NCBI GenBank assembly: GCA_965228895.1
Contig: OZ245842.1
Location: 960,001-1,024,000 of the forward strand
DNA: 64,000 nucleotides
Direction: 5' to 3'
From: Alphaproteobacteria bacterium
GTDB lineage: Bacteria; Pseudomonadota; Alphaproteobacteria; SP197
Of the stretch, positions 1-64,000 are shown piece after piece; position 1 is the stretch's first letter; every line of letters starts with the position of its first letter. Under the pieces are notes generated by a model, which made no database searches, had not been told where the DNA came from, and was given only the letters and a program-made list of their open reading frames with translations. The translations under genes and the position numbers were made by a program.

Positions 1-327
1 GCCATCGATTGGGACGGTGTTGCGCTGAACGTGCCGCGCCCGGACGGTCTTGCCGACGGGACGGAGGTCGAGTGTTTCGTCAAATGCGAGAAGATGCGTA
101 TCGTCCGCCCGGGCATGACACCGGTGCCGGAACCGGCGAACCGGCTGGGCGGCACGCTGCGCGATATCATCTTCAAGGGCACGACGGCCGACTATCTGGT
201 CGGATTGGAGAACGGAGCCGAGCTGATGGTGAGCGAGGCGTCGCAGGATATCGACATCGCCCGCGACAAGCCTGTCGAGGTGACGTGGCCGGTCGCCGAC
301 GGCGTTTGCTTCGCCAAGGAAGGCTGA
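1..327 (+). CDS. ABC transporter ATP-binding protein, PotA-like, C-terminal TOBE part (5' truncated by window)
   Basis: Frame is open from base 1 (AIDWDGVALNVPRP...). C-terminal pattern EKMRI...NRLGGTLRDIIFKGTTADYLV...VEVTW is typical of PotA TOBE domains. Lies directly before two permeases. Confidence 0.8.
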   Translation, partial: AIDWDGVALNVPRPDGLADGTEVECFVKCEKMRIVRPGMTPVPEPANRLGGTLRDIIFKGTTADYLVGLENGAELMVSEASQDIDIARDKPVEVTWPVADGVCFAKEG

Positions 328-332
328 GCACG

Positions 333-1223
333 ATGGCGACGGCGGCAGGCGGCATACGCAAGAGACTGGGGCCTGAAGGCCGCTTCCTTTTGATGGCGCT
401 GCCGGGCGCGCTCTTCATCATCTTCTTCCTGCTGCTGCCGATCCTCTCCATTTTTGTATTCAGTTTCTGGCGTACTGAAAGCTACACGCTGATCGCCGAC
501 TGGAACCTCGACAACTACGGTGTCCTGTTTGGCCAAACCACGTACATGACGTTCCTCTTCAGGACCTTCATCACGGCGGTTCTGGTGTCGCTGTTCTGCC
601 TCGTCTATGCGTGGCCGATCGCCTACTTCATCGCCAAACACGGCGACCGCTACAGGCTGTTGTTGATCCTAGCGCTGGCGGCGCCCTTCTTCACCGGCAT
701 CATTCTGCGCGTGACCGGTATCCAGAGCGTCATGGGACCGGTCGGCATCGTCAATCTGGCCTTGATGAACATTGGGCTTCAGCCCGTTGAGTTCATCATG
801 TTCACCCAGACGGCGGTTGGCATCGGCATCGTCTATCTCTTTATTCCGTTCATGGTGACGGCGATCTATCTGTCGCTTCTGAACTTTGATTTCGAGCTGC
901 TGGAAGTCGCGAAGATCAACGGCGCCAAGCCGTGGCGCGCCTTCATCGAAATCACTTGGCCGCTGAATTGGATCGGCACGGTGATCGGCCTGGTCCTGGT
1001 CTTCGTGCCGGCGATGGCGGAATCCATCACGTCGCGTTTTTTGGGCGGCCCCAATGCCGCCTCCTTCGGGCAGATCCTGGGATTGCAGTTCGGCGAGACC
1101 GGAACATGGGCGCTGGGGTCCGCGATGGGCGTCTTGCTGTTCGTTGTCTCCTCGGCCGTCCTCTTCGCCATGTGGCTGACGGTGAACCTGCAGCGCAGCG
1201 GCTTTACCGGCAAGGAGGGCTGA
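333..1223 (+). CDS. Polyamine-type ABC transporter permease (PotB-like)
   Basis: ATG at 333 (MATAAGG...). Multiple TM helices and EAA-loop variant LLEVAKINGAKPWRAFIEITWPL. Confidence 0.88.
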   Translation: MATAAGGIRKRLGPEGRFLLMALPGALFIIFFLLLPILSIFVFSFWRTESYTLIADWNLDNYGVLFGQTTYMTFLFRTFITAVLVSLFCLVYAWPIAYFIAKHGDRYRLLLILALAAPFFTGIILRVTGIQSVMGPVGIVNLALMNIGLQPVEFIMFTQTAVGIGIVYLFIPFMVTAIYLSLLNFDFELLEVAKINGAKPWRAFIEITWPLNWIGTVIGLVLVFVPAMAESITSRFLGGPNAASFGQILGLQFGETGTWALGSAMGVLLFVVSSAVLFAMWLTVNLQRSGFTGKEG

Positions 1224-1224
1224 G

Positions 1225-2043
1225 GTGATGAGAAGCCAGGCCGCCGGGCGGATCATGTTCAAAGGCAGTGCGGGGCTGTTGCTGGCGAGTCTTTATGCCT
1301 TTCTCTACGCGCCGATCCTCTATGTCATCTACACGTCCTTCAACAAGGACCTGATCTGGCCGTTCCCGCCGCAGTGGACGTTCAGCGCTTATACCGGGCT
1401 CGCCAAGGAAAGCACCTATCACGAGGCGTTGTGGAACAGCCTGCTTCTGGGCGTCGGCAGCGCCGTCATGTGCACGGTGCTGGCGACCATGGGCAGCATC
1501 AGCATCCTGAAGTACCGTTCGCGCTGGCGTGGCCTGATCGCGATCGCCTATCTGGCGCCCTTGTTCATCGCCGACCTGCTGGTCGGCATCTCGAGCCTGC
1601 TGTTCAACCGTCAGGTCCTGGACCTGCCCGGCAACATGGTCTCGGCGATGATCGCCAACGCGGTCCACGGCACGTCTTTCGCCTTCTTGATTATGCTCGC
1701 CCAACTGGCGCGTTATGACTGGAGGCTCGACGATGCCGCCATGGTGTTCGGCGCCAAACCGATCCGTTGTTTCTGGGAGGTCACGCTGCCGATCATCTGG
1801 CCGGCCATGCTGGGCGCCTTCATCATCAGCTTCATTCTGGCGTTCAACAATCTTGAGATTTCGTTCTACAACCTCGGCGCCATTCCGACATTGCCGACGC
1901 TGGCCTGGGGTTCGCTTCGTTTCGGCCTGGACGCCGAGCTCTATGCGCTGGCCGCGCTGGTCAACGGCGTCGTGCTGCTTGTCTTCACGGTGATGTATCT
2001 CTTGATGCGTTACCGCATCGTGAGCTTTGGCCATCGGGACTAG
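1225..2043 (+). CDS. Polyamine-type ABC transporter permease (PotC-like)
   Basis: FLYAPILYVIYTSFN start motif and EAA loop LDDAAMVFGAKPIRCFWEVTLP. Confidence 0.88.
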   Translation: MMRSQAAGRIMFKGSAGLLLASLYAFLYAPILYVIYTSFNKDLIWPFPPQWTFSAYTGLAKESTYHEALWNSLLLGVGSAVMCTVLATMGSISILKYRSRWRGLIAIAYLAPLFIADLLVGISSLLFNRQVLDLPGNMVSAMIANAVHGTSFAFLIMLAQLARYDWRLDDAAMVFGAKPIRCFWEVTLPIIWPAMLGAFIISFILAFNNLEISFYNLGAIPTLPTLAWGSLRFGLDAELYALAALVNGVVLLVFTVMYLLMRYRIVSFGHRD

Positions 2044-2124
2044 CTTGATGGCTCGCGCCACATGTAACCATCGATTGGCCGCCGCGCGCACATGCCGCTG
2101 TTATTGTTTGCGAGGAGAGTGGGT

Positions 2125-2874
2125 ATGAGTTTCAAAGGCAAGGTCGCGTTGGTGGCAGGCGCAGGCGGCGGCATGGGTCTGGCGACCGCCAGCGACCTGA
2201 TCCGCGAAGGCGCTCACGTCACCATGGTCGACCTCAAGGACGAACCCAACGACGTGCCGAGTGGGCCGGGCACGGCGCTTTTCCTTCAAGGCGATGTCAC
2301 GGACGAAGCGTTCGTCAAACAAGCCATCGACAAGACGATCGAGGCCCACGGCAAGCTGGATCATCTGGTCAACACCACCGGCGTCCTGTGGTTCGACCGT
2401 GACAAGTCCTGCACCCAGATGGACATGGATGTCTGGGACCGTGTCATGGCCATCAACCTTAAGTCGTTCGCGCTGACCGTGCGGCACGCGATCCCGGCCA
2501 TGAAAAGCAATGGCGGTGGTTCGATGGTCCACTTCGCCTCAACCGATGCGCTGCGTGGCGATAGCCAACCCCAGGACGCCTATGGCTGTTCCAAGGCGGC
2601 GGTCGTCAGGCTGTCGAAATCAATCGCGGTGCAGTTCGCCCGAGACGGCATCCGCTCCAACACGATCCTACCCGGCCCGGTTCACACGCCCATGCAGGCC
2701 CGTTGGGACGATAAGCCGGACGTGCAGGCCGCCGTCGCCGACTATGTACCGTTGGGGCGCATCGGCACGGCCCAGGACATGGCGAATGCCTGCCTCTTCC
2801 TGCTCTCCGACCGCGCCTCGTTCGTGACGGGAACCGAACTCATCGTCGACGGCGGGATCACGGCAACGCCCTGA
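2125..2874 (+). CDS. SDR family oxidoreductase
   Basis: GAGGGMG Rossmann motif, YGCSK catalytic motif, VTGTELIVDGG C-terminus. RBS GAGGAG before ATG 2125. Confidence 0.9.
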   Translation: MSFKGKVALVAGAGGGMGLATASDLIREGAHVTMVDLKDEPNDVPSGPGTALFLQGDVTDEAFVKQAIDKTIEAHGKLDHLVNTTGVLWFDRDKSCTQMDMDVWDRVMAINLKSFALTVRHAIPAMKSNGGGSMVHFASTDALRGDSQPQDAYGCSKAAVVRLSKSIAVQFARDGIRSNTILPGPVHTPMQARWDDKPDVQAAVADYVPLGRIGTAQDMANACLFLLSDRASFVTGTELIVDGGITATP

Positions 2875-2958
2875 CCGACCGTCTGGCCGCCTGTTGTGCA
2901 TTGACCATCCGACCCGGTCGCCCTAACGATTCCATTCGGCCAACCCGGGAGGGCGATC

Positions 2959-3825
2959 ATGAAAACCACGCCGTTGCACGACAGGTTTGGGGTCGAGATC
3001 CACGACATCGACCTGAACGACATCACCGCCGAAGCCGGATATCCGAAAATCCGCGACGCCTTCGAAACCCATTCCCTCCTGCTGTTTCGCGATCAGAGCC
3101 TGGGCGACGATGCCCATCTGGCCTTCGGAGCCCTGTTCGGCCCTATCGAGAACCGCTCCAAAGGCGAGATCGTCGAACCGCGCATGTCGACCGTCACCAA
3201 TGTGCGCGGGGACGACACGGTCGCGGCAGAGCACGACAAACAGGTCCTGAATCTGAAGGCGAACCAGTTGTGGCATACCGACAGCACCTTTCTGCCGGTA
3301 CCGGCGCTCGCCAACATCATCGCGGCCCGTGTGGTGCCGTCAACGGGTGGTGAGACCGAACTGGTCTCGACGCGCGCCGCGTGGCGTGACATGCCTGAAG
3401 CGCTGAAGACGCGTGCGCGCGATAAGGTCTTGCACCATCGCTATGCCCATTCGCGCGCCAAGGTGTCGGCGGACCTGGCGGACGAGGAACTCTTCACGAT
3501 GTGGGAGGACCAGGCATGGCGCGCTCTGTGGCGCAATCCGGTGAACGGCGAGGACGCCGTCTATATCGCGTCCCACGCCTTCGCGGTACAAGGGCTGGAC
3601 AATGCCGAGGGCGAGGCGTTGATCGCCGAGCTGATCGCGTGGTGTACCCAGGACACCTATGTCTACAGCCACCGCTGGCAGTCTGGCGACGTCCTCGTAT
3701 GGGATGAGCGTGCGACGCTTCATCGCGGCATGCCGTGGCCCTATGAGGAACCGCGCACATTGGCGAGCATCTGCATTTCGGCGCGCGATGTGGACGGTCT
3801 TGATCGAATGCGGTCGGCCGCCTGA
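2959..3825 (+). CDS. TauD/TfdA family Fe(II)/2-oxoglutarate dioxygenase
   Basis: WHTDSTF (HxD), GGETEL, and HRWQSGDVLVWDERATLHR with the distal His and Arg. Confidence 0.92.
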   Translation: MKTTPLHDRFGVEIHDIDLNDITAEAGYPKIRDAFETHSLLLFRDQSLGDDAHLAFGALFGPIENRSKGEIVEPRMSTVTNVRGDDTVAAEHDKQVLNLKANQLWHTDSTFLPVPALANIIAARVVPSTGGETELVSTRAAWRDMPEALKTRARDKVLHHRYAHSRAKVSADLADEELFTMWEDQAWRALWRNPVNGEDAVYIASHAFAVQGLDNAEGEALIAELIAWCTQDTYVYSHRWQSGDVLVWDERATLHRGMPWPYEEPRTLASICISARDVDGLDRMRSAA

Positions 3826-3896
3826 CGTCTCCGTGTCGTGACAAGACCTCAGGGCCACGCCATCATACGTGCCCTATAAGACGCAGTGGGTAGGTG

Positions 3897-4895
3897 ATGA
3901 AGACACCCATTCTGGTGACGGGCGCAGGCGGTCAGATCGGATCGGAACTGGTGCCGGCGCTTCGCGAACGTTATGGCCGGCGCGAGGTCATTGCATCGGA
4001 CGTCCGGGTGCCCACCGGCGGCGCGCAGCTGGATGGGCCTTTCGAACGGCTTGATGCCACCAAGCGCCGCCAGATCGCAGAAGTCTGCGGCGACTACAGC
4101 ATCGGCACGATCTATCACATGGCCGCCTTGTTATCGGCGGTCGCTGAAGAACGGCCGCAGACCGCCTGGGAAGTCAATATGGGCAGTCTCTACCGGATCC
4201 TGGAGGTGGCGCGGCGTTACGAGACCGCCGTCTTTTTCCCCAGCTCGATCGGTGCGTTCGGGCCGACGACGCCGCGTGACGACACGCCGCAGGACACGGT
4301 TCAGCGGCCGACGACCATGTATGGCGTGACCAAGGTCTCCGGCGAAATGCTGTGCGACTACTACGCCAACCGGTTCGGCATGGATGTCCGTGGTGTCCGG
4401 CTGCCGGGGCTGATTTCCAACGTCGCGCCGCCCGGCGGCGGCACAACGGACTACGCTGTCGATATCTTCTATCAGGCCGTCCGCTACCGGCATTACACCT
4501 GCTATCTGAGAGACGACACGCGGGTCGACATGATGTACATGCCCGACGCCATCGATGCGATGGTCGGCGTGATGGAGGCCGACCCCGCCCGGCTTACACA
4601 CCGCAACGCGTTCAATGTGACGGCGTTTAATGTGACGCCAGCCGAGTTGGCCGAGGCGATTCGCCGTCACATGCCGACCTTCGCAATCGATTATGATGTC
4701 GATCCGGTTCGCCAGGCGATCGCGGATTCGTGGCCCCGTTCGATCGATGACAGCGCCGCGCGGGACGAGTGGGATTGGTCACCGCGCTATGACCTCGATG
4801 CGATGACCGCCGATATGCTGTCGTGCCTCTCCGAACGCCTGGCCTCCGCCGTTCAAGACGACCGCGCCGCCGAAGGAGGTGACCATGCCCTTTGA
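3897..4895 (+). CDS. tdh: L-threonine 3-dehydrogenase (SDR/GalE-like type)
   Basis: ILVTGAGGQIGSEL, PSSIGAFG, YGVTK, PGGGTTDYAVDIF and RQAIADSWP signatures. Overlaps kbl. Confidence 0.9.
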   Translation: MKTPILVTGAGGQIGSELVPALRERYGRREVIASDVRVPTGGAQLDGPFERLDATKRRQIAEVCGDYSIGTIYHMAALLSAVAEERPQTAWEVNMGSLYRILEVARRYETAVFFPSSIGAFGPTTPRDDTPQDTVQRPTTMYGVTKVSGEMLCDYYANRFGMDVRGVRLPGLISNVAPPGGGTTDYAVDIFYQAVRYRHYTCYLRDDTRVDMMYMPDAIDAMVGVMEADPARLTHRNAFNVTAFNVTPAELAEAIRRHMPTFAIDYDVDPVRQAIADSWPRSIDDSAARDEWDWSPRYDLDAMTADMLSCLSERLASAVQDDRAAEGGDHAL

Positions 4896-6111
4896 CCGTC
4901 TCGAACAGGCCTTGCGAGCGGCCCTGGAGCGGCTCGACGAAACCGGCTCGCGCAAGGGTGATGAACGGGTCGTCACCGGCGTTGTTCCAGCCGAAGGCGA
5001 CAGGGGACCCCGGTTCCTCCTGGACGGCGAGGGCGAGCGTCCGTTCATCCGCATGAACGCGAACAGTTATCTCGGCATGTCGCTCAACAGCGATGTCCAG
5101 GCTGCGGGCGAAGACGCGGTGCACCGGCTGGGCAGCGGCCCGGGCGCGGTACGCTTCATCAGCGGCACCTGGAAGCCGCACGTTATGCTGGAGCAGCGCT
5201 TAGCGGCGTTCCACGGGCGCGAGGCGTCGATGATCTTCAGTTCGGCTTACGCCACCATCATGGGCGTGTTGCCGCCGCTGATCACCGACGAGACAGCCGT
5301 CATCAGCGACGAGCTCAACCACAACTGCATCATCAATGCGATGCGGCTGGCCCGCCCGGCGGAAAAGCACATCTACGATCATCTGAATTTCGCCACGCTC
5401 GAAACCTGTCTTGAAAAGGCGGCGAAGACCTGCCGCCGGGCGATCGTTGTGACCGATGGTGTCTTCAGCATGCGCGGCGACCACGCGCAGCTCGATCAGA
5501 TCGTCGCGCTGGCCCGACGGTTCGACGACAACTTTGCCGAAAATGTCGTGGTGATCGTCGATGACTCCCATGGCGTCGGCGCGCTGGGTGAAACCGGACG
5601 CGGCACCGAGGAGATCACCGGCACACCCCCGGTCGACCTTCTTGTCGCCACTCTGGGCAAGGCAATCGGCGTCAACGGCGGCTATGTGGTCGCGAGCCAG
5701 GTGTTGATCGATTATCTGCGTGAGACCTCGCCATTCTATATCTACTCCAACCCGATCACGCCGGGCGAAGCAGCGGCGGCGCTGACGTCGGTCGACCTGC
5801 TCGATGGCCAGTACGGCCGCGCCCTTCTGGTCCATCTGCGCGCCATGACCCAGCGCTTCCGTGACGGCTTGGCGCGACTGGGTCTGGAGACCATACCGGG
5901 CGAACACCCGATCGTGCCGTTGATGGTGAGAGATACCGAACGCACCGCCGCCTTGACGCGCGGTCTCTTCGAACGCGGTATCCTGGCAACCGCAATCAAC
6001 TATCCCGTCGTGCCGCGCGGCGAAGACGAAATCCGCTTCCAGATCGCCGCCGATCATACGCCAGGCGATATCGACACGGTTGTGGCCGCGCTTGAAGAAC
6101 TCAAGGCCTAA
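4885..6111 (+). CDS. kbl: 2-amino-3-ketobutyrate CoA ligase (glycine C-acetyltransferase), PLP class II
   Basis: NANSYLG, GPGAVRFISGT, SDELNHNCII, DDSHG and TLGKA (PLP Lys). Adjacent to tdh. Confidence 0.85.
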   Translation: MPFDRLEQALRAALERLDETGSRKGDERVVTGVVPAEGDRGPRFLLDGEGERPFIRMNANSYLGMSLNSDVQAAGEDAVHRLGSGPGAVRFISGTWKPHVMLEQRLAAFHGREASMIFSSAYATIMGVLPPLITDETAVISDELNHNCIINAMRLARPAEKHIYDHLNFATLETCLEKAAKTCRRAIVVTDGVFSMRGDHAQLDQIVALARRFDDNFAENVVVIVDDSHGVGALGETGRGTEEITGTPPVDLLVATLGKAIGVNGGYVVASQVLIDYLRETSPFYIYSNPITPGEAAAALTSVDLLDGQYGRALLVHLRAMTQRFRDGLARLGLETIPGEHPIVPLMVRDTERTAALTRGLFERGILATAINYPVVPRGEDEIRFQIAADHTPGDIDTVVAALEELKA

Positions 6112-6779
6112 GCGGCAACGGCCTCCAGGGCCGCTTCAAGCTGGGCAACGATGCCCTTTTTGCCGGGCGCGAAGCTCTCATCGAACAGCGCCGTCCCGAT
6201 GGTCATACCGTCGACACCGAGTTCGGCCATCAGCCGCGTCTGTTCGGGCCCCTTAATGCTGCCGGCGACGATCAGACCGCCGGGATGAAGCGCCGTGCGC
6301 GCCGCGCGCACCAGATCGACGGGGTCGGCATCGGTTGCGCGGTAGGCCAGCAGGTCGACGCCGGCCGCACCCTGCGCCATGAAGGCGCGGCAATGCGCCG
6401 CAATGTCGTCGGGGGTGCCGCCCAGGTCGGTGGGATGACCCGCAGGGAACCCGGCAAACGGATAATACGCGATAGCGGTTCCGTCGATGACCGCGTTGAT
6501 GGCCTTGATGTCGGTCCCGCCGAGCAACCGGTCGATACCCAGATCAACGGCGGTCCGGGCCGATGACAGGCAGTCTTCCGGGGTCTCGCTGACGACTTCG
6601 AAGTAGCTGGTTGCGCCGGCGGCGCGAATCCGTTCGGCAAGCGCGTGCATCGTTTCCTTGGGCACGCCGACATCCTTGAATCCGATATGGCGAACGTCCA
6701 ACGAAGCGATGGCATCAAGGACGTCCAAACAATCGGGCACAGTCTTGTCATCGCGCGTCAGCATAAAAATCAGATCCAC
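6108..6779 (-). CDS. Uncharacterised phosphate-binding TIM-barrel protein
   Basis: Probable GTG at 6779 with GGAGG RBS. FMLT, HIGFKDVG, GVDLLAYR, IVAGSI and TIGTALF give a (beta/alpha)8 pattern with a C-terminal phosphate site. Confidence 0.7.
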   Translation of the reverse strand: MDLIFMLTRDDKTVPDCLDVLDAIASLDVRHIGFKDVGVPKETMHALAERIRAAGATSYFEVVSETPEDCLSSARTAVDLGIDRLLGGTDIKAINAVIDGTAIAYYPFAGFPAGHPTDLGGTPDDIAAHCRAFMAQGAAGVDLLAYRATDADPVDLVRAARTALHPGGLIVAGSIKGPEQTRLMAELGVDGMTIGTALFDESFAPGKKGIVAQLEAALEAVAA

Positions 6780-6911
6780 GGGCTGCCCCTCCGTTCCGGG
6801 CGTTCGGTTCTGTAACATCAGTCTAAAAGCGGCCGGGAGAGCCGTCATCGTCCTTTTTCGATTTCGAAAATTCGCTATACTTTGTATTCCTCAACGCGAC
6901 CAACACGGCCC

Positions 6912-7934
6912 ATGTCCAAGTCTGACCTTCCCATTGCCGTCACCATGGGCGATCCTGCCGGAATCGGACCGGAGATCATCGCCAAGGTGTTCGCCGAACC
7001 CGACTTCACCTTGCCCGCAATGGTCTATGGCGATGCCGGCGTTATGCGGCGCGTGGTCGATCGTCTTGCCATTCCCGTGGAGGTTCGCGAAATCGCAGCA
7101 CCGGGCGACGCGGAACCGCGGGCCGGATGCGTCGATGTCATCGCCGTTTCGGATCTGGGCGATGACCTTGCTGTCGGCAAGGTCGATGCGCGCGCAGGCG
7201 AGGCCGCCTATCGCTATGTGACCGAGGCGATCACGGCAGCGATGAAGGGTGATGTACGCGCCATCGCGACCGCGCCCATCAACAAGGAGTCGCTTCAGCT
7301 CGCCGGCGTGCCCTATCCCGGTCATACGGAAATGCTGGCAGACCATTCGGGGACCAACGACTACGCGATGATGCTGTTCAACAACGAACTCCGCGTCATC
7401 CTTGTTACCATCCACGTGTCGCTGCGCGATGCCATCGACATGCTGACCGTCGAAAAGGAGCTCACGATCATCCGTCTGGCCCATCGGGCGGCGCGTGATC
7501 TGGGTGTCGCGAAGCCGCGCGTCGCCGTCGCCGGGCTGAACCCGCATGCCGGCGAGAGCGGCCAGTTCGGTTCGGAAGATGACGCCATCATTGCGCCGGC
7601 GGTTCAAATGGCCCGCGATGAAGGCATCGACTGCTCGGGACCATGGCCGGGCGATACGGTCTTCATGCAGGCGCGCCAGGGCCGTTTCGATATCGTTGTC
7701 GCCCAGTATCATGATCAGGGGTTGATCCCGGTGAAGTATCTGGGCATCGACGAGGGCGTCAACGTGACGGTCGGTTTACCTTTTGTACGGGCGAGCGTTG
7801 ACCATGGGACCGCCTTTGACATTGCGGGAACCGGCCAAGCCGACCACCGCAGCATGCGCGTCGCGATCGAGCAGGCCGCCCAGATGGCCGGTTCTCGGAC
7901 GCCGATATCAGGCGGCTCGTCTGAGACTGCTTAA
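6912..7934 (+). CDS. pdxA: PdxA family dehydrogenase (PdxA2-like, 4-phospho-tetronate / 4-hydroxythreonine-4-phosphate dehydrogenase)
   Basis: TMGDPAGIGPE, APINKE, GHTE, GLNPHAGE, YHDQGLIPVK and SVDHGTAFDIAG motifs. Confidence 0.92.
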   Translation: MSKSDLPIAVTMGDPAGIGPEIIAKVFAEPDFTLPAMVYGDAGVMRRVVDRLAIPVEVREIAAPGDAEPRAGCVDVIAVSDLGDDLAVGKVDARAGEAAYRYVTEAITAAMKGDVRAIATAPINKESLQLAGVPYPGHTEMLADHSGTNDYAMMLFNNELRVILVTIHVSLRDAIDMLTVEKELTIIRLAHRAARDLGVAKPRVAVAGLNPHAGESGQFGSEDDAIIAPAVQMARDEGIDCSGPWPGDTVFMQARQGRFDIVVAQYHDQGLIPVKYLGIDEGVNVTVGLPFVRASVDHGTAFDIAGTGQADHRSMRVAIEQAAQMAGSRTPISGGSSETA

Positions 7935-8103
7935 GGCTCACAGCCGGTTTTTGGCGGTTTCAACTGCTTTGACGTTAGAAAATCTAAAGAGACGGTGAGG
8001 TATCGTCGTTTGTCGTCGCTGATCTGTGGCCCATCTCCAAGGAAGCCGCATTCATCCCGGTCGCGTGTTGAGGCGATTGTCGGGAGCTACCACGGAGAGA
8101 GAC

Positions 8104-8970
8104 ATGAGCCTGGCCCAGGTCAGCCCGATTTCCCACTTTGATCATCAACTTCGTCCCGCGAAGACGGTGGTGACGAACAGGACCGTCGAAGGCGAGCTCG
8201 TTTTTCTCGACGCCAACAGTCCTGAGCCGATTAGCGTCTATCGTGAGCGGAGCCAGGTTCCGGAGCGTACGGGAACCTATCAAAACGTGCGCCTGCCGAT
8301 CCGCGACATGCGCGCGATCGATCCGACCCTGGATGTCGAAGGTTTCGCCCTTCGCGAGGTGGCGACGGCTGTGACCGATTTCCTGGACGATGACCAGATC
8401 CGCAACGTCTATGACAACGAAATCGAAAGCCTGATCAAGGCGGAGACAGGCGCGACCAAGGTCGTGATCTTCGATCATACCGTTCGCATCGAACGCAAAG
8501 ACGATGAAGAGATCGAACAACGCGGGCCGGTCAAGCTGGTACACAACGACTACACCGAAAAGTCCGGGCCCCAGCGCGTGCGCGATCTTTTGCCGCACGC
8601 CGAAGCCGAGGCTTGGCTCGCCGGCCGCTTTGCGCAGATTAACGTGTGGCGGCCGTTGCGCGGACCCGTCCGGTCCAAGCCACTCGCCCTTGCCGACGCA
8701 CAATCCGTCCTGCCCAGCGATCTCGTCGCCGTCGATCTCGTCTATCCCGACCGGGTCGGCGAGATCTATCACGCCACCTATAGCCCTGGGCAACGCTGGT
8801 TCTACGCGCCCGACATGACCGCCGACGAGGTTCTGCTGATCAAGGGGTACGATTCGGCCAAAGACGGGCGCGCCCGCTTCTCGCCGCATACGGCCTTCGA
8901 TTTGGCCGATCGCGATGCGCCGCCAAGGGAAAGCATCGAGGTCCGCGCGATCGTGTCGTTTGCAACCTAG
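8104..8970 (+). CDS. CmcJ/NvfI/AsaB-family Fe(II)/2OG-type oxidoreductase
   Basis: FDHTVR, VHNDYT, INVWRPL, PLALAD, MTADEVLLIK, PHTAF and PRESIEVR motifs. RBS GGAGAGAG before ATG 8104. Confidence 0.85.
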   Translation: MSLAQVSPISHFDHQLRPAKTVVTNRTVEGELVFLDANSPEPISVYRERSQVPERTGTYQNVRLPIRDMRAIDPTLDVEGFALREVATAVTDFLDDDQIRNVYDNEIESLIKAETGATKVVIFDHTVRIERKDDEEIEQRGPVKLVHNDYTEKSGPQRVRDLLPHAEAEAWLAGRFAQINVWRPLRGPVRSKPLALADAQSVLPSDLVAVDLVYPDRVGEIYHATYSPGQRWFYAPDMTADEVLLIKGYDSAKDGRARFSPHTAFDLADRDAPPRESIEVRAIVSFAT

Positions 8971-9105
8971 AGCGTCGATGCATAGACAGCGGACGTCCGC
9001 CGATGCGATTGATGAAGCGCGACTCTAGGGAGATGGACGCCGTCAGCATCGTCGTCGATCTCTTTAGAGCCGCCCCGACTTGAGGAACTCAGACAGCACA
9101 CGCGA

Positions 9106-10014
9106 TCATGTGTCGGTGGTTGAGGCTTGCTTGATAAGGTTCCTCAACCACTTGTGTCGTGGTGATCTCGCGTTACGACGATGCCAGATCTGAGAGATCG
9201 TAAAGGGGGCCAGAGGCAGCGGCGGTTCAATACTGCCGAATCCACGAAACGACGCGTGTTGCAGCAGCGATGGCAACGTCGCGATGGTGTTCGTGCCCCT
9301 TATCATTTCAGCGAGGGCGCCGAAGCTGGGCGCCGCAAGGACAATATTCCGGGACCGCCGAAACTCTGCCAAGCCAGCGTCTATCTCCGTTTGGCGAACG
9401 TCTCCGTTGACAACGATGGCGTGCGGTGCGGCGCAGTACTGATCCAGGGTAACGGGTGCCTCGCGGGCCGTTTCGTCAAAAAAGCAGAGATCATGGTCGT
9501 CCAAAAGGATGTTCTGGAACAAATCGGATTCATTGCTATCAAGCGTTGGCGCTAACGCCAAGTCGACAGCATCGTCACGCAGCAATTGCGTCACATCTGA
9601 TTGGGACGCCGGTCGAACGATGTTTAGAGTCAGGCCGGGCGCCTTATGCCGCAATTCAAGGAACAGAGGAGAGAGCGCAGCAGCGACCTCGTAGTCGCTT
9701 GCGGCAATAGTGAACGAAGCATCATCGGTTTGCGGATCGTACTCAATGGGATCCGTGAACCTCTTCATCTCGGCAAGAAGGCTTCTTGCTTGATCGGCGA
9801 TCACATGCGCGCGTTCGGTCGGCGCAATGCCGCGTCCGGAACGCACAAAGAGCTCGTCACCCACAATCTTGCGTAGCCGCGTCAAGCTATGACTGATGGT
9901 CGATTGGTTGACAGCGAGACGGCGCGCGGCCTCGGACACTGATTCTGAATCGTAGACGCTCAGAAAAATTTGAAGCAGACGGCCGTCCAGGGCCGAATAA
10001 TCAGTTTCGCTCAT
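9106..10014 (-). CDS. LysR family transcriptional regulator (NodD/NahR/LeuO-like)
   Basis: N-terminal HTH SVSEAARRLAVNQSTISHSLTRLR...LFVRSGRGIAPT and C-terminal WH...SPRHKWLR. Confidence 0.93.
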   Translation of the reverse strand: MSETDYSALDGRLLQIFLSVYDSESVSEAARRLAVNQSTISHSLTRLRKIVGDELFVRSGRGIAPTERAHVIADQARSLLAEMKRFTDPIEYDPQTDDASFTIAASDYEVAAALSPLFLELRHKAPGLTLNIVRPASQSDVTQLLRDDAVDLALAPTLDSNESDLFQNILLDDHDLCFFDETAREAPVTLDQYCAAPHAIVVNGDVRQTEIDAGLAEFRRSRNIVLAAPSFGALAEMIRGTNTIATLPSLLQHASFRGFGSIEPPLPLAPFTISQIWHRRNARSPRHKWLRNLIKQASTTDT

Positions 10015-10094
10015 AGGTACTATGTATGCTGTGCCATTGATTGGGACTCCATAATTTTCCACGCTCCGAACTCGGTAAGTAAGGAAGTTATGAA

Positions 10095-10178
10095 GTGAAA
10101 GCCCTCAGTCTCGTTGGTTCCCTCCGCCGCCTGCATGATCATGGTAGGCCCTGTTCGGGATCAGCAGCTAGCCATTAA
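10095..10178 (+). pseudogene. Possible 5' remnant of an NAD(P)H-dependent FMN reductase (flavodoxin-like)
   Basis: RBS TAAGGAAG, then GTG encoding MKALSLVGSLRR, which resembles the GSLR FMN-binding start. Similarity ends after 12 codons; stop at 10176-10178. Divergent from the LysR. Confidence 0.45.
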
Positions 10179-10321
10179 TCAAGAGACGCAAGCGTCCATC
10201 GACGTTGGCTTAGTGGAACGGCATGGGTTGTAAAATTTGAGTGATGCGGATTCCCCAAGGCTCAGCTCTTGGGATTTGTGCGTCGGTTCAGAAATTTGGC
10301 AGTGACCAAGGGGCATGACGT

Positions 10322-11254
10322 ATGGCTGACCAAACGCATTCGATGGGGGCGGGCACCGCTGATTACGGCGGATCGCTGGGTTTCCGTATCCGCTCCGTGT
10401 TTTTGAAGTACGAATGGCTGCGCGGCTACACGCTGATGTCACCGACGTTGTTGGTGATGATCTTGCTGATGTGCGTGCCGCTGTTCACGCTTGTGACCTA
10501 CAGTTTCTGGACCCAGAACTATCTGGACATCGACACGACCCCGACGCTGGACAACTATCACGCCTTTTTCCAGAAGCCGATTTATGTGGCGTTGATGATG
10601 AAGTCGATCCGGATGTCGCTTTATTGCACCTTCGCGACGCTGATCCTGGCCTACCCGATGGCGTATTTCATCGCCTTCAAGGTGAAGAAGAACAAGCTGG
10701 TGTGGCTGATCCTGATCACGGTTCCGTTCTGGACCAGCTACCTGCTTCGGGTCTTCGCGTGGAAGGTGATCCTGGGCTATAACGGCGTCATCAATTCCGG
10801 TCTGATCAGCCTGGGTCTTCTGGAGGAACCGCTTCAGTTCCTGCTCTATAACCCAACGGCGGTGGTGTTGACGCTGGCCCATGCGTGGGCGGCGTTCGCC
10901 ATCCTGCCGATCTATGTGTCGCTGGAGAAGATAGACAGATCGCTGCTCGAAGCGGCGACCGACCTCGGCGACACCCCGGGCGAGAGGTTCTGGCGTGTGA
11001 CCTGGCCCCTATCGATACCCGGCGTTATCGCGGCCGGCCTGCTGGTCTTCATTCCAACCGTGGGCGACTACGTGACGCCCAAGCTGGTGGGCGGAACGAC
11101 CGGCATCATGATTGGCAACATCGTGCAGTCGCAGTTCGGTAAGGCGAACAACTGGCCCATGGGGGCGGCGCTGTCCGTCATCTCCATGATCCTGATAGCG
11201 ACACTGGTGGTGACCTTCATTGCCACAATGACGCGCGGGAGGGCTAAGTCCTGA
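10322..11254 (+). CDS. Polyamine-type ABC transporter permease (PotB-like)
   Basis: PFWTSYLLRVFAW, LLEAATDLG and NWPMGAALS motifs. Confidence 0.92.
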   Translation: MADQTHSMGAGTADYGGSLGFRIRSVFLKYEWLRGYTLMSPTLLVMILLMCVPLFTLVTYSFWTQNYLDIDTTPTLDNYHAFFQKPIYVALMMKSIRMSLYCTFATLILAYPMAYFIAFKVKKNKLVWLILITVPFWTSYLLRVFAWKVILGYNGVINSGLISLGLLEEPLQFLLYNPTAVVLTLAHAWAAFAILPIYVSLEKIDRSLLEAATDLGDTPGERFWRVTWPLSIPGVIAAGLLVFIPTVGDYVTPKLVGGTTGIMIGNIVQSQFGKANNWPMGAALSVISMILIATLVVTFIATMTRGRAKS

Positions 11255-12153
11255 TGTCGGATACAACGAACACCGACGCCACTGCGTCGGAAGGCAACGA
11301 GGAACGCGCGGCGGGGACGCCGGGCCACGTTCAGGGCAAACACGAGGGTTATCATTGGTCGGGAGAAGCACCGCTGTTCATCTATGCGGTGTTCTATCTC
11401 TCGTTTCTCTATATCCCCGTTCTGTTTCTGCCGCTCTTCTCGTTCAACGACTCGATCTATGTCGCATTCCCGCTGAAGGGCTTCACGGTCCAGTGGTATG
11501 GCGACATGCTGGACAACCCGGCCTTGACCCAGGCGCTGTGGAACAGCGTCAAGGTCGGTGTCGGGGTCTCGATTGTGGCGACGTTCTTCGGCATTTTCGC
11601 GGCCAAGGCGATGACGCGCTATCACATGCCGGGCAAGGGCCCGCTGACCAGCTTCATCATGCTGCCGCTGGTGGTGCCGGGGATCATCCTGGGTATCGCG
11701 CTGCTGGTGATCTCCAACGCGGTCGGTCTGCCGCTGTCGCTGTTCACGATCGGCCTGGCGCATACGCTTGTGGCGGTGCCGTTCTCGATGCTGGTGTTGA
11801 TGTCGCGGCTTGAAGGTTTCGACAAGAGCCTGGAGGAAGCCTCTCTTGATCTGGGCGAGAACGCGTTCTCGACGTTCTTCAAGGTGACGTTGCCTCTGGC
11901 ATGGCCGGGCATTCTGGCCAGCTTCTTGTTGTGCTTCACCATCTCGTTCGACGAGTTCATCCTGGCCTTCTTCCTGGCCGGTAACGAGGTGACGCTGCCG
12001 ATCTACATCTGGAGCCAGCTGCGCTTCCCCAACAGGCTGCCGATGGTGCTGTCGCTTGGCGCCTGCATCCTGTTGGCATCGTTCTTCATCGTCACCTTCT
12101 CCGAGGTCATTCGACGCCGCGGCGTCGGAACCCAGAGCGGCTCGGCGATCTAG
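11254..12153 (+). CDS. Polyamine-type ABC transporter permease (PotC-like)
   Basis: FLYIPVLFLPLFSFN, LEEASLDLG, FTISFDEF and TLPIYIWSQLR motifs. Translationally coupled (TGATG). Confidence 0.92.
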   Translation: MSDTTNTDATASEGNEERAAGTPGHVQGKHEGYHWSGEAPLFIYAVFYLSFLYIPVLFLPLFSFNDSIYVAFPLKGFTVQWYGDMLDNPALTQALWNSVKVGVGVSIVATFFGIFAAKAMTRYHMPGKGPLTSFIMLPLVVPGIILGIALLVISNAVGLPLSLFTIGLAHTLVAVPFSMLVLMSRLEGFDKSLEEASLDLGENAFSTFFKVTLPLAWPGILASFLLCFTISFDEFILAFFLAGNEVTLPIYIWSQLRFPNRLPMVLSLGACILLASFFIVTFSEVIRRRGVGTQSGSAI

Positions 12154-12160
12154 GGCGGGT

Positions 12161-12201
12161 CGTGGTGAGGTGGAACCGACGAACGGTTCCACCTCACCAC
12201 G
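12161..12201. repeat. Perfect 18-bp inverted repeat between convergent genes
   Basis: CGTGGTGAGGTGGAACCG-acgaa-CGGTTCCACCTCACCACG, with no poly-T on either side. Confidence 0.85.
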
Positions 12202-12276
12202 TGAATCTGCTCTAAGGGAGACGAAAGCGCTAAGGCGCAACGAAAAGGCACGGCGTCCCAGGGCAAGAATGCCCCA

Positions 12277-12705
12277 TCACACCTTGCCGCATTGGAGGCG
12301 GCCGGCCACCCGGCAGGTCATGACCATATGCGGTGAGGTCGACGCCCTGACATCGAGTAGCGGGACCTCGCCACGCGTCGCGTCCCAATCATCGGTCCTG
12401 CCGCATAACAGGTTTTCCACCATCATCCGGCGGCCGTCGTCGCGCAGGATATAGAGCGTGCCGTCTGCCGCGCCGCGAAAATAGCTGACGCGCAATGTCG
12501 CGCCAGGCTCGATCGTGAGGTCCGGCAGCGACACAAAATGGGCGAGCACGGTGACGCAGCGCAGCGTCTGGCTGTCGCCATTGATCAGATCAAGGTCGAC
12601 AAGATCATCGCCGTCATCGCCGCCCGATTGCGCGGCGAGCGACGCGAGCGAACCGAACAACAAGGCGCCGATGAACGTGGCCCGCCGGCGTCGCGGCTCA
12701 GGCAT
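12277..12705 (-). CDS. Hypothetical exported protein with four Cys, last gene of the B6 operon
   Basis: ATG 12705 overlaps the upstream stop (ATGCCTGA). RRRR plus hydrophobic stretch ATFIGALLFGSLASLAA suggests a signal peptide. Alternative start at 12723. Confidence 0.6.
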   Translation of the reverse strand: MPEPRRRRATFIGALLFGSLASLAAQSGGDDGDDLVDLDLINGDSQTLRCVTVLAHFVSLPDLTIEPGATLRVSYFRGAADGTLYILRDDGRRMMVENLLCGRTDDWDATRGEVPLLDVRASTSPHMVMTCRVAGRLQCGKV

Positions 12706-13879
12706 GGGCGGCGGCAATGACATCCATGGTCGCTTCCAGACCGGCATTGACGTCGGCGTTGTGGCCGAGCTTGCGCAGAGCACCGCCCAGGGCAGAGATC
12801 GCGACGACCGCATAGATCGGTTCGGCCGTCGGACCCATGTGGCCGATGCGAATCAGCTTGCCGTCGGTCTCGGCGCGCCCGGCCGAGAAGACGACGCCAT
12901 AAAGGTCCCGCGCTGTCGCGCGAATGGCCTTGTCCTCGAACCCATCCGGCACCTTGACCGCTGTTGTCGTCGGCGCGGCGATGTCTTCGCGTGCCGCCCA
13001 CAACTCCAAGCCCATCGCCTTGACGCCGGCGCGGCAGGCGCGCGCCGTCAGGTCGTGGCGTGCCCAGACCGTCTCCGGTCCTTCTTCCAGGTAGTTGTCG
13101 ATCACCGCGTCCAGACCGTTCACCTCCGACACCGACGGCGTGAACGGGAAGGCGTGATCCTTGCTCCAGGCGTCCTTCCAGTCGGTCAGGCTCAAGATCG
13201 AGGCGGTCGGGCCATCCTTGTTGGCTGCCATGTGATCCCAAGCACGATCGCTGACCGCCATGATCGTGACGCCCGGTGGTCCGCCCAGGCATTTGCCAGG
13301 ACCGGTGATAAAAACATCGGCGTTGCAGTCACCGGGGTGCACATCCATGCCGCCGAACGACGAGACGGCGTCGACGATCAGCAGGCCGTCGTGATCACGG
13401 ACGATGCGGCCGATCTCGTTGAGCGGGTTGACCGTGCCGGACGGCGTGTCGTGATGGACGACGGAGACGACCTTGATCTCGGGCCGCCCGCTCATCTTGG
13501 CATCGACCGCTTCGGGGTCGATCGCCTCGTTATAGGGGACTTCGATCTCGACCAGTTCTTTGCAATAGCGTATGGCCCAATAGCCGAAACCCTTGCCGTA
13601 GACGCCGGAAGCCAAGTTCAGCACAACATCGTCGCGTCCGATCAAACACGCGGCGGTCGCCTCGATACCAACGGCCGGCTCGGCATGGATCAAAAGCGCC
13701 GGTTCGTCGACACGCATGGCTTTCGCGGTCTTGCGCGCGACCTCCTCATAGAACCCCTGGAAGTAGGGGTCGTAGTCATACTGAACCGGCTTCGACATCG
13801 CCTGCAGCACGCGCGGATAGGCGGCCGCCGGACCGGATGTCAGGGTAATCACGGGCTCCTTGACCTTGATGCCACTCAT
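12698..13879 (-). CDS. ppaT: Pyridoxamine--pyruvate transaminase (class V aminotransferase)
   Basis: PVITLTSGP, YDYDP, LNLASGVYGKGFGYWA, HHDTPSGT, FPFTPSVSE and RIGHMGPTA match the Mesorhizobium loti enzyme as recalled. Operon context agrees. Confidence 0.9.
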   Translation of the reverse strand: MSGIKVKEPVITLTSGPAAAYPRVLQAMSKPVQYDYDPYFQGFYEEVARKTAKAMRVDEPALLIHAEPAVGIEATAACLIGRDDVVLNLASGVYGKGFGYWAIRYCKELVEIEVPYNEAIDPEAVDAKMSGRPEIKVVSVVHHDTPSGTVNPLNEIGRIVRDHDGLLIVDAVSSFGGMDVHPGDCNADVFITGPGKCLGGPPGVTIMAVSDRAWDHMAANKDGPTASILSLTDWKDAWSKDHAFPFTPSVSEVNGLDAVIDNYLEEGPETVWARHDLTARACRAGVKAMGLELWAAREDIAAPTTTAVKVPDGFEDKAIRATARDLYGVVFSAGRAETDGKLIRIGHMGPTAEPIYAVVAISALGGALRKLGHNADVNAGLEATMDVIAAAHA

Positions 13880-13934
13880 GGACTGGTCCTCCGTCTATGC
13901 GCGCCGATGTCGGCGCGCGTTGTCACATTGTCTC

Positions 13935-14678
13935 CTACCAGCGGATCATGCCGGCATCGACGGCGAGCGCCTGCCCGGTGATCCAATGCGCCTCTTCCGA
14001 AGCCAAAAAAGCGACCGCCGGGACAATATCCTGGGGCGTGCCCCGGCCCTTGATCGCTTGCAGCATCTCAACAAAGTCGAAGGCGTCTTTGTGCGGCGTC
14101 ATCTGCACGCCTTCTGTATCCGTCAGGCCCGGACAGATCGAGTTGACCGTGATGGCGTCGCCGCCAAGCTCGGTGGCCAGTGCACGCCCGAAGGCCAGGA
14201 TGCCGCCTTTTGACGCGACGTAGTGCGCCATGTTCGGTGTGCCCGCAAAGATTGAGTTCGAAGCGATGTTGACGATGCGCCCGTAGTTGTTGGAACGCAT
14301 CAATTCCGAGGCCGCGCGGCACATGAGATAACAGCCGTCAAGATTGACCCGCATGACACGGCGCCATTCCTCGAACGTCAGCTCGTTCCACGGCACGAAA
14401 GGGACGATGGCGGCGGCGTTGACGAGCACGTCGAGTTTACCGTGTTCGCCGATGACGGCCATGTGTAGCGCCTCGACCGATTCCGGATCACCGACATCGC
14501 ACGCGACGGCCATGGCTTGGCCGTTGGCGGCTTCGCTCGCCGCAGCCTCGGCACCCGATCCGTTGATGTCGGTATAACACACGGTTGCACCTTCCATGCT
14601 CAGCCGGTCGGCAATAGCGCGCCCAATGCCCTGGGCAGAGCCGCTGACAATGGCGACCCGTCCTTCAAATCTCTTCAC
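13935..14678 (-). CDS. Pyridoxal 4-dehydrogenase (SDR)
   Basis: IVPFVPW, IASNSIFAGTPNMAHYVASKGG, PHKDAFDFVEMLQA and WITGQALAVDAGM match the M. loti enzyme as recalled. Confidence 0.87.
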   Translation of the reverse strand: MKRFEGRVAIVSGSAQGIGRAIADRLSMEGATVCYTDINGSGAEAAASEAANGQAMAVACDVGDPESVEALHMAVIGEHGKLDVLVNAAAIVPFVPWNELTFEEWRRVMRVNLDGCYLMCRAASELMRSNNYGRIVNIASNSIFAGTPNMAHYVASKGGILAFGRALATELGGDAITVNSICPGLTDTEGVQMTPHKDAFDFVEMLQAIKGRGTPQDIVPAVAFLASEEAHWITGQALAVDAGMIRW

Positions 14679-14705
14679 GTCTTCCTCCCTCTCTTGTCGT
14701 TGGCG

Positions 14706-15521
14706 TCAGGAATAGAAACCTGGCGCCTGCAGATAGTTGCCGAAACTCTCGGGGTCGTGGGAATAGAACATCTCGGCGTCGTGTTTTTCGGCGATCTCCT
14801 TCAGCTTCACCATGGACTGCAGGCTGGCCACCGGATCCAGGTGGAAGCTGGAGATGCACATGAGGTCCATGTTCTTCTGGCTGTAGCAGGCGTCCGCCGT
14901 GAACAGCATGGGCCGCCGATTGGCCAGTTCGACCATCAGGCTGTAGTGGCCGGCCGTGTGGCCAGGCGTTTCGAAGAGCCACAGACCCTTGGCGATCTCC
15001 TGATCGCCCGTCACCGTTTCGTACTTCGGCGTATAGATATCCAACGGCGGTTCGGCGGGCGTCTTGCCCGCCCTGGCATCGCGCTTTGCCTCAATCTCTG
15101 AGTCAAAGCTCAAATCCGAATAGCCGAGCGCCTCGAACGGCTGGAAACAATCGCACGCCTCCAACTCCTTGGCATGGCACACCGTGCATGCCTCGGTCAG
15201 GTGTTTGTTCCCGCCGCAATGGTCGAAGTGGTAGTGCGAGTTGATGACATAGTTGATGTCGGACGGCTTCTTGCCGATCTTCGCCAACGCGCCGGGAATC
15301 GTCTGTTCCGGCGTCTGCAGCGGCTTCTCGAACGGCAGGACGTCCATCACGTGGGCGTGGTCGTAGCCGGTGTCGAAGATATAGAGGCCGTCGGCGTGCT
15401 CGATCAGGACGGCGTAGCAGGGGAAGCGTAGTTCGCCGCCGGGACCGCGGTTCCAGAACGCGTGAAAACCGTCGATGACCAGCGTGCCGCCATCAAGCAG
15501 GTAGACCTTGGTTTCAGACAT
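14706..15521 (-). CDS. 4-pyridoxolactonase (metallo-beta-lactamase fold)
   Basis: TKVYLLDGG...FWNRGPGGELRFP, HYHFDH metal motif, QPFEALGYSDLSF and TPGHTAGH. Confidence 0.9.
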   Translation of the reverse strand: MSETKVYLLDGGTLVIDGFHAFWNRGPGGELRFPCYAVLIEHADGLYIFDTGYDHAHVMDVLPFEKPLQTPEQTIPGALAKIGKKPSDINYVINSHYHFDHCGGNKHLTEACTVCHAKELEACDCFQPFEALGYSDLSFDSEIEAKRDARAGKTPAEPPLDIYTPKYETVTGDQEIAKGLWLFETPGHTAGHYSLMVELANRRPMLFTADACYSQKNMDLMCISSFHLDPVASLQSMVKLKEIAEKHDAEMFYSHDPESFGNYLQAPGFYS

Positions 15522-15569
15522 AAAGACTCTCCTCCTTCTTGTTCTCGTGTGTTGCCGTGCCGGTCATGC

Positions 15570-16505
15570 TTATCGCTGCCCGCGTGCGTAAGGCAGGCCG
15601 AGCGACGGCGGCAGGTAGCTGTGCCGGGCGAAGATGATGAGGACGAGGATCACCATGCCGAACGGCAGCATCTGAACGACATCGGTGGGAATGTTGAGGC
15701 CGGCGACCTGAAGCGCGGTCGTCAGCGCCAGGCTGAGGCCGAACAGCAGCGCGCCGAAGCCGACCCAGATCGGTTTGCCGCGCGCCAGCATGGCCAGCAC
15801 GATGGCGATAAAACCGCCGCCATGGATCATGAACGGAACAAACAGACCGGCGCCGATATTGGCCATGTAAGCGCCGCCAATGCCGGCCAGGAAACCGGTG
15901 GTCAAGACGGCACAGGCCCGCGTCAGGCGGACGCTGACGCCCGCCGCGTCAAGCGCCGCCGGTTTGTCGCCTGCCGCCTGCAGGTTGAGGCCGATCGACG
16001 TGCGTTTGAACACCCAGATCAAGACGAACATCAAGATCACCGTCAGATAGACGACGGGGTGGTGGTCGAACAGCACCGGGCCGGCCACCGGGATCTCGCT
16101 TAAGACAGGGATCGGCAGGGTCGGGGTCTCGCTCAGGCGCGGGTAGGTGCGGCTGAACTGGAAGTGATGCAGCAGAGCGGTCAGCCCTTCGGCGCCCAAT
16201 GTCAGGCCGATGCCGATGACGATCTGGTTCATGGCGAGATAGACGCACAGAATCGCCATCAAGGCTGCGACCGCCATACCGGACAGCCCGCCGACGAGAA
16301 AACCGAGCCAATAGGACTCGGTGTAATAGGCCGCGACGAAACCGCCATAGGCGCCACACAGCATCATGCCTTCGATGCCAATATTGAGTACGCCAGCCTT
16401 CTCGGAGATCTGTTCACCCAGGCCGGCCAGAAGCAACGGCACGCCGGCGGTGACGGCGCCCAGCAACAGCGCGGTGAGGAATTGTTCGGTCATCAGCATC
16501 TGCAT
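15570..16505 (-). CDS. ABC transporter permease (BMP/nucleoside-type)
   Basis: PLLLAGLGEQISEKAGVLNIGIEGMM signature and many TM helices. Confidence 0.9.
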   Translation of the reverse strand: MQMLMTEQFLTALLLGAVTAGVPLLLAGLGEQISEKAGVLNIGIEGMMLCGAYGGFVAAYYTESYWLGFLVGGLSGMAVAALMAILCVYLAMNQIVIGIGLTLGAEGLTALLHHFQFSRTYPRLSETPTLPIPVLSEIPVAGPVLFDHHPVVYLTVILMFVLIWVFKRTSIGLNLQAAGDKPAALDAAGVSVRLTRACAVLTTGFLAGIGGAYMANIGAGLFVPFMIHGGGFIAIVLAMLARGKPIWVGFGALLFGLSLALTTALQVAGLNIPTDVVQMLPFGMVILVLIIFARHSYLPPSLGLPYARGQR

Positions 16506-16509
16506 GGCC

Positions 16510-17601
16510 TCAGGCCTTCGTGCGCTGACGCCAGCGCTGGCCGAGCAGTTCGACCAGCGCCATGAAGATCAACAGCAGCGCGACCAGGACGAGCACGTAG
16601 AATTGCGGCACGCCGACCCGGCGCGCCGCACTTTCGCCGCCGATCATCAAAACCGCGAAGAAAAGGATCAGGCCGATCACGGCCAGGCCATTGAAGCGCG
16701 CCAGGAACACAATCGGGATCACCAGCATGCCATAGGCGGGATTCCAGTCGGCCCGTACGTTGCCCCAAACGCCCAAGATCTCGACCGCGCCAGCCAGCCC
16801 GGCAAGACCCGCGCTCAAGGCGAACGTGACGAAGGTGAGCTTCACCACATCCAAACCGGCGTGGACGGCGGCCCGGGGGTTCGAGCCGACGATCTGCAGC
16901 TTCAGGCCCAGCGACGTGCGCGTCATCATCAGATGCACCAGCACGATAACGACCAGCGCGACAATGATCCCGCTGTGGACGGTCGTATCGAACAGACGTG
17001 GCAGCCGATCGTCGACCGGCAGGGTGACCGTCTGCGGCACCGTCGTTGAGGGGTCGTTGAACGGGATCTTGATCAGGACGTTGGCGACGCTGACACCCAG
17101 AAACGACATCATTAGCGTCGTGATGATCTCGTTGACGCCGTAGACCGCCTTCAGGAAGGCCGGCACCACCGACCACACCATGCCGACCGCAAAGGCGATG
17201 GCGAAACAAACGAGGATCGCAATCGCGTAGGGTAGGGACGCGATCAACATCGGTGACAGAGCGGCGATCAGAACGGCGCCGAGCAGGAATTGTCCGTCGA
17301 CTCCCAGGTTCCAAATACCGGCCTTGAACGCGATGATCAGGCCGGCCGCGATCAGCAGCAACGGGGCCGCGCGGGTCAGCGTGGCCTGCAGGCCGGTCCA
17401 TCGGAAGAGGCCGCGTTCGACGACATAACCGTAATAGGCCAGCGGATCCTTGCCGAGCACGAGCAGGATCATCGCACCAACGATCAGCGCCAGCAGAATG
17501 GGCAGGAGTATACGGCCCGCAGCCGACAACACTTGCCTTCCGCGCGCAACAGGCAATTGGGTGTTGACCGGTGCAGGGGCGGGTTCAGCCTGGCTGGTCA
17601 T
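16510..17601 (-). CDS. ABC transporter permease (BMP/nucleoside-type)
   Basis: KAGIWNLGVDGQF and GVNEIITTLMM signatures. Confidence 0.9.
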   Translation of the reverse strand: MTSQAEPAPAPVNTQLPVARGRQVLSAAGRILLPILLALIVGAMILLVLGKDPLAYYGYVVERGLFRWTGLQATLTRAAPLLLIAAGLIIAFKAGIWNLGVDGQFLLGAVLIAALSPMLIASLPYAIAILVCFAIAFAVGMVWSVVPAFLKAVYGVNEIITTLMMSFLGVSVANVLIKIPFNDPSTTVPQTVTLPVDDRLPRLFDTTVHSGIIVALVVIVLVHLMMTRTSLGLKLQIVGSNPRAAVHAGLDVVKLTFVTFALSAGLAGLAGAVEILGVWGNVRADWNPAYGMLVIPIVFLARFNGLAVIGLILFFAVLMIGGESAARRVGVPQFYVLVLVALLLIFMALVELLGQRWRQRTKA

Positions 17602-19214
17602 GCCGCCTGGGCTCCGGTCATCAAGCGGCCGATGCGCGACACGGCGTCCTCGCCGTTATCAACGATGCCGGGCATGCGGCCTTGATGCAGAACCGCGATC
17701 CGGTCGGCGAGCTCGATCAGCTCGTCGAGTTCGTTGGAGATTAGAATGGTGGTCAGGCCATTTGCCGCGCCCTCCAGGATGCGCTCGCGCGCCAGACGCG
17801 TGTTGTGCAGGTCGAGGCCATAGGTCGGCTTGTTGTAGATAACGACCCTCGCGTCACCGGAGAGCTCGCGCGCCAGGAGAGCCTTTTGGATGTTGCCGCC
17901 CGACAGGCGGCCAATTGGTGTGTGTTCGGAAGGTGTACGGATGTCGTAGCGCGCGATGAGTTCGCGGCCGTGGCGGTTGATCCGGTCCCACCGGCTGATG
18001 CCAGACGTCCAGAAGGGCGCGCGCCCGATCTCCTTTAGCAGAAGATTGGTGGCGACCGACATGCCGGCGACGGTGCCTTCGTCAAGCCGTTCATCGGTCA
18101 CGTAACGCAAGCCAAGCGCCTCGCGCGCGGCAACGTCGAGCCGCGTGACATCCGTGCCTAAGACGTCGATACGGCCCCGATTGCAGGCGCGCTGCCCGGC
18201 AAGCGCTTCGGCCAGGTGTTTCTGGCCGTTGCCGTCGACGCCTGCAATTCCGAGGATTTCGCCCGGGCGAACGTCAAAGCTGACGTCATCCAGTGTGCAC
18301 TCGCCCGGCTCACCTTCGGTGGTCAGGCCGTCGACCGTTATCGATGGGGCGGCCGACCGGTCGATGGGATTGGCGCGGCGCCGCGCGTGACCCTCTTCGA
18401 CCAGGGTTTCGATATCGCTGGCGTCGCCGCCGCCCTCGAACATCAACTGGATGATCTCGGCCGTCGCCTCTGGCTCGGTCATGGCGGAAAGCCGCTCTGG
18501 ATCGATCTGACCGACAAGGCGGCCCAGTCTCAAGACCGATATGCGATCGCCGAAAGCAAACGCCTCGCCCAGCTTGTGCGTGATGAAGACGATGGCGACA
18601 CCCTCGTCGCGCAAGCGCTTCATGACTTCGCCCAGCTCCTTGACGCCCTGGGGCGTCAGCATGGATGTCGGCTCGTCGAGAACCAGGACACTGCCGCCAC
18701 GCCATAGCGCGCGCATGATCTCGACCTGTTGCTGTTGACCAAGGGACAAACGTCCAACCGGCGCGTCGGGATCGATGTCGACAGACAGCACGCGTTTCAG
18801 ATCGTTGAAACGTTTGAGTGCGGGGCCGCGGTCGAGCCGCTGATGCCATGCGCCGCCCAGCATCAGGTTCTCGATGACGGTCAGACTTGGCACCAGCAGG
18901 ACGTGCTGGAACACGGTACCGACACCCAGATCCAGGCTTTCGCGCGGCGAACTCAGGCGCACAGTCTGTCCGGCAATGGCGATCGAACCCGCGTCCGGTT
19001 GCTGCATGCCGGCGAGGATGCCGATCAGCGTCGACTTGCCGGCACCGTTCTCGCCCAGGAGGACGTGAACTTCGCCGGGATTGAAATCGAGGGAAATGTC
19101 GTTGTTGGCGATAACGCCGGGGAAACTCTTGGAGATACCCCGAAGCGCAACGGCCGGTGTGGGATCACCGGTGTGGCGGGTGTGCGGGCTCGATGCGTTT
19201 TCGGTACCTTCCAT
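17598..19214 (-). CDS. ABC transporter ATP-binding protein with tandem ATPase domains
   Basis: Walker A GENGAGKST, LSLGQQQ, LDEPTS; second domain GVDGNGQ and LSGGNIQK. Confidence 0.93.
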   Translation of the reverse strand: MEGTENASSPHTRHTGDPTPAVALRGISKSFPGVIANNDISLDFNPGEVHVLLGENGAGKSTLIGILAGMQQPDAGSIAIAGQTVRLSSPRESLDLGVGTVFQHVLLVPSLTVIENLMLGGAWHQRLDRGPALKRFNDLKRVLSVDIDPDAPVGRLSLGQQQQVEIMRALWRGGSVLVLDEPTSMLTPQGVKELGEVMKRLRDEGVAIVFITHKLGEAFAFGDRISVLRLGRLVGQIDPERLSAMTEPEATAEIIQLMFEGGGDASDIETLVEEGHARRRANPIDRSAAPSITVDGLTTEGEPGECTLDDVSFDVRPGEILGIAGVDGNGQKHLAEALAGQRACNRGRIDVLGTDVTRLDVAAREALGLRYVTDERLDEGTVAGMSVATNLLLKEIGRAPFWTSGISRWDRINRHGRELIARYDIRTPSEHTPIGRLSGGNIQKALLARELSGDARVVIYNKPTYGLDLHNTRLARERILEGAANGLTTILISNELDELIELADRIAVLHQGRMPGIVDNGEDAVSRIGRLMTGAQAA

Positions 19215-19225
19215 CGCGTGGTCCA

Positions 19226-19261
19226 GGCGGCGGGGACATTGCCAACGCCATCCCCGCCGCC
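19226..19261 (-). other. Intercistronic hairpin downstream of the solute-binding protein gene
   Basis: GGCGGCGGGGA...TCCCCGCCGCC 11-bp stem between the SBP and ATPase genes, a usual position for mRNA-stabilising stems. Confidence 0.6.
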
Positions 19262-19282
19262 ATGGTACCTTACTCCGTTACT

Positions 19283-20338
19283 CTATTCCTCCGGCGCCTC
19301 TTCGACCTGGTTCATGAGGGCGCGGACGTCCTGGGCGTCATAGACCTCATCCACCGTCACGTCGCCGGAGATGATGCCGTCGCGGATGACCATCAACTCG
19401 GTCCACATGTCAGTCGGAATATGGTCGGTCTGCAGCAGCTTGACGGAATCGTCGTCGAGCTTGATGGCATAACCCACCGTGCCGAAGGTGCCGTTGTTCA
19501 GGTCGTCGACCATGGCGCTATAGACCGGCACCATGTTCCACATCACCGAGGTCAGCAGGTGACCCTTGTCCAGGCTCGACTTGTCGCCGATGACGTCGAT
19601 GAACCAGACCTTGCCGCCATCGGTCGCCGGTGTCGTTTCGACCGCCTCGATCATGCCGAAGCTGGAGCCGTTGCCCTGGCCGAAGATGATATCCGCGCCG
19701 GCCGCGATGACCGTGCCGGTCACCCGGTTGCCGCCGGCAACGTCGGAATAGGCGGCCGGGCCGATGATGGCGTAGATGATGTTGACGTCGCTGTTCTCGG
19801 CCTTGACGCCCTGGGCAAAGCCGGCTGACTGAGAGTTCCAGGACGGTGGTTCGCCGGAAACGACGATGCCGACCGTGCCGGTCCGGGTCATCTTGGCGGC
19901 CAGGCGGCCGGCCAGATAGGCGCCGTCATGACCGGACAGCGTGTAATCGCCGATCAGGCCTTCCTTGATCGCGTCGGGGCTGTCGACGATGGCGACGGGA
20001 ACGCCGGTCTCCTCGGCGATCTCCGGTGCCGCGGTATTGTAACCGCTGGCATGGGCGATCATCAGGCTGGCGCCGTCCTCGGCCAGTTCGCGCAAGGTCG
20101 GGCGCACGTCGCCATAACCCAGGCCTTCGGCCGGAATGAACTCGATGCCATAGGCTTCGGCGACCTCGCGGGCCGCGTCGACGCCCTGCTGGTTCCAACC
20201 GAAATCGGTGCCTTCCTCGGGCACCAGAATGGCGATGCTCGTGACTTCATCCGCTGAGGCGGCGGAGAACGTCATCACCGCGCCGACGGCAAGAGCGCCG
20301 GTCGCCGCGAACAGTTTACCAACGAAAGACTTCATCAT
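19283..20338 (-). CDS. BMP family ABC substrate-binding protein (candidate vitamin B6 binding)
   Basis: Signal peptide ending ASA-DE; TDFGWNQQG, IAHASGY and GAYLAGRLAAKMTRTG motifs. Lies inside the B6 operon. Confidence 0.88.
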   Translation of the reverse strand: MMKSFVGKLFAATGALAVGAVMTFSAASADEVTSIAILVPEEGTDFGWNQQGVDAAREVAEAYGIEFIPAEGLGYGDVRPTLRELAEDGASLMIAHASGYNTAAPEIAEETGVPVAIVDSPDAIKEGLIGDYTLSGHDGAYLAGRLAAKMTRTGTVGIVVSGEPPSWNSQSAGFAQGVKAENSDVNIIYAIIGPAAYSDVAGGNRVTGTVIAAGADIIFGQGNGSSFGMIEAVETTPATDGGKVWFIDVIGDKSSLDKGHLLTSVMWNMVPVYSAMVDDLNNGTFGTVGYAIKLDDDSVKLLQTDHIPTDMWTELMVIRDGIISGDVTVDEVYDAQDVRALMNQVEEAPEE

Positions 20339-20462
20339 CTTCCTCCCTTACGACTTGGATCCAACGTCCCCGCACCATCACGTCCGGCCGCTGGATCCGA
20401 ACGGCCTGGCACTTGAAACTGATGTTGATGCTGCATGGTCATGGTCTTCACTTCAAACACCT

Positions 20463-21389
20463 TCATGGGGCCTGACTGTCGAGTATCTTGCGCACCGCCA
20501 CAAGCTTGGCGGCGCGTTCGGCCCTTAATGTGGCAACTTTTTCGGGCGTGTAGTCGAAGATACCGCCGCCCGTCTTCATGCCCAGCTGTCCCTGACTGGT
20601 CTTGGCGGTGACATACTCGCTAACATCCTGACGTGCGGACAGGTCCTTGTTGAGGTAGCTGCCGACGGCTTCGTAGATATCCAGGCCCGCGACGTCGAGC
20701 AGCGCCATGGGGCCGATGACCGAGAGTTTATAGCCGATGCCCCAGGAGACGCAGGTGTCAAGGCCCTCCGCGTCGATCACGCCCTGGTCGACCAGATCGA
20801 CGCATTCGCGCATCAAGGCGTAGAGCACGCGGTTCTCGACGAAGCCCGGAACGTCCTTTTTGACGACCACCGGCTTCAGGCCAAGGTTTTTGACCGTCTC
20901 GACCATCCATTCGACCGTCGCTTCGCTGGTTTCAGCGCCGGCGATCACCTCGACCACCGGGATGATATGCGGCGGGTTCGACCAGTGCATGCCGACGACG
21001 CGACCGGGTGTCGGGATGTGTTTTTGCAGCGTGCTGATCGGAATGCCGGAGGTATCGGACGCGACGATACAGTCTGCGCTGACGAGACTGCCGAGCTCGC
21101 GGAACAAGGCCGCCTTGATCTCGAGGTTCTCCGGCACGTTTTCGAGGACGAGGTCGGCGCCGTCGACGCACGCCGCCACGTTCTCGCAGACCTCGACCGG
21201 CTGGCCGTCGCTGCGATCGGGCGCGCCGAGGCGATCCAGAACCTCATCGGCGGCGGCGATCTGTGCCAGCGCATTGTCCCGCGCCGCGCCGCTGATGTCA
21301 TAGCAGGCAACCGCCATGCCGGCGCGCGCCATGGTGGCCGCGATACCCGGTCCCATGGTGCCGAGGCCGATCAGCGCTGCTCGCGTCAT
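20463..21389 (-). CDS. 5-formyl-3-hydroxy-2-methylpyridine-4-carboxylate (FHMPC) 5-dehydrogenase (3-hydroxyacyl-CoA dehydrogenase fold)
   Basis: GLGTMGPG, ASDTSGIPI, GMHWSNPPHIIP, DTCVSWGIGYK and KLVAVRKIL match the M. loti enzyme as recalled. Confidence 0.87.
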   Translation of the reverse strand: MTRAALIGLGTMGPGIAATMARAGMAVACYDISGAARDNALAQIAAADEVLDRLGAPDRSDGQPVEVCENVAACVDGADLVLENVPENLEIKAALFRELGSLVSADCIVASDTSGIPISTLQKHIPTPGRVVGMHWSNPPHIIPVVEVIAGAETSEATVEWMVETVKNLGLKPVVVKKDVPGFVENRVLYALMRECVDLVDQGVIDAEGLDTCVSWGIGYKLSVIGPMALLDVAGLDIYEAVGSYLNKDLSARQDVSEYVTAKTSQGQLGMKTGGGIFDYTPEKVATLRAERAAKLVAVRKILDSQAP

Positions 21390-21405
21390 TTCCCAAACCC
21401 CCGGA

Positions 21406-22533
21406 TCAAAAGACGCTGGTTTCGATGATGTCGACGCCGCGCTGACGATCGATCAGGTAAATCAGGCCGCGATCGTCGATCGTGACGTCGTTCGACGAGG
21501 CGTGCTCGTGCCCGTCGGGCGGGTCGGCGGCATAAAAGCCGACTTCGCGTGGCCGGTAGGGATCGGCGAAGTCGACCAGGCGCAGGCCCTGCGCAAACCA
21601 GGCAAACGGCAGGATGGTGCCGGTAAAACGCTCGGATGGTTGGTGGCAGCCCATCATCGGGGGCTGGGGCGCGCCGTCGACGTCCAGCCCCTCGACCTGG
21701 AAGGTCGCGATCGCCGAGGGATTGTGTTCGTTGGTGATGTCGTAGACCCAGGTGAACGCCGGCGCCGACGGCCACAGCTTGGCGACATCCTCATCGGCGA
21801 CCACCATGATCTCGCGCCCCTTGAGCTGCCCCGGCATCTTCAGGCAAGTATGCGTGGGGTGCGGAAAGGAGGGCGACGTGTTGACGCCGGAGATCAGCTT
21901 CGGCTTTGTCATGTCGGCGATATCGAGAATGAAGAACCCGTGGTGCCAATAGCTGACATAGAGCCGGTCGCCGACACGCAGCGGATGGTGGCAACGCGGC
22001 GGCACCCATTCGTTCCAGGGGTACTCTTCGCCGCCGGCCTCCCATTGACCGGGGATCCACCAGCGCCCAACTTCCTCCGGCTTGGCCGGGTCGGCGAGGT
22101 CCAGGATCACCACGATGTTGCCGACATAACCTTCAGCGGTCGGCGAGATATAGGCGTAGCGCCCGTCGAAATCGTAACGGTGCACGCCCTTGCCGTGGGT
22201 CAGCCATTTGGTGATCAGCTTCGGTTCTGATGGGTTCTCGACGTCATAGATGCCGAGGCCGCCGCCGAACCCGCTGTCGCCGCCCTGGCCCAAACGCTCA
22301 TGATTGACGACCATGATGCCGTTGGCCGCCCGCACCTTGTGGGAATGCCAGCCCTCGGGGATCTCGATAAATCGAAGCAGCTTTGGATTCTTGGGATCGG
22401 CGACGTCGTAGATGCTGGTGCCGCTGGGATACCGCATGTGGCCGACATAGAGCGTCGTGCCGTCGACCCAGACCTGGCCGCCGCCGGGGCAGTCGATATG
22501 GCCGATCCGTTCGGTGTTAAGCGCGCGCGCCAT
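21406..22533 (-). CDS. LVIVD-repeat beta-propeller protein with multiple His motifs
   Basis: Repeated blades IYDVADPKNP, IYDVENPSEP, ILDLADPAKP, ILDIADMTKP, VYDITNEHNP and LVDFADPYRP. ATG 22533 lies 2 nt after the cupin stop. Confidence 0.82.
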   Translation of the reverse strand: MARALNTERIGHIDCPGGGQVWVDGTTLYVGHMRYPSGTSIYDVADPKNPKLLRFIEIPEGWHSHKVRAANGIMVVNHERLGQGGDSGFGGGLGIYDVENPSEPKLITKWLTHGKGVHRYDFDGRYAYISPTAEGYVGNIVVILDLADPAKPEEVGRWWIPGQWEAGGEEYPWNEWVPPRCHHPLRVGDRLYVSYWHHGFFILDIADMTKPKLISGVNTSPSFPHPTHTCLKMPGQLKGREIMVVADEDVAKLWPSAPAFTWVYDITNEHNPSAIATFQVEGLDVDGAPQPPMMGCHQPSERFTGTILPFAWFAQGLRLVDFADPYRPREVGFYAADPPDGHEHASSNDVTIDDRGLIYLIDRQRGVDIIETSVF

Positions 22534-22535
22534 GG

Positions 22536-23687
22536 TCAGGCCAGTCTGACGATGTCGCCGGCCTCGCTCCGGCCGTGCTTCTGGTAAAGCGAAAGCGCCT
22601 TGAGCGTCGGTTCGTCGCTGGCAACGAACAACACGGCCGGCGCGCTGTCGGAGCCGTTGACATGTTCGGTCCATGCGCCACCCGGCACGGCGAAGGTGTC
22701 GAACCGTTCCCAATCGATCCGCGTGCCGTCGATGATGCTGTGCCCGCTGCCCTCGATAGGCGCGCACAGCAGGCTCGCGTTCTGCTTCATCGGGCGGGTT
22801 TTCTCGCCGGGGCGCAGCATCTGGGCAAAGAACGTGATGGTCTTGAAGACCGGCAGCCCGTTGGTCGGATCGACATACTCGATCGTCAGGGCCTCATAGG
22901 GATCGCCGTCCCAATCGCGGAAACTCTCCAGGAGTTCGCGCATCATCTCCCATCGATAGACATACATGGGCGACGCGTTGCCGGTACCGCGGTGGTGGCT
23001 GACGAAGCGCGGCTGGAGTCCGCCGTGGCCATAGATGCGCTGGCTGTAGTCGGACGGAAAACGTTCGGACTGCACCTCTTTTCGAACCCGCTCGCCCGCT
23101 TCTTCTTCGGTGTAATCGTGCTCGAAATAGGTCGCGTTGAGCGTCTCGACCAGAGGCAAATCCAGGACGCTCAGGTTGATCGCCGGTTCGTCACCCTGGT
23201 TGCCGTGGTTGTGCCACGTGTCGTGGGGCGTCAGCACCATATCGCCGGGGCCGAAGGTGATGTTTTCGCCCTCGACGCCGGTGAAGTTCATGGTTCCGGT
23301 CAGGCCGAAACGGATCGCGTTGGGTGAGTGCCGGTGCGGCGGCATGATCTCGTTGGGGTCGTTCAGCCGATAGGCCGTGTACATGGTCGAGACCGAGGCC
23401 CGGCGCGGCGCCAGGCCCGGATTGACCAGGATCAGCGAACGGCGTTCCGACGATTGCGTGGTGATCAAGTCGGCCGAGCGGTAGAGCAGCGGCTCAATCT
23501 CGTCCTTGTAGCGCCAGACATGAGGGATCGCTTTCTTCTTGTCCTGGACCTGCCGATCTTCGTCGTGATCGGCGCTGGTGTCGACGGCCCAAAACGGCGC
23601 CATGTTGAGCCGCGCGACATCGTCATGAAGCGCATCGAGCGCCGACTGGAGATTATGCTGACTGGTATCCGACGACTGTGCTGACAC
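22536..23687 (-). CDS. Bicupin ring-cleaving dioxygenase, gentisate/salicylate/1-hydroxy-2-naphthoate 1,2-dioxygenase family
   Basis: ERRSLILVNPGL, HRHSPNAIRF and WHNHGN (3-His Fe site), YVDPTNG; second cupin degenerate. GTG start at 23687 with GGAG RBS. Confidence 0.87.
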   Translation of the reverse strand: MSAQSSDTSQHNLQSALDALHDDVARLNMAPFWAVDTSADHDEDRQVQDKKKAIPHVWRYKDEIEPLLYRSADLITTQSSERRSLILVNPGLAPRRASVSTMYTAYRLNDPNEIMPPHRHSPNAIRFGLTGTMNFTGVEGENITFGPGDMVLTPHDTWHNHGNQGDEPAINLSVLDLPLVETLNATYFEHDYTEEEAGERVRKEVQSERFPSDYSQRIYGHGGLQPRFVSHHRGTGNASPMYVYRWEMMRELLESFRDWDGDPYEALTIEYVDPTNGLPVFKTITFFAQMLRPGEKTRPMKQNASLLCAPIEGSGHSIIDGTRIDWERFDTFAVPGGAWTEHVNGSDSAPAVLFVASDEPTLKALSLYQKHGRSEAGDIVRLA

Positions 23688-23782
23688 GGTTCCCGCTCCG
23701 CTCCTCCGTGGGATCGGAGGATGACCTGTTTTTGGCAACCGACACTAGGGTTCGCCGGTTCCTTTGTGTCCCGAACCAAACA

Positions 23783-23800
23783 GTAACCATTGGGTAACCA
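23783..23800. promoter_or_regulatory. Candidate FadR/GntR operator
   Basis: GTAACCA direct repeat at 23783 and 23794 (11-bp period); the second copy lies in near-palindromic TGGGTAACCA. Located in the divergent promoter region. Confidence 0.45.
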
Positions 23801-23988
23801 CCGGTCAAACGCTTCGCCGGAGAATACGCTGCCCAGCGCCGAAGTCGCTTGGCGTCATCCCGCTTTGGCGAGGAAATACAATCCCTCGTGAGCAAATCGG
23901 CGGGTCGGACAATAGCCTTGAATGTGAGGAACCAATGTGGGACCTTTGGTTCTGTCTGGATGTTGCGGCTGGCGGAGGCCAAGCGCGA

Positions 23989-24681
23989 ATGGAACGTTAC
24001 GAATCCACCCTGACGACCTTGCGGGATCTACTTGCCAGCGGCGAGTTGAGCCAGAGTGGCCGGTTGCCGCCAGAGCGGGTGTTGGCCGGCGATCTGGGGG
24101 TCGGCCGGCGCACCCTGCGCAAAGCGCTCAGCGCGTTGGAACAGGAAGGCCAAATCCTGCGTCGCCAGGGGCGCGGAACGTTCGTCAACCAGCCACCGGC
24201 AAGCCCGGTGGGGCAGTTGGAACAGACCTTCGAACACACCAATCCCATTGAGGTGATGGAGGTTCGCCTCGCCATTGAGCCGGTCATGGCGCGCTTGGCG
24301 AGCGTCCGTGCGTCGCGCTGCGATATCGAGCGTTTGACCAAGCTGGCCGACGAGACCAGAACCGCCCAAGACGCGGCGACCTATGAACAAGCTGATGCGG
24401 CATTTCACCGCAAGGTCGCCGAGGCGGCCCGCAACGTCTTGTTCCTGTCGATCTATGATGCGCTGGCAGATATTCGCCGCGATGCCTCTTGGTCCAACCT
24501 GGATGAGAATGCCCGGTGTTTTAACCGCCAGGCGCTCTACGCGGGGCTTCACGTGGAGCTGGTTCAGGCGATCACGGCACGCGATGGCGATAAGGCCCAA
24601 CAGATCATGTACAGCCACTTGAGCGACGTTCAGGCCCATATCGCCGAAAAAATGTTCCCGTTGGCCGAACCTGTCGCCTGA
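23989..24681 (+). CDS. FadR/GntR family transcriptional regulator
   Basis: RLPPERVLAGDLGVGRRTLRKAL...RRQGRGTFV wHTH, plus FCD domain motifs EVRLAIEP and DAAFH. Confidence 0.93.
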   Translation: MERYESTLTTLRDLLASGELSQSGRLPPERVLAGDLGVGRRTLRKALSALEQEGQILRRQGRGTFVNQPPASPVGQLEQTFEHTNPIEVMEVRLAIEPVMARLASVRASRCDIERLTKLADETRTAQDAATYEQADAAFHRKVAEAARNVLFLSIYDALADIRRDASWSNLDENARCFNRQALYAGLHVELVQAITARDGDKAQQIMYSHLSDVQAHIAEKMFPLAEPVA

Positions 24682-24792
24682 GCGTTTTCCGAGCTGGACC
24701 GTTGGTTGGCGTGGCTCTTTGCTTGTCTGCGCGAGGTATGGAAACTCGTGACTTGTGACGGCTGACACAAGCCCCGCATGGGGATCTCCCAT

Positions 24793-24838
24793 AAAAAATG
24801 CGGCCCATGCTAATGGAGGGATTAGCGCATGGGCCGCA
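24793..24838 (-). terminator. Rho-independent terminator of the Gly-rich gene
   Basis: Stem TGCGGCCCATGC / GCATGGGCCGCA with an A6 run at 24793-24798, which reads as a U-tract on the minus strand. Confidence 0.75.
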
Positions 24839-24907
24839 CAGTTTAGGTGAGGGCGTTGTTGTTGGTTAAGACAGCCCTCGTATCTTTTCCTTCAGCCAGC
24901 TAGTGCA

Positions 24908-26542
24908 TCAACCGTCGCCCCGGCCTTGACCGCCGTTGCCTTGACCATTGCCATTGCCGCTGTTGCCGTGTCCGGCATTGCCGTTCTGGTCGCCCCGGCC
25001 AGCATTCGGCTGGCCGTTGCCAGCGCCACCGGTCCCGTTGCCGTCGCCGGTTCCACTGTGACCGCCGGAGCTGCCGCCATGGCCGCTCGACCCACCGGAG
25101 CTGCTGCCACCGCTCGAACCGCCGTGGCCGCCGGATCCACCGGAGCCGCTGCCGCCGCCTGAGCCGCCGTGGCCGCCCGAACCGCCGTGGCCGCCGGATC
25201 CACCGGAGCCGCTGCCACCGCCTGAGCCGCCGTGACCGCCCGAACCACCGTGGCCGCCGGATCCACCGGAGCCGCTGCCACCGCCTGAGCCGCCGTGACC
25301 GCCCGAACCACCGTGGCCGCCGGATCCACCGGAGCCGCTGCCACCGCCTGAGCCGCCGTGACCGCCCGAACCACCGTGGCCGCCGGATCCACCGGAGCCG
25401 CTGCCGCCGCCTGAGCCGCCGTGACCGCCCGAACCACCGTGGCCGCCGGATCCACCGGAGCCGCTGCCGCCGCCTGAGCCGCCGTGACCGCCTGAGCCGC
25501 CGTGGCCGCCGGATCCACCGGAGCCGCTGCCGCCGCCTGAGCCGCCGTGACCGCCCGAACCTCCGTGGCCGCCGGAGCTGCCGCCGTGACCACCGGAGCT
25601 GCCGCCATGGCCGCCGGAGCTGCCGCCGTGACCGCCGGAGCTACCACCGTGTCCGCTGGACCCGCCGTGTCCGCTCGATCCGCCGTGGCCGCTGGACCCA
25701 CCGTGTCCGCTGGACCCGCCGTGACCGCTCGATCCGCCGTGTCCGCTCGATCCGCCGTGTCCGCTGGACCCGCCGTGACCGCTCGATCCGCCGTGTCCGC
25801 TGGACCCACCGTGTCCGCTGGATCCACCGTGACCGCTCGATCCGCCGTGGCCGCTGGACCCGCCGTGACCGCTCGATCCGCCGTGTCCACTGGATCCACC
25901 GGAGCTACCGCCGCTCGAACCACCGGAGCTACCGCCGCTCGAACCACCGGAGCTACCGCCGCTCGAACCACCGGAGCTACCGCCGCTCGAACCACCGGAG
26001 CTACCGCCGCTCGAACCACCGGAGCTACCGCCGCTCGAACCACCGGAGCTACCGCCGCTCGAACCACCGGAGCTACCGCCGCTCGAACCACCGGAGCTAC
26101 CGCCGCTCGAACCGCCGGAGCTGCCGCCGCTCGAACCACCGGAGCTGCCGCCGCTCGAACCGCCGGAGCTGCCGCCACTCGAACCGCCGGAGCTACCGCC
26201 ACTCGAACCGCCGGAGCTACCGCCACGATCGTTGTCATGGCCAGAGGGCCGATCACCAGATGGCGATGGCTGATCACTGGGACCCGCCGCGGGCGTGATT
26301 GTCGTCAGGTCTTCAAGATAGGTAAGGCATTCGCCGGATTGAACAGCCGCCTGCAGTTCGTCGGGCGACATGGTCGAACACGATGCCATTGCCCGGGGCG
26401 AGGTGTGCCAAAGCTCACGCTCTGCCGCATCGGACGAATAGGGGAGGCCCGCCGTCGCCAGGGCCAGCATGCCTGTGCCAAGCAGTCCAGCACGGCCCCA
26501 CTTGTAGCAGGCCAGCCATCCGCTATTGGGATTTTTCATCAT
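24908..26542 (-). CDS. Secreted Gly/Ser/His-rich tandem-repeat protein
   Basis: GGGAG RBS, signal-peptide-like N-terminus, short unique region with two Cys, then (GGSS)n, (GHGGSS)14, (GGHGGSS)4, a 21-aa unit about 7 times, and a Gly/Asn tail. Repeat variation is mostly at third codon positions in this frame. Confidence 0.8.
   Translation of the reverse strand: MMKNPNSGWLACYKWGRAGLLGTGMLALATAGLPYSSDAAERELWHTSPRAMASCSTMSPDELQAAVQSGECLTYLEDLTTITPAAGPSDQPSPSGDRPSGHDNDRGGSSGGSSGGSSGGSSGGSSGGSSGGSSGGSSGGSSGGSSGGSSGGSSGGSSGGSSGGSSGGSSGGSSGGSSGGSSGGSSGGSSGGSSGGSSGGSSGGSSGGSSGGSSGGSSGHGGSSGHGGSSGHGGSSGHGGSSGHGGSSGHGGSSGHGGSSGHGGSSGHGGSSGHGGSSGHGGSSGHGGSSGHGGSSGHGGSSGGHGGSSGGHGGSSGGHGGSSGGHGGSGGHGGSGGGSGSGGSGGHGGSGGHGGSGGGSGSGGSGGHGGSGGHGGSGGGSGSGGSGGHGGSGGHGGSGGGSGSGGSGGHGGSGGHGGSGGGSGSGGSGGHGGSGGHGGSGGGSGSGGSGGHGGSGGHGGSGGGSGSGGSGGHGGSSGGSSSGGSSGHGGSSGGHSGTGDGNGTGGAGNGQPNAGRGDQNGNAGHGNSGNGNGQGNGGQGRGDG
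25120..26225. repeat. Nested coding tandem repeats (63-bp x about 7, 21-bp x about 4, 18-bp x 14, 24-bp x about 13)
   Basis: GGATCC recurs at 25133, 25196, 25259, 25322, 25385, 25448 and 25511 (63-bp period). 18-bp period from 25648 to 25890. CCGGAGCTACCGCCGCTCGAACCA repeats from 25899 to 26225. Confidence 0.95.
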
Positions 26543-27152
26543 TCATACTCCCGTTGAGAGATAACGGCGACAGTCATGGCCTCGGGCGCCGTTGCTGATT
26601 GGGAGATGGCGAGGGGGCGGGTGCGTTACTCCTCAGATTGTCAGCCGCGCCGCGCAGCTTGAGAAGTTTCGTTGGCCGGACAAAATGCGAATGCCTCTAA
26701 TTGTCTTTTGATCATCAGTAAAATCAATCACTTAGGATTCATGTTCATAGTAGGCATGCAAAAAGCGCCGGTGCCTTTTCGATGCCGCCAAATGGCCTGC
26801 TGATGGCCACATTTCGATTGGCTTCAAATCGGCCGACCGCTGAGGATGGGAATTTGCCAATCGCCAAACAGAGTTCGAACTTGTTGTCAGAAAAGTGGGA
26901 TTTATCCCAAAGTATGGTCGAAATGTGGCAGCCGAGGCGGCGCGTTGGAAGCCGCTCATCACAGATCCCGGTCGTGTACCGGCTGGACACACGAGAACTG
27001 GCCCGTGACATGGCGGACAGGGCACTTAGAATGCATTGGGCGCGGCTAAGGGGCAGGCCAAGGGGGATCAGCGATGGCCGGACAATCTGAAGGCGCTTTG
27101 GTGGCTGCTGCGCGGCCCGCGGAGCGAACCCTTGCGGGCTAAAGCTCGCGCA

Positions 27153-28115
27153 ATGTCACGAGGGGCTCTGTTATCCATCGGTGTGGCCGTCCTGCTGTCG
27201 GCGTGCTCGACGGCTGACTACGCGCAACCCGTGAACACCTTCGCCGATGCCAGCCGCACGGCTGAGGACGCACTCGGCGCCCTCAACGACAGTGTCACCG
27301 AGGGCTACGCCAATTACGTTCGCTCGTTGGCGAGCAATGGCGATGGTCTGGTCGAGATCACCGACGGCGATTGCCTTGTTGCTTCCGAGCGTTGCCGCCT
27401 GACCGTCTTCGTCCGGGCCGACGGGTCGGAGAAACAGCTGGCGCCTGATGCGGCGCTGGCGAACATGCTGGTCGTGATGGCGGGAATCCGCGCCTATGCC
27501 GACAACCTCACCCGTATCGTCACGGCCGATACCGCGGCCGCCGCCAGCGCCAACGTGAACGCGACCATCGGCAGCGTGCAGAATCTGGCCACCATCATCG
27601 CGGCGCAACTGGGCGAACCGGGTGCCGCTGTCCCCGATGTCGCCGCGCCGGTCGGCGCAGCCGCCAACTGGCTGCTCGGTCAGTACGTCGAGAGCGTCAA
27701 GCTCGATGGGCTGCGTCATGCCACCGCAACCGCCCAGCCCGTGGTCGCGGAGGCCGCCGATCTGTTCGAGCAGGCTGGCGACGTCTCGGCGGTTCTGCCC
27801 AAGGCGTTGTTGGCTGCGGACGTCCAGCGACAGTTGGATGTCTATCGCCAGACCAGCAGCGAAGCCAATCTCGATCGCCTGATTGCGACAGCCGACGCCT
27901 ATGACGCGTTTCTTGTCGCCAAGCCCTCGCAAGTCTTCGCCCGCCTGCGCGAGGCCCACGACGCCCTGGCCGATAGCCTGAACAACGAGGATCTGTCCCT
28001 GGCTGCCGCCATGGCGAAGATCGAGGTCTTCGCGGCCGAAGCCGGGGCCTTTGCAAAGATCATGAAGGACTTGTCGAGCGCCTTGGCCAGTGCGCCCACG
28101 GGAGGCGATCCATGA
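27153..28115 (+). CDS. Hypothetical alpha-helical lipoprotein
   Basis: MSRGALLSIGVAVLLSAC lipobox, Ala-rich helical body and a central apolar segment (AAVPDVAAPVGAAANWLLG). Confidence 0.75.
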   Translation: MSRGALLSIGVAVLLSACSTADYAQPVNTFADASRTAEDALGALNDSVTEGYANYVRSLASNGDGLVEITDGDCLVASERCRLTVFVRADGSEKQLAPDAALANMLVVMAGIRAYADNLTRIVTADTAAAASANVNATIGSVQNLATIIAAQLGEPGAAVPDVAAPVGAAANWLLGQYVESVKLDGLRHATATAQPVVAEAADLFEQAGDVSAVLPKALLAADVQRQLDVYRQTSSEANLDRLIATADAYDAFLVAKPSQVFARLREAHDALADSLNNEDLSLAAAMAKIEVFAAEAGAFAKIMKDLSSALASAPTGGDP

Positions 28116-28519
28116 CCGACCAGGAAACCGTTGCCGACATCATGGCGGATGCCAACGCGCAGCGCGAAAACCTTGAGGAGCTTGAGCGCTCACTGCAGGC
28201 GGACATCAAGCAAATCGACCGGACGGCGTTCATGGAAAGCCGTCCGCTGACCGATGACGAAAAGACGCGTCGAGCGGAGCTCCGGGCCAGCCAGGAAAAG
28301 GTCGGGAACGCCTATGTGCAGTGGGCCTATCTGACCGCCAAGCGCCTGGACGACAGTGCTGAGGTCGACGTCATCAAGGCCAAACTCGACGCGGTGAATC
28401 TCAGCCTGGCCGATGACCTCGGGCGGTTGAAGAACGTCGAACGCTACGCGGAGATCGCGGCGAAGGTTGCCGAGGGCGCGGTCAAGATCGCGGGCAAGAT
28501 CGCCAAGCTCGCCATTTAG
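28112..28519 (+). CDS. Hypothetical coiled-coil protein with amphipathic basic C-terminal helix
   Basis: ATGA overlap with the lipoprotein gene, GGAGG RBS, heptad pattern; ends IAAKVAEGAVKIAGKIAKLAI. Confidence 0.78.
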   Translation: MTDQETVADIMADANAQRENLEELERSLQADIKQIDRTAFMESRPLTDDEKTRRAELRASQEKVGNAYVQWAYLTAKRLDDSAEVDVIKAKLDAVNLSLADDLGRLKNVERYAEIAAKVAEGAVKIAGKIAKLAI

Positions 28520-28540
28520 AGTAGCTGCTGTCGCGGCACT

Positions 28541-28846
28541 TTAGTCGTCGGTCACCTGATCGAGGGGAACGCGCTCGCCGCGCAGTTCGACATAGGCCTC
28601 CTTAAGGCCCGACATACTCTCGACGAGACCTTTGAGTTCGTCGACCAGTTCGCGTGTGCTTTTGATGATGACGACGCTGGCGGCAATGATCGCGACCGTC
28701 TCGGCGACACCGAAACGCAGCTCCATGGGTTCGGCATCGGCATCCTCGACACCATCGAAGGCGGCCAGACGTTGCTGGATCTCGGCCGCCAGCGCGTCGG
28801 CATCGACGCCTTCCTCAAGCTCGAACTGCAGGGTGTACTCGCTCAT
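28541..28846 (-). CDS. Small acidic protein with one central hydrophobic helix (candidate CHAT substrate/effector)
   Basis: AAGGAG RBS; ATG lies 1 nt after the CHAT stop. Hydrophobic segment FGVAETVAIIAASVVII. Confidence 0.78.
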   Translation of the reverse strand: MSEYTLQFELEEGVDADALAAEIQQRLAAFDGVEDADAEPMELRFGVAETVAIIAASVVIIKSTRELVDELKGLVESMSGLKEAYVELRGERVPLDQVTDD

Positions 28847-28847
28847 C

Positions 28848-30701
28848 TCACTCTCCTTCGTCAATTGCCGGACGGGCGAGGCTGCTACCTGTCGCCGTCA
28901 GCTGGAATGGCGCCCAGTAGAACCGCTTTTGCCGAAGTCTCTTGGCCCCCGCCAGATAGTCGCACAAGGCGCGCTGCAGGGCGACATCGCAAGGCGCCCC
29001 GGCGAGGAGATGGCGGTGCAAGGCGACGCCGACCCGGCGGCTGGTTTCGCTGTGTACCGGCCACAGGCTGGCGACGATCTCCTTGACGCCGGCGGCAAAG
29101 AAGGCCGCCTGTAGGCCGAACAGCTCGTCGCCGGGCAAGACATCCATGCCGCGCCCGCCGATCGCGCGCTGTCCGGAGCAACAGGCGCTCAAGACGACCA
29201 GGTCCGCATCCAGATTGAGCAGCGAAATCTCGATGCCGTCGAGCTCGGAGGTGGCAAGGCACAGGCTCGATTCCATCGGCGTGTCGGCATCGATGTTCAT
29301 GCCGTGGCAAGCGATGTGCAGGCGTCGCGCGGCCCTTAACCGACCGTCGGACGACATCGCGTTCAGGGCCGGCTCGTTGGCGCCGGCGCCGCGCAACGCC
29401 GTCGCTGCCGTACCTGCCTCGCGGTAGAGCGCCTCGAGGTCGTCAACTTCCTGTTCGGCATCGGGCAGTGGGGGCCAGGACTTGCCGGGGATGTCGTAGG
29501 TTTCGATCCCCAGCGCCAGCAACTGACCGTCGCCATCGTCGCGCGGGCCTTCCAGAAGCAGCGATGTCAGGTTGGGCGCTAGCCGAATGGCGTAGCGTTT
29601 GATCAGGTAGTCGCCGGCGATCTCCAGCGCCGCGAAGGGCAGGGCATGGAGAACCTGGTGCGGCGATATGATCAGTCTGTCACAGCGCGCCAGGATGTCG
29701 GTGGCTACGGCGTTCGTGGGCCGTAGCAGGTCGGCGAAGTCCTGAACCGCATCGATGCGGCTCATCGCCGTACCGAACTCGAAGGTCAGAATGTCTCGCG
29801 CGAACGCATCGAGCGCGATGCGCTCGCCGTCCGTGATCGTCTTGATCTCGCTGGCGACATCGTCGCGGTCGAGAACAAGGCATAACAGCCACTGCCGGTC
29901 GAGCCAGTAATAGTAAATGACGGCCTGGCGATCCGCCAAGCTCGCCTGAACCCGTTCCAGGCTGACGATGCCAAGGTCGTTGCCGCCGCCATGTTGGCGA
30001 TTGGTCGCGATGGCGATGAGGTCCCAGAGCAGCTGGCGTTCGGCCAACATCTTTGACGGTACGTCGCCACGCTGGCGGCCTTTTTCGATGCGCTCGTTAA
30101 GGCGGTGAAACCGGTCAGATAATTCGTTACGGTCCAGGCCTTCCAGGTCGTCAGCCCGGCCCGTCGTATCGCCGACCAATCCGCGGCACTTCGACAGCTC
30201 GGCGCGCTCGACCATGGTCGCGATGTCGCCGGTTTCTGCCGCCGCGCGAACGCCCAGGCTATAGAGCGCGATGCGCGAACGCAGGTAGCTGCTCCGCAGA
30301 TAAGTCGACGACACGCGATAGCGGTATCTCTCAACGATGGCGATGCCGTCGCCGCAGGTCTGATCAACCGCCTGCCAATCCCCAAGCCGCGCCTGGCATT
30401 CGGCGCGAAGCGCCAGGATGCGCACGCGGATATCCTGCTCTCGCAGGTCGCCCAGCGCGGTGAGGGCGTCATCGAGCGCTGCCAGCGCGTCGGCAGTCTC
30501 GCCGCGGGCAAGGTGGATCTCCCCTGTTCGACTCATCGCGACGGCAATCAGGTCGGGCACGCCGAGCAGTTCCGCATCGGCGCGCGTGCTGTGGGCGAGA
30601 TCCAGCAGATCGTCGCGGTTGTCGTCGGGTCCGCGCCGCCGGTTTTCCAGATCCAAACGTTCAAGAGCGCGCGCAACGCGAATTGGCGCCGACATACTCA
30701 T
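28848..30701 (-). CDS. CHAT-domain (caspase/HetF-like) protease with N-terminal TPRs
   Basis: LIISPHQVLHALPFAAL, LHIACHG (catalytic His), LVVLSACCSG (catalytic Cys), GLQAAFFAAG, ASLWPV and YWAPFQL. Confidence 0.93.
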   Translation of the reverse strand: MSMSAPIRVARALERLDLENRRRGPDDNRDDLLDLAHSTRADAELLGVPDLIAVAMSRTGEIHLARGETADALAALDDALTALGDLREQDIRVRILALRAECQARLGDWQAVDQTCGDGIAIVERYRYRVSSTYLRSSYLRSRIALYSLGVRAAAETGDIATMVERAELSKCRGLVGDTTGRADDLEGLDRNELSDRFHRLNERIEKGRQRGDVPSKMLAERQLLWDLIAIATNRQHGGGNDLGIVSLERVQASLADRQAVIYYYWLDRQWLLCLVLDRDDVASEIKTITDGERIALDAFARDILTFEFGTAMSRIDAVQDFADLLRPTNAVATDILARCDRLIISPHQVLHALPFAALEIAGDYLIKRYAIRLAPNLTSLLLEGPRDDGDGQLLALGIETYDIPGKSWPPLPDAEQEVDDLEALYREAGTAATALRGAGANEPALNAMSSDGRLRAARRLHIACHGMNIDADTPMESSLCLATSELDGIEISLLNLDADLVVLSACCSGQRAIGGRGMDVLPGDELFGLQAAFFAAGVKEIVASLWPVHSETSRRVGVALHRHLLAGAPCDVALQRALCDYLAGAKRLRQKRFYWAPFQLTATGSSLARPAIDEGE

Positions 30702-30737
30702 CGTTGTTCTCGAGAACGGATGGCGCGACTACATTGC

Positions 30738-32174
30738 TTAAGACGGACCGGATTTGCCGCCGTTCAGCAGTGCCATCATCTGCGCGCCAAAGTCCTGGCT
30801 CGCGGACTGGCTATCCATCGCCTCGGCGCGCTCCAGATACGTTGCCGCACGCTCGGGATCGTCATCGCGATAGGCCGAAGCAAGGGCGTGGTAGAGGCGC
30901 ATATAGTGGCCGCGCACCGCCATGCTTTTTTCAATGTCGGTTTCGCCGGCCTGGGCCTCGCCCGCCATCAAGGCCTGCATGGACGCCATGAGCGACTGTG
31001 CGAGATCATCGCTGCCCGGGTTTTCGTGACCCATCGCCACCAAAAGATCTTCCGCATCATGCAGGTGTTCGCGCGCGCCGAAGTCGTCGCCATTCCGATT
31101 GATGGCTTCACCCAGGGCGATCAGCGTCTCGACGCGATCAAGCGAGGGCGTCGTCTGTTCCAGTAGCGTGCGTTGCAGGCTTTCGATTTCGGCGTCGGTA
31201 TCGCCGGACAGCACGATCTCCAGCGCGTCGATCTTCTCCTGACACTTGGCGATCTCCGCCGTGTCGCCGGCAGCCTTGTAAGCATCGAGCGCTTGGTGGA
31301 GAAATCCGAGCGCCTGCTTGTCGTCGCGCAACGATTCCGCCGCCATGGCGGCAAACGTCAAGGCTTGGCCGATCTTTCTGTTGAGGTCGGCATCGGAATA
31401 CATGCCGTGAGCCGAGGGCGGCGCGTCCAACACACGCCGGTAGGCGCTGCAGATATCCAAGAGTTCGTCGATCACCGCGGCGTCGGCGGATCCCGGCATC
31501 AACCGCGTCATGGCTGCGGTAACGCGGCTGTCGGTCTGAATGTAGAGCTGCAGCGCGGCCATCTCATCGAGCGGCTCGCCGGTGTCTTGAGTCGCCGATT
31601 GGCCGGCGGAGACCTGTTCGCTGAACGACGAAAAGATCTCGCGTGCGTGGCGTTGAAAGGCGTCGACTTCCTGGGCAACACGACTGGCGCCCGCGCTGAT
31701 GTTGGCGGTGGCGCTGTCGGCAAGTTCTGCCGCCGGGCTTGTCCCGGTGCCCGTGCCGGCGCCGGCCGCGAGCGCTTCCTGGCGGAACATCTGGGCGTAC
31801 TGCGCGACGGCTTCCAGGTTCTGCAGGCGGGTCTGCAATTGCTGATAGACCGGGTTGGGATTGCCGGAAACACCGGCCTGGATCTCGGCCATGGATTGGG
31901 CCATCTGATCCTCGAAACTGGCGCCCCATGATTCGCCGCTGCCGAACTGCGCGGTGTTGTTCAACTGCTGCTGTGTTTGCGTGTAGAGCATGTTGAGCGC
32001 GTTCAAGAAGGCTTGATAGCCATCGTTATCCAGCTCGAAGACCTTGTCGTGCAGGGCCTGATGGGCCTGCTCATAGGTCATCGTCATCAGACTTTCGATG
32101 AACGTGGTGTGCATCAGGTACTGCGCACCGGCATTCGCGACCGTGGCAGCGGCTTCCTTGATCCAATCCCACAT
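30738..32174 (-). CDS. TPR-like all-helical protein
   Basis: GGGGGAGG RBS, Gln-rich N-terminal coiled coil, and TPR-like pairs (ALGFLHQALDAYKAAGD, LIALGEAINRNGDDFGAREHLHDAE, YHALASAYRDDDPERAATYLERAE). Confidence 0.75.
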   Translation of the reverse strand: MWDWIKEAAATVANAGAQYLMHTTFIESLMTMTYEQAHQALHDKVFELDNDGYQAFLNALNMLYTQTQQQLNNTAQFGSGESWGASFEDQMAQSMAEIQAGVSGNPNPVYQQLQTRLQNLEAVAQYAQMFRQEALAAGAGTGTGTSPAAELADSATANISAGASRVAQEVDAFQRHAREIFSSFSEQVSAGQSATQDTGEPLDEMAALQLYIQTDSRVTAAMTRLMPGSADAAVIDELLDICSAYRRVLDAPPSAHGMYSDADLNRKIGQALTFAAMAAESLRDDKQALGFLHQALDAYKAAGDTAEIAKCQEKIDALEIVLSGDTDAEIESLQRTLLEQTTPSLDRVETLIALGEAINRNGDDFGAREHLHDAEDLLVAMGHENPGSDDLAQSLMASMQALMAGEAQAGETDIEKSMAVRGHYMRLYHALASAYRDDDPERAATYLERAEAMDSQSASQDFGAQMMALLNGGKSGPS

Positions 32175-32379
32175 CGTTCACCTCCCCCGGTGACCGGTCT
32201 CGTGGCGCTCGACAGATGACGGTCGTCCCGTGCCGTCAGATCAAAGACAGTGGAATGATAACGAATCGTCGGCTTGCTGGCCAATTCCGGCGAATCGACC
32301 GAAATTGCCCGTCTCGACTTGACAGAAAGATCAGTCACCCGTTGCCTGGGCCGGGAAACTCTGCAGTTGGGAGAGACGC

Positions 32380-32712
32380 ATGACGGCCTATGTCATTGCC
32401 ATGGTTCGGGTCGATGATCCCGAGACCTACAAGAAGTACACCGCGCTGACGCCGGCGCTGATTGAGAAACATGGCGGCAAGTTCCTGGTGCGCGGCGGCG
32501 ATATCGAGACCCTGGAAGGCAAGACCTTCGAGGATCGGTTGGTGGTTCTTGAGTTTCCGTCCACCGAGGCGGTCAAAACGTTTTACGAGTCCAGCGGCTA
32601 TCAAGACGCCGCAGCCTTCCGTCGCGCCTCGTCAGAGGCGGTCTTTCTACTCGCCGAAGGTATCGCTTCAGGTGCCGGTGCACCGGACGCCCAGGTGGTA
32701 AAATCGGGGTGA
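32380..32712 (+). CDS. DUF1330 domain protein
   Basis: MTAYVIA, HGGKFLVRGG, LEG, VVLEFPS, FYES and YQ motifs. Confidence 0.9.
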   Translation: MTAYVIAMVRVDDPETYKKYTALTPALIEKHGGKFLVRGGDIETLEGKTFEDRLVVLEFPSTEAVKTFYESSGYQDAAAFRRASSEAVFLLAEGIASGAGAPDAQVVKSG

Positions 32713-32819
32713 ACAACCGCCGGCATCGCCAAGCCCGTCCATCACCGGGCGTGACAAACCCGCCTGCTTGACCCAGGCTAAGATGATTCACCGCCATCCC
32801 GTGGGGCCAACGAAACGCG

Positions 32820-33857
32820 ATGGGTGAGGGAGGACAAGGGTTAACTGCGCCTGGTGCTGACGCGCCGGTGCTTCTTGACGTGCACGACATCCAAACGCGC
32901 TTTCGAACGCAGGACGGCATGGTGCATGCGGTCAACGGCGTCAGCTTCACGCTTGCGCCGGGTGAGACGCTGGCCGTGGTTGGCGAGAGTGGATCGGGCA
33001 AGAGCGTCACCATGATGTCGCTGTTGAAGCTTCTGCCCATGCCGCCGGCAGAGATCGTCTCCGGACATGCGCTGTTTGAAGGACGCGATCTCATCCAACT
33101 GGCTGCCGACGACATTCGCGACGTTCGCGGCGGCCAGATCGGGTTCATCTTTCAGGATCCGATGACGTCGCTCAATCCGGTTTTGACCGTCGGCTATCAG
33201 ATCGCCGAACCGCTGCGCCGCCATCTGAACCTCAACAAGGTCAAGGCACGCGAACGCGCCGCCGAGATGCTGGAACTGGTCGGCATTCCGCAGGCAGCAT
33301 CGCGACTGGGTGACTACCCGCATCAGTTCTCGGGCGGCATGCGTCAGCGCGTCATGATCGCTATCGCGCTCGCCTGCCAACCGAAGATCCTGATCGCCGA
33401 CGAACCGACAACCGCGTTGGATGTCACGATCCAGGCGCAGATCGTTGAGCTCGTAAAGGAACTGCGCCAAGAGCTCGGCATGGCGATTGTCTGGATCACC
33501 CACGACCTCGGTGTGGTCGCCGGCATCGCCGATCGTGTCGCCGTCATGTATGCCGGGTCGATCGTTGAGCATGCCGAGGTCGCGTCGCTCTACGCGCGCC
33601 CGCAACATCCCTATACGCGCGCCTTGCTCGAAACGCTGCCCCATGTCGACGAGGCCGGACCGACACGGCTTGCCAGCATTGGCGGACAACCGCCGGACCT
33701 TCTGCATCCGCCCCGGGGCTGCCCCTTCGCGCCGCGTTGCCGGTTTGCCTATGCCCGCTGCATGGTCGAAAACCCGCAACTCGAATCGCTCGATGAGAGC
33801 CACGAAGTCGCGTGCTGGTGGAGCATCGACAACGACAGGCCGCGTTATGACTACTGA
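32820..33857 (+). CDS. Oligopeptide/dipeptide ABC ATP-binding protein (OppD/DppD-like); start uncertain
   Basis: [30 protein letters not shown] and GCPFAPRC. Confidence 0.93.
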
Positions 33858-34830
33858 CGGTGACGCCCTCGTTCAGGTCGAGAACTTGCGTATGCATTTT
33901 CCGATCGTGCAGGGCATCTTGCGGCGCCAGATCGGCGCCATCAAAGCGGTCGATGGTTTGAACTTCGATATCTACAAGCGTGAAACCCTGGCACTGGCGG
34001 GCGAGAGCGGTTGCGGCAAGTCGACCACCGGGCGCCTGATCCTGCAGCTCTATCGTGCAACCGAGGGTAGGGTCGTCTTCGCCGGCCAGGACCTGACAAA
34101 GCTCTCCGGCGAACGACTGCGGCGTATGCGCCCGCGCATGCAGATGATCTTTCAGGATCCACAGGCAAGCCTTAATCCGCGCATGACCGTCGGCAGCATC
34201 ATCGCCGAACCGCTGCAGGAACATGGGCTGACCAGCGGCCAAACAAAACAACAGCGTGTCGAGGAGTTGCTTGATGCGGTCGGTCTCAACCCCAACTACG
34301 CGAACCGGTATCCCCACGAGTTCTCGGGCGGCCAGCGTCAGCGTATCGGGATCGCGCGCGCCCTCGCATTGAACCCGGAGTTTATTGTCTGCGACGAACC
34401 GATCGCCGCGCTCGATGTGTCGATCCAGGCGCAGGTCGTCAATCTCCTGGAAGATCTCCAGGAGCGGTTGGGCCTCACCTATCTCTTCATCTCCCACGAC
34501 CTCAGCATGATCCGCCACATGGCGGACCGTGTGGCCATCATGTATCTCGGTAAGATCATGGAGCTTGGACCCAGCGACAAGGTCTATGGCGAACCGCTGC
34601 ACCCTTACACGCAGGCGCTGTTGTCGGCGGTGCCGATTCCCAATCCGGTTCAAGAAGCCGAACGCCGACGCACGATTCTGACGGGCGATGTGCCGAACGC
34701 GGCGAACCCGCCATCGGGATGTCCGTTCCGCACGCGTTGTCCGATCGCGGTCGCGCGTTGCGCGCAGGAAGAACCCGCGTGGCGTGAGCTGCGGCCACGT
34801 CATCACGTTGCCTGCCACCTCGCGCAATGA
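33847..34830 (+). CDS. Oligopeptide/dipeptide ABC ATP-binding protein (OppF/DppF-like)
   Basis: [21 protein letters not shown] and [12 protein letters not shown] 33847 overlaps the upstream gene. Confidence 0.93.
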
Positions 34831-34982
34831 GTCGTTGTCGACATGCGGCTACTGGTTGCACAATGTTTCGGTACCGCCAGCGGATGATGTGTCATGAGAC
34901 GGAGATCTCTTTCATCCCGGCGGATCACAAGGTCAGACTCACTGTCTGACCGGGGCAGAACAACAACAGTGGGGAGAGCATT

Positions 34983-36692
34983 ATGCGAAGACTCCGAACG
35001 ATCGTCCTGACGGCCGCGGCAACGGTCCTCTTGGCCAGTCCTGCGCTGGCAGAGCGCGGCAGCGACGGCCAGCTCAACATTCTCTATTGGCAGGCTGCGT
35101 CGACCATGAACCCGTACCTTTCGGGCGGCACGAAGGATATCGAAGCCGCATCGCTCGTGCTGGAGCCGCTCGCACATTACGACGAGGACGGCAACATGGT
35201 GGCGACACTGGTCACCGAGATTCCGACGGTCGAGAACGGCGGCGTCTCCGAAGACCTGAAGAGCATCACATGGAAACTCAATCCGGACATCAAGTGGTCC
35301 GATGGCACGCCATTGACGGCCGCAGATGTCGTTTTTTCCGGCGACTACTGCCTGGATCCCGATGCCGGCTGCAACGCGGCCTCGTTCTTCACCGATGTCG
35401 CCACGATCGAGGCGGTCGACGACCACACGGTCAAGATTACGTTCAGTGTTCCCAAGCCATTCCCCTATGGACCGTTCGTCGGTTCGACGGCACCAATCAT
35501 TCAGAAGGCGCAGTTCGCCGACTGTCTGGGCGCGAAGGCGCAGGAATGCACCGATCAGAATTTCGCGCCGATCGGAACCGGTCCATTCAAGGTAACGGAA
35601 TTCCGCGCCAACGACGTGGTGACGCTGGAAGCCAACGAGAACTATCGCGATCCCGCGAAACCGGCCTTCGGTTCCGTCGTCTTTAAGGGCGGTGGCGACG
35701 CCGCTTCGGCCGCGCGCGCGGTGCTGGAGACCGGCGAATACGACTATGCCTGGAACCTTCAGGTCGAGCCGGAAATCCTTGATCAGATGGCGCAGGCCGG
35801 CAAAGGGGTGATCGTGACGTCGTTTGGGACCTCGGTCGAACGCCTGATGGTCAACCAGACCAACCCCGATCCGTCGCTGGGTGAGAACCGCTCGCTTTAC
35901 CTGGACGGGACCAACCCGCATCCGTTCCTGTCCGATCCGGCTGTCGCGCGTGCGTTGTCGCTGGCAATCGATCGTCAGGTTCTCGTCGATGTGGGTTATG
36001 GCGCCGCCGGTCAGCCTGGGTGCAACATCCTGCCCGCCCCGGCGATCTATTCGTCCACGGCAAACGATGCGTGTCTGGTTCAAGACGTCGAACAGGCGAA
36101 CAAGATCCTGGACGATGCCGGCTGGGCACGTGGCAGTGACGGCATCCGCGAAAAGGACGGTGTGCGTCTTTCGATCCTCTATCAGACGTCGACCAACTCG
36201 GTGCGTCAGGGCACGCAGGCGCTGATCAAGCAGATGTGGGAAGACATCGGTGTCGAGACCGAACTCCGGAACATCGACGCCGCCGTGTTTTTCGGTGGCG
36301 ATCCGGCAAGCCCGGACACCTACAACAAGTTCTATGCCGACATCGAGATGTACACGAACAACTTCGACGGCACCGATCCCGAGAAGTACATGGCGAACTG
36401 GGCGTGCAGCGAAATCCCCGGTCCCGACAATTCGTGGCTGGGCAACAACATCCAGCGTTCGTGCTCGGGCGACTATGACGCCCTGGTTGAGCAGATGGCC
36501 CAGACCGGATCGTTGGAGGACAGGGCCGCGCTGGCGCGTGAGATGAACGACATGCTCGTCCAGAACTACTGGATGATCCCGTTGATCTGGCGCGGCGACG
36601 TCTCTGCCCATTCGACGACACTCGACGGCGTACGCATGAACTCCTGGGATTCCGAACTGTGGAATGTCGCTGATTGGAGTCGCGCTGAATAA
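34983..36692 (+). CDS. Peptide ABC substrate-binding protein (family 5)
   Basis: Signal peptide ending ALA-ERG; WSDGTPLTAADVVF and PIGTGPF motifs. Confidence 0.93.
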   Translation: MRRLRTIVLTAAATVLLASPALAERGSDGQLNILYWQAASTMNPYLSGGTKDIEAASLVLEPLAHYDEDGNMVATLVTEIPTVENGGVSEDLKSITWKLNPDIKWSDGTPLTAADVVFSGDYCLDPDAGCNAASFFTDVATIEAVDDHTVKITFSVPKPFPYGPFVGSTAPIIQKAQFADCLGAKAQECTDQNFAPIGTGPFKVTEFRANDVVTLEANENYRDPAKPAFGSVVFKGGGDAASAARAVLETGEYDYAWNLQVEPEILDQMAQAGKGVIVTSFGTSVERLMVNQTNPDPSLGENRSLYLDGTNPHPFLSDPAVARALSLAIDRQVLVDVGYGAAGQPGCNILPAPAIYSSTANDACLVQDVEQANKILDDAGWARGSDGIREKDGVRLSILYQTSTNSVRQGTQALIKQMWEDIGVETELRNIDAAVFFGGDPASPDTYNKFYADIEMYTNNFDGTDPEKYMANWACSEIPGPDNSWLGNNIQRSCSGDYDALVEQMAQTGSLEDRAALAREMNDMLVQNYWMIPLIWRGDVSAHSTTLDGVRMNSWDSELWNVADWSRAE

Positions 36693-36729
36693 TTGGGGGG
36701 CATCGGTGTGCTGCATTAGGTGACCGATG

Positions 36730-36766
36730 GGAGCGGTCTGCGGGTCCAGGGTCCGCAGACCGCTCC
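36730..36766 (+). other. Intercistronic hairpin after the solute-binding protein gene
   Basis: GGAGCGGTCTGCGG...CCGCAGACCGCTCC 14-bp stem. Confidence 0.65.
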
Positions 36767-36790
36767 AGCTTTCCGGTCTGACAAGCAACC

Positions 36791-37804
36791 ATGTTCAGAT
36801 ACATCATTCGCCGTTTGCTGTTCGCGATCCCGACGCTGATCGCGATCAGTTTCATCGTGTTTGCCATTCTCGATCTGGCGCCCAACGACCCGACCGGTAA
36901 TCTGCCGCTGACGATCCCACCCGAGGTGCGCGAGCAGATCCGCGAGTCACTCGGCTTGGGGCAACCGTTTCACATTCGTTACGTCAAATGGGCCGAGCAG
37001 TTCTTTGTCAACGAACCGCTCAACCTGATCGAAGAGGCGACGGGTCTTAAGATCGGCGACTCCGACAATCGCCTGCGGGTCCGATCGTGGGCAACCCGAA
37101 GTCCGGTCGTCGACCTCATCATGGAGCGCTTGCCGCAGACCATGTGGGTGGTCGGGCTGTCCTATGTCGTCGGTATCCTGATCGCGATCCCGATCGGAAT
37201 CATTTCCGCCTACCGCCAGTATTCCTGGTTCGATCAGATCGGCACCTTCGTCTCGATGATCGGCTTTTCGGTGCCGACCTTCTTCACCGGCCTCTTGGCG
37301 ATTGTGATCTTCAGCGTGCAGCTCGACTGGTTTCCATCAATCTACGACACGACTCTGAAGGTGACCAACTGGCCTACTTTCGTTGAACAGGTGCGCCAGC
37401 TCTTTATGCCGGTCATGGTGCTGGCGCTGTTCAATGCCGCCCAGCTGAGCCGTTTCATGCGCTCGTCGATGCTGGACAATCTCAATCTCGACTATGTGCG
37501 CACGGCGCGTGCCAAGGGCATGGGCGAGCGCGCGGTTCTGCTGATTCACGTGCTGCGCAACAGCCTTATTCCGGTCGTCACCTTGATCGCGCTTGGCATC
37601 CCGACCGTCTTCAGCGGTGCGATCATCACCGAACAAATCTTCCGCGTGAATGGTATCGGCCAGCTCCTCATCATCGCCATCCAGGGCGCCGACATACCGC
37701 TGGTCCAGACGCTGACCTTCATCTTCGCGGTACTCATTGTGCTGTTCAACCTGCTCGCGGACGTCGCCTATGGCGTGCTTGACCCGAGGGTGCGTTATGA
37801 CTGA
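36791..37804 (+). CDS. Peptide ABC permease (OppB/DppB-like)
   Basis: YIIRRLL, DYVRTARAKG, HVLRNSLIP and LDPRVRY. Confidence 0.93.
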   Translation: MFRYIIRRLLFAIPTLIAISFIVFAILDLAPNDPTGNLPLTIPPEVREQIRESLGLGQPFHIRYVKWAEQFFVNEPLNLIEEATGLKIGDSDNRLRVRSWATRSPVVDLIMERLPQTMWVVGLSYVVGILIAIPIGIISAYRQYSWFDQIGTFVSMIGFSVPTFFTGLLAIVIFSVQLDWFPSIYDTTLKVTNWPTFVEQVRQLFMPVMVLALFNAAQLSRFMRSSMLDNLNLDYVRTARAKGMGERAVLLIHVLRNSLIPVVTLIALGIPTVFSGAIITEQIFRVNGIGQLLIIAIQGADIPLVQTLTFIFAVLIVLFNLLADVAYGVLDPRVRYD

Positions 37805-37825
37805 CCGACCGAGAGGAAATGCGCC

Positions 37826-38746
37826 ATGACAGTGGTCGACAACGCCGCACCGCTTGAGGCGACGCGTCCGCACCGTTCGCAGTGGACGGATGTCTGGCTG
37901 CAGTTCCGCCACCACAAGGGCGCGCTGGCCGGCGTCATCGTGTTGGGGATTATTGTGCTGGCGGTGATCCTGGGGCCGTCGATCCACGATGTCGACGCGC
38001 AGAGACTCGACCCGCGCATCGCGAACGAGGGCCCGTCGCTGGACCATCCCTTCGGCACCGACAACCTGGGCCGCGATCTGCTGGCGCAAGTTCTGGAAGG
38101 CGGTCGAGTCTCGCTGGCGGTCGGTGTCGTCGCCATGTTGATCTCGCTGGTTCTGGGCACGCTGATCGGGGTGTTGGCCGGCTACTCGAAGCGATTGGAC
38201 GGCCCGTTTATGCGGTTGACGGACCTGTTCCTGGCGCTACCGCTCCTGCCGCTGCTGCTTGTGATCATCCTCTTGTTCCGCGACACCTTGCGGACCAGTT
38301 TCGGGCCGGAGACCGGCATCTTCATTTTGATGGTCGCGGTCATCGGCATCACCAGTTGGATGCAGACCGCGCGGATCGTCAGAGGCGACGTGCTGGCGAT
38401 CAAGGAGCAGGAATTCGTCACCGCCGCGCGCAGCATCGGCACGCGCAAACGCCGGATCATCACGCGTCATATCCTGCCCAATGTCCTAAGCCCGATCATG
38501 GTGTCGGCGACACTCGGCGTCGCCAATGCAATCATCACCGAATCCGCGCTGTCGTTCCTCGGTCTCGGCTTCCCGCCGGACTTCCCGACCTGGGGTCGGT
38601 TGCTGTTCGATGGTGCGAACTTCATGACCATCACGCCCGAACGCGTGATCTGGCCGGGTCTTGCGATCTCGCTGACGGTCTTGAGTGTCAACTACATCGG
38701 CGATGGCCTGCGCGACGCTCTCGACCCGCGGCTGAGAGGGCGATAA
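37826..38746 (+). CDS. Peptide ABC permease (OppC/DppC-like)
   Basis: HPFGTDNLGRD, EFVTAARSIG, ESALSFLGLG and GDGLRDALDP. Confidence 0.93.
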   Translation: MTVVDNAAPLEATRPHRSQWTDVWLQFRHHKGALAGVIVLGIIVLAVILGPSIHDVDAQRLDPRIANEGPSLDHPFGTDNLGRDLLAQVLEGGRVSLAVGVVAMLISLVLGTLIGVLAGYSKRLDGPFMRLTDLFLALPLLPLLLVIILLFRDTLRTSFGPETGIFILMVAVIGITSWMQTARIVRGDVLAIKEQEFVTAARSIGTRKRRIITRHILPNVLSPIMVSATLGVANAIITESALSFLGLGFPPDFPTWGRLLFDGANFMTITPERVIWPGLAISLTVLSVNYIGDGLRDALDPRLRGR

Positions 38747-38756
38747 AACACTAGAT

Positions 38757-39710
38757 ATGGCGCGTCGGGGCATACGAGAACGACTGGTTGCTGGCGAGCG
38801 GCTTCTGCTGGACGGAGCAACCGGGTCGGAACTGCAGCTACGCGGCGTCAACGTCTCGAAGGGCGTCAGCGACGAGGGGCGGCTCGGTGCGTGGTCGGCG
38901 ACGGCCATGGGCGACGCGCCGGATATCGTGCGCGAGGTCCACGAGGATTACCTGAATGCCGGCGCCGATATCCTGACCACCAACAGCTTCTGGACAAACA
39001 GCTTCAAGCTGGGCCTGGTTGGCTTGGCCGACAAGGCGAAGGCCTATACGCGGCTGGCTGGCGATGTCGCCGTCGAGACGCGTGACCGCCTGAAGCCCGA
39101 TGCCCTGGTCGCCGGCGGCATGGCGCCGCCCCATGGCGGGCTGGAACCCGCCGACCCCGTCGACCTGCCGCGCGAGTTCGCCATGCAGGCCGGCGCGCTC
39201 GCCGATGCCGGTGTCGATCTGCTGCTGCTCGAATATGTCGGCTATGTCGACGACTGCATCGCGGGACTTGACGCCGTGGCGTTTACCGGCCTGCCGGTCA
39301 TCCTCGGCCTTCGTCACCTGACGCCGGACGGGTTGATGCAGGGCGGCGAGACGTTCGATGCGCTTGTCGCGGCACTTGGCGACCGTCAGGTCGACGCCAT
39401 CCTGTTGATGTGTACGGAACCTGATCCGACGACCTATTGCCTGCCGGGTCTCAGGCAGGCCTTTCCGGGACCGATCGGCGCCTACGCCAATATTGGCTAT
39501 GAGCAAGCCGAACCCGGCACGGCGACACCTGACCATCAGTTTCACAGCATCGACATTGGGGACGTGACCCCCGAACGCTACGCCGACATCGGACGCAAAT
39601 GGCTTGATCTGGGCGCCACCATCATTGGTGGTTGCTGCGCCACACGTCCGGCCCATATCGCCGCGCTACGTCAGATGATGGACCGCTATCAAGGGAGTCC
39701 CGAACCATGA
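38757..39710 (+). CDS. Homocysteine S-methyltransferase family protein
   Basis: LLLDGATGSEL, VHEDYLNAGADILTTNSF, and Zn-ligand Cys in LMCT and IIGGCC. Confidence 0.88.
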   Translation: MARRGIRERLVAGERLLLDGATGSELQLRGVNVSKGVSDEGRLGAWSATAMGDAPDIVREVHEDYLNAGADILTTNSFWTNSFKLGLVGLADKAKAYTRLAGDVAVETRDRLKPDALVAGGMAPPHGGLEPADPVDLPREFAMQAGALADAGVDLLLLEYVGYVDDCIAGLDAVAFTGLPVILGLRHLTPDGLMQGGETFDALVAALGDRQVDAILLMCTEPDPTTYCLPGLRQAFPGPIGAYANIGYEQAEPGTATPDHQFHSIDIGDVTPERYADIGRKWLDLGATIIGGCCATRPAHIAALRQMMDRYQGSPEP

Positions 39711-40414
39711 TCGACCTCTATACGGCGGCGACGCCGAACGGCCAGAAGATCCACATCATGTTGGAAGAAACAGGTCTCGAGTACCGAGAGACCTGGATCG
39801 ACATCGACAAGGGCGATCAGTTCGATCCGGAGTTCTTGAAGGTCAGTCCCAACAACAAGATCCCGGCAATCCTGGATTCCGACGGGCCCGATGGGAAGCC
39901 GATGGCGGTGTTCGAGTCCGGCGCCATTTTGCTCTACCTCGCCGAGAAGACCGGCAAGTTCCTGCCCGAGGAGCCGCGCAAACGCTGGGACACCCTGCAG
40001 TGGCTGTTCTGGCAGATGGGCGGCTTCGGGCCGATGCTGGGTCAGGCGCATCATTTCAATGCCTATGCGCCGATGCGCCCCGACGGCGCGGTCGTTCTGC
40101 CTTATGCCCAGGAACGCTATACCAACGAGGCCGCCAGGCTCTATGGCGTCCTCGACAAGCAGCTCGCCGATCACGAATACGTTGCCGCCGATGAATACAC
40201 CATCGCCGACATGGCGATCTTCCCGTGGTGCCGCCTGTACAAACGCCAGAACCAGGACATCAACGCCTTTTCGAACGTCAAACGCTGGTTCGAACAGATC
40301 AGCAAGCGTCCCGCTGTCGGCAAGGACATGGACAAACTTGAAGACATCGTGGATGGGTTCAGCAAGGAAAGCTGGGAAACCTCTTTCGGTCAGCGCCAGC
40401 GCGAGCAGAAATAG
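39707..40414 (+). CDS. Glutathione S-transferase, YfcG/YghU (Nu/Ure2-like) class
   Basis: TPNGQK, SPNNKIPAI, FESGAILLYLAEK, GPMLGQAHHF and YTIADMAIFPW. Confidence 0.92.
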   Translation: MIDLYTAATPNGQKIHIMLEETGLEYRETWIDIDKGDQFDPEFLKVSPNNKIPAILDSDGPDGKPMAVFESGAILLYLAEKTGKFLPEEPRKRWDTLQWLFWQMGGFGPMLGQAHHFNAYAPMRPDGAVVLPYAQERYTNEAARLYGVLDKQLADHEYVAADEYTIADMAIFPWCRLYKRQNQDINAFSNVKRWFEQISKRPAVGKDMDKLEDIVDGFSKESWETSFGQRQREQK

Positions 40415-40654
40415 AGGCGGTACCGACATGATCTATGTCAACTAAGACACGTCCACGCTGCTGCTAAGGTCCATCGCACGAGGTCATTGTTGATCTGCAG
40501 GCCGCTTATGCACCCTCAGTCTGATGGCGCTCTGAGCCGAGTAAGTGGTGGCTCATGAAAGCATCGGCGGTCTGCTGCTAGACGTCGGATTCCTGTTGTC
40601 GCGGTCGTGGCCGCGTGACCTGGCTGATCGGGCCATCGGGGAGGCGCGGGTACG

Positions 40655-42364
40655 TTGGAACTGATAGACGCGTTCTTCGATGCGGCACCTTTGGCGGCGC
40701 TGTTCGTGACCGTGGCGCTGGGCTACTTCGTCGGCAAATTCAAGATCGGGCGTTTCGTCCTGGGCGGTATCGCCGGGACGCTGCTGGTCGGCGTCGCCAT
40801 CGGCCAGTTCGACGTCAAGATCGACGGCTCCATCAAGACTATCTTCTTCTCGCTCTTCATCTACGCGGTCGGTTACCAGGGCGGCCCGCAGTTCTTCCAT
40901 GCGTTGAACTTCCGCTCACTCAACCAGCTCCTGTCCGCCTTCATCATGTGTTTCATGGGACTGCTGACCGTACTGGTCGCCGCCTGGCTGTTTGATCTGG
41001 ATCGCGGCATGGCTGCCGGGCTGGCGGCAGGCGGCCTCACACAGTCCGCCATCATTGGCACGGCCGGTGACGCGATCGCCCGGCTCGATGTGGCGCCTGA
41101 GCTGATCAAGCAGATGGAGACCAACGTCGCGGTCGGATATGCGGTCTGTTACATCTTCGGTTCGCTCGGACCGATCATCCTGGTCTCGTGGTTCTTCCCG
41201 ACGGTCATGAAGTGGGACATTCGCGCCGAGGCCTTGAAGCTCGCCAAGGAAATGTCGGGCGGCAAGGCGGAGCTTGAGCCCGGCCAGTTCAACGCCGTGC
41301 GTTCCGTCGTTACCCGTGTGTTCGAGGTCGCGGCCGACCGCCAGGCTGCCGGCAAGACGGCCTTGGCGGTCGACAAAGACCATCCCGATTTGGTCATCGA
41401 GACCGTGACCCGGGACGGTGCGACCTTGGACGCGGCCGATGACACGGTCATCCAGGCGGGTGATGTCGTGGCCGTCACTGGGACGGTCGCTGAGGTCGAG
41501 AAAGCCGCCGCGTATATTGGACCGGAGATCGTCGCGCCCGGCGATTTCCAACTGGTCGAAGAGAACCGCGACATCATTTTGACCAATCGGCATCTGATCG
41601 GCCGTCACCTGCAGGAGTTTCGCGACTTCGTCGACGATGATGCCTGGCGCGGCACATTCCTGATGGCGGTCAGGCGCATGGGACGGGACTTGCCGCTGCT
41701 GCCAAAGCTGGAATTGAAGCGCGGCGACGAACTCACCTTCACCGGCAGGCCCAAGGCGCTCGATCGGCTACAGGCGCAACTCGGCTACAAGATCACCGCC
41801 GCGGCGATAACCGATTTCATCTTTTTTGGCATCGGCATGACGGTCGGCATTTTGTTGGGCCTGGTCCAGTTCAAGATCGCCGGCATTCCCGTCACCATCG
41901 GTACCGGTGGCGGATGCCTGTTGTCCGGGTTGCTGTTTGGCTGGCTGCGCAGCGTGCACCCCCACTTCGCGGCGCTGCCGACAGGCGCGTCGAACTTCTT
42001 GCGCGACTTTGGCTTGGCCGTGTTTGTCGGCATCGTCGGACTGACCGCCGGGCCGCAAGCGCTGGTTACGATTGAGCAAAGCGGCATCACGCTGTTTCTG
42101 CTTGGTGTGGCTGTCACCATCATCCCCACCATTATCACGTTCTATTTCTCGTACTACGTGTTGCGCATCCGCAATCCGATCGAGGCCTTGGCTTGCATGG
42201 TCGGCGGCCGCAGCGCCAATCCGGGCTTTGCCGCCTTGCTCGACAAGGCGGGCAACGCGACGCCGGTGGTCGCCTTCACGGTGACGTACGCCGTCGCCAA
42301 CGTTTTCCTGACATTGTGGGGGCCGATCATCGTCGGGATCATCAGTACGAATCCGCCAACGTGA
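40655..42364 (+). CDS. aspT: Aspartate:alanine antiporter
   Basis: TTG start. N- and C-terminal TM blocks flank two TrkA-C-like domains. FIYAVGYQGGPQFF, GGLTQSAIIG, GGRSANP and YAVANVFLTLWGP motifs. Adjacent to aspD. Confidence 0.9.
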   Translation: MELIDAFFDAAPLAALFVTVALGYFVGKFKIGRFVLGGIAGTLLVGVAIGQFDVKIDGSIKTIFFSLFIYAVGYQGGPQFFHALNFRSLNQLLSAFIMCFMGLLTVLVAAWLFDLDRGMAAGLAAGGLTQSAIIGTAGDAIARLDVAPELIKQMETNVAVGYAVCYIFGSLGPIILVSWFFPTVMKWDIRAEALKLAKEMSGGKAELEPGQFNAVRSVVTRVFEVAADRQAAGKTALAVDKDHPDLVIETVTRDGATLDAADDTVIQAGDVVAVTGTVAEVEKAAAYIGPEIVAPGDFQLVEENRDIILTNRHLIGRHLQEFRDFVDDDAWRGTFLMAVRRMGRDLPLLPKLELKRGDELTFTGRPKALDRLQAQLGYKITAAAITDFIFFGIGMTVGILLGLVQFKIAGIPVTIGTGGGCLLSGLLFGWLRSVHPHFAALPTGASNFLRDFGLAVFVGIVGLTAGPQALVTIEQSGITLFLLGVAVTIIPTIITFYFSYYVLRIRNPIEALACMVGGRSANPGFAALLDKAGNATPVVAFTVTYAVANVFLTLWGPIIVGIISTNPPT

Positions 42365-42412
42365 CGCCGAGCCACGGCTGAACCGAGTGCACAGACTTTA
42401 GGGAGAGACCCC

Positions 42413-44011
42413 ATGGCGAAACAGGATCTCAGCAGCTTGGCGGAGCTCAGCCCGTTCGAACTGAAAGACAAGCTCATCGCCATCGCCTCGTCGAGTGCCG
42501 ATCACATGATGCTGAACGCCGGACGCGGCAATCCGAACTTCTTGGCGACCCTGCCGCGCCGGGCCTTTCTGCGTCTGGGCGAGTTCGCCATGCACGAGGC
42601 CGAACGCTCCTACGCTTACTTGGACAGTGGCTTTGGCGGCCTGCCAGAGCGTGACGGCATTGTCGAACGGTTCGAGATCTATGCGGAGCATCACGCGGAA
42701 GCGCATGGTGTCGGTTTTGTCCATGCGGCGATGACCTACGTGAAGGATCAGCTCGGTATTGCCCGTGACGACTTCCTGCTCGAAATGGTCGCGGCGTTCC
42801 TGGGCTGCAACTACCCGGTGCCGCCGCGCATGCTGGAGAATACCGAGAAAATCGTGAAGGCCTACTTGGCTGAGGAAATGTACGGGGCAACGCCACGGGG
42901 CGGTGACTTTTCGCTGTTCGCGACGGAAGGCGGCACGGCGGCGATGACCTACGTTTTTCAGACGCTCAGAGTCAACGGCATGATCCACCCCGGCGACAAG
43001 ATCGCCCTGGGGACGCCGATCTTTTCGCCCTATCTCGAGATACCGCCCCTGCCGGACTACGACATGGAGATCATCGATGTCCGAATGGATGAGGCGTCGG
43101 ATTGGCAGTTTCCGGCTTCCGAACTCGAGAAATTGAAAGACCCGGACATCAAGGCGCTTTGCGTCGTCAATCCCAGCAACCCGCCTTCGACAAAAATGGC
43201 GGACGACACGCTCGCCGCACTCGCCCAGGTGATTGAAAACGACCGGCGCGATCTCATGATCATCACCGACGATGTCTACGGCACCTTTGCCGACGACTTC
43301 GTCTCGCTGTTTGCCGTATGCCCGCGCAACACGATGCTGGTCTATTCGTTCTCAAAGTACTTCGGCGCCACAGGCTGGCGTTTGGGCGCCATGGCCCTGC
43401 ATGACGACAACGTCTTCGATGATGCCCTTGGTGCCCTTCCGGAGAACGTGAAGGCCGGGCTCGACAAACGGTATTCCAGCCTGACGACAACGCCGCGCGA
43501 GGTCCGCTTCATTGATCGGCTGGTTGCCGACAGCCGCGCCGTCGCGCTCAACCACACAGCCGGCCTTTCAACACCGCAGCAGCTTCAGATGGCGCTGTTC
43601 GCGTTGCACGGATTGATGGACCGGGATCATCGCTACAAGGATGCCGCCAAACACTTGATCCGTGACCGCTATCGCACGCTGTGCCTGCATATCGGGATTG
43701 AAGCCGTGCACGGCCCCAACGAGGTCGACTATTACAGCCTGATCGATCTTCAGGTCTTGGCCGGCCAGCTCTACGGCGCTGACTTCGCGGCCTGGTTTAC
43801 TGACGGCAACAAAGGCACGGACTTTCTGTTCCGTTTGGCCGACAAGACCGGCGTTGTTCTGTTGCCGGGCAAAGGTTTCGAGGTTGTCGACGCGTCGGCT
43901 CGTGTCTCGCTTGCCAACCTGACCGAGGCCGACTATGCAGCGATCGGCGAGTTCACCCGCCAAGTTCTGGATAGCTACTACGACGACTTCAAGAGGGAGA
44001 AAGGCGATTAG
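42413..44011 (+). CDS. aspD: Aspartate 4-decarboxylase (bifunctional aspartate transaminase)
   Basis: LSPFELKDKLI, MLNAGRGNPN, ATEGGTAAM, YSFSKYFGATGWRLG, VALNHTAGLSTPQQ and RVSLANL. Confidence 0.93.
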   Translation: MAKQDLSSLAELSPFELKDKLIAIASSSADHMMLNAGRGNPNFLATLPRRAFLRLGEFAMHEAERSYAYLDSGFGGLPERDGIVERFEIYAEHHAEAHGVGFVHAAMTYVKDQLGIARDDFLLEMVAAFLGCNYPVPPRMLENTEKIVKAYLAEEMYGATPRGGDFSLFATEGGTAAMTYVFQTLRVNGMIHPGDKIALGTPIFSPYLEIPPLPDYDMEIIDVRMDEASDWQFPASELEKLKDPDIKALCVVNPSNPPSTKMADDTLAALAQVIENDRRDLMIITDDVYGTFADDFVSLFAVCPRNTMLVYSFSKYFGATGWRLGAMALHDDNVFDDALGALPENVKAGLDKRYSSLTTTPREVRFIDRLVADSRAVALNHTAGLSTPQQLQMALFALHGLMDRDHRYKDAAKHLIRDRYRTLCLHIGIEAVHGPNEVDYYSLIDLQVLAGQLYGADFAAWFTDGNKGTDFLFRLADKTGVVLLPGKGFEVVDASARVSLANLTEADYAAIGEFTRQVLDSYYDDFKREKGD

Positions 44012-44029
44012 ATCCGTCTTGCTGATGGG

Positions 44030-44878
44030 ATGAACCTGAAAAGAAGGTCGGTCCGGACATCCGATGGCGTGGCATTGAGCTATCTGACGGGCGGCAGCGG
44101 ACAGCCGCTCATCATGCTGTGCGGCTGGTCCCAGGCCGCCACCATCTTCCAGCATCAGTTTGACGCTTTGAGCGCCGCCGCCCGCGTTTTCGTGGTCGAT
44201 TCCCGCGGTCACGGTGAATCGGAAAAACCGGAAAGCGGTTACCGTATAGGGCGTTTGGCCAAGGACTTGTTCGATCTTATCGTCGCTCTCGACCTCGATC
44301 GGCCCGATATCATGGCTCATTCGCTCTCGGCTTCGGTGACATGGTCTTATCTGTTGATGTTCGGTACCGATCGTCCGCCGCGCCGGCTGATCTTCGTCGA
44401 CGAGCCCAGCGCCTTGCTGGCGCGACCGCACTGGAGCGAGGCCGAGAGGGACGAGGCCGGTGCGATTATCCCGTCTCTCGAAGCCCTCGGCGACTTCTGT
44501 ACGAACGTTCGTGCCTGCGATACGCCAGAGCGTCAGGCCGACCTGTTGCGCGGCATGTTCACCGCGGCGGTGTCGGAAGATGATCTGCTCGCCATCGCCC
44601 GGGAGAATCTGAAACTCCCGCGCCGGCATGCGGCCACGCTTCTGGAAGATAACTGCATCCAGAGCTGGCAGAGCCTGATCCCGACCATCATGCAACCGAC
44701 CCTTGTGTTTGCCGGCGAGGCCAGTGTTCATCCGGTCGCCAGCCAACGCTGGATCGCCGAGTCGGTTCACGATGGTCAGCTGGCGGCGATTCCGGCGAGC
44801 GAAGGCGGCAGTCATTTCATGTTTTTTGAGGATCCCGAGCGGTTCAACGAGCGTGTGGTTCAGTTTCTGACGACCTAG
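44030..44878 (+). CDS. Alpha/beta hydrolase
   Basis: CGWSQ, DSRGHGES, nucleophile elbow variant AHSLS and GGSHFMFFEDPERFN. Confidence 0.85.
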   Translation: MNLKRRSVRTSDGVALSYLTGGSGQPLIMLCGWSQAATIFQHQFDALSAAARVFVVDSRGHGESEKPESGYRIGRLAKDLFDLIVALDLDRPDIMAHSLSASVTWSYLLMFGTDRPPRRLIFVDEPSALLARPHWSEAERDEAGAIIPSLEALGDFCTNVRACDTPERQADLLRGMFTAAVSEDDLLAIARENLKLPRRHAATLLEDNCIQSWQSLIPTIMQPTLVFAGEASVHPVASQRWIAESVHDGQLAAIPASEGGSHFMFFEDPERFNERVVQFLTT

Positions 44879-44967
44879 CCGCTACATCGGTTCACTAACG
44901 GACCGTTGTTGTGAGCGCTCGATTGCTGCGGCAGACTGCCGCCATGACACGCTACCATGATTGAGCG

Positions 44968-47541
44968 ATGGATAAGGCGCTTCAGGCCTTGTTTGCCGCG
45001 GTGTTTGACGACAGTCGCGATCCCCTGGCCGTTCGGCACGGGTCGGTCGACGGCGACTTGGACTATGCCAACACCGCATACCGGGAAAAGCGTGAGACGG
45101 CCGGTAAGGCGAATGATGAAGCGGCCGACAGCCCGGCCATCGTGACGATCGGTGGCGCAACCGCCAGAGACTCGTTGAATGTTATCGTCGAGCGCTCTGG
45201 TGGCTTGGCACCCCGTCCATCGCAAGATGCCCTGGCTGCAATTGGGCCGGTCCTCGATTCAATTGCCAACGGCATCGTCATCCACAGTTGCTTCCGGCCG
45301 TTGTTCATGAATCGTGCGGCCCGGGCCATGCTCGACCTGGACGGAACCCATGCGGCGGTCGAAGAACCGACATTGCTGCGTTTCGCGACGTTCGAAGACC
45401 TTCCCCGTTTGCTGGAACGCCATGTTGCAGCGTTGGACGACAATCCTCTTGCGCCACAGACTGTCGGCTTCAACAGCGCAGGTGGTGAGGCGCGGTGGCT
45501 GGAGATTAGCGAGTCCAAGGTCCCTATTGGTGACTGCGACGCGGTCATCATGACGCTTGTCGATGCCAGCGATTTGGTGCGCGCCGGCAAGCGAGAAGTG
45601 TTGTTGCGAGAGGCGATTGACAATCTCTCCGACAGTTTTGTGCTCTACGATGCCGATGAAAGGGTGGTCCTGACCAACCAACGCTTTCACGAGGTCTTTC
45701 CCTACCTGCCGGGCCAGGGCAACATCGTCGGCGCCAACATGGTCGACTTGGTGCGCAGCAGTGTCGAGCAAGGTGCGGTAACCGACCCCACGTTTGCGGA
45801 AAAAGACACCGATACCTGGATTGAGGATTTCATCAATCTCAGACGCCGGGCGAAACTCGCATTGTCCGAAGACACGTGGCCGGACGGCCGGTGGGATCTG
45901 GTCAAGGAGCAACGCCTGGATTCCGGCGGGTTCGTCTCGGTGCGTACCGACATCACCGAACGCAAACGGGTCGAGTTTGCGCTGAAGGACCAGGAAGCGC
46001 GTCTCAACGACGAACTCGCCGAGCGCAGCAAGCATCTCTCGGCGGTCCTCTCGAATGTCGCCCAGGGTGTTCTCGTCTTGTCGCCCGAACTTGAGGTCAT
46101 CCTCACCAATCAGGGTTTTCACGACTTACTCGACTGCCCGCTGGATTTCAGCACGCCCGGGACACCTGTTGCCGATCTGATCGAAGACCGCATTCGCCGC
46201 GGCTATCTCTATCCCAAGGAACATCAGGAAGGGCGTGACGTTGCCGACCTCGTGGCGGAGCGTATTGAGAGCTATTTCTTCGTGAGCGGCCAGGAATATC
46301 ATCAGCTTGACATTGGTGGCCGTACGATCGAGGCCCGTCGTGACCGGCTCTCTGACGGCAGCTTTATCGTCACCTACACGGACGTTTCCGATCGCGTGCG
46401 CGCCGAACAAGAAGTCGAACGCCAGCGTGAAGCGCTTTACCAAAGCGAGAAGCTGTCGGCGTTGGGCATGCTCCTGGCGGGCGTCGCCCACGAGCTGAAT
46501 AATCCGCTGCAGGTCGTGCTGGGCCACGCAGCCTTGTTGGAAAGCGACGCCGCCGACACCGACATGGGCAAACGCGCGAGCACGATTTTGGGCGCTGCCG
46601 AACGCTGTGCCAGGATCATCAAGACCTTCCTGGCGATGGCGCGCGATACACCGGCGTCGCGCCGGCCGGTCCAAGTCAACCAGTTGATCGACCACGCGCT
46701 TGAACTGATGGGTCACCAGCTGAGCCTGAACAACATCAGAATTGATCTCAACCTATCGCCCGGCCTGCCAGATGTCGTCGGTGATCCCGATCAACTCAAC
46801 CAGGTCATCGTCAATCTGCTGATCAACGCCATGCAGGCCATGGAGACGGCCGACGATCCCAAGGTTGTTGTTGTTGAAACACGCCTGGACGCCGTGTCGA
46901 AAGCGGTCGAGCTGGCCGTCGCGGATTCAGGCAGCGGTGTGCCTGATGAGATCAAGACACGGATCTTCGATCCCTTCTTCACCACCAAACCGACGGGCGT
47001 TGGCACCGGCGTCGGGCTGGCCGTGTGCCATGGCATGGTGGTGGCCCACGGCGGCACGATCAGTGTCGAGGATGCTGCTGACGGTGGAGCGAGGTTCTGT
47101 GTCAAGCTCCCCTATCAGTGGGCTTCGGGCGCTGTCGAGCCCATTGCGGATGCTCCATCCGATGCGATCCGGGGCAAGCGGGTGCTGATCATCGATGATG
47201 AAGCCGATATTCGCGATCTGTTGGGCGATATCTTGCAGTCTCTGGACCTGAAAATAGACGATGTGGCCGATGGCCGCGACGCGTTGGACCGTCTGGATGC
47301 CGACGACTACGACCTCATCATCTGCGATCTTTGGATGCCCGACTTGGATGGCAAAGCGGTTTACGCGGAAATGGAGCGGCGGGTTCCCCATCTACTCGAT
47401 CGTCTGATTTTTGTTACCGGCGACCTCTTGAGCCAGCCTACCGATGCTTTCCTGGCCAAAACCGGTCGGCCCTATCTGACCAAACCCTTTTTGCCGGGGC
47501 AGGTCCGCAGTACTGTCGCCGACCTGCTTGCTGATCCCTGA
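44968..47541 (+). CDS. Hybrid sensor histidine kinase (multiple PAS, HisKA, HATPase, REC)
   Basis: [33 protein letters not shown]; receiver motifs IIDDE, CDLWMP and KPF. Confidence 0.93.
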   Translation: MDKALQALFAAVFDDSRDPLAVRHGSVDGDLDYANTAYREKRETAGKANDEAADSPAIVTIGGATARDSLNVIVERSGGLAPRPSQDALAAIGPVLDSIANGIVIHSCFRPLFMNRAARAMLDLDGTHAAVEEPTLLRFATFEDLPRLLERHVAALDDNPLAPQTVGFNSAGGEARWLEISESKVPIGDCDAVIMTLVDASDLVRAGKREVLLREAIDNLSDSFVLYDADERVVLTNQRFHEVFPYLPGQGNIVGANMVDLVRSSVEQGAVTDPTFAEKDTDTWIEDFINLRRRAKLALSEDTWPDGRWDLVKEQRLDSGGFVSVRTDITERKRVEFALKDQEARLNDELAERSKHLSAVLSNVAQGVLVLSPELEVILTNQGFHDLLDCPLDFSTPGTPVADLIEDRIRRGYLYPKEHQEGRDVADLVAERIESYFFVSGQEYHQLDIGGRTIEARRDRLSDGSFIVTYTDVSDRVRAEQEVERQREALYQSEKLSALGMLLAGVAHELNNPLQVVLGHAALLESDAADTDMGKRASTILGAAERCARIIKTFLAMARDTPASRRPVQVNQLIDHALELMGHQLSLNNIRIDLNLSPGLPDVVGDPDQLNQVIVNLLINAMQAMETADDPKVVVVETRLDAVSKAVELAVADSGSGVPDEIKTRIFDPFFTTKPTGVGTGVGLAVCHGMVVAHGGTISVEDAADGGARFCVKLPYQWASGAVEPIADAPSDAIRGKRVLIIDDEADIRDLLGDILQSLDLKIDDVADGRDALDRLDADDYDLIICDLWMPDLDGKAVYAEMERRVPHLLDRLIFVTGDLLSQPTDAFLAKTGRPYLTKPFLPGQVRSTVADLLADP

Positions 47542-47727
47542 GATCGTCGGCAACATATTCAAATCGTTGAGTTTTATGGATCACCGCGACACTTTGATGC
47601 ACACTGTGCACCACGATTGATGCGGCAGGTTCTATGCGAGCAATCCCCCTTACGTCGCCGACTCGCCGGTCAGGCCCTTGCCTGACGCGCCCGAATGCGG
47701 ATTGTTGGTGCGTTCGGCGGTGACCCC

Positions 47728-49311
47728 ATGACCGTTCACAGTTCGGTTGTTGCCGGATCGCGCCAGCCCTGGCGGTGTCTCTTTGCCATTTTGGTTGGTG
47801 GTGCCGTGTTAGCGGCGTGCGCGCCGGTCGGGCCTGACTTTGTCGAGCCGCAGGCGGCGGTCGAAGCCGACTGGACCGAGCCGGCGCCACTGGTTGTGGG
47901 GCAGGGTGCGCAGCCGGATCCGCGATGGTGGACCACCTTCAACGACCCCGTGCTCACCCAATTGGTCGAGGTCGCGCAGCGCAACAACCCGACCTTGCAG
48001 GCCGCCGGCGTTGCCGTGCTGCAGGCGCGCGCCCAACTTGGCATCGCACAGGGTCAAATCTATCCCCAGCAGCAGGAGCTCCGGGGCAAAGTCGAGTACG
48101 CTCGTCTCGATGACGATACGTTCCAGCGGTTCAACTTTCCCGAACAGAACCTGGCAATCGATCAGATAGCGATTCAGGCCGCCTGGGAGATCGACTTCTG
48201 GGGCAAGTTCCGGCGTGCCATTGAATCCGACCAAGCGGCTCTGGAATCGTCGATCGCGGCCTATGACGATGCGCTGGTGTCGCTGACCGCGGATGTCGCG
48301 AACTCCTACATCAACATACGCGTCCTTCAGGAGCGGCTTGTGGTCGCCTGGTCCAATGTGGTGACCCAGGAAGAAAATCTCAGGATTGCGCGGGTTCGCT
48401 TCAAGTATGGTGAGACGAGTCAGCTCGACGTCTTGCAGGCCGAGACCCAATTGGCCCAGACGCAGGCGCAAATCCCGGAATTCGAGAACAGCCTGGCACA
48501 GGCGAAGTATGCCCTGGCGGTTCAACTGGGCCTTGTCCCCGATGCGATCGATGCCTTCCTCGCGCCGGCCGAGTGGCTCCCAGTGGTGCCGGATGTGGTG
48601 GGTGTGGGCATCCCGCGCGATCTCTTGCGTCGGCGCCCGGACATACGCGAGGCCGAAGCGGCAGCAGCCGCTCAGTCGGCCGCCATCGGCGTTGCGGAGG
48701 CAGCGCTCTATCCGTCGTTTTCTTTGGCCGGATCGTTCGGTTTTGGCTCCAGCAATGTGCTGAATTCGTCGCTGACCGATATCTTTCGATGGGATAGCCG
48801 CGCGTTGAACGCCGGCGCCTCGTTCGTTTTCCCCATCTTCAACTATGGCCGGTTGATCAACCAGGTCAGGGTCCAGGATGCCGCGTTTCAGCAGTCGGTG
48901 CTGAACTATCAAAACGTTGTTTTGACCGCACAGCAGGAAGTCGAAGACGGCTTGGCATCGTTGTCGACGTCGAAAGTTGCAGCCGCCGTCCTGTCCGAGG
49001 CGGTCGGTGCTGCCGGTCGGTCGACGGAGTTGTCGATGGTGCAGTACAAGTCCGGCGAGACCGACTACACGACCGTGTTGAACGCCGCGGATGCCCAACT
49101 CGCGGTCGAGGACTCGCTGGTCGTGGCCAAGGGCAACGAGTTGCTGAGTGTTGTCGCCATCTATCGGGCGCTCGGCGGTGGTTGGCAGGTGCGCGAGGCA
49201 ACGGGCTTTGTGTCAGGCGACGTGGTTGACGAGATGGAGCAGCGTACGGATTGGGGCGGCATGATCGACGAGGTCAACAATCCGGACCTCAACACCGATG
49301 AAGTCGAGTAG
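47728..49311 (+). CDS. Efflux outer-membrane factor lipoprotein (NodT/OprM family)
   Basis: LAAC lipobox, WEIDFWG, LLRRRPDI and YRALGGGW. Confidence 0.92.
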   Translation: MTVHSSVVAGSRQPWRCLFAILVGGAVLAACAPVGPDFVEPQAAVEADWTEPAPLVVGQGAQPDPRWWTTFNDPVLTQLVEVAQRNNPTLQAAGVAVLQARAQLGIAQGQIYPQQQELRGKVEYARLDDDTFQRFNFPEQNLAIDQIAIQAAWEIDFWGKFRRAIESDQAALESSIAAYDDALVSLTADVANSYINIRVLQERLVVAWSNVVTQEENLRIARVRFKYGETSQLDVLQAETQLAQTQAQIPEFENSLAQAKYALAVQLGLVPDAIDAFLAPAEWLPVVPDVVGVGIPRDLLRRRPDIREAEAAAAAQSAAIGVAEAALYPSFSLAGSFGFGSSNVLNSSLTDIFRWDSRALNAGASFVFPIFNYGRLINQVRVQDAAFQQSVLNYQNVVLTAQQEVEDGLASLSTSKVAAAVLSEAVGAAGRSTELSMVQYKSGETDYTTVLNAADAQLAVEDSLVVAKGNELLSVVAIYRALGGGWQVREATGFVSGDVVDEMEQRTDWGGMIDEVNNPDLNTDEVE

Positions 49312-49321
49312 GGTAGGGCCG

Positions 49322-50476
49322 ATGTTCTGTCGAAATGCGTTCCATCCATGGCTCTGGTCGAAAGCCCTATCGATCCTGTTGGCCGCCGGGATTGTAGGTT
49401 GGATGCTGCCGGCGCCGTCGGCGGCCCAAGATCAATCCCAAAATCAACAAAGTCTGCCCAAGGTCACGGTCGCGCTACCGACGACCATGGAGATCGCTGA
49501 CGCCATCACCTTCACCGGCACGGTGGCGGCTTCGCAGTCGGTTGATCTTGTGGCCCGTGTCGAAGGCTATCTTGAACAGGTGTATTTCGAAGACGGCTCG
49601 TTCGTCGACGAGGGCCAACTGCTGTTTACGATCGAGCCCGATCAGTATGAACAGAACCTTCTGTTGAATCTCGCGGCCCTGCGCAGCGCCGAGCAGGAAT
49701 ATGAGCGCCAGCAGGCCATGATTGCCGAAAACGCCACATCGGTTGCGTCGCTCGAGAACGCACAGTCTCAGCGCGATCAAGCCGCCGCACAGGTGCGGTT
49801 GTCGGAGATCACCCTGGGCTACACCATCGTCAGTGCGCCGTTCAGCGGACGGATCGGCCCGCGCCTTGTCGATCCCGGTAATTTGGTAGGCGCGGCGGGA
49901 AATCCCACCGTGATCGCGACCTTGGACCGGCTTCAGCCGATCTATGTCAATTTCAACCTGAACGAACGCGACGCTCTCATGGTCCGCGACATGGTGCGCC
50001 AGGAAACCGACGCTGTAACGCCCGGTGTCGGCGTCGCGCCGGTCTATATCGGTCTGACCAACGAGACCGGTTATCCCCATGAGGGCACACTCGATTTTGT
50101 CAGCAGCACGGTCGACGCCTCGACCGGCACGATCCAGATGCGTGCGATCTTTCCCAACTACGATCGCCTGCTGTTCCCGGGCCTGTTCGTGCGGGTGCGT
50201 ATTCCGATCAGCCAGCCGAAGCCCACGCTCATGGTGCCCAATTTGGCTGTTGGCGAGGATCAGCAGGGCCGGTTTGTTCTGGTCGTCGGCAGCGATGACG
50301 TGGTCGAGCGCAAGGCGGTGGAAACCGGACCGCTGGAAGGCAGCCTGAGGGCAATCACCAGCGGCATTAGCGCCCAGGACCGTGTGGTGGTCAACGGTTT
50401 GGTCAATGCCAAGGTGGGCGCCAAGGTTGCACCTGAGGAGCAGCAAGCCTCCTCGACTACGGCCGAGACACAATAG
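49322..50476 (+). CDS. RND periplasmic adaptor (membrane fusion protein); start uncertain
   Basis: ARVEGYL, APFSGRIG, VDPGNLV, STGTIQMRA and PGLFVRV. Confidence 0.92.
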   Translation: MFCRNAFHPWLWSKALSILLAAGIVGWMLPAPSAAQDQSQNQQSLPKVTVALPTTMEIADAITFTGTVAASQSVDLVARVEGYLEQVYFEDGSFVDEGQLLFTIEPDQYEQNLLLNLAALRSAEQEYERQQAMIAENATSVASLENAQSQRDQAAAQVRLSEITLGYTIVSAPFSGRIGPRLVDPGNLVGAAGNPTVIATLDRLQPIYVNFNLNERDALMVRDMVRQETDAVTPGVGVAPVYIGLTNETGYPHEGTLDFVSSTVDASTGTIQMRAIFPNYDRLLFPGLFVRVRIPISQPKPTLMVPNLAVGEDQQGRFVLVVGSDDVVERKAVETGPLEGSLRAITSGISAQDRVVVNGLVNAKVGAKVAPEEQQASSTTAETQ

Positions 50477-50491
50477 GTATCGTCGCCGATC

Positions 50492-53400
50492 ATGCTGTCA
50501 AAGTTCTTCATCGAGCGGCCGGTTCTTTCGAACGTCATCGCGCTGGTCATCCTTTTGATCGGTGGCGTATGCATCTTGACCCTACCGGTCGGCCAATACC
50601 CGCCGATTACGCCGCCGACCATTCAGGTCACAGCCTTCTACCCGGGTGCCAACGCCAAGATCGTGGTCGAGACGGTGGCGCTGCCGATCGAGGAGAAGGT
50701 CAACGGCATCCAGGACCTGCTCTATATGGAGTCGACCGCAACGAACGATGGCCGCTATGCCCTGGTGGTGACGTTCGAGGTCGGCACCGATCCCGACGAG
50801 GCGCAGGTTCTGGTGCAGAACCGGGTATCGGCCGCGCTTGCCAGCCTGCCCAGCGCAGTGCAGGAGCAGGGTGTCGTTACGGAGAAAAAGTCGACCTCGA
50901 TCCTGCAAATCGTGACGTTGACGTCGACCGACGACAAGTTTGACGCGCTCTTTCTGAGCAACTACGCGACCATCAACCTGCATGATGAACTTGCCCGGTT
51001 GACGGGTGTCGGTGACGTGCTGGTATTCGGCATCGGCGAATACAGCATGCGTATCTGGCTGAACCCGGAAGAGATGCTGGTCCGTTCGCTGACGCCCGCC
51101 GATGTGATCAGCGCCATTCAGCAGCAGAACCAGGAGGTATCGGCCGGCCAAACCGGTATGCCGCCGGTGCCGGAGGGCCAGGACTTTCAGATTACCGTGA
51201 ACTTGAATGGCGCCTTGACGGAGGTCGAAGAGTTCGAGGAGATCATCGTCAAGGCGGCTGATGACGCGGGCGGGCAGGTAACGCGCATCCGGGATATCGG
51301 ACGCGTCGAACTGGGCAGTCAGAATTATGGCCAGGCGTTCACCTTGAACAACAAGCCGGCGGCGGGCCTTGCCATATTCCAGTTGCCCGACGCCAATGCC
51401 CTGGATGCCGCCCAGGAAGTCAGGGACACCATGACACGGATGTCCGCGGACTTCCCCGAGGGTCTGGAATACGGCATTCCGTTTGACACGACGATCGTCG
51501 TCAAGCAGTCGATCAACGAAGTCTACATCACGCTGCTTGAGGCCGGCGTCCTGGTCTTGATCGTGATCGTTATCTTCCTGCAGGACTGGCGTGCCACCTT
51601 GGTGCCGACGACGACCGTGCCGATCACCATCGTCGGCGCCTTCGCGGCCATGGCCTTGATGGGTTTCAGCATCAACATTCTGACCTTGTTGGCCTTGGTG
51701 CTGTCGATCGGCATCGTTGTCGACGATGCGATTGTCGTTGTCGAAGGCGTCACCCAGGAGATCGAAAAGGACAAGAAGCCGAAGGTGGCCGCGGTCGATG
51801 CCATGCGCCAGCTGTTCGGGCCGATCATTGGCATCACGCTGGTTTTGATGTCGGTATTCTTGCCGGCAGCCTTCATGCCGGGCATTACCGGCCAGATGTT
51901 CCGCCAATTCGCGCTCGTCATCGCGGCGACGGCGCTGATCAGCGCGATCAACGCGATTACGCTGAAGCCGACACAGTGCGGCCAGTGGCTGCGTTCGGTT
52001 CCGAAGACGAAAAGAAAGTTCTTCGTGTTCCGCATCTTCGACTGGCTCTACAACCCGTTCGAACGTTGGTATGTCCGCCTGGTTGGCCGCATGGTCAACC
52101 ACAGTATCCTCATGTCGCTCATCGCCTTGACATTGGTCGGTCTGGCGTTCGTTGGACTGACACGTATTCCGACCGGTTTCATTCCGATCGAGGATGAAGG
52201 TTACGTGGTCGTCGCCGCCTACCTGCCGGATGGCGCTTCGCTGGAGCGCACGGAAGCGACGATGAAGGACATTTCCGATCTCTCGCTTAAGATCCCCGGC
52301 GTCGAGTATGCGGTCGCCATCAGCGGTATGTCGCTGCTGGAGAGCAGTGCCTCGCTCGCCAACGCCGGCGTCGCTTATCTTGTCTTGAAGGACTGGAGCG
52401 ACCGCGGCGATGGCGAAGACCTGCTATCGATCTACAACAACCTCAACGCCAAACTTAAAGACCTTCAGGAAGCCCATACCCTTGTCGTCATTCCGCCTCC
52501 GGTACCTGGCATAGGGCTATCCGGTGGCTTTGAGATGATGATCGAGGTGACCGACGGCAGTTTTGACTATCAAGAGCTGCAACAGGTGACGGATGCGATT
52601 GCCGCGGCTGCTTCGAGCCAACCCGAAGTGCGCAATGCCTTTTCAACCTTTAGCGCCCAGGCACCCCAGGTCAGCGTCATTGTCAACCGATCGCAGACCG
52701 AGGTCTTCGGTGTCGCTGTTGGTGATCTCTTCAGCACCCTGCAGGCCTATCTGGGTTCGGCCTATGTCGGCCAGTTCACCAAGTTCGGCCAGAACTTCTC
52801 GATCTTCGTTCAGGCCGATCAGCAGTACCGGCTGCAGACCGAGGACCTCAAGCAATTCTACGTTCGCAATCAAAACGGCGACATGGTGCCTGTCGGCGCT
52901 GTCGCGGATATTGAGTCCGCCCAGGGCCCCGGTGTTGTCACGCTCTATAACCTCTATCCGGCGGCCGAGGTCAACGGTATCGCCAACCAGGGCTATAGCT
53001 CCGGTGAGGCGATCACGCTGCTTGAGCAGATCGCCGACGAGAACCTGCCGTCGAACATGCGCTACGAGTGGACAGGCTTGTCCTATCAAGAACAACTGGT
53101 TGGTAACTCCTCTTACTTCATTTTCGCACTTGCCGTGACGCTTGTGTTCTTTGTTCTGGCCGGCCAGTACGAAAGCTGGGTGACACCGGGCAGCGTGCTG
53201 TTCGCGGTTCCGCTGGCGCTGTTGGGGACGGTCGCTGTGTTGTTGGGCATCGGCATTGCCAACAACCTCTATGTTCAGATCGGCCTGGTCTTGCTGATTG
53301 CGTTATCGGCCAAGAACGCGATTCTTATTGTCGAAGTCGCGCGTCATCTTCATGCGCAGGGCGTCGACGTGCGCGAAGCCGCCGTCAAGGCCGCCGAGAC

Positions 53401-53644
53401 TCGTTTCCGGCCAATTCTAATGACGTCGTTCGCGTTTATCCTCGGTGTCGTGCCCCTGGTGCTGGCGAGCGGCGCCGGCGCCAACGCTCGTAAGTCATTG
53501 GGCATCACGGTCTTTAGCGGCATGTTGGCCTCAACCTGCCTGGCCGTGTTGTTCGTGCCGTCCTACTACGTCGTGCTGCAGCGCTGGCAGGACTACCGCG
53601 CTCGTAAGAAAGAAGAAAAGGCGGCCGCTAAGGCTGGCACCTGA
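50492..53644 (+). CDS. RND efflux permease (HAE1, AcrB/MexF-like)
   Basis: FFIERPV, IGIVVDDAIVVVE, AKNAILIVE and RFRPILMTS; 1050 aa. Confidence 0.95.
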   Translation: MLSKFFIERPVLSNVIALVILLIGGVCILTLPVGQYPPITPPTIQVTAFYPGANAKIVVETVALPIEEKVNGIQDLLYMESTATNDGRYALVVTFEVGTDPDEAQVLVQNRVSAALASLPSAVQEQGVVTEKKSTSILQIVTLTSTDDKFDALFLSNYATINLHDELARLTGVGDVLVFGIGEYSMRIWLNPEEMLVRSLTPADVISAIQQQNQEVSAGQTGMPPVPEGQDFQITVNLNGALTEVEEFEEIIVKAADDAGGQVTRIRDIGRVELGSQNYGQAFTLNNKPAAGLAIFQLPDANALDAAQEVRDTMTRMSADFPEGLEYGIPFDTTIVVKQSINEVYITLLEAGVLVLIVIVIFLQDWRATLVPTTTVPITIVGAFAAMALMGFSINILTLLALVLSIGIVVDDAIVVVEGVTQEIEKDKKPKVAAVDAMRQLFGPIIGITLVLMSVFLPAAFMPGITGQMFRQFALVIAATALISAINAITLKPTQCGQWLRSVPKTKRKFFVFRIFDWLYNPFERWYVRLVGRMVNHSILMSLIALTLVGLAFVGLTRIPTGFIPIEDEGYVVVAAYLPDGASLERTEATMKDISDLSLKIPGVEYAVAISGMSLLESSASLANAGVAYLVLKDWSDRGDGEDLLSIYNNLNAKLKDLQEAHTLVVIPPPVPGIGLSGGFEMMIEVTDGSFDYQELQQVTDAIAAAASSQPEVRNAFSTFSAQAPQVSVIVNRSQTEVFGVAVGDLFSTLQAYLGSAYVGQFTKFGQNFSIFVQADQQYRLQTEDLKQFYVRNQNGDMVPVGAVADIESAQGPGVVTLYNLYPAAEVNGIANQGYSSGEAITLLEQIADENLPSNMRYEWTGLSYQEQLVGNSSYFIFALAVTLVFFVLAGQYESWVTPGSVLFAVPLALLGTVAVLLGIGIANNLYVQIGLVLLIALSAKNAILIVEVARHLHAQGVDVREAAVKAAETRFRPILMTSFAFILGVVPLVLASGAGANARKSLGITVFSGMLASTCLAVLFVPSYYVVLQRWQDYRARKKEEKAAAKAGT

Positions 53645-53675
53645 TACGGCCGTTGCCCACGTCCACAAGAAAGAA

Positions 53676-53705
53676 AAAGGACCTGCGCGCCAGCACAGGT
53701 CCTTT
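53676..53705. terminator. Probable bidirectional terminator between the RND gene and mscL
   Basis: AAAGGACCTG...CAGGTCCTTT stem with an A-rich 5' flank. Confidence 0.65.
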
Positions 53706-53722
53706 GGCAATGTAATAGGTAG

Positions 53723-54139
53723 TCAGGATTTCGCGAGGATGTCGCGGATCTCTTCCAACAGCACCTCTTCGCGCGGCGTCGCCGCTGGTTCCGCGGGTGC
53801 CTCTTCCTCTTTGCGCTTGGCCGCGTTCATCGCTTTGACCAGCATGAAGACGACCCAGGCAACGATCAGGAAGCTGATGCAGTTGTTGATGAAGACGCCC
53901 CAATTGATGGTGGCGGCGCCGGCCTCTTGCGCGGCAGCGAGCGAAGCGTACTCCTCATCGCCCAGAATGGTGAAGATATCGGTAAAGTCGACGCCGCCGG
54001 TGAAGAAGCCGACGATCGGCATCAAGATGTCATCCACCATCGACTTCACGACACTGGTAAAGGCTGCGCCGATAATGATGCCGATGGCCATGTCCATCAC
54101 GTTGCCCTTAATGGCAAACTCTTTGAACTCCTTAAACAT
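53723..54139 (-). CDS. mscL: Large-conductance mechanosensitive channel
   Basis: [27 protein letters not shown] and LLEEIRDIL. Confidence 0.96.
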
Positions 54140-54366
54140 GCTCCAAACCCCCCGGTAAGAAATCTTCCTTCCCGCCACTTTCGTAGCACAATGCCGCTCG
54201 AGCCGGAAACCCCTATGCGCCAACAGCTTAAGTGGCAGATATCGGTGATCTGCGACCGTAAATTGCTGGCGAAAGTACGAGCCCCGTTAGCGTGCCGTCT
54301 TGTGCGATCAGCATGTGCAAATCGGTTTGACCATTCTTGTCGTTTGTCGACAACGCGCGCGTTGAA

Positions 54367-56559
54367 TCAGCCGGACTTGTCAGTTTGTTCGGCAATGGCC
54401 TGAACCAGGGCGCGGATGTCCGACGGTCCAGCGGGCTTCTCCAGGTAGGGGCGCTTCGACGATTTGAGAAACTGATGGATGTCGCTGCTTAGTGTGTCGC
54501 CGGTGATAAAGGCAATGCACGACACCAGTTCGGGCCGCGTTTCCTCCAGATGCTGGAACAGCTTTGGACCGTCCAGACCGGGCATCCGCAAGTCGCTCAA
54601 GATGACGTCGAAGTCGTTATCCGCGATGATTTCAAGCGCCCGCTTGCCGGAGTTCGCGGTTTCCACGTCATGGCCGTCAAATCGCAGAATGTCGGCGACG
54701 AGTTCGGTCATGTCCTCTTCGTCGTCGATCGCCAGAACCGAAAGCCGGCGCCCGCCTTGTGCTGTGCTTTCCATCGTCAACTCTTCTGCCCTATCGGCAT
54801 CGCGGCATGGCAGCTTGATAACAAACGCCGTGCCTTCCTTGCAGGCGTCATCCAGCTTGATGCGCCCGCCATGGGTTTCAATGATACGATGACACAGTGC
54901 CAATCCGATACCTGTGCCTTTTCCCGTCGCTTTGGTCGTGAAGAACGGTTCGAAAATCCGGTTGCGTATCTCCTCGGGAATACCCGGTCCGTTGTCCTTG
55001 ACCTTGATGACGACATCGCCCGTTGTCGGACGGAACGATGATGTCAGTTTCAGGTGCCGTTCGCCATCGTGGCTCTCCATGGCGTGTTTGGCATTGATCA
55101 CCAGATTGGTGATGACCTGGCTGATCTGCCCGAAGTCGGCCGCGACCGTCGGCAGTTTGCGCGACAGGTGCTGGGAAACCCTGACATCGGCACTGCTCAG
55201 ATCATTGTTGCAGACCTCTAACGCGACATCGATCGCCTGGTTGACGTCGATCGGTTCGCTGATCGACGGTTGCTGGCGCGCCATGGCGAGGAATGTTTTG
55301 ACGATGCGGCCGCATCGTTCGGCGGCGTTGCCGATGCGCTCGGCACGGCCTTTCATCTCTTCGTCGGCCGCCGATTCGGCCAGCAGGATCGCCTGACCGA
55401 CGACCACCGATAAGGGGTTGTTCAACTCATGGGCAACGCTGGCCAGGAGCTCACCCATCGCGCTCATCTTTTCGTTTTGATGGAGCATCTCTTTCTGGCG
55501 CGCCAGTTCGTCCTCGAAAGCCAGGCGTTCGGTCAGATCGATCATGCTGGTGATGGCGACGGGCGGGCCCTTCGTCGACAACAGGCGGCTGGCCATGGCG
55601 ACCCAGATGATCTCGCCGTCGGCCCGTTTGACCTGAAACTCCCGATCGCGGACCTCCCCGGTCTTTCGGATCTGGGCGAGATAAGCAGACCGATCACCGG
55701 GGTCAGCGTAGTAGTCGATGACGTTGCGTTGTTCTCGCGCCGGCCATTCCAGGCCCAGAAGCTCAGCGGCGGCGGGGCTTTCATAAAGAATGCAGCCGCT
55801 TTCGATCTCGACCAGCCAAACCGGCAGAGGGTGCGACTCGACAATCCGTCGGAACTGCTGCTCGCTCTTGCGCAGCTCTTCTTCGGCCAGGATCCGCTCG
55901 GTGATATCAATGCTGACGGTTGCCACATGGGTGACATCACCGGCTTCATCCTTGATCGGCGTTTTCGAGCTGAACCAGACGGAGCGCTCTCCATTTATGC
56001 GGTACTCACCCTCACGGTTGAGAACCGCCGTACCACTCTCAAAGACCTGGTTGTCGTTGTCGGTGCCGTTCAGATCCTCGTAGTGAATTCTCTTCTTTTG
56101 CTCGTCGGTCCGCCCGATCATGTCTTCCGGTGATAGGCCAAACAACGCGGCCAGATTGCGGTTGACCAGGGCATAACGACCGTTGCGGTCTTTGATGTTG
56201 ATCGCAGCCGGCGCCGCGTCGATGACGCTGCGCAAGAACTTCTCGCGCTCGCGCAATTCGTTGCCGACCACTTCCAGCTCGTGACGTCGTTCCCGGCCGT
56301 CGGTGTCGTAGACCGCCAGCAAGCGCCGGAGAATATCAGAGCACGATGCAACGATTGTTGCGGGTTCGATCTCGTCGTGACTGCTCAGCAACTGCTCGAG
56401 GGCCGCCTGATTGAGCCCCGCCAGTTCTTCCAGGTTGATGCCGCGCTCCAGCAGCTCGCGGCCCAAGGCGTCAGCAATCGCAAACTGTGCGTCGTCCGCC
56501 GCCGCCAGGTAGGCCGCAACCAGATTGATGTATGCCTTAAGGGTCTTGGCGTCCGGCAT
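54367..56559 (-). CDS. Hybrid sensor histidine kinase (RsbU-N-like helical domain, 2 PAS, HisKA, HATPase, REC)
   Basis: [27 protein letters not shown]; receiver motifs IDDEE and SDLRMP. Confidence 0.92.
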
Positions 56560-56649
56560 GGTTCCACCCAGAGACTGAGCTGCTCACACCGGCACGAAGA
56601 GCCGGTCCGATCCTTGATATGGGTACGTCGGCTGCGTCACGTCGGGTTT

Positions 56650-56714
56650 GAAACACGGTTGAAACAAATGCCACGGACTCGCGACACAGAGATGAAACAG
56701 GTCAACCACATGTT
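56650..56714 (+). promoter_or_regulatory. Phased direct-repeat promoter (candidate OmpR/PhoB-family binding array)
   Basis: GAAACA at 56650, GAAACA at 56661, GACACA at 56683, GAAACA at 56694, then CATGTT at 56709. Confidence 0.6.
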
Positions 56715-56790
56715 CACCTCGCTGTCAGCTTGGGGGGAAACCGAGCGGCGCAACGAGTTTCCGAAACCACACGATCTTATGGAGCTATCC

Positions 56791-58137
56791 ATGCCGCAAA
56801 TTGATTCCGGTGGTGCACCCGTATCCAGTACAAACCGCGCCGCCGTCGACGGCCTTGAACGTGCCTTCGGCCTGTTCCAGGGCTATTTCAACGATCCGCT
56901 GGCCGAGATCGACGACGTGCTGGCTGCCGATCCCGATTTTGTCATGGGCCACTGCTTCCGCGCCGGCCTGTTCCTGATTTCGAGTGAAAAGGCCGCCGTG
57001 CCCGAGCTGGAGGCGTCCGTCGCGGAGATCGAAAAGCGCGTCGACCACGCCAACGAGCGTGAGCGCGGCCATCTGGCTGCCGCGAAGGCTTGGCTGGCAG
57101 GCGACTTTCTTGGTGCCGCCCAGCGTTACGGCGACGTTTTGAGCGCCTATCCGCGCGATGCTATCGCGATGCAGTTTGCCCATCAGTGTGATTTCCTGCT
57201 CGGTCAGTCCCGGATGCTGCGCGATCGCGTGGCCTGGGTGCTGCCCCACTGGGCGCCGAACGAGCCGACCTGGGGTTACCTGCAGGGCATGTACGCGTTC
57301 GGCCTGGAAGAAATGGGTCACTATGGTGAAGCCGAAAAGGCCGCCAAGGCATCGATCGACATGAACCCGCGCGACGCCTGGGGTGTCCACGCTCTGGCGC
57401 ATGTCCTCGAAATGCAGGGACGAACGGAAGAAGGTATCGATTTTCTCGAGTCGACATCGGGCAATTGGTCGCCCGATAACGGTTTTGCCTTCCACAACTG
57501 GTGGCACTTGGCGCTCTATCACCTCGATCGGCGCGATTTCGGCCGTGTGTTGGAACTCTACGATCGGTCAATCCATCCCGAATCGACCGATGTGCTGATG
57601 GAGCTGGTCGATGCCGCCTCGTTGTTGTGGCGTTTGCAATTGGCCGGTCACGATGTTGGTGACCGCTGGTCAGACATCGTCGCGACCTATGAAGGCGTGA
57701 CAAAGGATGGCTATTACGCCTTCAACGACATGCACGCGATGATGGCCTTTGTGTCCACCGGCCGGCGCGACGCCGCCGAGCAGGTCATCTCGACCCTGAC
57801 CAAGCGGGCAGGCGAAAGCGACACCAACGCCATGATGACACGCGAAGTCGGCTTGCCGGTGTGCCGCGCCATCGAGGCTTTCGACCAAGGCAACTACGAT
57901 GGGGTGATTGAGCTGCTGCGTCCGGTCCGCCTGATTGCGAACCGGTTCGGCGGCAGCAACGCGCAGCGCGACGTCCTCGACTGGACGCTGGTCGAGGCGG
58001 CATTCCGCGGCGGCCGCCACGGCTTCGCCGAAGCCCTTGTCAACGAACGTACGGCACGCAAACCCGAAAGTGCGATGGCGCGATGGTTCAAGACCCGCGT
58101 TACAGGAAGCACCGCAAACGTCGAGACGGCCGCGTAA
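56791..58137 (+). CDS. TTC38-like tetratricopeptide repeat protein
   Basis: DPDFVMGH, GMYAFGLEE, DAWGVHALAHVLEM, HNWWHLAL, DAASLLWRL, FNDMHA and GGSNAQRD. Confidence 0.85.
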   Translation: MPQIDSGGAPVSSTNRAAVDGLERAFGLFQGYFNDPLAEIDDVLAADPDFVMGHCFRAGLFLISSEKAAVPELEASVAEIEKRVDHANERERGHLAAAKAWLAGDFLGAAQRYGDVLSAYPRDAIAMQFAHQCDFLLGQSRMLRDRVAWVLPHWAPNEPTWGYLQGMYAFGLEEMGHYGEAEKAAKASIDMNPRDAWGVHALAHVLEMQGRTEEGIDFLESTSGNWSPDNGFAFHNWWHLALYHLDRRDFGRVLELYDRSIHPESTDVLMELVDAASLLWRLQLAGHDVGDRWSDIVATYEGVTKDGYYAFNDMHAMMAFVSTGRRDAAEQVISTLTKRAGESDTNAMMTREVGLPVCRAIEAFDQGNYDGVIELLRPVRLIANRFGGSNAQRDVLDWTLVEAAFRGGRHGFAEALVNERTARKPESAMARWFKTRVTGSTANVETAA

Positions 58138-58162
58138 CCTCACCCGCTGCCGAATCGACAAC

Positions 58163-58208
58163 GGGCCGGAACGGTCGCCTGCGGGCGCCGTTCCGGCCCC
58201 TTTTTTTT
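58163..58208 (+). terminator. Rho-independent terminator
   Basis: GGGCCGGAACGG / CCGTTCCGGCCC stem followed by T8. Confidence 0.9.
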
Positions 58209-58218
58209 GGATCAAGCT

Positions 58219-58283
58219 GTTACCGGACTGAAACGTTTCGCCGCCAAGCGCGAAACTCAGCCGAAATGGGATGCCGCCATATT
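58219..58283 (+). promoter_or_regulatory. Phased direct-repeat promoter with the same layout as 56650-56714
   Basis: GTTACC at 58219, GAAACG at 58230, GAAACT at 58252, GAAATG at 58263, then CATATT at 58278. Confidence 0.55.
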
Positions 58284-58331
58284 CCAGCTCGGGGCGCGGG
58301 AGAACACCCGCGACGGAGATTGGAGAAAGTC

Positions 58332-59198
58332 ATGTCGGTGGTCAGCTACATCAACGCCAACGATAGAAGCGTGGCGGTTCGATCGGCCGGTTCCGGTCAG
58401 CCTGTCGTTTTGCTGCACAGCTCGGCCAGCTCAAGCGCGCAGTGGCGCGATACGATGGCCGATATGGCGCCGGTGTTTCGTGTTCTCGCGCCGGATTTTC
58501 CCGGTTACGGCAAGAGCGCATGTTGGTCGGGTACGGCGCCACGTACATTGGCGACAGACTCCGGGATCGTTGCCGCGATCGCCGATGACTGTCGTGAGCC
58601 GATCCATCTGGTCGGCCATTCCTATGGTGGCGCGGTCGCTCTTTGGTATGCCATGCGCCATCCTGCGACCGTCAAAAGTCTGACGCTGATCGAGCCTGTT
58701 GCCTTCAATGTGTTGCGGTTCGGCGGCAGAGGCCGACGTTTCCTTTTCGATGAGATCAACGAAGTTGCGACTACGGTCGTGAACGCGCTTAGCCGGGGCG
58801 ATCATTTTTCCGGCATGGCGCACTTCATCGACTACTGGAATGGCCGCGGCACGTGGGATCAGCTGCCGCACGAACGCCAGGAAGTGCTCGCCGCTCAGAT
58901 CGAGAACATCGCCCAGGAGTTCAGTGCCGTCTTCGACGACCCAAGGTCGACGGACGCGTATGAGGACCTCCAGGTGCCGACGCAGATCATCCGCGGCGAC
59001 CAGTCGCGGGTACCGGCGATGAGCGTGGCCGCCAGCCTGGCGCGCGCCATACCCTCAGCGGCGTTGCAGACCATCGAAGGCGCCGGACACATGCTGCCGC
59101 TTACCCATAAGGCGTCGATCAAGCAGGCGATCAGCCAGCACATCGAACGGCACGCCCACACTATCGTCAACGTACCCGCGTTGCCCCAGGCGGCGTAG
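58332..59198 (+). CDS. Alpha/beta hydrolase
   Basis: LLHSSASS, DFPGYG, GHSYGG and GAGHMLPLTH. GGAG RBS. Confidence 0.9.
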   Translation: MSVVSYINANDRSVAVRSAGSGQPVVLLHSSASSSAQWRDTMADMAPVFRVLAPDFPGYGKSACWSGTAPRTLATDSGIVAAIADDCREPIHLVGHSYGGAVALWYAMRHPATVKSLTLIEPVAFNVLRFGGRGRRFLFDEINEVATTVVNALSRGDHFSGMAHFIDYWNGRGTWDQLPHERQEVLAAQIENIAQEFSAVFDDPRSTDAYEDLQVPTQIIRGDQSRVPAMSVAASLARAIPSAALQTIEGAGHMLPLTHKASIKQAISQHIERHAHTIVNVPALPQAA

Positions 59199-59234
59199 CC
59201 CGGCTCCATAACATCGACCGAGAGGACGTTCGTC

Positions 59235-60548
59235 ATGAACTACGAAACCAACAATCCTCAGACCCTCGCCGTTCATCATGGTTTCGATTCGGACCCGACG
59301 ACCGGCGCCGTGACCGTGCCGATCTATCAGTCCGCGGCTTTTACGTTCGAAAACACCGAGCACGCGGCTGATCTGTTCGCGTTGAAGCAGTTGGGCAACA
59401 TCTACACACGTGTCCAAAATCCGACCTGCGACGTGCTTGAGCAGCGCATCGCGGCGATGGAGGGTGGCGCGGCAGCGATGACGACCGCTTCCGGTCAGTC
59501 GGCGATCACATTTTCGCTCCTTAACATCGCCCAGGTGGGCGACAACATCGTTAGCTCGACCGACCTTTATGGCGGCAGCTGGAACCTGTTCTCCAACACG
59601 TTGCCGACCATGGGTGTTGAGGTGCGTTTTGTCGATCCGGCAGACCCGGACGCCTTCCGCAAGGCAACCGACGAACGGACCAGGGCGTACTTCGCCGAGA
59701 CGCTGCCCAATCCCAAGCTTGACGTCTTTCCTATTGCCGAGGTCGCGACCATTGGCGAGGAGCTAGGCGTGCCGCTGATCGTCGACAACACGGCCGCGCC
59801 GGTGATTTGCCGGCCGTTTGATCACGGCGCCCATATCATCGTCTATTCGGCGACCAAGTATATCGGTGGTCACGGCACGTCGATCGGTGGCCTGATTGTC
59901 GACGGCGGCAGGTTTGACTGGGAACGCCATGCAGCGCGGTTCCCGATGCTGAACCAGCCCGACCCCAGTTACCACGGCGCGGTCTGGACCGAAGCGACCA
60001 AGGAGATGGGTCCGGTTGCATACATCGTAAAGGCCCGCTGCACCCTGCAGCACGATCTCGGCGCACCAATGAGTCCGTTCAACGCCTTCCAGTTTCTGCA
60101 AGGCCTGGAGACCTTGCCGATCCGGATGCGCGAACACTGTCGTAACGCGCAAGTCGTTGCCGACTTCCTGGCGGGCCGCAAGGACGTCACGCGTGTCATT
60201 CATCCCGCCCATTCAGCCGGCGAGGTGCGCCGGCGCGCCCGCTCTTATCTCACGGGCGGTTTCGGCGGATTGGTTGGGTTCGAGATGGCTGAAGGCGCGG
60301 AGGCCGGCCGTCAATTCATCGACAACCTGACGCTTGCCTATCACTGCGCCAATATCGGCGACGCCCGTACACTGGCCATCCATCCGGCATCGACGACGCA
60401 CTCCCAGCTTACGGCCGACGAGCAGGCCGCAACCGGCGTGACGCCAGGTTACGTTCGACTGGCCGTCGGTATCGAGGATGTCGTTGATATCATCGGCGAC
60501 ATAAGCCAAGCGCTCGATGCGGTGACCACTGTTAAGAAAGCGGCGTGA
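59235..60548 (+). CDS. metY: O-acetylhomoserine aminocarboxypropyltransferase (sulfhydrylase)
   Basis: GNIYTRVQNPT, SATKYIGGHG (PLP Lys), ANIGDARTLAIHPASTTHSQL and RLAVGIE. Confidence 0.92.
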   Translation: MNYETNNPQTLAVHHGFDSDPTTGAVTVPIYQSAAFTFENTEHAADLFALKQLGNIYTRVQNPTCDVLEQRIAAMEGGAAAMTTASGQSAITFSLLNIAQVGDNIVSSTDLYGGSWNLFSNTLPTMGVEVRFVDPADPDAFRKATDERTRAYFAETLPNPKLDVFPIAEVATIGEELGVPLIVDNTAAPVICRPFDHGAHIIVYSATKYIGGHGTSIGGLIVDGGRFDWERHAARFPMLNQPDPSYHGAVWTEATKEMGPVAYIVKARCTLQHDLGAPMSPFNAFQFLQGLETLPIRMREHCRNAQVVADFLAGRKDVTRVIHPAHSAGEVRRRARSYLTGGFGGLVGFEMAEGAEAGRQFIDNLTLAYHCANIGDARTLAIHPASTTHSQLTADEQAATGVTPGYVRLAVGIEDVVDIIGDISQALDAVTTVKKAA

Positions 60549-60616
60549 TGATTGAAGCGGGCGGCTGGGCATCCTATAAGGACCCGGCCGCCTGTTCTTA
60601 GAACTGAGCGTGCGCC

Positions 60617-61549
60617 ATGCCCATTGTTCTGCCAGATGAGTTGCCCGCCCGGAACACCTTGATTGGTGAGGGTGTTGCGGTAACGGCCCATGAAGCGCCG
60701 TTGAAGGTGGCCCTGGTCAACCTGATGCCGCAAAAGTCAACCGCCGAACGCCAGTTCGCACGTATGCTGGCTTTTTCTCCATTTGCTGTTGATCTGACCT
60801 TGCTGTTGCCATCTGGTTATAAGCCGAAGACAACCGGACACGATCACCTGCGGCGTTTCTATCAGCGCTGGGAGGATGTCGCTCATCACCGGTTCGACGG
60901 ATTGATTGTCACCGGCGCGCCGGTCGAATTGCTGCCGTTCGGCGCCGTGACCTATTGGCGGTCACTCACGCGGCTCTTTGATTGGGCCGATGATCATGTC
61001 GGCCAGAGCCTCTATGTCTGCTGGGCGGCACAGGCAGCACTTTTTCACCGGCATGGCATTCTTAAGCGGCCGTTGCGGCAAAAGGCCTTCGGTCTCTACC
61101 CGCAATCCCTTGGCAATGGTGGACACTGGCTGGTACGTGGCATGGGTGACCGCATGACGACACCGGTATCGCGTCATACCACCGTCGACCAGCAGGCCAT
61201 CGATCGCGTCGGTGACCTGGTGACCCTGGCGGGTTCACCGGAGACTGGCCCCTGCCTGCTGAGTGACGACCAGCGGTCGTCGGCTTACATGTTCAACCAC
61301 CTGGAATACGAGGCCGATACGCTGTGGCAGGAATTCCGCCGCGATGCCTCGTCAAGTCCCGACATACCTCAGCCGGCGAACATGACGACGCATAAACGCG
61401 ATGCGTTGGGCCGACCGCCGTGGTGGCGCGATGCCCGTGTCTTCTTCGATAACTGGGTGGGTGCCATGGCCAGGCGGCGTTGCGCCGCCATTGTGCCGCA
61501 CCGTTTGCCGCAACAGCCTGTGGTCTCGCGCCAACTCTTGCCGTGCTGA
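60617..61549 (+). CDS. metA: Homoserine O-acyltransferase, MetA family (probably acetyl-CoA type)
   Basis: NLMPQK, DGLIVTGAPVE, VCWAAQAAL (catalytic Cys), PVSRHT and HLEY (His/Glu). Confidence 0.88.
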   Translation: MPIVLPDELPARNTLIGEGVAVTAHEAPLKVALVNLMPQKSTAERQFARMLAFSPFAVDLTLLLPSGYKPKTTGHDHLRRFYQRWEDVAHHRFDGLIVTGAPVELLPFGAVTYWRSLTRLFDWADDHVGQSLYVCWAAQAALFHRHGILKRPLRQKAFGLYPQSLGNGGHWLVRGMGDRMTTPVSRHTTVDQQAIDRVGDLVTLAGSPETGPCLLSDDQRSSAYMFNHLEYEADTLWQEFRRDASSSPDIPQPANMTTHKRDALGRPPWWRDARVFFDNWVGAMARRRCAAIVPHRLPQQPVVSRQLLPC

Positions 61550-61563
61550 CCTAATCGAGGTCG

Positions 61564-62313
61564 CTAGTCAGCTTCAGCTGTCTGATCGGCCTGGCCCGTC
61601 GGCACAAACATGTAGCCGACGCCGCGCACCGTCTTGATCGCCTGCGGCTTGGCGGGATCGGCTTCGACCTTGCGGCGCAGGCGCGCGACACGGATGTCGA
61701 TGCTGCGGTCGAACGGCTCCCAATCGCGGTTATGGGCGAGATCCAGCAACTGGTTGCGCGACAGAACACGATTGGGGTGTTCGGCAAGCGCACGGAGGAG
61801 ATCGAACTCCATGGCGGTAATGGCGATGTCGTTGCCATCGTCGTCCATCAGCTTGTGGCTCTCCAGATCCAGCCAGCAGGTGCCGAACCGGACGCGCTCA
61901 TGGGGCTGGTCGTCGCCGGTGCTGACACCGTCAGCCGCCATGTTGGTTCGCCGCAGCACAGCCTTGACGCGTGCCAGCAGCTCGCGCAGGTCGACCGGTT
62001 TGGCGAGGTAGTCATCCGCGCCCATCTCAAGACCAATGATGCGGTCGACCACTTCACCGGCGGCGGTCAGCATCATGATGGCGGTCTTGTGGTGTTCGCG
62101 CAGATAGCGGGCGAGCGATAGGCCGTCTTCGCCCGGCATGGCGATATCCAGGATTGCAAGTTGGACGCTGCTCTCCTCAAGGATCTTTCGCAGTTCGACA
62201 CCGCCTGACGCCGCGGTCACCCGAAAACCGTGGAGACTGAGATACTCACGAACCGTCTCTCGAATGTCGGGCTCGTCATCGACTACGACGATATGGACGC
62301 GATCGCCTCGCAC
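61564..62313 (-). CDS. OmpR/PhoB family response regulator
   Basis: VVDDE, LDIAMPGEDG, GADDYLAKP, DRSIDIRVARLRRK and IKTVRGVGY. GTG start with AGGAG RBS. Confidence 0.95.
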   Translation of the reverse strand: MRGDRVHIVVVDDEPDIRETVREYLSLHGFRVTAASGGVELRKILEESSVQLAILDIAMPGEDGLSLARYLREHHKTAIMMLTAAGEVVDRIIGLEMGADDYLAKPVDLRELLARVKAVLRRTNMAADGVSTGDDQPHERVRFGTCWLDLESHKLMDDDGNDIAITAMEFDLLRALAEHPNRVLSRNQLLDLAHNRDWEPFDRSIDIRVARLRRKVEADPAKPQAIKTVRGVGYMFVPTGQADQTAEAD

Positions 62314-62375
62314 GCTACTCTCCTTTTCGTCGGGCCGCTTCTATGCTCACCCGCCAAATCTGATCAATGTGCCGT

Positions 62376-64000
62376 CTACGTTGGGCCAGAATCCGCCATC
62401 TTGGCAAGCAGACGGCGAACATCCTTCGGTGAGATAGGTTTTTCTAGGTAGGGGCGCCCGGTCGAGGCCAGGAACTCGCGTGCCCTGCCGCTCATGGTGT
62501 CGCCGGTGATAAACGCCAGCTTGCCGACCAAGTCGCGGGAGTTGTCTGTTAGCTCCTGGAACAGGTCGTGGCCGTTGAAACCGGGCATTCTAAGGTCGCT
62601 TAGAATGATGTCGTAACCACCGCCTTGCAGACGTTCAAGCGCATCGGTGCCGGAATGGGCGAGATCGACCGAATAACCTTCCCGCTTGAGAATCTCACCG
62701 ATCAGTTCACCGACATCCGGCTCGTCGTCGATGACCAGGGCGCGGCCGCTGGTTTTCGTCTCTGTGAGTTGGTCCGTTGTTTCCTCGGCGGTTGATGCCG
62801 TGGTGCTAACCGGAAACCGGATCACAAAGGACGTGCCTTCGCCTTCTTTGCTCTCGACTTTCATCTTGCCGCCATGCGACTTGATGATGCGATGGCACAG
62901 CGCCAGCCCGATGCCCGTGCCGGTGCTGACATCCTTGGTCGTGAACAGCGGCTCGAAGATGCGGCGGCGGACGTGTTCAGGCATGCCCGGCCCGTTATCC
63001 TTGATCTTCAGCACCACTTCTTGATCGCGTTCGCGGAAGCTGGTGCTGATCTTTAGTTCGCGCTTGTCGTCCCTGTCGCGCTCATCAAGGGCATGCTGTG
63101 CGTTGACGATCAGATTGACCAGGACCTGCTGCAGTTGGGCGGCATCGGCATGGATCGGCGGCAGCTCGCGCGCCATGCGGACCTGAACCTTGATGTTGGA
63201 GCCGCGCAAGGCATAGCCGGTAAACTCAAGAGCCGCATCGACGGTGTCGCGCAGATTGATATCGCGGGCCTTGGTCGGTTCCTGGCGCGCCATGGCGAGG
63301 AACGTCTTGACGATCCTGGCGCAGCGGTCGGCGGCATTGCCGATCCGTTCGGCCCTGAGTTTGACCGTCGGGTCTTCCGCCGTCTCGCGCAACAGAAGCG
63401 CCTGGCCGACCAGGACCGAAAGCGGATTGTTGAGTTCATGGGCGATGCCGGCAAGAAGCTCGCCGAGTGCGCTGAGCTTTTCGGTTTGGTGAAGCGCCTC
63501 GCGTTGCAGGGCCATCTCCGCTTCGATTTCATGCTGGTGGGTCATGTCAGCGGAACTGAAAACGATGACTTCCTCACCGTCGAACTCAATCAGGCGGGCC
63601 GATAGTTGCCCCGGAAACTTGCTGCCATCGGTACGCTTGAACGTCAGGTCAAAGTTGTCGACGCCACCGTCGCGCCTAAGCGCCTCCATATAGCGGTCGC
63701 GATCGTTGGGATCGGCGAAGTTGTCGATTCCGAAGGCCGCTTCCACATTGCTGCCGCGCTTGAAAAGCGCCTTGGAAGCGGGGCTCTCGTAAAGGATGAG
63801 GCTGTCTGCGGCGCGAGTCATGCCGAAGGGAACGGGGCAGGCTTCCAGCAGACGATGGACGAGGGCATTGCTCTCGCGCACCGCCGCCTCGGCCGCCTTG
63901 AGCGCTGTGATATCGGTTCTGAGCGACGCGATACCGCCATCCGATGTCGGGTGGCGCGTGATCAGCCACCACTCGCCGGTCTTAAGATGCAGTTCGATGG
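62376..64000 (-). CDS. Hybrid sensor histidine kinase (PAS, HisKA, HATPase, REC), 5' truncated by window
   Basis: Frame is open to the window end (IELHLKTGEWWLITRHPTSDGGIASLRTDIT, a PAS end). [19 protein letters not shown]; receiver motifs IDDE and SDLRMP. Confidence 0.93.
   Translation of the reverse strand, partial: IELHLKTGEWWLITRHPTSDGGIASLRTDITALKAAEAAVRESNALVHRLLEACPVPFGMTRAADSLILYESPASKALFKRGSNVEAAFGIDNFADPNDRDRYMEALRRDGGVDNFDLTFKRTDGSKFPGQLSARLIEFDGEEVIVFSSADMTHQHEIEAEMALQREALHQTEKLSALGELLAGIAHELNNPLSVLVGQALLLRETAEDPTVKLRAERIGNAADRCARIVKTFLAMARQEPTKARDINLRDTVDAALEFTGYALRGSNIKVQVRMARELPPIHADAAQLQQVLVNLIVNAQHALDERDRDDKRELKISTSFRERDQEVVLKIKDNGPGMPEHVRRRIFEPLFTTKDVSTGTGIGLALCHRIIKSHGGKMKVESKEGEGTSFVIRFPVSTTASTAEETTDQLTETKTSGRALVIDDEPDVGELIGEILKREGYSVDLAHSGTDALERLQGGGYDIILSDLRMPGFNGHDLFQELTDNSRDLVGKLAFITGDTMSGRAREFLASTGRPYLEKPISPKDVRRLLAKMADSGPT

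Follow-up and report, generated by a model that had tools for sequence, protein, structure and literature searches.

Protease-Activated Effector Systems in Bacteria

Death effectors that are switched on by proteases are emerging as a major principle in bacterial immune systems, and caspase-gasdermin signalling offers a parallel; to our knowledge, few effector families have been studied so far. CHAT proteases act as regulated switches, like Csx29 with Csx30 in type III-E CRISPR, the gasdermin proteases and HetF, and we know of very few members for which substrate rules have been established. A caspase-dependent ternary conflict system, CATRA, with a CATRA-associated small protein named CATASP, was reportedly described by Burroughs and Aravind in J Bacteriol in 2020. 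In the part of a 2026 preprint that was accessible, CATASP is presented as a ligand-binding sensor domain.

For EACC1, a small protein encoded beside a caspase-like protease, the accessible parts of two reports describe cleavage into pieces of 5.7 and 7.1 kDa, with toxicity and liposome permeabilisation residing in the C-terminal piece only (Kaur 2020, PMC7159879; Evans 2025, bioRxiv 10.1101/2025.11.14.688446). The accessible part of the second report also describes EACC1-protease modules that are fused to DnaK-like chaperones, for which general stress roles were suggested, and the Pepco proteins (Trypco1/2), which form a pre-assembled beta-barrel pore that becomes active once a C-terminal tail is removed (Evans 2025, bioRxiv 10.1101/2025.11.14.688446).

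Organization of the Locus

The window analysed is a stretch of 64,000 nucleotides from an alphaproteobacterial genome. It contains three minus-strand open reading frames, designated A, B and C, probably a module in which a protease gates cell death or defence, and, beside them, a convergent gene pair:

30738..32174, minus strand: gene A, open reading frame for 478 amino acids, member of a rare family
28848..30701, minus strand: gene B, open reading frame for 617 amino acids, with a helical, possibly TPR-containing region in the N-terminal part and the CHAT protease in the C-terminal part
28541..28846, minus strand: gene C, open reading frame for 101 amino acids from ATG, encoding a small alpha+beta protein that is predicted to be the substrate and effector
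28853..28858, minus strand: AAGGAG, ribosome-binding site of C as read from the sequence, inside the last codons of B and about 7 nt before the ATG of C
32255..32284, minus strand: sigma-70-like promoter candidate TTGGCC/18 nt/TATCAT, about 80 nt upstream of A, from a consensus scan only
27036..28519, plus strand: convergent pair of open reading frames for a putative lipoprotein of 359 amino acids and a helical protein of 135 amino acids, genus-limited like the trio

The placement of the three genes in the list of open reading frames agrees with that given in an earlier, sequence-only reading of this DNA, and the compact operon reported there, its genes separated by 36 nt and 1 nt, is confirmed by the junctions. 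Gene A ends with TAA at 30738, and after 36 nt the ATG of B follows at 30701; B ends with TGA at 28850-28848, and the ATG of C follows after 1 nt at 28846. With the 1-nt gap and the ribosome-binding site lying within B, B and C appear to be translationally coupled. For C, an in-frame TTG upstream, at 28864, would give an alternative start and a protein of 107 amino acids. GGAGG directly precedes the ATG of A; the promoter scan gave 4 promoter-like sites in the region versus a mean of 1.3 in shuffles and is functionally uninformative.

A, B and C are all real genes. Compared with the copies in another genome of the same genus (G404), A differs by 146 synonymous and 47 non-synonymous codons out of 478, and C by 30 synonymous and 2 non-synonymous codons out of 101. 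Identity to these copies amounts to 98% for C, 90% for A and 84% for B; no other gene of the locus is conserved as well as C.

The neighbours of the trio are ABC-transport, DUF1330, GntR-family, metabolic and unknown genes; no recognisable defence or phage genes were seen among them, and no defence island. The earlier observation that genes for a CRISPR effector, a gasdermin or a STAND NTPase are lacking nearby holds for the Pfam results of the neighbours. A comparison with PADLOC-DB v2.0.0 (2023), of the kind proposed earlier, returned no family at E <= 0.1 for A, B, C or the two convergent genes.

The CHAT Protease

B is the sole CHAT match in a six-frame search of its own genome. The following features were located in the gene:

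28899..29690, minus strand: CHAT domain, B residues 338-601 (PF12770, E 3.5e-42, 145.3 bits, cut-off 24)
29304..29306, minus strand: codon of the catalytic His466 within HIACHG, from the translation, invariant in the aligned B homologues
29181..29183, minus strand: codon of the catalytic Cys507 within LSACC, from the translation, invariant in the aligned B homologues

Both residues are retained in all 3 aligned homologues, the most distant of which has an identity of 29%, and B can be classified from its sequence as a bona fide CHAT protein with an intact His-Cys dyad, as had been claimed before. The N-terminal part was also labelled TPR at that time; here only sub-threshold Pfam matches were obtained, the best being TPR_12 with E 0.013 and 16 bits versus a cut-off of 30.

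Gene C and Its Protein Family

C belongs to an unnamed family of proteins of about 110 amino acids, which comprises 157 clusters (at 50% identity) at E <= 1e-3 and for which no Pfam, NCBIfam or PADLOC model was found. Stand-alone proteins are by far the commonest form, most of them with 105-130 amino acids among the 150 matches listed. Two features of C are central to its predicted role:

28715..28717, minus strand: codon of Arg44, predicted P1 residue of the cleavage loop (Arg in 60 and Lys in 2 of 66 family members)
28664..28708, minus strand: hydrophobic segment VAETVAIIAASVVII, C residues 47-61, the top 15-residue window (mean Kyte-Doolittle 2.47)

In an alignment of 66 sequences, the family motif consists of V33 (62/66), P40 (38/66), R44 and E49 (54/66), behind which come about 12 hydrophobic residues and an Arg or Lys at position 62 (51/66). 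The segment 47-61 has A, A and S at its centre and is flanked by beta-alpha-beta and alpha-beta-beta elements. The sequence-only reading had assigned a hydrophobic helix to the 101-aa protein. The hydrophobic stretch of 15 residues was recovered, but in the monomer model, a ferredoxin-like fold that was confident in 1 of 5 models (pLDDT 78.5, the other four 53-56), residues 47-61 form a buried beta-strand, beta3, and no helix. With 12-15 residues, the stretch is short for a membrane helix. If C were split at Arg44, an acidic piece of 4.9 kDa (residues 1-44) and a piece of 6.2 kDa (residues 45-101) are predicted.

The C domain also occurs in two proteins as an N-terminal fusion to a typical immune effector, which is a TIR domain in P0133 and a PNP_UDP nucleosidase-like domain in P0148.

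Distribution of the Module

Among 33 genomes of the order, the trio was identified in its own genus only. In a distant genome (G581), one of 251 in its family with the module, a B homologue with 29% identity over the full length (E 8e-54) is followed by a C protein that matches the C family profile with E 2.7e-9; as here, the CHAT domain is C-terminal and C lies 3' of the protease. At the position of A, this one full distant locus contains an unrelated protein of 454 amino acids, and an IS200-type transposase is located about 800 nt upstream of the cluster. In a further protein (P0118), a B-like CHAT C-terminus reads straight through into a C-family protein. Another genome (G064) contains a remnant of the C family, with no CHAT gene within the 16 kb examined. 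Thus, the CHAT-then-C adjacency is kept at long range (G581, P0118), the distribution of the module is sporadic and very patchy, and of the three-gene synteny for which a search had been suggested, the protease-to-small-protein part is conserved, while A is replaced in G581.

Model of the Complex of B and C

A complex model of the protease with the small protein had also been suggested earlier, and the result was positive. For B and C, ipSAE values of 0.64, 0.71 and 0.67 (median 0.67) were obtained versus 0.00 for the best control; the runs share at least 84% of contacts, with a partner pLDDT of at least 82. Among solved complexes, 116 of 157 attain this mark, compared with 2 of 215 mismatched pairs; these counts are only rough with own alignments. 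On the side of B, the modelled interface comprises residues 464-468 (with His466), 505-508 (with Cys507) and 548-554; on the side of C, it comprises residues 41-47, Arg44 included, the output being residue segments and not an Arg44-Cys507 distance. The Arg44 loop of C is thereby predicted to sit against the catalytic dyad of B. By sequence, no solved relative of B or of the C family was found, so that recall of a known complex is unlikely.

Comparison with Described Systems

It had been stated that the locus matches no described system. This was too strong, since the EACC1-caspase two-gene module, judging from the accessible parts of the published work, shares the logic of B and C and by analogy appears to be the closest known system. 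In both cases, a protein of about 100-120 amino acids with alpha+beta flanks around a conserved, small-residue-rich hydrophobic central segment is encoded by a gene adjoining that of a caspase-superfamily cysteine protease. The fragment sizes are similar (5.7/7.1 kDa published for EACC1, 4.9/6.2 kDa predicted for C), the N-terminal piece joins C-terminal strands in a beta-sheet in the published model as in the C monomer model, and fusions of the small domain to further conflict domains occur in some cases. On the same partial view of the sources, there are also differences. The gene order is reversed, with C located 3' and EACC1 5' of the protease gene; B has a C-terminal CHAT domain behind a helical region, whereas in the EACC1 protease the caspase domain is N-terminal and precedes variable sensor or effector domains; for the P1 residue, Arg44 is predicted in C, compared with a putative Asp49 site in EACC1; and a third gene, A, is present here.

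The analogy to EACC1 rests on architecture and not on demonstrated homology, since C gave no match to the EACC1 model PF19953, either in the six-frame search of its own genome at E <= 10 or in a direct scan. Likewise, PF19953 was found in 0 of 150 scanned members of the C family at E <= 0.01 and in 0 of 401 genomes of a phylum sample, the control genomes also being without a match. An Atlas feature search of C gave, as a lead only, a cluster with 50% PF19953 carriers at rank 3 (score 0.89).

CATRA, as it is reported, resembles the trio in being a three-part caspase system. Pfam scans of A, B and the C family revealed no family with a CATRA or CATASP name, in a library that may lack such models; CATASP as a ligand-binding sensor, in the accessible part of the preprint, also differs from the role predicted for C.

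The type III-E Craspase shares with this locus a CHAT domain behind N-terminal helical repeats (Csx29) and one dedicated neighbouring substrate (Csx30 there, C by prediction here). However, B was rejected as a Csx29, with 25.1 bits versus a cut-off of 300 for NF041237, no Cas7-11/gRAMP, CRISPR array, Csx30 or sigma factor was found near the trio, and C is unrelated to Csx30 in size and fold. In bacterial gasdermins, a protease strips an inhibitory part to leave a membrane-permeabilising fragment. A gasdermin system was rejected for this locus, with no gasdermin family in the Pfam results for the neighbours and C having 101 amino acids and a ferredoxin-like model; moreover, the inhibitory part would be N-terminal in C, whereas it is C-terminal in gasdermins. 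Pepco proteins resemble C, as far as the accessible part of the source goes, in being small non-enzymatic proteins beside a protease with a single activating cut, but the predicted cut of C lies in the middle of the protein and not at a C-terminal tail; no Pepco-type Pfam match was found for C or the C family.

Proposed Mechanism and Alternative Explanations

The explanation we prefer, with a rough probability of 0.5 for the whole of it, is that B cuts C to release a membrane-active or oligomerising killer fragment in abortive infection, with A as sensor or brake. Uncut C would be a soluble ferredoxin-like domain, in which residues 47-61 are hidden as the central strand. B would bind C and make its cut at Arg44 or an adjacent position, in the loop that connects strand beta2 to the hydrophobic segment, so that the acidic N-terminal beta-alpha-beta piece is stripped off. 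The freed residues 45-101 could then oligomerise or enter the membrane, by which the cell would be killed or arrested, most likely for abortive-infection defence. A would act as a partner confined to its clade, either sensing the trigger or restraining B. Of the sensor-protease-effector cascade proposed in the sequence-only reading, the protease-to-small-protein half is supported by the distant adjacency, the complex model and the lack of CRISPR-effector, gasdermin and STAND NTPase genes among the neighbours; A as the sensor fits less well, given its narrow clade and the unrelated protein at its position in G581.

If true, this rare cluster would be a so far uncharacterised version of the cell-death modules that proteases trigger in bacteria, and it provides a compact and experimentally tractable CHAT protease with a dedicated substrate of 101 amino acids. 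It would define a CHAT cleavage motif, P-E-E-x-R with a hydrophobic residue behind it, and an effector family without a model that also occurs on TIR and nucleosidase enzymes, while the putative sensor would be a separate, exchangeable gene. A further-reaching joint reading is doubtful: that C founds a family of effector domains which are gated by a protease and have no relation to EACC1, with an Arg-specific CHAT protease cutting before a hydrophobic strand hidden in the ferredoxin-like fold and thereby turning the protein into an oligomerising or membrane-active killer, that the TIR and nucleosidase fusions carry this domain as a proteolytic 'safety catch', and that A is a new stand-alone sensor, its N-terminal domain representing a new sensor type without known relative.

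It is unlikely that C is a regulator and not a killer. Whether as a membrane tether, as a chaperone-like cap or as a pseudo-substrate inhibitor, C would then fill the active site of B until a signal dislodges it, and the true targets of B would be other proteins of the host or an invader. The position of C across the active site of B in the complex model fits an inhibitor and a substrate alike, the hydrophobic stretch is short and buried in the monomer model, and the C domains on the TIR and PNP_UDP enzymes could be regulatory pro-domains and not toxins. However, a propeptide that is activated by cleavage requires just the combination seen in C, an exposed loop with an almost invariant Arg and a conserved hydrophobic segment behind it; the stand-alone form predominates in the family, and the characterised analogue EACC1 is, in the accessible parts of the reports, an effector.

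Somewhat less probable still is a non-immune module for regulated proteolysis in a stress response, in development or in envelope physiology, possibly together with the convergent lipoprotein and 135-aa genes. HetF and other cyanobacterial CHAT proteins offer a comparison for such proteolysis. The ABC-transport and metabolic surroundings, which include no recognisable defence or phage genes, and the failure of PADLOC to match are consistent with it, as is the equal genus-limited distribution of the two convergent genes. Of the 33 genomes of the order, 2 were found to encode the 359-aa protein, its own and G404, and in G404 both convergent genes adjoin the trio; no Pfam family was identified for either protein. 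The patchy presence of the module, the transposase near the G581 copy and the fusion of the C domain to TIR and nucleosidase effectors argue against a non-immune role; patchiness, an adjacent transposase and such fusions are typical of conflict and not of housekeeping systems. In addition, neither convergent gene has a relative at the G581 locus, and the pair can be regarded as an unproven candidate for membership only. General stress roles, as suggested for the EACC1-protease modules with DnaK-like chaperones in the accessible part of that report, would also favour a non-immune module (Evans 2025, bioRxiv 10.1101/2025.11.14.688446).

Gene A

For A, 9 homologous clusters were identified, with identities from 97% down to 38%, forming a narrow clade. 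Three regions can be distinguished:

31761..32174, minus strand: A residues 1-138, conserved N-terminal helical domain, from the alignment of the A family and the model
31581..31760, minus strand: A residues 139-198, poorly conserved, disordered linker, with a low-confidence model and variable, gapped alignment columns
30759..31565, minus strand: A residues 204-472, TPR-like helical solenoid (model pLDDT mostly 77-96)

In the N-terminal domain, M1-W2-D3 and S82-W83-G84-x-S86-F87-E88-D89 are invariant, and no Pfam family was found for it in scans of A and its family. The linker has a pLDDT below 50 at residues 139-171 and 176-198 and, in the alignment, contains AFQRHAR as a small conserved island. 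That B cuts A at this linker, besides or instead of C, and thereby releases the N-terminal helical domain as the active part is very unlikely: the arrangement of conserved domain, variable linker and TPR-like half recalls protease-released effectors, and the conserved island could be a hint of it, but A is missing from most of the range of the C family (9 versus 157 clusters). Nor can A be the core effector, given that G581 has an unrelated protein in its place.

The TPR label that A had been given agrees with the model of residues 204-472, for which VIA Z values of 12-13.4 were obtained with TPR structures, although such values may reflect a generic helical arrangement only. Foldseek matches of this region were to TPR proteins only, at E >= 2e-3. 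The best Pfam TPR match of A itself, TPR_7 with 19.8 bits, lies under the cut-off of 27.9, and TPR_12 matches 8 of 10 members of the A family at E <= 5, with a best value of 3.8e-4.

A putative operon of three genes

The putative operon consists of three genes encoding a helical-repeat partner (A), a CHAT protease (B) and a small protein (C):

30738..32174, minus strand: gene A, open reading frame of 478 aa
28848..30701, minus strand: gene B, open reading frame of 617 aa
28541..28846, minus strand: gene C, open reading frame of 101 aa counted from the ATG

The compact layout described in the sequence-only reading, with gaps of 36 nt and 1 nt, was recovered from the reading frames and their junctions: 36 nt lie between the stop codon of A and the ATG of B, and the ATG of C follows the TGA of B after one base. 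This single-base gap, together with an AAGGAG within the last codons of B, suggests that the translation of B and C is coupled. A GGAGG directly precedes the ATG of A, and a promoter-like site, identified by consensus match only, is located about 80 nt upstream of A.

Identity to the corresponding proteins of G404, a genome of the same genus, is 90% for A, 84% for B and 98% for C. The codons that differ between the two genomes are synonymous in 30 cases and non-synonymous in 2 for C, and in 146 and 47 cases, respectively, for A. This synonymous excess indicates that the trio consists of real genes under purifying selection. It had been considered that A and B might be a single gene split by a sequencing or assembly error. 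This was rejected, since the boundaries of the reading frames are identical in G404, a B start follows A also in G405, all nine A-family clusters (9/9) have a length of 437-481 aa and align through the C-terminus of A, and two separate genes are likewise present in the gene cluster of a distant genome, G581. The module formed by the trio is real, rare and compact, and its CHAT-C core was found again in distant lineages.

The protease and its predicted contact with the small protein

For B, initially described as a TPR-CHAT protease with intact His and Cys, the CHAT domain and the dyad were confirmed. The Pfam CHAT model matched residues 338-601 (E 3.5e-42, 145.3 bits against a cut-off of 24), and B is the sole CHAT match in its own 5.5-Mb genome. 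The catalytic residues His466 and Cys507 are present and are invariant in the alignment of B homologues (n=3), including a homologue of 29-31% identity. For the N-terminal 330 residues, all TPR matches were below threshold (best E 0.013), so that the TPR-CHAT label is at most plausible. In the NCBIfam scan, the only match of B was to Csx29, far below threshold with 25 bits against a cut-off of 300, and on this score an assignment of B as Csx29 was rejected. No solved structure matched B by sequence at E <= 0.01.

The complex was predicted from full-length B (3-row alignment) and C (66-row alignment), with three controls. The ipSAE values were 0.64, 0.71 and 0.67 (median 0.67), compared to 0.00 in all three controls, with at least 84% of the contacts common to the runs and a partner pLDDT of at least 82. 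The mark of the tool, which 116 of 157 solved complexes but also 2 of 215 mismatched pairs attained, is a rough guide here, as own alignments were supplied. In the model, the CHAT:small-protein contact is confidently placed between C 41-47, the loop with Arg44, and the B segments 464-468 (with His466), 505-508 (with Cys507) and 548-554, so that the loop would lie at the dyad. As neither B nor C has a solved relative by sequence, the prediction is unlikely to reproduce a known complex. The predicted substrate geometry of the CHAT-C core is specific. Cleavage after Arg44 would yield, as computed, an acidic N-terminal piece of 4.9 kDa and a C-terminal piece of 6.2 kDa, the latter starting with a hydrophobic segment.

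The most probable reading is that of a protease-gated effector. Activated B would cut C at or beside Arg44, after which the N-terminal beta-alpha-beta piece would stop shielding a hydrophobic strand, and the C-terminal piece would oligomerise or enter the membrane, by which the cell would be killed or arrested. A, or an unrelated first gene in other lineages, would serve in trigger recognition or restraint. For this reading as a whole, the probability is estimated at about 0.5. The family and dyad of B, the motif of C, the adjacency of the genes and the complex model were computed; cleavage, toxicity, trigger and biological role are what we infer. The placement of the Arg44 loop at the dyad also has to be weighed for a role of C as an inhibitor or tether of B, with C not being the killer, which is considered rather unlikely.

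The family of the small protein

A word-indexed search with C identified 4 close clusters, and an exhaustive profile search identified 157 clusters at E <= 1e-3, 46 of them at E <= 1e-10, nearly all with a length of 105-130 aa. In the alignment of 66 family members, position 44 is occupied by Arg in 60 sequences and by Lys in 2 more, and conservation was also found for V33 (62/66), E49 (54/66) and P40 (38/66). E49 is followed by about 12 hydrophobic or small residues and then by Arg or Lys at position 62 (51 of the 66). C had been described as containing one hydrophobic helix. The hydrophobic stretch in a small protein was confirmed, but the single confident one of five monomer models (pLDDT 78.5, the remaining four scoring 53-56) predicts a beta-alpha-beta-beta-alpha-beta-beta order in which this stretch forms strand beta3 and not a helix. 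The fold matches of the model are generic ferredoxin-like (S6, ACT, HMA and RND porter subdomains, Z 8-9), and with Foldseek no viral model was matched at E <= 0.001. C was matched by no Pfam, NCBIfam or PADLOC family, and its profile gave only chance-level matches to solved structures.

Two family members contain a complete C domain N-terminal to another domain, namely P0133 (296 aa), with a TIR domain, and P0148 (477 aa), with a PNP_UDP_1 nucleosidase-like domain. TIR and PNP_UDP-type nucleosidase domains are hallmark effectors of conflict systems. These fusions suggest that the C domain is a reusable cleavable module. That C represents an independent, unnamed effector family working as a general cleavable 'safety catch' is a tentative proposal, more doubtful than probable. 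In another member, P0086 (1751 aa), 5 stretches match the C-family profile (E 2.4e-8), and C-like domains may be arrayed in tandem in this protein; the Pfam matches of P0086 (Sbi-IV, zf-C2HC_2 and DUF4431) are short and odd.

The CHAT-C core in other lineages

For the C family, the genome searches scored part of the first-look candidates and the counts are lower bounds: at least 8 of 401 genomes in the phylum sample at E <= 0.001, of which the own genome and G581 are credible, at least 2 of 401 in the class sample (own genome and G064), and at least 1 of 251 in the taxonomic family of G581, G581 itself. Six matches in the phylum sample (L016-L021, from G687, G699, G702, G707, G733 and G766) were taken as false positives. 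These matches are weak (E 2e-5 to 5e-4), cover part of the profile (positions 5-94 or 12-94) and lie in open reading frames of 1030-1089 aa. They probably represent RND-pump porter subdomains with a ferredoxin-like fold, since the C model fold-matches AcrB and CusA.

G581 contains three co-directional genes for proteins of 454 aa, 583 aa and 132 aa. The 583-aa protein has a Pfam CHAT match and is 29% identical to B over the full length (E 8e-54). The 132-aa protein belongs to the C family (profile E 2.7e-9, local hmmsearch E 1.9e-12). The 454-aa protein showed no similarity to A by BLASTP and an hhalign probability of 0.13 against the A-family alignment; a weak C-terminal TPR_7 match (E 0.074) is the sole hint of an A-like architecture. 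In a third lineage, the 173-aa protein P0118 consists of a B-like CHAT C-terminus which continues straight into C-family sequence. The order CHAT then C was thus kept in both cases, with an unrelated first gene in G581, and therefore the conserved core is CHAT-C, while the first gene varies. Of the proposed three-gene synteny, the CHAT-C part held, but A is replaced in G581.

Upstream of the cluster in G581, at a distance of about 800 nt, an IS200-type (Y1_Tnp) transposase gene was identified (L022:3348-4022, plus strand), which would fit a horizontally mobile module. In G064, another genome of the class sample, a C-family gene is reduced to its C-terminal half (L034:8040-8471, minus strand; E 1.2e-7 for profile positions 66-113). 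Part of this sequence overlaps a gene for an MFS transporter, no CHAT gene was found in the 16 kb retrieved, and the sequence is read as a remnant.

In searches of genome contigs, a same-genus MAG was the sole match to B, and the alignment of B homologues identified no relative in viral contigs. A plasmid tblastn search with B gave 42 records, none covering 80% of B. The six plasmid records inspected contain other CHAT types. Two of these CHAT genes adjoin genes for two-partner secretion and T6SS, the neighbours of two more are unrelated, and the last two records carry no annotation. In all annotated records among the six, a small gene after CHAT is absent. The C-family proteins P0014 and P0029 gave no plasmid match by tblastn.

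Comparison to described systems

The system had been regarded as without match to a described one. The literature search found neither the trio nor the C family described, but the EACC1-caspase two-gene system, the nearest described system, is comparable in logic. In Kaur et al. 2020 (PMC7159879), EACC1 is described as the product of the 5' gene, a small protein whose single conserved hydrophobic helix is rich in small residues and has alpha+beta flanks; the 3' gene encodes the partner, in which an N-terminal caspase domain precedes a variable C-terminus. Evans et al. 2025 (bioRxiv 10.1101/2025.11.14.688446) report that a caspase-Avs12 fusion cuts EACC1 at the putative site Asp49 into pieces of 5.7 and 7.1 kDa, that the C-terminal piece alone is toxic, and that cleaved EACC1 permeabilises liposomes.

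On paper, the schemes for EACC1 and C look alike, and an Atlas lead from C to EACC1, with a score of 0.89, would allow for remote homology. C is set apart, however, by four features. The Pfam EACC1 model PF19953 matches neither C nor any of 150 scanned family members, the gene order is reversed (EACC1 is 5' of the protease, C is 3'), the protease architecture is inverted in B, and the putative site Asp49 contrasts with a predicted P1 Arg. Among the 14 proteins identified with the C-family alignment in a word-indexed search at E <= 10, 0 are annotated as PF19953. CATRA, attributed to Burroughs and Aravind 2020, is outlined in the literature as a ternary caspase system with the small protein CATASP; a relation of the trio to it would be conceivable. 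With the Craspase, gasdermin and Pepco systems, the trio has the logic in common but not the components. The trio is best classed with the known protease-activated small effectors; its components are unannotated and can be tested directly. Since the work of 2020 and 2025, a protease-gated logic has ceased to be surprising.

The genomic neighbourhood

To the right of the trio, a DUF1330 gene and an Opp-type ABC transporter are located. To the left, a GntR-family regulator is found together with the following features:

27036-28519, plus strand: convergent pair for a lipoprotein-like 359-aa protein and a helical 135-aa protein, with a 4-nt overlap, directed toward the trio
24908-26542, minus strand: 544-aa Gly/Ser/His-repeat open reading frame, in which a hydrophobic, signal-like segment at the N-terminus precedes about 400 residues of repeats

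By its gene content, this neighbourhood in the window is not a defence island. A PADLOC scan, proposed as a check in the sequence-only reading, gave 0 matches for A, B, C and the two convergent genes, and no known defence system was assigned to A, B or C. A module for stress or developmental proteolysis, and not for immunity, is nevertheless judged less likely still than an inhibitory or tethering C.

The stop codons of the 135-aa gene and of C are separated by 21 nt only. The 359-aa protein has a lipobox-like LLSAC motif behind its hydrophobic N-terminus, and neither it nor the 135-aa protein belongs to a Pfam family. Of 33 genomes of the order, two gave a match to the 359-aa gene, namely the own genome and G404. 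Both convergent genes also flank the trio in G404, and no relative of them was found in the G581 locus. The pair and the trio may lie in one acquired segment, but nothing ties the two together in function.

The repeats of the 544-aa protein, which has no Pfam family, are GGSS, GHGGSS and GGHGGSGGGSGSGGS. They correspond to tandem DNA arrays with periods of 63 (7.4 copies, 97% matches), 24 (13.7 copies, 98%) and 54. Long reading frames on the opposite strand or in other frames over the repeat are probably its by-products.

The first gene

The following domains are distinguished in A:

residues 1-138: N-terminal helical domain, strongly conserved, with invariant MWD and SWGxSFED
residues 139-198: linker, variable, low-confidence model
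residues 204-472: TPR-like solenoid in the model, with generic matches to TPR proteins

In a Foldseek comparison of the A model to the PDB, only TPR proteins were matched, at E >= 2e-3, and an Atlas feature search gave TPR-type leads only, all below 0.9. By profile comparison, A and B are unrelated. A homologues form 9 clusters among 5.8 billion proteins. In the own order, the A family is present in 3 of 33 genomes, comprising the own genome and two others of the genus, and in 0 of 30 genomes of other genera. In the class sample, a match at E <= 0.001 was obtained in 3 of 401 genomes, the own genome being the sole true match; the two others are partial TPR-type matches inside open reading frames of 902 and 970 aa and were rejected. 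From metagenomes, the A-family alignment retrieved one partial relative of 26% identity, on a contig ending within the gene.

We infer a role for A solely from its position and architecture. The A linker might also be a substrate of B, in addition to C or instead of it. This is compatible with the protease-gated effector reading, and is rated the least probable of the alternatives. Within the otherwise variable, low-confidence linker, a conserved island with the motif AFQRHAR was identified (31620-31680, minus strand, residues about 166-182), which could be a docking or cleavage motif. The island is present in 8 of 10 A-family members and is deleted in the two shortest.
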